DNA from: Candidatus Bipolaricaulia bacterium
GTDB lineage: Bacteria > Bipolaricaulota > Bipolaricaulia > JBHIAT01
Direction of reading: 5' to 3'
Assembly: GCA_046758705.1 (NCBI GenBank)
Contig: JBHIAT010000026.1
Span: 1 to 29,221, forward strand
Length of the DNA stretch: 29,221 bases
Positions 1 through 29,221 of this stretch are shown here, piece after piece; within the stretch, counting starts at the first letter, position 1; each line of letters starts with the position of its first letter. The notes under the pieces are model-generated. The model did no database searches and was not told the origin of the DNA. It was given only the letters and a program-made list of their open reading frames with translations. The position numbers and the translations under genes were made by a program.

Positions 1-2
1 AC

Positions 3-113
3 ATCAGCAAGGAGCGGGTCCGTCAGATCCAAAAGGATGCGCTGGAGAAGTTGAAGCATCCGAAGATGAGAGAGCGGCTCGAGCGGTTCCGAGACCTGGT
101 CCGGATGAATTAA
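3..113 (+). CDS. C-terminal end (region 4.2) of a sigma-70 family RNA polymerase sigma factor, RpoD-like; truncated by window edge
   Basis: Frame 3 reads ISKERVRQIQKDALEKLKHPKMRERLERFRDLVRMN*, matching the RpoD region 4.2 pattern (RERIRQIEAKALRKLRHP). Not in the ORF track. Confidence 0.85.
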   Translation: MSKERVRQIQKDALEKLKHPKMRERLERFRDLVRMN

Positions 114-133
114 GAAGGAAGGAGAAATAATAG

Positions 134-1225
134 ATGGTTGAGTCAACGATGCCAAACATAGATCCCACTGGATTCGTCAACAGCAACAATCACCGCCGCC
201 GTCCCGTGACCGGGAGGCCGGTGGCCATCCGCGTCGCAGGCTTGCACAAATCTTTCGAAACCGTACAGGCGCTGGACGGTGTCGACTTGGTCGTGCATCA
301 GGGCACCGTGCTGGCCCTGCTCGGCCCCAATGGTGCGGGCAAGACCACCCTTGTACGGATCTTAACCACGCTGCTTGCTCCCGATGCGGGACAGGCACAG
401 GTCGCCGGCTACGACATCGTCCGCGACGCTGCCGCGCTGCGATCGGTCATCGGACTCACCGGGCAGTACGCTTCGGTTGACGAGAACCTCACCGGGCGGG
501 AAAATCTCGAAATGGTCGGTCGGCTATATCACCTCGGTCGAGCCGAGGCGCGCCGGCGCGCTGACGAGTTGCTGAAGTGCTTCGAGTTGACCGACGCGGC
601 CCACCGATTGGTCAAAACTTATTCGGGTGGAATGCGTCGTCGGCTTGATCTGGGCGCAAGCCTCGTCGCACGCCCCCAGGTGCTGTTCCTAGACGAGCCG
701 ACCATCGGATTAGACCCGCGCGGCCGGATCGGCCTGTGGGAAATCATCAAAGAGTTGGTCTCGGATGGAACAACTCTGCTGTTGACCACTCAGTACTTAG
801 AGGAGGCAGATCACCTTGCCGACAAGATCGCCGTGATCGACACAGGTCGTATCATCGCTCAAGGCACGGCGGATGAACTGAAATCACAGGTCGGCGGTGA
901 AGTCTTGGAGTTGCATGTATCCGACCAGACTATGATTGAGACTGCTGTCGACCGCATTACCACACTCGGCGTCGCTGTGTCTCAAATCGATTCCGAATCC
1001 GGCCAAATCACCATTCCGGTGACAGATGGGACATCGGTGTTGACCGAGGTGATGCGTCGCTTCGACGCTGCCGGAATCACCCTTTCCGATCTGGCCCTGC
1101 GCCGTCCGACACTCGACGACGTCTTCCTTACACTGACCGGACATACGACTGAGACTCTCCCAGAAGAACCATATACAGTTGCCGACCGTAGGCGTGGCCG
1201 GCGCAACCGAGGAGGTGCACTATGA
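134..1225 (+). CDS. ABC exporter ATP-binding protein, DrrA family
   Basis: Walker A GPNGAGKTT, signature YSGGMRRRL, Walker B LFLDEPT, TTQYLEEAD H-loop variant, C-terminal PTLDDVFL. Confidence 0.93.
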   Translation: MVESTMPNIDPTGFVNSNNHRRRPVTGRPVAIRVAGLHKSFETVQALDGVDLVVHQGTVLALLGPNGAGKTTLVRILTTLLAPDAGQAQVAGYDIVRDAAALRSVIGLTGQYASVDENLTGRENLEMVGRLYHLGRAEARRRADELLKCFELTDAAHRLVKTYSGGMRRRLDLGASLVARPQVLFLDEPTIGLDPRGRIGLWEIIKELVSDGTTLLLTTQYLEEADHLADKIAVIDTGRIIAQGTADELKSQVGGEVLELHVSDQTMIETAVDRITTLGVAVSQIDSESGQITIPVTDGTSVLTEVMRRFDAAGITLSDLALRRPTLDDVFLTLTGHTTETLPEEPYTVADRRRGRRNRGGAL

Positions 1226-2019
1226 CCACGACGACCAAGCCTGCTTCTGTCGGACAAACCCTGATCTGGACGATCTCCGATGCACTTGTTATGACGAAAC
1301 GAAACCTGATGTACTATGTCCGACTGCCTCAACTGTTAGTGTTTTCCACCATCCAGCCGGTTATGTTCGTGTTGTTGTTCAACTACGTCTTCGGCGGCGC
1401 CATCAACCTGCCTGGCATAGACTATATCAATTACCTGTTAGCCGGTATCTTCGTACAAGCCGTCGTGTTCGGGTCGACCCAGACCGGCGTCGGTCTGGCC
1501 GATGACCTTTCTAAAGGCATGGTCGACCGGTTCCGTTCCCTGCCGATGGCCCGCTCTGCCGTTCTGGCCGGGCGCACCCTGGCCGACACCGTGCGCAACA
1601 CCTTCGTCGTGCTGCTCATGACCGGAGTCGGCAGTCTCATCGGCTTCCGGTTTCAAGCCGGCTTTCTCGACGCCATCGCTGCGCTTATCCTGGTTGTGCT
1701 GTTCGGACTGGCGTTCTCGTGGATCTCAGCGACCATTGGGCTTTCGGTCAAAAACGTGGAGACGGCTCAAGTGGCCGGGTTCATCTGGGTGTTCCCACTC
1801 GTTTTCGCCAGCTCTGTGTTCGTCCCAGTCGACACCATGCCCACGGCACTACAGGCGTTCGCCAAGGTCAACCCGATCACCGTGACCGTCGACACGGTGC
1901 GCGCGTTCGCCCTGGGTTGGCCGGTCGATGCGTCGCTGTGGAAATCCCTGGCCTGGATCGCTGGAATCCTGGCGGTGTTCGTCCCACTAGCGGTTAGCCG
2001 CTACCGGAGAATTGTATGA
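1222..2019 (+). CDS. ABC-2 type permease, DrrB family
   Basis: About 6 hydrophobic segments, GMVDRFRSLPMAR and VNPIT motifs; ATGA overlap with the ATPase gene. Confidence 0.92.
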   Translation: MTTTTKPASVGQTLIWTISDALVMTKRNLMYYVRLPQLLVFSTIQPVMFVLLFNYVFGGAINLPGIDYINYLLAGIFVQAVVFGSTQTGVGLADDLSKGMVDRFRSLPMARSAVLAGRTLADTVRNTFVVLLMTGVGSLIGFRFQAGFLDAIAALILVVLFGLAFSWISATIGLSVKNVETAQVAGFIWVFPLVFASSVFVPVDTMPTALQAFAKVNPITVTVDTVRAFALGWPVDASLWKSLAWIAGILAVFVPLAVSRYRRIV

Positions 2020-2056
2020 TGCAAAGCAAATTGGTTCCACCTACGAGATAAACATC

Positions 2057-2164
2057 ATAGGATACCGCGCCGATTCGTGCGAAAATATATGATTTGAGTT
2101 CCAGCCCCCGGCTGATGGCCTCTTGAGATCAGTGAACCAGCTTTGGATTGATCACGTACTCCCC
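2057..2164 (+). repeat. Left 108-bp inverted repeat
   Basis: Reverse complement of 4778-4885 with 3 mismatches. Confidence 0.97.
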
Positions 2165-2311
2165 CTCCCGCGCCTGCCAGTAGATGATACAGGCAAGGAT
2201 GAGGATCAAACAGCTGGCCGTGTTCATCTGTTGTTGGAAGTCCCGGGCGGTGACCCGACCGCGCTTACCGTAAAACACATCCCGGGCCAGCTTATGGAGC
2301 TGTTCCCCTTT
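2129..2311 (-). pseudogene. Tn3-family transposase C-terminal fragment with internal deletion
   Basis: Reads KGEQLHKLARDVFYGKRGRVTARDFQQQMNTASCLILILACIIYWQARE-GEYVINPKLVH*, resembling the TnpA C-terminus (KGE..N/H.LAR.VF...G......QQ...AS.L......I..W). Confidence 0.85.
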
Positions 2312-2437
2312 AATACTAATTCGGATTTTTGATGTCTTTATGATATAGTTGGTCCACTTGAGACATTACTGCCATCAGGCCGAAGTCTTTCGTGTACATT
2401 TTCACACAAATCGACTCGGCATCCTCAATCGGGCAAC

Positions 2438-2671
2438 TTAGCGTCGCCTAAGAGCCTGACATATCTCCCGTAAACCATGGCTCATTCCCATCACACCCCA
2501 GACGAAAAGCACATAGCCCAAGAGCTTCCATAGAAATTGATTAGATCTGAGTAGCAGGAACCCCAGCCCCAGGAAAAAGATAGAAACAATGATCGTGACA
2601 ACACCCCTCACCAAGGTCTGCCGGGATTCTGGAGTAGAATGATCGAACTTTCTGGAAGGCTTTCTTTTCAT
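2438..2671 (-). CDS. Small hypothetical membrane protein with 2 TM helices
   Basis: 77 aa with two hydrophobic stretches and basic termini; co-oriented directly after arsC. Confidence 0.6.
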   Translation of the reverse strand: MKRKPSRKFDHSTPESRQTLVRGVVTIIVSIFFLGLGFLLLRSNQFLWKLLGYVLFVWGVMGMSHGLREICQALRRR

Positions 2672-2701
2672 GAGCTTATAGCCAGCCTCATGTGAAAGTT
2701 T

Positions 2702-3133
2702 TCAGTAGCGTGCTTCTCTCTCCTTTGTAACCTCCTCAATCAGTTTCTTCACGCGCTGCTCAATCTCATCGCGGATACGGCGGTAGGTCTCCAGTGGTTT
2801 CCCTTTTGGATCCTCAATTCCCCAGTCCCGAGCTCGGCCGGTGAAATCTGCTGGGCAGACATCCTCGACCGCACAGCCCATAGTGATGACGTAATCGAAC
2901 TTTTCGATCTCCTCGGGGGTAATGGCTTTGGGGTGTTGCCCCGAGATTTCGATTCCCCGCTCCCTCATTACCTCAATCGCCCGCTCATCTACGTACTCGG
3001 CAGGCCTGGTCCCGCCGCTGGCAATGTTGAGCCTATCTCCCACGTAATGCCGGGCGAACCCTTCGGCCATCTGGCTGCGACAGGCGTTCTCTACGCAGAC
3101 AAAGATCATGCTGCTCTCGCTATTTACTTTCAT
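2702..3133 (-). CDS. arsC: Arsenate reductase, LMW-PTP/thioredoxin-type fold
   Basis: P-loop CVENACRSQMAEG, resolving Cys pair MGCAVEDVCP, WGIEDP; adjacent to arsR and acr3. Confidence 0.9.
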   Translation of the reverse strand: MKVNSESSMIFVCVENACRSQMAEGFARHYVGDRLNIASGGTRPAEYVDERAIEVMRERGIEISGQHPKAITPEEIEKFDYVITMGCAVEDVCPADFTGRARDWGIEDPKGKPLETYRRIRDEIEQRVKKLIEEVTKEREARY

Positions 3134-3488
3134 AGCCGATCACACAGACTCCTTCCATCCGAAGCGCCATCCGGTCTCTGAGGCGCTTTAGGTCTTCTTT
3201 AGAGCCCTCAATGTCCAACCGATCGCTTATGAGAGAGAATACCCCCTCTATCAGCGGCGAGGCATTCTGTACAGGGGAATAGTAGACCCACGTCCCGGAT
3301 CGCTTCCCCTCAAGCAATCCAGCCCGCTTCAGGATATTGAGATGTCGTGAGGCAAGATACTGTGGAAGGTCGAGGGCATCGACCAGCTCACACACACAGA
3401 CGCTCTCCTCAACCGTTAAAAGCAACTTGAGGATTCGCAAGCGCGTCTCATCGGCTAAGGCCTTAAAGATCTCGATAACCTCGATCAT
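3120..3488 (-). CDS. arsR: ArsR/SmtB family repressor
   Basis: [18 protein letters not shown] As(III)-binding box, [19 protein letters not shown] wing. Confidence 0.92.
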
Positions 3489-4564
3489 AGTTGTTTCCTC
3501 CCCTCATCCCAGTAATTTTCTGACCATTGTAGTTCCTGGCGGAAATACTTGCGTTGGAAAAAGAGCGCCACTTTGACCAAGCTGATCAACACCGGCACCT
3601 CCACCAGAGGTCCGATGACAGCGGCAAAGGCTTGGCCAGAGCCGATGCCGAATACCGCTACGGCCACAGCAATAGCCAACTCAAAATTATTGCTGGCCGC
3701 CGTGAAAGCGATGGCCGTTGTCTTAGAGTAATCAGCTCCAATTTTCTTACCCATATAGAACGAAACCAGAAACATGAGCACGAAGTAGATAAGGAGTGGA
3801 ATCGCAATTCGCACCACATCAACAGGCAGCTCAACGATGATCTCACCCTTGAGGGAGAACATCACCACAATGGTGAAAAGCAGCGCGACAAGCGTAATAG
3901 GGCTGATCTTGGGGATAAATTTCTGCTCGTACCAATCACGCCCCCGGGTTCTCAAGAGTGCAAAGCGCGTGATCATGCCCCCGAAAAAGGGGATGCCCAG
4001 GTAAATAAACACGCTCTCGGCGATCTGGCTCATGGTGACATTGACCGCTGAACCTTCCAGCCCGAACCATCCGGGCAATACGGTGACGAAGATGTAGGCA
4101 TAAATCGAATAGAAGATGATTTGGAAGATCGAGTTGAAGGCCACAAGCCCGGCAGCGTACTCCGTATCTCCCTTGGCCAACTCATTCCAGACAATGACCA
4201 TGGCGATACAGCGGGCCAGCCCGATCAGAATCAATCCCACCATGTAATCGGGATAGCCTCGCAAGAAAATAATCGCTAAGAAGAACATGAACACCGGTCC
4301 AATCAACCAGTTTTGCACCAGAGACAACCCCAACACCCGCCAGTTACGAAATACGTGGCCGAGTTCCTCATACCTCACCTTGGCCAGCGGCGGATACATC
4401 ATGAGAATGAGCCCTATAGCAATGGGAATGGAGGTGGTTCCCACCTGAAAGAACGTGATAAAGTCAATCACCGAGGAGACAAAATAGCCCAGACCCACTC
4501 CGAAGCCCATGGCCAAGAATATCCAGAGCGTAAGGAAACGATCTAATATGGATAGTCGGGGCAT
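3485..4564 (-). CDS. acr3: ACR3 family arsenite efflux transporter
   Basis: [54 protein letters not shown]. Start placed at ATG 4564 after AAGGAG. Confidence 0.95.
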
Positions 4565-4665
4565 TGATGTTAACTCCTTTGACGGCAAAAGTTGATCGAC
4601 AATTCTAGATCTCAGTTAAGACGATAGAAGCCTCGACAATCTCGAGCACAACTTCTATATGTTTG

Positions 4666-4711
4666 TATGCGATTACTAGCATATTCTAGAGAGGGTCTAA
4701 CATTCTGTCAA
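4666..4711 (-). promoter_or_regulatory. Sigma-70 promoter of the ars operon with candidate ArsR operator
   Basis: TTGACA (4711-4706), 17 bp, TAGAAT (4688-4683); palindrome TATGC-N8-GCATA at 4666-4683 covers the expected start site. Confidence 0.75.
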
Positions 4712-4741
4712 GGGAGAAGTCTGGCACGGGGGTGTAAGCCT

Positions 4742-4813
4742 ATTAGCCCGATCGGTTGGGACAACGTCCTGCTCTATGGGGAGTATGTGATCAATCCAAA
4801 GCTGGTTCACTGA
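4742..4813 (+). pseudogene. Tn3-family transposase extreme C-terminal fragment
   Basis: Reads ISPIGWDNVLLYGEYVINPKLVH* (compare the Tn3-family HLSPLGWEHINLTGDY motif) and runs into the right inverted repeat. Confidence 0.85.
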
Positions 4814-4885
4814 TCTCAAGAGGCCATCAGCCGGGGACTGGAACCCAAATCATATATTTTCGCACGAATCGGCGCGGTATCCTAT
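4778..4885 (-). repeat. Right 108-bp inverted repeat
   Basis: Reverse complement of 2057-2164 with 3 mismatches. Confidence 0.97.
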
Positions 4886-4941
4886 CATCCGCGACGGACG
4901 GTCATTAGAACTGCAGGTGGAGCCACAAGAGCCTCCGTAAA

Positions 4942-5469
4942 CTACAATTTTCGCTTCTTCACTCTGACCAAGAAGCCGTGGAGGTGGTCCTCTGTCTGCT
5001 CTTCCTGTCCTTCCCCTTTGCCTTCCTGCCCCAATCTCTCAGCCGGTTCCCTCGGTTCACTCCATAGCAAAGCGACCCTCCACCCTTCAGTCTGAAGCGC
5101 CTCCTGAAGATCCCCCAAGCTCGCTCCCCGTAGCTCCTTGTATTCCCAATGAAGGTTCTTGGAGTTCTCTTTCACCCAAGCAATAAGACCCTCCAAAGTC
5201 CCTCCCTGTAGCTCCTCCTCTAAGGTCTCCTTCATCTGGCTGGCGACATCCTTCAACGTCCCTTCCCGTACCTCCTCCTTCAGTGTCTCCTTCACCTGAT
5301 CCATGACATCGGCGATATCCTTTAAGCTCTCCTTTATCTGATCCACCACATCCTTCCAGATCCCTTCTTCTTGCAGCCCTTGCTTCAAGTCTTCCCTCAC
5401 CTGGGCCACAATATCCTTCCAGAACCCTGCCTGTGACTTCTTGTTTTTCTCCTGTTCCTCTTCCCCCAT
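4942..5469 (-). CDS. Hypothetical acidic helical protein with ~20-aa internal repeats
   Basis: AGGAGG SD; repeats WKDIVAQVREDLKQGLQEEG / WKDVVDQIKESLK / LKDVASQMKETLEEELQGG. Confidence 0.75.
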   Translation of the reverse strand: MGEEEQEKNKKSQAGFWKDIVAQVREDLKQGLQEEGIWKDVVDQIKESLKDIADVMDQVKETLKEEVREGTLKDVASQMKETLEEELQGGTLEGLIAWVKENSKNLHWEYKELRGASLGDLQEALQTEGWRVALLWSEPREPAERLGQEGKGEGQEEQTEDHLHGFLVRVKKRKL

Positions 5470-5480
5470 AGTTAACCTCC

Positions 5481-6218
5481 TTACTCTTCGACCTCCCCCA
5501 CCTTCGCCCGGTTTCGGACGGTCGCTGCGGTGTCGACCTTCAGCGATTCGCTGTACTCCACCGTCTCTATCTCACAGCCCTCGCCGACCGTCACCCGATT
5601 TCCTCGGACGATCTGTGCACGGGTCGCCTCCAGGTGGATCTCATCCCCTTCGATTGATTCGACCTTTAGACGGCCTGATCCCCGCCCCCAGGGGAACAGG
5701 GAACCGAAAGCGCCTCTTCGCACCGTGATTTTGGAACCTCCGATCTCCCGGACGCTGGAATGGCCTCCGAGATCGATCTCGATCCGGTCGGCGTTAAGCA
5801 ACCCGGCGATGCGGAACGCGCCCTTGGCCTGGAACTGGTCGGCCTCTACATCGCCGCCGACGTTAAACGAGCCAGCGATGTGAATCTGTTCGCCTTTGAG
5901 GTCACGTCCGATCTTCTGAGACCCGCTGCTTTTGAACTGATTGGCCCGGACCTTCCCCTCTACATGCCCGGCGCCAGCCATCTTGAAACTCTGGGCTTCC
6001 ACATCACCGGACACCCGACAGGATCCCGATGTTCGCAACTCCTTCGCTTTAACACTACCCTCGATCTTGCCTGCACCGGAAACAATGACCGTATCAGCCT
6101 CCAGATCGCCCTCCACCCGGCCGGCCCCGGCGATCTTCACCTGTTCATAAACCCCGCCGGTTAACTTGCCCGCACCAGAGATAGTCGCGCTCCCTTTTCG
6201 TTGGCGCTCCTCGTTCAT
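5481..6218 (-). CDS. Polymer-forming cytoskeletal (bactofilin-like, YhbE/YhbF-type) beta-helix protein
   Basis: Repeated I/V-x-G-A/S-G-x-I/V-x-G-x-V/L-x-A units. Start moved to MNEERQ (ATG 6218, SD GGAGGA). Lies downstream of a YhbD-like gene as in Bacillus yhbDEF. Confidence 0.82.
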   Translation of the reverse strand: MNEERQRKGSATISGAGKLTGGVYEQVKIAGAGRVEGDLEADTVIVSGAGKIEGSVKAKELRTSGSCRVSGDVEAQSFKMAGAGHVEGKVRANQFKSSGSQKIGRDLKGEQIHIAGSFNVGGDVEADQFQAKGAFRIAGLLNADRIEIDLGGHSSVREIGGSKITVRRGAFGSLFPWGRGSGRLKVESIEGDEIHLEATRAQIVRGNRVTVGEGCEIETVEYSESLKVDTAATVRNRAKVGEVEE

Positions 6219-6234
6219 CGTCCTCCCCCTTCGG

Positions 6235-6882
6235 TTAGAATTTCTCCTGCAATTTGACCTTGATCTCTTCAAGCGGGCGGTTGAGGTTCACGATCGCAAC
6301 GACCTCCGTGTCAGGGTCGAAGAGACAGGTCGACGAGTACAGTACCGAAAAACTCACCCCGAATCGGCTTGCCACCGCCAGAAACCGATCTTGACCCGCA
6401 TCACCGAACTCGTCAAAACCCTCGATCAGTGTGCGAGTGGCCAGTTCGATCTGATCCCGGGAGAGTTTTCCAACATGAATAAGTTGCTCAACAACTGTGA
6501 GGTAAAGGATTTCGTCGAATCGGTAGACCCCCTCCTGGGACCGTACCGACTCATAGAGATCCCGGACCGCTTCAGAGATCCAGTCCATCATTGCAACTTC
6601 CGAGGCGGTGTAACTCTTGCGAGCCAAGTCCGGCGAGAGCATCTCGGCAATCTCATCGAGAGAGTAATCATCTTTGAGGGACTTGATCCGCTCGATGCGC
6701 TCCAGGATCTTCTCCCGTGGCAGAAACGTCTCCTGGCCGGTGTACGTAGATCGTCGTTCAAACCACACTTCGGGGATCAGGCCCTTGCGTTTCCAGCGGT
6801 AGAACTGACCGTAGGAGATCTTAGTCTGCTCCAGCACGTCTTTTTTGGAGATCGTCTCTTGTTCATCCATCGGGGCGATCAC
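6235..6882 (-). CDS. YhbD/DUF4004 family protein, putative MerR-like DNA-binding
   Basis: ISKKDVLEQTKISYGQFYRWKRKGLIPEVWF.RRSTYTGQETFLPREKILERIERI...KDDYSLDEIAEMLSP. Alternative start ATG 6870. Confidence 0.85.
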   Translation of the reverse strand: MIAPMDEQETISKKDVLEQTKISYGQFYRWKRKGLIPEVWFERRSTYTGQETFLPREKILERIERIKSLKDDYSLDEIAEMLSPDLARKSYTASEVAMMDWISEAVRDLYESVRSQEGVYRFDEILYLTVVEQLIHVGKLSRDQIELATRTLIEGFDEFGDAGQDRFLAVASRFGVSFSVLYSSTCLFDPDTEVVAIVNLNRPLEEIKVKLQEKF

Positions 6883-6888
6883 CCGCCT

Positions 6889-6917
6889 ATTTTAACATAA
6901 TAATGTTACATAATCAA
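6889..6917 (-). promoter_or_regulatory. Promoter P2 upstream of the DUF4004 gene, with palindrome in the spacer
   Basis: TTGATT-17-TAAAAT with TGn extension; TAACATAATAATGTTA at 6893-6908. Confidence 0.7.
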
Positions 6918-7105
6918 CGGGCGAAAATTTTTTTCGCCACTATGAACCCTCTCATCGGATTGAAGACTCTTCCAGTTATGCGCCGAGACCAACGCATGTG
7001 ATCCGGTGTCTCAACTACTGTCCTATGCGCCTCCGCCTCGCGGAGCAGTTGCTTGCATCTCTCCTTCCCCAACCGTCCTATCAACTCCGGGTGAAGCTGG
7101 TGCAT
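6914..7105 (-). CDS. Small hypothetical protein (63 aa)
   Basis: Strong SD (GGGAGGT) before ATG; directly downstream of a consensus promoter. Confidence 0.6.
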   Translation of the reverse strand: MHQLHPELIGRLGKERCKQLLREAEAHRTVVETPDHMRWSRRITGRVFNPMRGFIVAKKIFAR

Positions 7106-7139
7106 GGTTCGACCTCCCTGTTCGATCTGGATTGATCTT

Positions 7140-7168
7140 ATTATAACATAACACTGTTACTTTGTCAA
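7140..7168 (-). promoter_or_regulatory. Promoter P1, perfect sigma-70 consensus with palindrome in the spacer
   Basis: TTGACA (7168-7163), 17 bp, TATAAT (7145-7140) preceded by TGT; TAACATAACACTGTTA at 7144-7159. Confidence 0.85.
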
Positions 7169-7365
7169 GGGGTAAAGGGTCAAAGTCATTAGAATACTGT
7201 AGAGAACCGGGATTCGGTGCGAATCGCACCGGGCGCATTGACGCCGTTTGACAGATAGGGCACGAACTATATACAGTTCTCCCAGTACAGTCGGGGGGCC
7301 ACCGCTGTAGCTGGTCGTGGGAGTCAGCCAGTGGGCTGATCGGGAAGGAGAAGGAGAGGTCAACA

Positions 7366-7836
7366 ATGCACATCGCTTTGGGTACAGACCACGCAGGGTT
7401 CGAACTCAAGGAGAAGATTCGGGAGCGCCTGCCTGAGGCGGGTCATGAGGTACAGGATCTGGGGGCTTACACGTTAGAGCCTGGGGACGACTATCCTGAT
7501 TATGCTGCAGCAGTGGCCGAGGCCGTTCGAGCAGGGGAAGTGGACAGAGGGATTGTGGTCTGCGGCAGTGGTGTAGGAGCCTGCGTCGCGGCCAACAAGG
7601 TGCCGGGGATCCGAGCGGCGCTTTGCTCAGACACGTTCACTGCCCGACAAAGTGTCGAGGACGACGACGTCAACGTCCTGTGTCTGGGTGCGCGAGCTGT
7701 GGGACCGGAGCTGGCGTTTGAGATCACCTGGGTGTGGTTGGAGGCTCGTTTCTCAGGAGCCGAGCGCCATCGGCGTCGGTTGGGAAAGGTAGCTGCTCTC
7801 GAACGGCGCTACACATCGGGGAAGAAAACTGCATAG
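7366..7836 (+). CDS. rpiB: Ribose-5-phosphate isomerase B
   Basis: GTDHAGFELK, DDYPDYA, CGSGVG, ANKVPGIRAA, NVLCLGAR, ERHRRR. Confidence 0.95.
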   Translation: MHIALGTDHAGFELKEKIRERLPEAGHEVQDLGAYTLEPGDDYPDYAAAVAEAVRAGEVDRGIVVCGSGVGACVAANKVPGIRAALCSDTFTARQSVEDDDVNVLCLGARAVGPELAFEITWVWLEARFSGAERHRRRLGKVAALERRYTSGKKTA

Positions 7837-7853
7837 ACATGGAGGGAACCGGG

Positions 7854-7937
7854 TGCCGGAGGTGGGAGTCGAACCCACACGGGCATAAGCCCACGGCGCC
7901 CTGAACGCCGCGCGTCTTCCGTTTCCGCCACTCCGGC
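7854..7937 (-). tRNA. tRNA-Leu(CAG)
   Basis: GCCGGAG/CTCCGGC acceptor stem, discriminator A, anticodon arm CGGCG-TTCAGGG-CGCCG, long variable arm, T arm GTGGGTTCGACTCCCAC. 3' end reads ACCC, so CCA is not fully encoded. Confidence 0.97.
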
Positions 7938-7957
7938 GAATCGATGTTTGTCGTGGT

Positions 7958-7987
7958 ATTTTATCTATCATCAACTCGATTTGTCAA
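7958..7987 (-). promoter_or_regulatory. tRNA-Leu promoter
   Basis: TTGACA-18-TAAAAT on the minus strand about 20 nt upstream of the tRNA. Confidence 0.75.
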
Positions 7988-8013
7988 GGAATCAGAGGCT
8001 GGCTCCTGTCCTC

Positions 8014-8054
8014 AAAAAGAAGAGTCGTCCAGTCGGGGACGAACTGGACGACTC
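8014..8054 (-). terminator. Intrinsic terminator
   Basis: Perfect 12-bp stem GAGTCGTCCAGT/ACTGGACGACTC (8022-8033/8043-8054) followed on the minus strand by TTCTTTTT. Confidence 0.85.
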
Positions 8055-8240
8055 ACACCTTACTTGGCCGTACGGACTCGAACCGCGTCCTTTAGCTACT
8101 GGGAAAAAACCTCACCGGGGGGCGGTGAGAAAAACCCTGATAGCTGATGGGATTTGAACCCACACTATGGATGCACCATGCAGCGGCCAAGTACTACCCA
8201 AAAGGAGGTTATAACTGCTACGGCTACACGGCCTAGTCCG
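8014..8240 (-). ncRNA. Candidate structured tRNA-like ncRNA, family unassigned
   Basis: TATAAT at 8252-8247 upstream, terminator downstream, no credible ORF, multi-branch fold closed by a perfect 10-bp stem, two T-loop-type hairpins. Confidence 0.6.
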
Positions 8241-8349
8241 TTAGAAATTATACCCCAAACCGGGACTTTTTAGCCCCAGTTTAATTGCCGGATCTCGGTG
8301 TGCTATGTTAGATTTAAATTTGGGTATAATCTCTCAAAGGAGAGGGCTC

Positions 8350-9273
8350 GTGGATCGACAGCCAGTCTTTCTGCTTGTCAACCCGATCGCCGGCAAAGGG
8401 CGGACGCGTCGGCTCTTCCCTCGGATTCAGCGGGCGTTGTCCGACCGGGGGATCCGATTTGAATATCGGTGGACCACCGGCCCGGGGGAGGCAACTGAAC
8501 TCGCTAGAGATGCCGTCGGCGGGGGATTTGAGCGGATTGTCGCCGTCGGTGGGGACGGTACGATCCACGAGGTGGTCAACGGTATTCTGGAGAGGGAAAA
8601 GGAAAAGGAAAAGGAAAGGGAAACAGCCCTAGGGGTGATCCCGACCGGCAGCGGCAACGATTTTGTGAAGTCAGCCGGGATCCCGACCGATCCGTTCCGG
8701 GCGCTTGCTCTGGTCGAGAGTGGAATTGTGACGCGAATCGACGTCGGCCGGATAGGCAACCGCTACTTTGCCAACGGCCTCGGGATCGGCCTCGATGGGG
8801 CTGTGGCGGCACAGATGCGAAACATGCGGCTGCTACGTGGAGAGATCGCTTACCTGTATGCGACGGTGCGGCAGGTGCTGACATTCAAGAATTTTCCGAT
8901 TAAGATTGAGACACCGGAATGGAGCTATCAAGGGCGAAGTCTGCTGTTGGGGCTCTCTAACGGCCGATATCATGGCGGGGATTTCAAGCTCTGTCCGCAG
9001 GCCGCATCCGATGACGGATTGCTCGATCTCTACGTCTTTGAAGATCTGCCAGTGATTCAACGGCTGTGTCAGATTCCCAAAGTCCGCGTCGGTGAGCATA
9101 TGACACTCGAGGTCTTCCACCTCCACAAAACCCCCAAAGCCCGAATCTCGTCTCCCAAACCACTGATCGCCCATATGGACGGCGAACCGATGAGACTGTC
9201 AGGAGAGGCCTTCGAAGTAGAGGCCGTTCCTGAGGCGATTCGGGTCATCACTGAAAGGAGCCGATCGTCTTAA
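8350..9273 (+). CDS. Diacylglycerol/lipid kinase family protein (YegS/BmrU-like)
   Basis: VNPIAGKG, VGGDGTIHEVVNG, IPTGSGNDF, DDGLLD, HMDGE. Start placed at GTG 8350 after GGAGAGGG, with TATAAT at 8325-8330. Confidence 0.92.
   Translation: MDRQPVFLLVNPIAGKGRTRRLFPRIQRALSDRGIRFEYRWTTGPGEATELARDAVGGGFERIVAVGGDGTIHEVVNGILEREKEKEKERETALGVIPTGSGNDFVKSAGIPTDPFRALALVESGIVTRIDVGRIGNRYFANGLGIGLDGAVAAQMRNMRLLRGEIAYLYATVRQVLTFKNFPIKIETPEWSYQGRSLLLGLSNGRYHGGDFKLCPQAASDDGLLDLYVFEDLPVIQRLCQIPKVRVGEHMTLEVFHLHKTPKARISSPKPLIAHMDGEPMRLSGEAFEVEAVPEAIRVITERSRSS
8590..8622 (+). repeat. In-frame GAAAAG hexamer run encoding EREKEKEKERE
   Basis: gagagggaaaaggaaaaggaaaaggaaagggaa. Confidence 0.8.
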
Positions 9274-9308
9274 ACAGACCCCGTTTTTCGATCATCGCAA
9301 TCGCACTT

Positions 9309-10595
9309 TTGATCTGGTGCTTTGGCTCACTGGACGGCCGTTCGGACGCGCTCGATTACCGGGTCACGCTTATCGGAGATCACGCCGAAGTATACCTCAC
9401 TATGGAGATGAAGAGCGAGTCGCCGGTGAACCGGTTCCAGGCTGCGCTTCTACTGCCCGACAACGCAAACCAGGTCGTTTCGCTACGTGACAGGCAAGGA
9501 AAGATCGATGACTTCCGCGTAACCGGACAGACGTTGTCGTTCATTACCAACTTCTCCAATCCGAAGCGGATCGAGGTCGTGGAGATCAACATGAAGCTCG
9601 AGGATGTACGGGATGAGACGCTGGCCCCACTCTACGCTATGGAACTCTCGCTGCCCAGCTTCGAGACAGGTGAGACGAAAGTTCGGATCGAGGTTCCGGG
9701 GTTGAGGTTGATCTCGACTCAAGCCACGTTCGGATTCCAGATGACGTTGTCCGAAGACGCACTGCAATTTTCGGGACAGGGCCCCATCTGGTTCAAGATC
9801 TTTTATACGGACCGGGGGCAGGGGAAGACGTATGACCACTATGTGCTGTTCGGAACCCGGGAGATCGGCGAGGCGGACCGACTGTACCAGATCATTCCCC
9901 AAGTCCTCGGCCTCCATCCCCCGCTCCAAAGGTTTCCGGTGGTGATTCTGGAGGATGAGCGCTACAATCAGTTGGCCGACCCATGGAGCAACGGCACCTA
10001 TCGAGAGGGAGGGCTGATTCTGCTCAGAGATTCCCTGGAGGTCAATGATCGCACGGCGACCCTCATCCACGAGACGGTCCACGCCTTCAACGCCCAAATC
10101 ATGAATTGGAACACCTCTCAGATCGCCTGGTTCGACGAAGGGATCGCCGAGTACATCGAATCGCTGGTTAAAGGGAAGCTGGAGATTCTCAAGCCCAACC
10201 TGTTCATCGGTGAACAGATCTACTCCCGGGGGGGTCGTCAGTACGTTCTGTTCCCGAAGAGCAGTCTTGATAAGCTCTACCAGTATTATCGAAACGGACT
10301 GGACTTCATGCGCGATTGGGACCCGCGTACCAGCCGGGAACGGGAGTTCGGCTACGCGTTCAGCGAGTTGTTCATGCGCGATTACATCCACCGCAATGGC
10401 TATCGCAAGCTGCAACAGATCTATCGCCAGTTGGCAGGGGTCAAAGAGCCGGTCAGCAACGGTGATGAGTTCAATCGGATTTTGTTCTCCATTCTGGGCA
10501 TCCGGGAACTGAGACCGTGTTATGCCCAAATCAAGCGCGAGATCGAGCGGTGTGTGAACCGGATCAACGGCTATCATCTGGAGGTACCTCGGTAG
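9309..10595 (+). CDS. Secreted gluzincin (peptidase MA-like) zinc metallopeptidase
   Basis: HExxH (IHETVH) plus downstream WFDEGIAEY third ligand and a later GY motif. The true start is probably upstream. Confidence 0.8.
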   Translation: MIWCFGSLDGRSDALDYRVTLIGDHAEVYLTMEMKSESPVNRFQAALLLPDNANQVVSLRDRQGKIDDFRVTGQTLSFITNFSNPKRIEVVEINMKLEDVRDETLAPLYAMELSLPSFETGETKVRIEVPGLRLISTQATFGFQMTLSEDALQFSGQGPIWFKIFYTDRGQGKTYDHYVLFGTREIGEADRLYQIIPQVLGLHPPLQRFPVVILEDERYNQLADPWSNGTYREGGLILLRDSLEVNDRTATLIHETVHAFNAQIMNWNTSQIAWFDEGIAEYIESLVKGKLEILKPNLFIGEQIYSRGGRQYVLFPKSSLDKLYQYYRNGLDFMRDWDPRTSREREFGYAFSELFMRDYIHRNGYRKLQQIYRQLAGVKEPVSNGDEFNRILFSILGIRELRPCYAQIKREIERCVNRINGYHLEVPR

Positions 10596-10640
10596 TGGGT
10601 AATGGTAATGGTAGTGGTAGTAGTCATTAAAGGAGGGCTC

Positions 10641-12626
10641 ATGAGTCGCAATCCGATCGCCCAACTTTCCACTCTGATCGCTGTAGCGATGTTGATCTCG
10701 ATCCCGATAACCGCCACAGCTCAATCTGACTGGATCATCGAGCAGGACTCCACCGTTCTCTACTTCAAGGGAAACTGGGCCAAGGCCGTCGATGACGGGC
10801 AAAACCTGATCTGGGATTTGAGAATGGATCGAATCTACATGGTGGATTCTGCAAAGCAGGTTTACTGGACCGGGACGTTCGACGAGTTTGCCGAAGCGAT
10901 GGCTTCGGTCGTTCAGACCATGATGATGGCGTTCTTGGGCATGATGCCGCCTGAGGCGCCGGAGATGATGGAGGACCTGATGCCCTCGGAACCTATTGAG
11001 GTAATGGTCTCCGAGGTGAAGGTGGTGGAAAGTTCCGAGCGGGAGACGATCGCCGGCTATGAAGCGGTGAAGTACGAGGTCTTCAAAGATGGAGCGTTGT
11101 ACCAGGAGGTCTGGTTGGCCGAGGAGATCCCGATGGGACACTTCTTCATCAAGTTGGAAGAGTTCTCCACGAGGATACTCCAGGCCTTCGAAGCGATGTT
11201 CGTGGGACCTGAGGCCGGAACCATCACTGAACTCCCCGTTGAATCGACCGATGCCTATCAGAATCTCTTCCGATCAGGTTTTCCCCTGAGGATCGTGGAC
11301 TATGAGTCGGGCTTCGAAGAGCCGGAGATCACCGAGGTCACCCGAGTCGAACGGGTCGATCTCGATCCAAGCATCTTTGAAGTTCCCGAAGGGTATGCGG
11401 AGAACACGATTCTCGAAATATTAGGAATGGAAGGGTTCGAAGAGGAATTGAATGAGCAACCGGGACAGACAATTGGAGAGCTGGAGAAGGCATTAACTTC
11501 AGCTTTTGAAGAGATGGGTAATCAGATGGTAGAAGGGTTGCAGCAGCTATCCCAAGACCCGGATCAGGACCCGGACCCGGGTGTGCCCTCTCCCTCTCCC
11601 TCTCCCTCTCCCTCTCCCTCTCCCTCTCCCTCCTCGTCCGAGGCGCCTGTGGAACTCAACCCTGTACCCGTGACGTATCAGGTGCAGCTGGGAGATACGT
11701 TGTGGGAGATTGCTGTGCAATTCTACGGGGACGGAAACAAGTGGACGATGATCGCTGAAGCCAATGGAATCGATACAGCAAGACCCAGGTCCCTGCACAG
11801 AGGAGAGGTGTTAATCATCCCGCTGCCAGAGGCAAACGCAGTTCCTGCGTTGACCGAAGCGCTGGCGGAAAAGGATGAACGCGTGCCCGCATCCACGACG
11901 TATCGGGTACAATCGGGAGATACGTTGTGGGAGATTGCTGCGCGGTTCTACGGAGATGGAGACAAGTGGACAATGATCGCTGAAGCCAATGGAATCAGTG
12001 TGGGAACACCGAGATCCCTGCGCAGAGGGGAGTTGCTAACCATTCCGGCACCAGGGGCAGACATAGTCCCTGTCTTGCCCCGACAGGATGAGGATAGTGA
12101 AAGCGAAGCAACTGCTGCGATCAGCCCTGGTGTTCGGGAGGTCGTCCCCACTCTGGCCAAAGCCCTGAGGGATGCAGATTGGCGCGTGCGCACTGACGCC
12201 GCCAGGGCACTGGGGAAGATCGGCCCTGCCGCTCGGGACGCTGTCCCTGCTCTGGTTGAAGCACTCAACGACGCGGTCATGGACGTGCGCTGGCAAGCCG
12301 CCTGGGCGCTGGGGGAGATCGGCCCTGAGGCCCGGATCACCGTCCCCGCCTTGATCGAGGCCCTAAACGATGCGGAGGTGTTCGTACGCGCGGCCGCTGC
12401 CGGGGCATTGGGGAAAACCAGCTCGGACACCCGAGCTGTGGTTCCCGCCCTCGCCGAGGCCCTAAACGATGTGGACTGGCGCGTGCGTGCTAACGTCGCC
12501 AGGGCGTTGGGGAAGATCGGGCCTGCCGCCCGGGACGCCATCCCTGCGTTGACCGAAGCGCTAATGGATGAGCACAGACATGTACGCCAGATAGCCGCCG
12601 GGGCGCTCGAGAGTATCAGAGGGTGA
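10641..12626 (+). CDS. Secreted multidomain protein: signal peptide, DUF4412-like domain, (PS)n linker, 2 LysM, HEAT (PBS-lyase-like) repeats
   Basis: ATG 10641 after GGAGGG; ETIAGYEAVKY / EVWLA / GFPLR / SIFEVPEGY motifs; YQVQLGDTLWEIA and YRVQSGDTLWEIA LysMs; repeated L.D.D..VR..AA.ALG.IGP units. Confidence 0.85.
   Translation: MSRNPIAQLSTLIAVAMLISIPITATAQSDWIIEQDSTVLYFKGNWAKAVDDGQNLIWDLRMDRIYMVDSAKQVYWTGTFDEFAEAMASVVQTMMMAFLGMMPPEAPEMMEDLMPSEPIEVMVSEVKVVESSERETIAGYEAVKYEVFKDGALYQEVWLAEEIPMGHFFIKLEEFSTRILQAFEAMFVGPEAGTITELPVESTDAYQNLFRSGFPLRIVDYESGFEEPEITEVTRVERVDLDPSIFEVPEGYAENTILEILGMEGFEEELNEQPGQTIGELEKALTSAFEEMGNQMVEGLQQLSQDPDQDPDPGVPSPSPSPSPSPSPSPSSSEAPVELNPVPVTYQVQLGDTLWEIAVQFYGDGNKWTMIAEANGIDTARPRSLHRGEVLIIPLPEANAVPALTEALAEKDERVPASTTYRVQSGDTLWEIAARFYGDGDKWTMIAEANGISVGTPRSLRRGELLTIPAPGADIVPVLPRQDEDSESEATAAISPGVREVVPTLAKALRDADWRVRTDAARALGKIGPAARDAVPALVEALNDAVMDVRWQAAWALGEIGPEARITVPALIEALNDAEVFVRAAAAGALGKTSSDTRAVVPALAEALNDVDWRVRANVARALGKIGPAARDAIPALTEALMDEHRHVRQIAAGALESIRG
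11586..11633 (+). repeat. (CCCTCT)7 + CCCTCC microsatellite encoding (PS)8
   Basis: Directly visible in the sequence. Confidence 0.95.
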
Positions 12627-12674
12627 TAAAGAAGTCCGACGGTAGCTCAGTAAAGGTTGCGTAAGGAGATAACC

Positions 12675-14366
12675 ATGCTCCAAAGATTACTATCTCTTCT
12701 TATTCTTTTGATGTTTGGTGCATTCGGTTTATCTTATGCTCAAATTGATCAGACTTTACTCATTGAGGAAATCCTAGAACTATCTGGGATGAAAAAACAA
12801 ATTGAGCGGATTCCAGCGCGTGTTGATGCTGAACTCGCACAGCGCCAAACGGAGATGAATCGAGAAGATTATGAAAAAATTCGAAAAATTATGGTCGAAT
12901 CCTACCGATATGATGCGGTATATCGGGCTGTAGTTGATAAATTCACGGATAATTTTGATCAAATCCGTCTTTTAACCGTTTTAAACCAGCTACACTCTCC
13001 AGTATTCCAAAAGATATTCCAATTAGAAACACAGGCCTCAACTCTCGAGGCCATTCAGGAAATGGAAAAATTTGCCGCCCAACTGCAATCTAATCCACCA
13101 ACACAAGAACGCTTGGCTTTGGTTCAGAGGCTTGATGAAGCGACGGGTACCACAGAGTTATCTTTTGAAATGAGCCTGGCCATTTTTCGAGGGATGGTTA
13201 AGGCATTCGATCCAATCCTTCCTCCCGAAGAGCGTAAAGAATTAGAGGAATTAGAGCAATTGGTTAACGATATGGTCAATGATATGAGATCACAATTGCA
13301 ACCACTTCTGAAAAACAACACATGGGTCTCTTTTCTTTACACGTATCGTTCTGCCTCGGATGAGGAACTGACACAATATATTGATTTCTGGGAATCTGAT
13401 CTGGGTCAATGGTTTATTGGAGTTTCAAGTGCGGCCATTATAGAGGCAATGGGCACAGCGGCTGAAGAAGTAGGCACTCAGCTAGTGAAGGTATTACAGG
13501 AACAGGAGCAGCCAACCCAAGCCCGGAGCGCGGCCCTTGTCTTGCCTCAAGCGTTGGAAGATAAGGACGAACGCGTGCGTCCAGCTGCCGCTGAGACGTC
13601 TGTGAATATCAGTTCCGAGCCCACAAGGTACCGGGTGCAACCGGGAGATTCTCTGTGGAAGATTGCTGTACAGTTCTACGGGGATGGAGACAAGTGGACG
13701 GTGATCGCTGAAGTCAATGGAATCAGTGTAGGAACGCCGAGATCCTTGCGTAGAGGAGAAGTGTTAATCATCCCAGATCTACAGGCGGACACGGTCCTGG
13801 CTTCGCCCCAAGCGCTGGAAGATGAGGACGAACGCGTGCGTCCACCTGCCGGCTCTGATGTCCTGACCCCAGTCTCCACTCTGGCCAAGGCCCTGAGAGA
13901 TGCAGACTGGCGTGTGCGTGCTGACGCTGCCGGGGCGCTGGGGAGGATGGGCCCTGCCACCCGGGACGCCGTCCCTGCGCTGGTTGAAGCACTTAACGAT
14001 ACGAACCTGGATGTGCGTTGGCAAGCCGCCTGGGCACTAGGGGAGATCGATCCTGACGCTCGGGAGGCCGTCCCTGCGTTGATCGAAGCGCTACAGGATG
14101 TGGAGGTGTTCGTACGCGCGGCCGCCGCTGGGGCATTGGGGAAAATCGGGCCTGCTACCGCTCAAGATGCGATCCTCGCTCTGACCGAGGCATTGCAGGA
14201 TACGGACTGGCGTGTGCGCGCTAACGCTGCCGGGGCGTTGGGGAAGATCGGGCCTGCCGCCCGGGACGCCGTCCCTGCGTTGACCGAAGCGCTGACGGAT
14301 GAGCACGAACATGTACGCCAGGTAGCCGCCGGGGCGCTCGAGAGTATCAGGAGAGGGCAGGAGTAA
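12675..14366 (+). CDS. Secreted multidomain protein: signal peptide, helical DUF2059-like domain, LysM, HEAT repeats
   Basis: ATG 12675 after AAGGAG; ILELSGM, YTYRSASDEELTQYIDFWESDLGQWF; YRVQPGDSLWKIA LysM; HEAT block closely similar to the upstream gene. Confidence 0.85.
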   Translation: MLQRLLSLLILLMFGAFGLSYAQIDQTLLIEEILELSGMKKQIERIPARVDAELAQRQTEMNREDYEKIRKIMVESYRYDAVYRAVVDKFTDNFDQIRLLTVLNQLHSPVFQKIFQLETQASTLEAIQEMEKFAAQLQSNPPTQERLALVQRLDEATGTTELSFEMSLAIFRGMVKAFDPILPPEERKELEELEQLVNDMVNDMRSQLQPLLKNNTWVSFLYTYRSASDEELTQYIDFWESDLGQWFIGVSSAAIIEAMGTAAEEVGTQLVKVLQEQEQPTQARSAALVLPQALEDKDERVRPAAAETSVNISSEPTRYRVQPGDSLWKIAVQFYGDGDKWTVIAEVNGISVGTPRSLRRGEVLIIPDLQADTVLASPQALEDEDERVRPPAGSDVLTPVSTLAKALRDADWRVRADAAGALGRMGPATRDAVPALVEALNDTNLDVRWQAAWALGEIDPDAREAVPALIEALQDVEVFVRAAAAGALGKIGPATAQDAILALTEALQDTDWRVRANAAGALGKIGPAARDAVPALTEALTDEHEHVRQVAAGALESIRRGQE

Positions 14367-14405
14367 GGAAGCCCGACTGTTGTTTAGCTTCACTAGCGTC
14401 GCTTC

Positions 14406-14969
14406 CTATCGGGTGATCACTCCCGGCTTCAGGGCGACGATGTGGGGAAGGTTTCGGTACTTCTCAGCATAGTCCATCCCGTAGCCAACGACGAACAGGT
14501 CCTCCTCCACGGTGAATCCGACGTAATCGATCGACATATCGACCTGGCGTCTCGGGGTTTTATTGATGAGGATACATTTGCGAATCGTGCTCGGTTCCCT
14601 CGCCAGCAAACTCTGACACAGATAGCGCAGCGTGTTCCCAGTGTCAATGATATCGTCCACGATCAGGACGTTCCGCCCACCGATCGGGCGATCCAGGTCC
14701 CGAATCAGCCGGACCGCACCCGGCCGTGACGCATCCCCGTAACTGGAGATCGAGATGAAGTCATACTCGATCGGGATATCTACAGCCCGCATCAGGTCTG
14801 CCATAAACGTCACCGCTCCGCGCAACAAACAGACGGCGATCAGTAGCTGGCCGTCAGACGAGTTCTCCAGAAGCTCCTGGTAATCCTCAGTAATCTGCCT
14901 CCCGAGCTCCCTGACCCGATCCTGGATCTGCTTCTCATCAAAGATGATGTAATCGATATCCTCATGCAA
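14406..14969 (-). CDS. hpt: Hypoxanthine phosphoribosyltransferase
   Basis: LLRGAVTFMADL, ISSY, VLIVDDIIDTGNTL, FVVGYGMDYAEKYRNLP. Confidence 0.95.
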   Translation of the reverse strand: MHEDIDYIIFDEKQIQDRVRELGRQITEDYQELLENSSDGQLLIAVCLLRGAVTFMADLMRAVDIPIEYDFISISSYGDASRPGAVRLIRDLDRPIGGRNVLIVDDIIDTGNTLRYLCQSLLAREPSTIRKCILINKTPRRQVDMSIDYVGFTVEEDLFVVGYGMDYAEKYRNLPHIVALKPGVITR

Positions 14970-14975
14970 CGAAAA

Positions 14976-16019
14976 TCAACTCCTCTGGGCCATCTCTCGT
15001 TTGAACGCTTCAATGATCTCCACCGGTGTGGGATCTATCTCGTTGAGAATCGCCAAATAGACGCTCACAAAATCCCCCAGATAGATCTGCGAATAGATTT
15101 GGGCGACCTCCGAGTCCCCTTCCGCCTGGATCTGTTGGAGCGGGATTCCGTGATCGTACAGTATTGACTTCATGATCTCGATCCGCCTCCGGTTCCGATC
15201 GAAATCGTAATCGTTGCAGAGTAGGATCACGGTTGCGTTCGGCATAAGCTTTTCCATCAGGGTCAGCCCGGTGATCTCGTTGTGGTTGAGTTCCGGGAGG
15301 AAGTTCCAGAAGGCCGGTTGTTTGCTGTTCTCATTGAGCTGAGCCTTCCAGCGTTGTGCGACAACGTCGGTGTTATCAGCCGTGCCGTAGATCAACGGTA
15401 CCTGACCCAGGAGCTCCTTAGCGAGCGATTTGGCCGGATTTTCAGCGTTCGGAACCGACGGCCCCAGCTCACCGGCCATCTGCTCTAAGGTCTCAACTAA
15501 TTGCTCCAGTGCATCTGCGGGAATCGAAGTCATCCCCAGTTGAGTACACACCCACAGCAGCGGGAGTGACAGGTAGCCGAGCGCTGCCCTCGGCTGGAGG
15601 CCGGCCGGGATCTTGATGAATGGCAGTCCTTCCCGCTCACATATCCGCTGCAACTCGCCACCGCTTGAAATGCAGATCACCTGCCCCCCTCGCTGCAGCC
15701 CATCCTGCAGCGCACTCAGGGTCTCCTCGGTGTTCCCCGAGTAGCTGACGGCCAGCAGGAGCGTGTGATCGTCGGCAAACTCAGGGAGCTGGTAGTTGCG
15801 GCAGACTGAGACCGGTCGGATTGCGAACCGCTTGATCAGGTCACCGGTGATTCCCGAGCCCCCCATCCCCAGGACGATGATCTCGTCGATCCCGGTCTTC
15901 AACCCTTCAGGGATTTGAAATCGGGCACCGATCCCCAGGGCTGTCCGGCATTGCTCGGGGAACCGCTTCAGAATTCCCAGCATCCCCTGAGAGTCGTAGC
16001 ACTCGAATTCCTCGTTCAA
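14976..16019 (-). CDS. Bifunctional phosphoglucose/phosphomannose isomerase (SIS fold)
   Basis: GMGGSG, SYSGNTEET, QPRAALGY, RWKAQLNENSK, PELNHNE, DPTPV. Confidence 0.93.
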   Translation of the reverse strand: MNEEFECYDSQGMLGILKRFPEQCRTALGIGARFQIPEGLKTGIDEIIVLGMGGSGITGDLIKRFAIRPVSVCRNYQLPEFADDHTLLLAVSYSGNTEETLSALQDGLQRGGQVICISSGGELQRICEREGLPFIKIPAGLQPRAALGYLSLPLLWVCTQLGMTSIPADALEQLVETLEQMAGELGPSVPNAENPAKSLAKELLGQVPLIYGTADNTDVVAQRWKAQLNENSKQPAFWNFLPELNHNEITGLTLMEKLMPNATVILLCNDYDFDRNRRRIEIMKSILYDHGIPLQQIQAEGDSEVAQIYSQIYLGDFVSVYLAILNEIDPTPVEIIEAFKREMAQRS

Positions 16020-16024
16020 CCCTG

Positions 16025-17146
16025 TTACAACCCCTCCTCGTCAATCAGCCTGGGATCTCCGCCCTCTATTATGAAATCCAGACCTGCTTTTATCAAATTC
16101 AGTTGGCCATTATTGAGCTGTCGGTCGATGGTCGCCATCCGCCATTCAAGGTACCGGACACGATCGGCCGGATCGTCGATGTACCGATTAAGCAGCCGCT
16201 CTTCACGAACCTGAAGCTCCAAGCGTTCCTCCAGACGAAGGATGTAAAGGCGGAGCAGTGTGATCAGCCTCTCAGCGATCGCCTGGCGTTCCATCTCGAT
16301 CTCAGTCTGCTCCGCTTCCCGACGCGGCCCGGTCAGCTCTCCCGATACGCCCAATCCCACCCTCCACTCGCTCCCATCCCAGGAGAGCTGAAACGAAAGA
16401 TCCACCGGACTTCTCTGGACGGGGCGGGTTTTGGGGTTGTTGGCCAGCGCGCGATCAAGCGCCTCCTGGGGATCGAGGTCTAACTCGGGGATCTCAGGCA
16501 GGGTGATCAACTCGAACTCCGTCCCCGGGGAAAGGCCGATCAATGTTCTCAATCGCTGGTCTTTAAAGATGCGCTTGGCCTCCAGATCCTGCAGCTCGAC
16601 CCGAAGTTGTGTGATAGCGTCTCCAGTCAACTCGGCACGCTCGATCCGTTGTTTGACTTGTTCGATCCTTCCGGTCAGGGTGATCAGCCCGAGGTAGTTG
16701 CGTTTGACAAAGAAGGTAGTCCGGCTACGCCAGTGGCGCAATCGATCTTCGTAACTCGGCTCGGTGCGTTGCGACAGCAACCGATAGCCGAGGGTCGTCT
16801 GGAACTCGGGGGGTTGCGCTCCAGACGGCTCTCCGATGCCAAGCCGTCCGTCGAACCCGAGGAACAGGTCACCGAGCTCCACCATCAGGCCGAGGTTCAG
16901 TTCCGTTTCCCCGGAGCTTTGCCACAGCCCGACCTGGCCGAAGCTGTTGGTTTCAGGGATCGAGATGGGGAACGCCGCTCCCCGGACCGGAGCCCCCAAG
17001 CCGGTCGTTAACGCGCGCTCGACCACCTCTTCGAGTGATAGCTGGATGACCGCGTCCTCTTGCTGGGCAATGCCGGTGAGTGAGAAAACCGTGATTGAAA
17101 CCAGGCCCCACAAAATCGGGATCAGCATACAGACACGGACTTTCAA
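16025..17146 (-). CDS. Divergent TolC-like outer-membrane efflux protein
   Basis: Signal peptide; LSLEEVVERAL and EALDRALANNP repeat-start motifs; alternating beta-hairpin and coiled-coil segments. Confidence 0.55.
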   Translation of the reverse strand: MKVRVCMLIPILWGLVSITVFSLTGIAQQEDAVIQLSLEEVVERALTTGLGAPVRGAAFPISIPETNSFGQVGLWQSSGETELNLGLMVELGDLFLGFDGRLGIGEPSGAQPPEFQTTLGYRLLSQRTEPSYEDRLRHWRSRTTFFVKRNYLGLITLTGRIEQVKQRIERAELTGDAITQLRVELQDLEAKRIFKDQRLRTLIGLSPGTEFELITLPEIPELDLDPQEALDRALANNPKTRPVQRSPVDLSFQLSWDGSEWRVGLGVSGELTGPRREAEQTEIEMERQAIAERLITLLRLYILRLEERLELQVREERLLNRYIDDPADRVRYLEWRMATIDRQLNNGQLNLIKAGLDFIIEGGDPRLIDEEGL

Positions 17147-17811
17147 GTCAATCCCTCCTCCTCACCTGATCTCTTACCTCGGATGCGTACGACCAGCAAC
17201 ACTCCCTGTTTCACGTCGATCGTGGCCGTCCTTCGAACGAGTTCGTTGCTGATCCCCAGTGTGTTTCCCCGTTCCAGTTCACTCTCCTCCAGAGGATATT
17301 TGAATCCGGTGAGGGTGATTCCAACGACCCGGTCGGTAAACGGCAACAACGACACCAGATCGCCGATCTCGCCCGAAATTCGGGTAAAGCGGTCGACCAA
17401 CCGGATCTCGTTGCGGAGGTTCACGATCCTGGCGGGGAGGCCCCGCTCCAGGGGCAGTTTTAACAGATCGATATTGGCCAGGGTATGATCGAATCGATCG
17501 CCGATCGCCCCAAACAGAACGACCTCGGAAAGATTGCGTTGCAGTAGCTGTTCGATCGCGATCTCCGTGTCCACCTGATCCTTTTCCGTCGGATAGCGGG
17601 CGATCTCGACCCCGTGTGCTTCGAAGGACTGAATCGTCTCCGGATCGATTGAGTCGAGGTCTCCGACGATCAACTGGGGGATTACGCCGATCTGTCTGAG
17701 GAAATCGGCCCCGCCATTGACGCCCACGATGAAATCATCCGATCGGAGTTGGTCCTGGTAGAAGCCAGGCTCCTCATACCGACCGTTAGCGAAGATGACC
17801 CCACGCATCAA
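17143..17811 (-). CDS. thiN: Thiamine diphosphokinase
   Basis: GVNGGA, VGDLDSI, EKDQVDTEIA, GAIGDRFDHTLAN, GFKYPL, LGISNE. Confidence 0.93.
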   Translation of the reverse strand: MMRGVIFANGRYEEPGFYQDQLRSDDFIVGVNGGADFLRQIGVIPQLIVGDLDSIDPETIQSFEAHGVEIARYPTEKDQVDTEIAIEQLLQRNLSEVVLFGAIGDRFDHTLANIDLLKLPLERGLPARIVNLRNEIRLVDRFTRISGEIGDLVSLLPFTDRVVGITLTGFKYPLEESELERGNTLGISNELVRRTATIDVKQGVLLVVRIRGKRSGEEEGLT

Positions 17812-19094
17812 AAATGGGCGCGGATCTCAGCGCAGCTCTGTTGGACGAATTGCCCCCCGGCCGCGTCGTACCACCCTTCGAAGCCGGCAACGACCTCCAG
17901 GGACGAACCCTGGATGGCGTAAACAAACTCGATCCCAAGGGAGGAGTTGGTCCCGAAGTTGAGGAGATCTAACGGTCGCTGCTTGAAGAACACTTGGGCC
18001 CCGAGTCGATCGCTCAATTGTCCTTCATACACCACATACAGGCTTTGGTCGTTACCCCCCCCTAGCGGGAGATCGTAGCGGACCAGGATATCGGCGGTGA
18101 GCCCCAGGTTCTGTTTTAGCTCAGCGAACACTGCCAGGGTGCGGCCCGGTCCTGGGTTAGCCAGTGTGGTGATCCTGGCGCTCTTCATCCCCTCATAGTT
18201 TTCGTCAAACAGGGCGGGGACAAACCCTTGGCCCAGACTCCGGAACCCGGTGTGGAACGTGGCACCGCTGGCGAGCCGGCTCTTGAATCCAGCCTCTAAG
18301 CCGCTGTTGGCAGTAAAAGTACCGGGCGCGGTATCTTGGGAGATCTGGGTGGCCCACTCCGCGTAAGCAAGCAACGAGCCCTCAGCGAGCAAGAAGCTGC
18401 TGTCGACGCCGAACATCGTCACCGAGGTCTGGCCAGGTGTCGCATCCGAGGCAAATGTCGCGCCGAAGTCAATCAGGAGATCCACATCTATTGGGATACG
18501 AAACGCAACCCGCCCGCCGAAGACGTTCGCTCCGTCCGTCGCCCCCGCCAGATTCAGCGGTGCGAAGCCTGACAGATTGAAGCCTCCCGGCATCCCGAGC
18601 CTGACCTGAATCCCCTTCTCACGGAGCGGTAGACGATCGGTCGCTTGCGCCAGGGCGGTGTACCGCTCTGTGATCAGACCGTGGTCAAGCGTAACCCGAT
18701 CGAGCGGTGCGTAACTGGCGTGTATCCCTGTAGTATTGAATTCTACAGACCGCAGCGCGATCAGGTCCCAGGGGTAGATGGTGCATGCATTCTCTCCCGG
18801 ATTCGGAACGACGCATGGGTTTCCTTCCCGATCGACGAGGGCGAAGCCATTCGCTGGGTCCATACGCAACTGGAGGTCCAGGCCGAGGGCGAGCGCTCCG
18901 ATCCCCAGGTTCGGATGGAGGGTGATCCGGGCGAACTGTCCGCCTACAAATCCCAAACTGGCGGATAGGTCTAGGTCTGAGCGAGGCGCAGGTTGGGTGA
19001 CCTCCTGGATCTCCTGGGCAACTCCTACACTAGAGATACAGAGCAACGTAATCACAGCGACTGACATCCGTCCGATCCGTCCGATTTGAGCCAT
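17808..19094 (-). CDS. Hypothetical exported protein, probable outer-membrane beta-barrel
   Basis: Signal peptide, many amphipathic strands with alternating residues, C-terminal Phe (AEIRAHF). Confidence 0.6.
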   Translation of the reverse strand: MAQIGRIGRMSVAVITLLCISSVGVAQEIQEVTQPAPRSDLDLSASLGFVGGQFARITLHPNLGIGALALGLDLQLRMDPANGFALVDREGNPCVVPNPGENACTIYPWDLIALRSVEFNTTGIHASYAPLDRVTLDHGLITERYTALAQATDRLPLREKGIQVRLGMPGGFNLSGFAPLNLAGATDGANVFGGRVAFRIPIDVDLLIDFGATFASDATPGQTSVTMFGVDSSFLLAEGSLLAYAEWATQISQDTAPGTFTANSGLEAGFKSRLASGATFHTGFRSLGQGFVPALFDENYEGMKSARITTLANPGPGRTLAVFAELKQNLGLTADILVRYDLPLGGGNDQSLYVVYEGQLSDRLGAQVFFKQRPLDLLNFGTNSSLGIEFVYAIQGSSLEVVAGFEGWYDAAGGQFVQQSCAEIRAHF

Positions 19095-19108
19095 GTCCCC
19101 TCCTTAAG

Positions 19109-20224
19109 TTAGATCAACCTTATACAGCTGTTGTCACCGAGGATCAATTGGTAGGCCTCCGGTGGCTCCGTTTTCCGTCCGATCTGCACGTTGCGTCCGA
19201 TCAGGCTATGGTCAATCCTCCCGACTACATTCTCGATCCTCGACGCTTCCATGACGATGCTGTACTCAACCTCACTGTTTCGGATCACTGTGCCTCGGTC
19301 GATGGACGTGAACGGGCCGATGAACGACCGCTCGATATGAACGTCCGGTCCGATCTTGATCGGTCCCCGAAGTTTGCTGTCGACGATCTTTGTCCCCTCA
19401 GCAACTACCACCCGCCCCGTTAGCGAGGAATCTTGCACTTGACCGTGGATCTCCCCCGTCAACTGCTCCAGAATCAACTGGTTGGCGTGCAGAACATCTT
19501 CCGGACCCCCAGTATCGATCCACCATCCTTCAACCGAATAGGGGATAACTTGATGACCCTCCTCGATGAGTCGCTGGATGGCATCGGTGATTTCAAGCTC
19601 CCCCCGCGCTGATGGCTCGGTTGCCTCGATCGCCGGGAAGATGTTTCGATCGAACAGATAGACTCCGATGATCGCCTGGTTGCTTCTTGGCTGTTCAGGC
19701 TTCTCGACCAGCCGAACGATCTGACCGTCCTCGATCTCGGCCACCCCGAAGCGGCTTGGATCATTGACCTCATACAGTACGATTGCGGCATGGGCGTCTG
19801 ATGCGTTAAAATCGTCGATAAAGCGACGCACTCCGTTCTCCAGCAGGTTGTCTCCCAGATAGACCAGGAATGGCTCGTCCCCCACGAACTCCTCGACACA
19901 GGCGACGGCGTGTGCCAGCCCCTTGGGATCCCGCTGCAGGATATAGTGAATCCGCACTCCCCAGCGGCTGCCATCTCCGAGTCGAGCAGTGAACTCGTCC
20001 TCGACGTTTGGGCTGACGACTATCCCCACCTCTTCGATTCCCGCGTCCTGGAGCGCCTCGATGTTATACTCGATCACCGGTTTGTTGGCCACCGGGATGA
20101 GATGCTTGGCCCCGGTATGGGTCAGCGGACGGAGCCGGATGCCCTTCCCGGCACACAAGACCACCGCCTTCAACAACCGATCACCTCCGGGCTCGATGAT
20201 AACAGACCGAACAGGAGGGTTCAA
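19109..20224 (-). CDS. rmlA: Glucose-1-phosphate thymidylyltransferase, long form
   Basis: AGKGIRLRPLTHTGAKHLIPVANKP, YLGDN, RFGVA, PSARGELEITDAIQ, WWIDTG, C-terminal beta-helix. True start probably at LKAVVL. Confidence 0.9.
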   Translation of the reverse strand: MNPPVRSVIIEPGGDRLLKAVVLCAGKGIRLRPLTHTGAKHLIPVANKPVIEYNIEALQDAGIEEVGIVVSPNVEDEFTARLGDGSRWGVRIHYILQRDPKGLAHAVACVEEFVGDEPFLVYLGDNLLENGVRRFIDDFNASDAHAAIVLYEVNDPSRFGVAEIEDGQIVRLVEKPEQPRSNQAIIGVYLFDRNIFPAIEATEPSARGELEITDAIQRLIEEGHQVIPYSVEGWWIDTGGPEDVLHANQLILEQLTGEIHGQVQDSSLTGRVVVAEGTKIVDSKLRGPIKIGPDVHIERSFIGPFTSIDRGTVIRNSEVEYSIVMEASRIENVVGRIDHSLIGRNVQIGRKTEPPEAYQLILGDNSCIRLI

Positions 20225-20237
20225 GTAGCACCCGGAT

Positions 20238-21740
20238 TCAGGTCCGATAGACGATCTCTCCTCCCAGGATCGTCATGACGACCTCAAGGTCCTCAATCCG
20301 GTCCGGAATCCGGTGGGGATTGTCTGAGACGACTACGAGATCAGCCAGCTTTCCGGGTGTGATCGAGCCCACTTCAGCTTCGTCGAAGCCGGCGTAGGCA
20401 GCGCCCAAGGTATAGGCATGGATTGCCGTTTCGACCGACAGTCGTTGGATCTCGAACGGTGTGTTGATCGCCCAGTGGAGGCCATAGCGCGGTGAGAATG
20501 GCATACAATCGGAGCCAAACGCGAGCGGTACCCCGGCTTCGATGAGCTTAGCGAATGGGTTCATGTACACCGTCCGTGCTTTGCCGAGCCGCCGCTCATA
20601 CATGCCGTCCGACAGGCCCCAGTTGCCTATAAAGTTAGGCTGCATCGAGGCAACGACCCCGAGCTGTCGCATTCGTTCGATCTGTCCGTCGCTGACCAGC
20701 TCGAGATGTTCGATGCGAGGGCGGTCGTCCGCAGTCACGCCCGCCTCGGCTAACGCATCGAGCGCGGTCGCGATCCCCCGGTCACCGATTGCATGGATCA
20801 TCAACTGGAAACCGTTGCGATGGGCAGTTTGAACTAACCATTTCAACTCTTCAGGTTCGTAATTGAGCGCACCGGTTCCATCCCGATCCTCATATGGCTC
20901 GTTGAGTGCCGCGTTGCCCGCCCCGATCGAGCCATCCGTGAAAATCTTGATCGCCCCTAACTTGAGAAACGGTCCGCCGAACCCGGTACGCAGGCCGAGT
21001 CCGCTCAGATCGTCCAGAAACTGGACCCGCGGGTTGATCCGCACTCGGATCCGAAGCTTATCGCGGAGTTCGTTGTAAACCTGAATCTGTTCAGGTTCGA
21101 CGATATCGTGGACCGAAGTGACCCCGTGGCGATAGGCAAGCCTGGTCGCCGCCCGGACCGCCTCTCGCAGTTGCTCGGGGTTGAATCCTATAAGATCGTA
21201 GATCCTCCAAGCGGTCTCTTCTCGGAGCAAGCCGTCCTCGGATCTGACATTCAGGGTCTGCAGAGCAACCTGGTTAACGCTCGCCAAGTGGCCGTCCACG
21301 CGGAACAACGCCACCGGATGCCGGGAGGTGATCCGATCGAGATCCTCCCGGGTGATGTATCGGGCCTCCGGCCAGTGGCTCTCGTCCCAGCCGCGTCCAA
21401 CGATCCACTCCCCCTCAGGACGTCGCTTCGCAGCATCACGCACCCGGTCCAGGGCTGCCTCAAGCGACCCGGCTTCTCCCAGATTGAGGTAAACGGTCTG
21501 CTCCAGACCGAGCTGGACAAAGTGGGTGTGGGCGTCGATGAAACCGGGTAGGACCGTCTTCCCGTGCAGGTCGATCGTCTCCGCCCCAGCCCCAAGCGCC
21601 TGGATCTCTTTGGATCGGCCAACCGCCAGAATCCGATCCCTCCAGATGGCCACCGCCTCCTGCTCCTGATCACCGTCGGATTCGGATAGGGCCATCACCA
21701 CGCCGTTGAGCAACACCAAGTCCGGTATGATCTTCATCAC
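20238..21740 (-). CDS. YtcJ-like metal-dependent amidohydrolase
   Basis: PGFIDAHTH, KIFTDGSIG, IHAIGD, RIEH, ASMQP, FGSD, GKLADLVV. Confidence 0.9.
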   Translation of the reverse strand: MMKIIPDLVLLNGVVMALSESDGDQEQEAVAIWRDRILAVGRSKEIQALGAGAETIDLHGKTVLPGFIDAHTHFVQLGLEQTVYLNLGEAGSLEAALDRVRDAAKRRPEGEWIVGRGWDESHWPEARYITREDLDRITSRHPVALFRVDGHLASVNQVALQTLNVRSEDGLLREETAWRIYDLIGFNPEQLREAVRAATRLAYRHGVTSVHDIVEPEQIQVYNELRDKLRIRVRINPRVQFLDDLSGLGLRTGFGGPFLKLGAIKIFTDGSIGAGNAALNEPYEDRDGTGALNYEPEELKWLVQTAHRNGFQLMIHAIGDRGIATALDALAEAGVTADDRPRIEHLELVSDGQIERMRQLGVVASMQPNFIGNWGLSDGMYERRLGKARTVYMNPFAKLIEAGVPLAFGSDCMPFSPRYGLHWAINTPFEIQRLSVETAIHAYTLGAAYAGFDEAEVGSITPGKLADLVVVSDNPHRIPDRIEDLEVVMTILGGEIVYRT

Positions 21741-22642
21741 TTTGTCTCTGGTTCCCGCGATTCCTCTGACGCCTTTTGCAAGGCGGCTGCGCTGGCTGCA
21801 CCATAGGCTTTTGACAACAAGGAGGCAATATTATGGCTCCCAATTGCGAAAGGAGCCTCCCCCAGCCTTTTGAGGATGGCATGGTCAACCTTGGGTGCCG
21901 CAGGCCTCACAACAAAGGCATCCAAGGCCTTTCCCGGCAGCCAAAACGTGTCCAGGCATTCTTCGAGTGGCAAGATCTTCTCATCTGGAGTGAGGCCTGC
22001 TCCGGTGAAGGGAGACGCGCTTTCTGCAGGCAGGGTTTCAGCGCGCTTTTCTCTCAGCACCTTGATAATCTCATCCTTGGTTCGACCGCGCAGTTTGAAA
22101 ATCAGAAATGGATCCTCATCGAAACGTTCTGCCAGCAGGTAATAGACAGCAGCAATGTGCTTGCAGGGATTTGCCCAATCAGGGCAAGAGCATTCGGTAT
22201 CAAGCTCCTCCCTTGAGGTTGGGAAAAGGGATAGGTTCACCTCACTAAAGGCGTCCTCGATGTTCTGGGGCATCTCGCCGGAAAGCAACTTCGCCGCAAA
22301 TATGGCTTGAGACGCCATCGCGTCGCTGACTTTGTCCCAATCTGGATCTGCGAGTGGCTGCAACCGAATCGTGACGGAATAGGGCTTGGCTCGTGTCCCC
22401 TGAACCTTGGCCTTCACCACACCGGATTGCACATCGATGGAGATCACCTGCCCCTTGCGGGCGTAGGTGCGGCCGCGGGTCAACCTCGCCCCCATGTGGA
22501 AGGACTCCAGAACACCAATCCAGCGTTTGGACCACCAGGTTTCGCCGATCGCTCCCCGTTGGCTCTTCGCCTTGATTCCGCCCTTGACCGGCCTCGGCTT
22601 GGCCGGTGGATAGTAATCATACCTCCAGTATCCTCGCGGCAT
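21737..22642 (-). CDS. SWIM zinc-finger protein
   Basis: CSCPDWANPCKHIAAVYY; TWWSKRW and RLTRGRTYARKG motifs; follows a SNF2 gene. Confidence 0.92.
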   Translation of the reverse strand: MPRGYWRYDYYPPAKPRPVKGGIKAKSQRGAIGETWWSKRWIGVLESFHMGARLTRGRTYARKGQVISIDVQSGVVKAKVQGTRAKPYSVTIRLQPLADPDWDKVSDAMASQAIFAAKLLSGEMPQNIEDAFSEVNLSLFPTSREELDTECSCPDWANPCKHIAAVYYLLAERFDEDPFLIFKLRGRTKDEIIKVLREKRAETLPAESASPFTGAGLTPDEKILPLEECLDTFWLPGKALDAFVVRPAAPKVDHAILKRLGEAPFAIGSHNIASLLSKAYGAASAAALQKASEESREPETK

Positions 22643-22650
22643 AACTCACT

Positions 22651-27207
<4,557 letters not shown>

Positions 27208-27465
27208 GGTCTTTCCTCTTTAGCTGATACTGATAGGTACTCGAAGCATTTGTTCAATTGATCTATGAATTTCTCGGGTGTCCCTGGCATGGGTTGTCAC
27301 CTCCCCTACCTCATACTCATACCAGGAGGATTGCATGCTTCAAATCCAGTGTACTCTCAATCGAGCCGAAGTGCAAACCGCCTACGGCCCCCTCTGCGCC
27401 TTGGACCCTTATCTCTGCGACATCCTCTCATGACTAATCATAGCGAATAGGTTCGAGGCCTATGC

Positions 27466-28935
27466 TCAACTTCCCAACCATTCTGCACATACTGCCTCTC
27501 CAGTCTCTACGGCGGCGATGTCCACCCGTTCGAGAATCCAGTCCGCTATCAGATCGAGAAAACCGGGAACGAACGCTTTCTCCAGGATGGCATATTCACT
27601 AGGGCTGCCTGTCTCCGCGGTCTGGAACAGATGATTGGCTTTGGGCAAGACTATGGTAGTGTGATCCGGGTTGCCTGTCTCTTCTAGGGCGCGTTCAATT
27701 GCTTCCTTGTTCATCTCAGCCGGAACCTGCAGATCCAACTCTCCAAAGAGAGCGAGAACAGGGATGGTCACCTCTTCAAGAGCAGACACGGGATCATAAT
27801 CCAGGAAGAACTTGAACCATGGGCTTTGAACCGATTGCAACTGCTGCTCGACAACCGAATTCACAAATTGATCGACATCGGTGATCGCCTCACGCTGATT
27901 CTTCGACATCTTTTCAAGGGATGTCAGGATCTCTTGGCGGATTCTGGCCTCTATCTCGTCCCACCCCTCGCCAGTACGCATCGCTTCAAAAGTGCGTCTT
28001 TGGTTTTCGAGCGCCTTTTCGATCCCTGCATCAGTGGCGCCGTCAGCTCGCATGATGAGTTCTAGCTGGGCCTGTAGAATCTTCTCGCCGGTTACACCGG
28101 TGCCGGCCATGAGAATAATGAAAGCAATATCTTCCGAACGGGAAGCCGCCAATGGGGCGACGATGCCGCCTTCACTGTGACCCAGGAGCCCAATTTGCCT
28201 TGGGTTGATGTCTGAACGACCCTGTAAGAGTTTCACAGCTGCCAACACATCTCCAGCGAAATCCTCAGTGGTGGACTGGCTCACGTCTCCTGTTGAACCG
28301 CCCACGCCTCGGTCATCATACCTCAACACCGCGATGCCGTTGCGAGTGAAATGGTCTGCAATGATGCGAAATGGCCTGAAGCCAAACAGTTCTTCATCCC
28401 GATTTTGGGCACCACTACCGGTGATCAAGACCACGGCTGGGTGAGGACCACTTGTGAGAGGTAGCGTCAGCGTGCCGGCAAGGGTGATGTCTTCGTTTTG
28501 GAAACGGATCTCCTCCTCCTTGTAAGGTAGTGGCTCTTCGGGCTCAGGTTCTTCTTTCATAGCTTCTCCACGCTTTAGTTGAAACGTGCCTGAAATCCCA
28601 GATTGCTCAAAGTCTCCAGAGATCGTGCCGTCCTTGAGCTCTCCGTCGAAGATAGCCAGCCCCGGACCAGCTTGCAGTTCGAAGTGCACTTTGGAAGGCT
28701 CATAGCGGACGTTGGTCAGCGCCAGTCCTGTCGCGCCCTGCTGGGGAATGTCGATGGTGGCTTTGAGGCCTTCCTCGTTAGTCTCAAAGTTGACCATGAT
28801 GATCAGCTCTGTCCCCGCGATCTGGATGGCGCCTTCCCAGTGACCATCGAGGGTCTCTTCTGCCACTGCCACCCAAGATGACACCCAGAAGCAACAAACC
28901 AACAGCACAAGGATGATCATAGTCGATTTTCTCAT
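27466..28935 (-). CDS. Secreted alpha/beta-fold hydrolase
   Basis: Signal peptide, GSGAQNRDE, LRYDDRGVG, nucleophile elbow GHSEG, DLQV, NHLFQ. Confidence 0.9.
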   Translation of the reverse strand: MRKSTMIILVLLVCCFWVSSWVAVAEETLDGHWEGAIQIAGTELIIMVNFETNEEGLKATIDIPQQGATGLALTNVRYEPSKVHFELQAGPGLAIFDGELKDGTISGDFEQSGISGTFQLKRGEAMKEEPEPEEPLPYKEEEIRFQNEDITLAGTLTLPLTSGPHPAVVLITGSGAQNRDEELFGFRPFRIIADHFTRNGIAVLRYDDRGVGGSTGDVSQSTTEDFAGDVLAAVKLLQGRSDINPRQIGLLGHSEGGIVAPLAASRSEDIAFIILMAGTGVTGEKILQAQLELIMRADGATDAGIEKALENQRRTFEAMRTGEGWDEIEARIRQEILTSLEKMSKNQREAITDVDQFVNSVVEQQLQSVQSPWFKFFLDYDPVSALEEVTIPVLALFGELDLQVPAEMNKEAIERALEETGNPDHTTIVLPKANHLFQTAETGSPSEYAILEKAFVPGFLDLIADWILERVDIAAVETGEAVCAEWLGS

Positions 28936-28961
28936 GTCACGAACCTCATCTCCTGGGTGGT

Positions 28962-28970
28962 ATTATAACA
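28962..28970 (-). promoter_or_regulatory. Extended -10 element upstream of the hydrolase
   Basis: TGTTATAAT on the minus strand 26 nt upstream of the ATG. Confidence 0.55.
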
Positions 28971-29165
28971 ACCGAATGTAGCTGCCTTCTAATCGCGGCC
29001 TCGACGGTCTCGATGATCCCGGCGAAGCGGGACGGATCCAGGGAGGTGCCTCCCACCAAAATCCATCCGCATTCGCTTGGCCAATCAACCCCACCGCGTT
29101 CTCCGGGGGGGTACGTTCCCGCCGCACTGGATCTGAACCGGTTTGCCGGTCTTCCGACTATACAA

Positions 29166-29204
29166 CTTTCAATCCCTTTCAGGGTTTGGTCTATACTGTG
29201 AAAC
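29166..29204 (-). CRISPR. Single CRISPR-repeat-like unit, possibly the trailer repeat of an array beyond the window
   Basis: Minus strand GTTTCACAGTATAGACCAAACCCTGAAAGGGATTGAAAG has a GTTTC start, a small CCCT/AGGG hairpin and an ATTGAAAG end. Only one copy is visible. Confidence 0.4.
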
Positions 29205-29221
29205 CTCGATCGCCCGGCCAG

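Follow-up and report, generated by a model that had tools for sequence, protein, structure and literature searches.

The window, i.e. the whole stretch of 29,221 nt from contig JBHIAT010000026.1 of a Candidatus Bipolaricaulia bacterium that we analysed, was found only in sequencing runs of DNA from hydrothermal-vent metagenomes; a search for runs of RNA that contain it returned none. Between a tRNA-Leu gene and a divergent lipid kinase gene (YegS/DAGK), the minus strand of positions 8241-8014 is a stand-alone small RNA gene, from which transcription of an RNA of about 225 nt is predicted. The original prediction had described an unannotated structured RNA gene resembling a tRNA, and this description was borne out, with no known family matched in the Rfam check. 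Both strands were read and all of its coordinates were reproduced on the minus strand. A strong intrinsic terminator separates the element from tRNA-Leu, which has a promoter of its own (TTGACA-N18-TAAAAT, 7987-7958) and is the only gene called by the tRNA finder ARAGORN in the window. At the loci of other copies the neighbours are unrelated, the downstream gene in other genomes is often convergent, and ARAGORN found no tRNA in 14 of these loci. Hence, the proximity to tRNA-Leu is incidental.

Folding energy cannot decide on the strand, as both strands fold equally well: the minus strand reaches −92.1 kcal/mol compared to −68.1 ± 5.0 kcal/mol for 200 shuffled sequences (z = −4.8; none of the 200 as low), and the plus strand yields a comparable z of −5.6. 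We chose the minus strand, to which the element had been assigned before, because the homologs and the T-loop sequence agree on it, as do the −10 box and the terminator. The TATAAT box claimed at 8252-8247 is present on this strand, but no −35 match lies beside it and a sigma-70 promoter scan does not call it; boxes resembling TATAAT or TAAAAT also occur upstream of the paralogs. The claimed terminator with a U tract was recovered by a terminator scan as a 13-pair stem (8054-8022), and at the equivalent position each paralog has a hairpin-plus-U terminator as well. The claim that the element holds no credible open reading frame held as well, since the short frames overlapping it are not conserved and the closest paralog has a 1-nt indel within a 32-aa minus-strand frame (alignment A4). 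The features are listed below, with A2 and A4 denoting a model-fitted and a structure-blind alignment, respectively.

8247-8252, minus strand: −10 box TATAAT, read from the sequence, without convincing −35; the transcript would start near 8241
8194-8241, minus strand: 5' leader, including GUAGCCGUAG (8227-8218), shared exactly with part of the helix-45 region in the genome's 16S rRNA
8202-8209, minus strand: anti-Shine-Dalgarno motif ACCUCCUU, identical to the 3' tail of the genome's 16S rRNA (..GAUCACCUCCUUUCU)
8184-8193, minus strand: 5' strand of closing helix P1, UACUUGGCCG, pairs with 8061-8070
8172-8182, minus strand: P2 hairpin UGCA-UGG-UGCA, resembling a D arm, its loop containing GG, sequence near-invariant
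8169-8171, minus strand: Px 5' strand UCC, pairs with GGA at 8088-8090 and closes the inner junction
8147-8163, minus strand: variable hairpin P3, GUGGG-UUCAAAU-CCCAU; stem covaries at 5 of 5 pairs, loop sequence not conserved
8094-8145, minus strand: invariant arm with base helix AGCUAU/GUAGCU
8137-8135 and 8103-8101, minus strand: GGG of the arm paired with CCC, invariant in A2 and A4
8134-8130 and 8110-8104, minus strand: internal loop of the arm, U5 opposite G+U6
8129-8123 and 8117-8111, minus strand: tip helix of the arm, CUCACCG/CGGUGAG, covaries at 5 of 5 pairs
8122-8118, minus strand: apical loop of the arm, CCCCC
8088-8090, minus strand: Px 3' strand GGA, partner of UCC at 8169-8171
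8072-8086, minus strand: T arm GCGG-UUCGAGU-CCGU, loop fitting the tRNA T-loop consensus UUCRANY
8061-8070, minus strand: 3' strand of P1, CGGCCAAGUA, pairs with 8184-8193
8014-8054, minus strand: intrinsic terminator from the terminator scan, 13-pair stem 8054-8022 followed by the U tract UUCUUUUU

Fold and covariation

Our analysis shows a fold in which P1 encloses a four-way junction of P2, Px and the T arm, with Px leading to a second junction formed with P3 and the invariant arm. Covariation supports this fold. In A2, which comprises 33 sequences, 94.0% of cells are paired compared to 33-50% in slid controls, and 33 of 39 pairs show changes on both sides, a result matched by none of 500 shuffles. 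The 20 sequences of A4, aligned by MAFFT blind to structure, still have 91.3% of cells paired (slid controls 35-47%), with both sides changed at 22 of 37 pairs. In a first MAFFT alignment RNAalifold missed the closing helix due to a register shift of one column, so that the structure was then set by hand.

The perfect 10-bp closing helix foreseen at 8061-8070/8184-8193 is formed by UACUUGGCCG with CGGCCAAGUA, and P1 changes on both sides at all 11 modelled pairs in A2 and at 10 of 13 in A4. Its length varies from 10 to 15 bp with a T stem of 4 bp, compared to 6-7 and 4 bp in a divergent form that we call the core type. For P2, Px, the GGG/CCC pairs and the T arm, support comes mainly from invariance rather than from covariation. 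The small hairpin expected within the closing helix is P2 (8182-8172), which covaries only among distant members (e.g. GACA-AGG-UGUC), and the UCC/GGA of Px is replaced by CCC/GGG in paralog C145 and by GCC/GGC in the core type.

Two T-loop hairpins had been proposed, and both sequences are present (8163-8147 and 8086-8072), but only the latter is a conserved T arm. The former is P3, the loop of which reads UUCAAAU, CUCAAAU, ACAGAAA or UUAGAAUA in the four close copies of this genome and which appears as a longer stem with a GNRA cap in family f4. Within the T arm, 100% of cells are paired in both alignments. A T-arm-like hairpin 3' of the arm was detected in 54 of the 92 members we collected, most commonly with the loop UUCGAAU (30) or UUCGAGU (13), a share that is biased upward since the model used for gathering includes the T arm. 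The remaining 38 members lack any T arm; where it is present, it is near-invariant together with the GG hairpin. The long arm with its U5/U6 internal loop and 7-bp tip was likewise found as anticipated (8146-8093). It combines a U-rich internal loop stacked on three G-C pairs with a C-rich or CCUCC-bearing tip above. This motif is found in 86 of the 92 members, with U tracts of 4 and 5 nt in 72 of these 86 arms.

The anti-Shine-Dalgarno motif and the spread of the family

The 3' end of the 16S rRNA of this very genome reads ..GAUCACCUCCUUUCU, which contains the motif of the leader. Among the 92 members, CCUCC is present in 90 and ACCUCCU in 72, and on the sense strand CCUCC occurs 165 times compared to only 20 occurrences of GGAGG. 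The motif changes its position within the RNA, being located in the leader of 55 members, in the arm of 40 and in the tail of 37. As a fixed structural element would not move, this mobility argues for a pairing seed. A search for targets in the own genome yielded ribosome-binding sites complementary to the leader of the window copy over 11-14 nt (e.g. AAGGAGGUUAUAAC-cc-AUG), all of them generic matches with no specific target standing out. Since the motif is complementary to the Shine-Dalgarno sequence, such matches are to be expected in any case, and one match of 14 nt is about what we estimate to arise by chance in this genome (roughly 1). Predicted accessibility of CCUCC gives a mixed picture: on average, the motif is unpaired with a probability of 0.38 in the window copy, compared to 0.77, 0.53 and 0.23 in the three paralogs.

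The own genome contains four close paralogs, including the window copy, and a fifth, distant single-copy relative of the core type. BLAST found the element at three places in this genome and had matches in 7 out of 41 genomes, this one included, while our covariance model R1 recovered all five places. With R1, 151 genomes of the class yielded 70 with a match (E ≤ 1e-3), and in the phylum sample, likewise of 151 genomes, 58 matched at E ≤ 1e-5. The RNA is present in most families sampled, with up to 8 copies in some genomes; it is rare in family f5 and was found in none of the 55 genomes of family f3 (E ≤ 1e-5). A pattern scan of all prokaryote species returned 80 loci, 22 of which were confirmed by R1, and 20 of these 22 belong to metagenome-assembled genomes of Bipolaricaulota, Acetothermia, Fraserbacteria or (mislabelled) Thermotogae. 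In viral contigs the same kind of scan gave eight matches, none of them confirmed by the model. Two weak model matches in Acidobacteria (25-27 bits) are located inside a conserved coding region and were rejected as chance. The element thus belongs to a modular superfamily of small RNAs that is spread through the phylum Bipolaricaulota (Acetothermia) and absent from Rfam.

Two further ideas on the core type were considered and discarded. Some of its copies have an open frame, one even with a Shine-Dalgarno sequence plus ATG, but other copies are interrupted by in-frame stops and the frame of the shared CAACCUCCUU differs from copy to copy, which argues against a coding function. Pairing of its invariant GAGGGAAACC tail with the U-loop arm is not supported either, as the tail is unchanged in the core-type locus L053, the arm of which has no U tract.

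The Bipolaricaulota (Acetothermia, formerly OP1) are known nearly wholly from metagenome-assembled genomes. A literature search on small or structured RNAs of Acetothermia/Bipolaricaulota, covering papers without their supplementary files, gave no paper on regulatory RNAs of the phylum, and a search for prior descriptions of the element returned nothing specific. A covariance model derived from the present alignments would allow annotation of the RNA across several hundred genomes.

Possible modes of action

What, then, could a tRNA-like RNA that copies the 16S rRNA tail be good for? The best explanation, to which we assign a probability of roughly 55%, is that the RNA acts in trans by masking Shine-Dalgarno sites and presents its seed on a tRNA-like scaffold. 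ACCUCCUU and the other C-rich motifs would pair in trans with the AAGGAGGU Shine-Dalgarno regions of mRNAs, and the paired RNA would compete with the 30S subunit and reduce translation initiation. A tRNA-like elbow may arise from docking of the T loop on the GG loop and, together with the U-loop arm, could provide a rigid scaffold that is nuclease-resistant or protein-binding, while paralogs under separate promoters might supply condition-specific doses. If the RNAs indeed mask ribosome-binding sites, they could form a layer of global translational control peculiar to this phylum. A search of the genome for Hfq found no gene, which counts against such a mechanism. Antisense pairing also does not account for the most conserved parts of the RNA, namely the U-rich loop, the GGG/CCC pairs, the T loop and the GG hairpin, which suggests a protein or tertiary partner.

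In an alternative that we hold to be unlikely, mRNA pairing would be secondary. Here, ACCUCCUU (or AUCACCUCCUU in some members) would mimic the 16S tail so that a factor binding or processing this tail would be titrated away, or the elbow would dock the RNA on a partner recognising tRNAs, e.g. the ribosome, RNase P or the CCA-adding enzyme. The identity with the 16S tail exceeds CCUCC, with a match of 9 nt for the window copy, extended to 11 nt (AUCACCUCCUU) in family f4 and some further copies; the leader of the window copy has GUAGCCGUAG in common with the helix-45 region, and the invariant T, GG and U loops resemble recognition surfaces. However, a fixed protein-binding mimic would not be expected to shift among leader, arm tip and tail with variable flanks as this motif does, and the 10-nt helix-45 identity is already missing in C196, a paralog with 85% identity. 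The acceptor-like helix and the T stem, with 10-15 and 4 bp or 6-7 and 4 bp in the core type, do not add up to a 12-bp stack, and no gene linked to the RNA suggests itself as a candidate partner.

A second alternative addresses the invariant arm and appears quite improbable to us, even though it is compatible with masking of Shine-Dalgarno sites. U-rich internal loops of this kind form triple helices in viral and eukaryotic RNAs. By analogy, the arm might be a bacterial counterpart of the ENE, an element known to stabilise eukaryotic and viral RNAs, with the U-rich loop clamping an A-rich strand (U.A-U) and A-minor contacts to the GGG/CCC pairs. Candidates for this strand would be a poly(A) tail, the leader of an mRNA or a stretch within the RNA itself, and the RNA clamped in this way would be stabilised or captured. 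The sections on ENEs in PMC7583470 describe a stem-loop whose internal loop is rich in U and lies next to G-C pairs; in MALAT1 and MEN-beta such an element neighbours a tRNA-like structure. Our element shares with the ENEs of KSHV PAN and of MALAT1/MEN-beta (with mascRNA) an internal loop of 4-6 U per strand placed directly on three G-C pairs, and with the latter two a tRNA-like structure in the same transcript. The prevalence of the U tracts and the invariance of GGG/CCC fit this analogy, as does the observation that ribosome-binding sites complementary to the leader of the window copy often have A runs upstream (e.g. CAAAAGGAGG). In contrast to the known ENEs, the element is bacterial, its arm is located inside the tRNA-like junction instead of upstream of it, and no A-rich partner was found for it. 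No conserved A-rich tract was seen within or beside any member, although a partner acting in trans or a tail added post-transcriptionally would be invisible in DNA. The core-type locus L053 (family f5) has ordinary pairing in place of the U loop with the rest of the RNA kept, tandem U.U pairs or a protein site would account for this conservation, nothing in Rfam, whatever the type of family, matched the region, and two reviews, in the parts devoted to ENEs, describe no bacterial example. Should the U loop bind A-rich RNA after all, ENE-type RNA stabilisation would extend to bacteria.

Combining these ideas leads to a speculation in which we place little credence: the arm may be the first bacterial ENE-type clamp, built on a tRNA-like scaffold with a 16S-tail copy, so that mRNAs would be captured in two ways at once, with ACCUCCUU forming Watson-Crick pairs with the Shine-Dalgarno sequence while a U.A-U triplex would hold the neighbouring A-rich leader or an A tail. 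As part of this speculation, the family might descend from a fragment of an rRNA operon comprising the 16S 3' end and a spacer tRNA.

Comparison with known RNA families

Rfam 15 contains no family that reaches the threshold, neither in the window (gathering mode) nor at positions 7700-8500 in E-value mode. The loci of 12 relatives gave no match in gathering mode, and 12 matches of the core-type locus L045 in E-value mode were all well short of threshold. The tmRNA, RNase P RNA and SRP RNA of the genome are located elsewhere. We conclude that the element belongs to a large, uncatalogued family and is neither a tRNA nor a Y RNA nor a 6S RNA.

The element resembles a tRNA (RF00005) in its four-way junction, its UUCRANY T loop (UUCGAGU), a GG hairpin at the position of the D loop and the cloverleaf order of its helices, which runs P1, GG hairpin, Px, P3, arm, T arm and P1', with the T arm immediately before the 3' strand of P1. 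These traits, together with a weak match of the Rfam tRNA model at 8139-8227, could point to a tRNA with a giant variable arm, be it an unusual decoding one or a pseudogene, and the original prediction had offered a cloverleaf with a CAA anticodon as one of its readings. We regard this as very improbable. The match scores 23.3 bits, below the threshold of 29, and relies on pairing that is not kept in the paralogs, ARAGORN is silent both here and in the 14 loci of other copies, and the supposed anticodon loop is not conserved. Unlike in a tRNA, the closing helix extends to 10-15 bp and continues into the 5' leader and the 3' tail, no discriminator or CCA is conserved, a 3-bp helix opens a second junction where the anticodon arm would be, the T stem has 4 bp, and 38 of 92 members manage without a T arm.

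Equally hard to uphold is a divergent 6S RNA, which had been suggested for the plus strand, or a cis-acting element, either leader or trailer, that belongs to tRNA-Leu or the lipid kinase gene. The position between these two genes would be suitable, and the 6S RNA of the genome is unaccounted for, as the Rfam 6S model (RF00013) matched nothing across the entire genome. However, 6S RNA is a rod with a central bubble while the element is branched, all strand signals are on the minus strand, and there are 4-8 copies per genome; regarding cis action, the terminator and the separate promoter stand before tRNA-Leu, and the other copies have unrelated neighbours and no tRNA.

In YrlA RNAs the tRNA-like module is circularly permuted (T arm, closed acceptor-like arm, D arm) and a Ro60 (TROVE) gene is usually adjacent. 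A bacterial Y RNA of the YrlA type (RF02553) working with Ro60, the other reading offered originally, shares the tRNA-like module and its place inside a longer small RNA that a terminal helix closes, but can be dismissed almost entirely as the helix order is that of an ordinary, unpermuted cloverleaf, the Rfam YrlA model gave no match in 7700-8500 at E ≤ 10 nor in the whole genome, and PF05731 (TROVE) had no match in this 93.9% complete genome while control genomes were positive.

With the tRNA-like domain of tmRNA (RF00023) the element has in common that the anticodon-stem position of the junction leads to a large extra domain. It lacks the tag reading frame, the CCA end and the pseudoknots, ARAGORN calls no tmRNA in the window, and the canonical tmRNA of the genome was found at C29:22162-22523 with 175.6 bits. 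The C-rich motifs of the alphaproteobacterial ar14/ar15 RNAs ('CCUCCUCCC') and of RsaE/RoxS from Firmicutes can mask ribosome-binding sites. As in those RNAs, pyrimidine-rich CCUCC motifs are placed in leaders, loops and tails, and the 3' domain of L045 even has a weak ar14 (RF02344) match (22.5 bits, threshold 58.8). The window copy has no such match, and where ar14-type RNAs consist of simple hairpins, the element has a large conserved scaffold with several junctions. It unites a rare combination of features: a tRNA-type junction with T loop and GG loop, an internal loop that is rich in U, and a copy of the anti-Shine-Dalgarno tail.

A predicted small RNA gene on the minus strand

Direct reading of the sequence (plus strand, 7700-8600; minus strand, 7990-8340) recovered every feature of the original prediction, which had proposed a tRNA-mimic RNA with two T-loop hairpins at 8014-8252, in its place on the minus strand.

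Features of the element and neighbouring genes
8252-8247, minus: -10 box TATAAT (sequence)
8209-8202, minus: leader motif ACCUCCUU (sequence)
8193-8184 with 8070-8061, minus: closing helix P1, perfect 10 bp (sequence)
8182-8172, minus: small hairpin P2, UGCA-UGG-UGCA (sequence)
8163-8147, minus: hairpin P3, GUGGG-UUCAAAU-CCCAU (sequence)
8134-8130 and 8109-8104, minus: U5 and U6 of the long arm, around a 7-bp tip helix with a CCCCC loop
8086-8072, minus: T arm GCGG-UUCGAGU-CCGU (sequence)
8054-8022, minus: 13-pair terminator stem, then a U tract (terminator scan)
8305-9273, plus: YegS/DAGK-family kinase
7366-7836, plus: RpiB
5481-6272, minus: bactofilin

The terminator scan bears out the terminator. 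The TATAAT has no -35 box and was therefore not called by the promoter scan. Since the minus strand (z = -4.8 against 200 shuffles) and the plus strand (z = -5.6) fold comparably stably, the element was assigned to the minus strand from its -10 box, terminator, T-loop sequence and homologs. A look-up of sequencing runs that contain this stretch returned no RNA-seq run. A second terminator-like hairpin of 13 pairs (8255-8284, minus) lies directly upstream of the TATAAT, before the divergent kinase gene.

ARAGORN's only call in the window was tRNA-Leu(CAG), a class II tRNA at 7852-7937 on the minus strand (47.2 bits). It has a near-consensus promoter of its own (TTGACA-N18-TAAAAT, 7987-7958, minus; promoter scan) and its transcription is therefore independent of the small RNA upstream. 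As ARAGORN found no tRNA at 14 loci of other copies, this adjacency is peculiar to the window copy; likewise, none of the kinase, RpiB and bactofilin genes recurs beside other family copies. At several relatives' loci the downstream gene is convergent, and the element is not cis-acting. Nor is it coding: overlapping ORFs are short, and a 1-nt indel between the two closest paralogs falls inside a 32-aa minus-strand ORF.

Distribution and fold of the RNA family

BLAST against 41 genomes returned three places in the own genome, namely the window copy and its paralogs on contigs C196 (85% identity to it) and C145 (77%), together with matches in 6 relatives of the same class. The covariance model R1, built from ten aligned copies with a structure set by hand, matched five places in the own genome, namely the window copy (C26), C196, C145, C177 and, more weakly, C122:8790-8907. 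Across the class, 70/151 genomes matched at E <= 1e-3, with up to 8 matches per genome; by family, these were 18/18 in f4, 17/19 in f6, 9/9 in f7, 4/4 each in f8 and f9, 3/3 in f11, 10/47 in f5 and 2/44 in f3. At E <= 1e-5, a phylum-level sample gave 58/151 genomes, all from the element's class, with f5 at 8/43 and f3 at 0/55. In families other than these two, the small RNA is nearly universal. The pattern CAGGGTTTT-N12-42-TTTTTYCCCAG, scanned against one genome per prokaryote species, hit at least 80 loci. Among the matches listed, R1 confirmed 22/80, 20 of them in records of Candidatus Bipolaricaulota, Acetothermia, Bipolaricaulia, Fraserbacteria or 'uncultured Thermotogae' MAGs; the other two, weak and inside a coding region of Acidobacteria, were dismissed as chance. 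Viral contigs yielded 8 matches to the same pattern, none confirmed by R1. Several subfamilies (e.g. at loci L196-L200, L033, L045, L219 and L222) carry a conserved CYGCGGGARAGGG about 8-12 nt upstream of a -10-like box, perhaps a site for a regulator or sigma factor that they share; the window copy has no such motif upstream.

From 5' to 3', the window RNA comprises a leader, P1, P2, Px, P3, the arm, the 3' strand of Px, the T arm, one A, the 3' strand of P1, 6 nt and the terminator. P2 is a hairpin of 3-4 bp with a GG loop, Px is UCC/GGA, and the arm consists of a base helix, GGG/CCC, the U-rich internal loop, the tip helix and a C-rich loop. Homologs support this fold by covariation. In a model-fitted alignment of 33 sequences (A2), 94.0% of cells were paired against 33-50% with partners slid, and both sides changed at 33/39 pairs, values reached by 0/500 shuffles. 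Because A2 is biased towards its own model, the count was repeated on A4, in which MAFFT aligned 20 copies with a T arm blind to structure; this gave 91.3% against 35-47%, with both-side changes at 22/37 pairs. Strong covariation marks P1, P3 and the tip helix. P2, Px, GGG/CCC and the T stem hardly vary and are therefore supported mainly by conservation, although Px appears as UCC/GGA, CCC/GGG or GCC/GGC and P2 of one distant copy reads GACA-AGG-UGUC. Of the two predicted T-loop hairpins, that at 8086-8072 is a true conserved T arm; the P3 loop shows no sequence conservation, so the hairpin at 8163-8147 is a variable one whose loop just happens to be UUCAAAU in the window copy. The helices do follow cloverleaf order, yet a cloverleaf with a CAA anticodon-like loop, the first reading proposed, is not supported, given this variable P3 loop, a Px of only 3 bp that leads into a second junction, and a P1 that ranges from 10 to ~15 bp among members.

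We inspected 92 distinct members gathered with R1, a sample biased towards T-arm copies. The arm motif occurs in 86/92 (with U tracts of 4 and 5 nt in 72/86) and a T-arm-like hairpin 3' of the arm in 54/92.

Types within the superfamily
Window type: a leader carrying ACCUCCUU, a long P1 and an arm tipped with CCCCC or CCUCC
Core type: single-copy where seen; spread across families; own-genome copy on C122
Further types: P1 and arm kept, T arm replaced by other hairpins
Minimal type: arm directly enclosed by P1 (L082, L120)

The core type (~270 nt; C122:8790-8907 on the plus strand, L045, L055, L047 and others) has a tRNA-like domain with an acceptor-like helix of 6-7 bp (GUCCGUG/CAYGGGC), an invariant GAGGGAAACC 3' of this helix and, in the large apical loop of its arm, CAACCUCCUU. 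An outer helix P0 pairs the 5' leader (..GAUGAUCGCUCAYAGGAGGG..) with CCCUUCU and covaries (AGGAAGA/UCUUCCU, AGGAGGG/CCCUUCU, AGAAGGG/CCCUUCU, AAGAGGG/CCCUCUU, CGAAGGAACUG/CAGUUCCUUCG); the 3' tail ..GGUUGCUAACCUCAUU precedes the terminator. In the C122 copy, an additional GNRA hairpin separates the T arm from the helix's 3' strand. A coding reading of this type was rejected: the frame is open in some copies but has in-frame stops in others, and CAACCUCCUU falls in different frames. At L045 (1-2304) and L055 (2934-5200), the RNA lies just downstream of genes for a PAS-HisKA-HATPase histidine kinase and a 143-aa stand-alone receiver (Pfam), and ORFs at L056 and L054 match these, as judged by size and order alone. 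Elsewhere its neighbours are MutS2 (one locus) or a solute-binding protein and a DtxR-type repressor (own genome).

A movable copy of the 16S rRNA tail

The own-genome 16S rRNA ends in ..GGAUCACCUCCUUUCU, hence the leader motif is a copy of the anti-Shine-Dalgarno tail; the match spans 9 nt for the window copy and, in family f4, 11 nt (AUCACCUCCUU). Of the 92 members, 90 have CCUCC in sense orientation (165 occurrences vs 20 of GGAGG) and 72 have ACCUCCU; relative to the arm, CCUCC is upstream in 55 members, internal in 40 and downstream in 37. Besides the arm, this movable copy is the sole feature common to nearly all members. At 8218-8227 (minus), the window leader also contains GUAGCCGUAG, a 10-mer present in the 5' strand of 16S helix 45 (own-genome contig C39, near 15320), upstream of the shared ACCUCCUUU; this 10-mer is absent from the 85%-identical paralog, and the identity may be coincidental or a remnant of an origin from an rRNA operon end.

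The simplest reading of these sequences is a trans-acting RNA that would pair with AAGGAGGU ribosome-binding sites and compete there with the 30S subunit. Genuine ribosome-binding sites of the own genome include some with 11-14 nt of complementarity to the window leader (e.g. AAGGAGGUUAUAAC-cc-AUG on C108; CAAAAGGAGGUU-N-AUG on C79 and C197). However, this evidence is weak: the motif by itself would produce such matches, and by our own estimate one 14-mer match is about what chance provides. Predicted CCUCC accessibility is mixed (0.38 in the window copy vs 0.23-0.77 in paralogs), and pairing leaves the most invariant parts, i.e. the U loop, GGG/CCC, T loop and GG hairpin, unexplained. The T loop and GG loop presumably dock as in the tRNA elbow, with the arm serving as a recognition or stability module.

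By analogy, the U-rich loop could form an ENE-type triple helix, to which we give a low probability. The loop of this kind in KSHV PAN RNA engages in five U.A-U and three A-minor triples, and that in MALAT1 and MEN-beta adjoins a tRNA-like structure cut by RNase P (PMC7583470). The elements described in the consulted sections of PMC7583470 and of a 2026 review (PMC13541005) come from viruses, from vertebrate long noncoding RNAs and from transposons of plants or fungi, with none from bacteria. Two observations speak against a triple helix here: no A-rich partner proved to be conserved, and the U-rich loop has been lost from one core-type copy (L053, family f5).

Comparison with known RNA families

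At Rfam 15 gathering thresholds, only tRNA-Leu was matched in the window. At E <= 10, 7700-8500 gave two further matches: the tRNA model at 8139-8227 (23.3 bits vs the required 29), in which GUAGCCG pairs with CAGCUAU and P3 stands in for the T arm, and a meaningless one on the terminator hairpin. The 6S, YrlA and tmRNA models had no match there, and 12 relatives' loci gave none to Rfam. The own genome (93.9% complete) has no match to Rfam YrlA or 6S RNA, TROVE/Ro60 or Hfq. The suggested YrlA-type permuted fold is thus not supported, given the helix order and the lack of YrlA and Ro60 matches, and neither is a 6S RNA on the plus strand, given the missing 6S matches and the minus-strand signals. 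Genes for tmRNA (C29:22162-22523), RNase P RNA (C29:23008-23365) and SRP RNA (C40:2310-2409) were found elsewhere in the genome, so the element is none of these three disguised. The former two are adjacent on C29 (22162-23365), on the same strand and ~500 nt apart.

Likeness to tRNA, the tRNA-like domain of tmRNA and YrlA is limited to the T-loop junction, and the element fails the defining tests of all three. We found no description of this RNA family in the main texts of the papers searched, and our verdict is that it is new. Small RNAs with an anti-Shine-Dalgarno seed are exemplified by the alphaproteobacterial ar14/ar15 CCUCCUCCC RNAs and RsaE. The ar14 model scored the core-type relative at 22.5 bits vs the 58.8 needed; the element would work like such RNAs without belonging among them. 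Most likely, the family is a structurally novel regulator of a kind resembling these known anti-Shine-Dalgarno-seed small RNAs.
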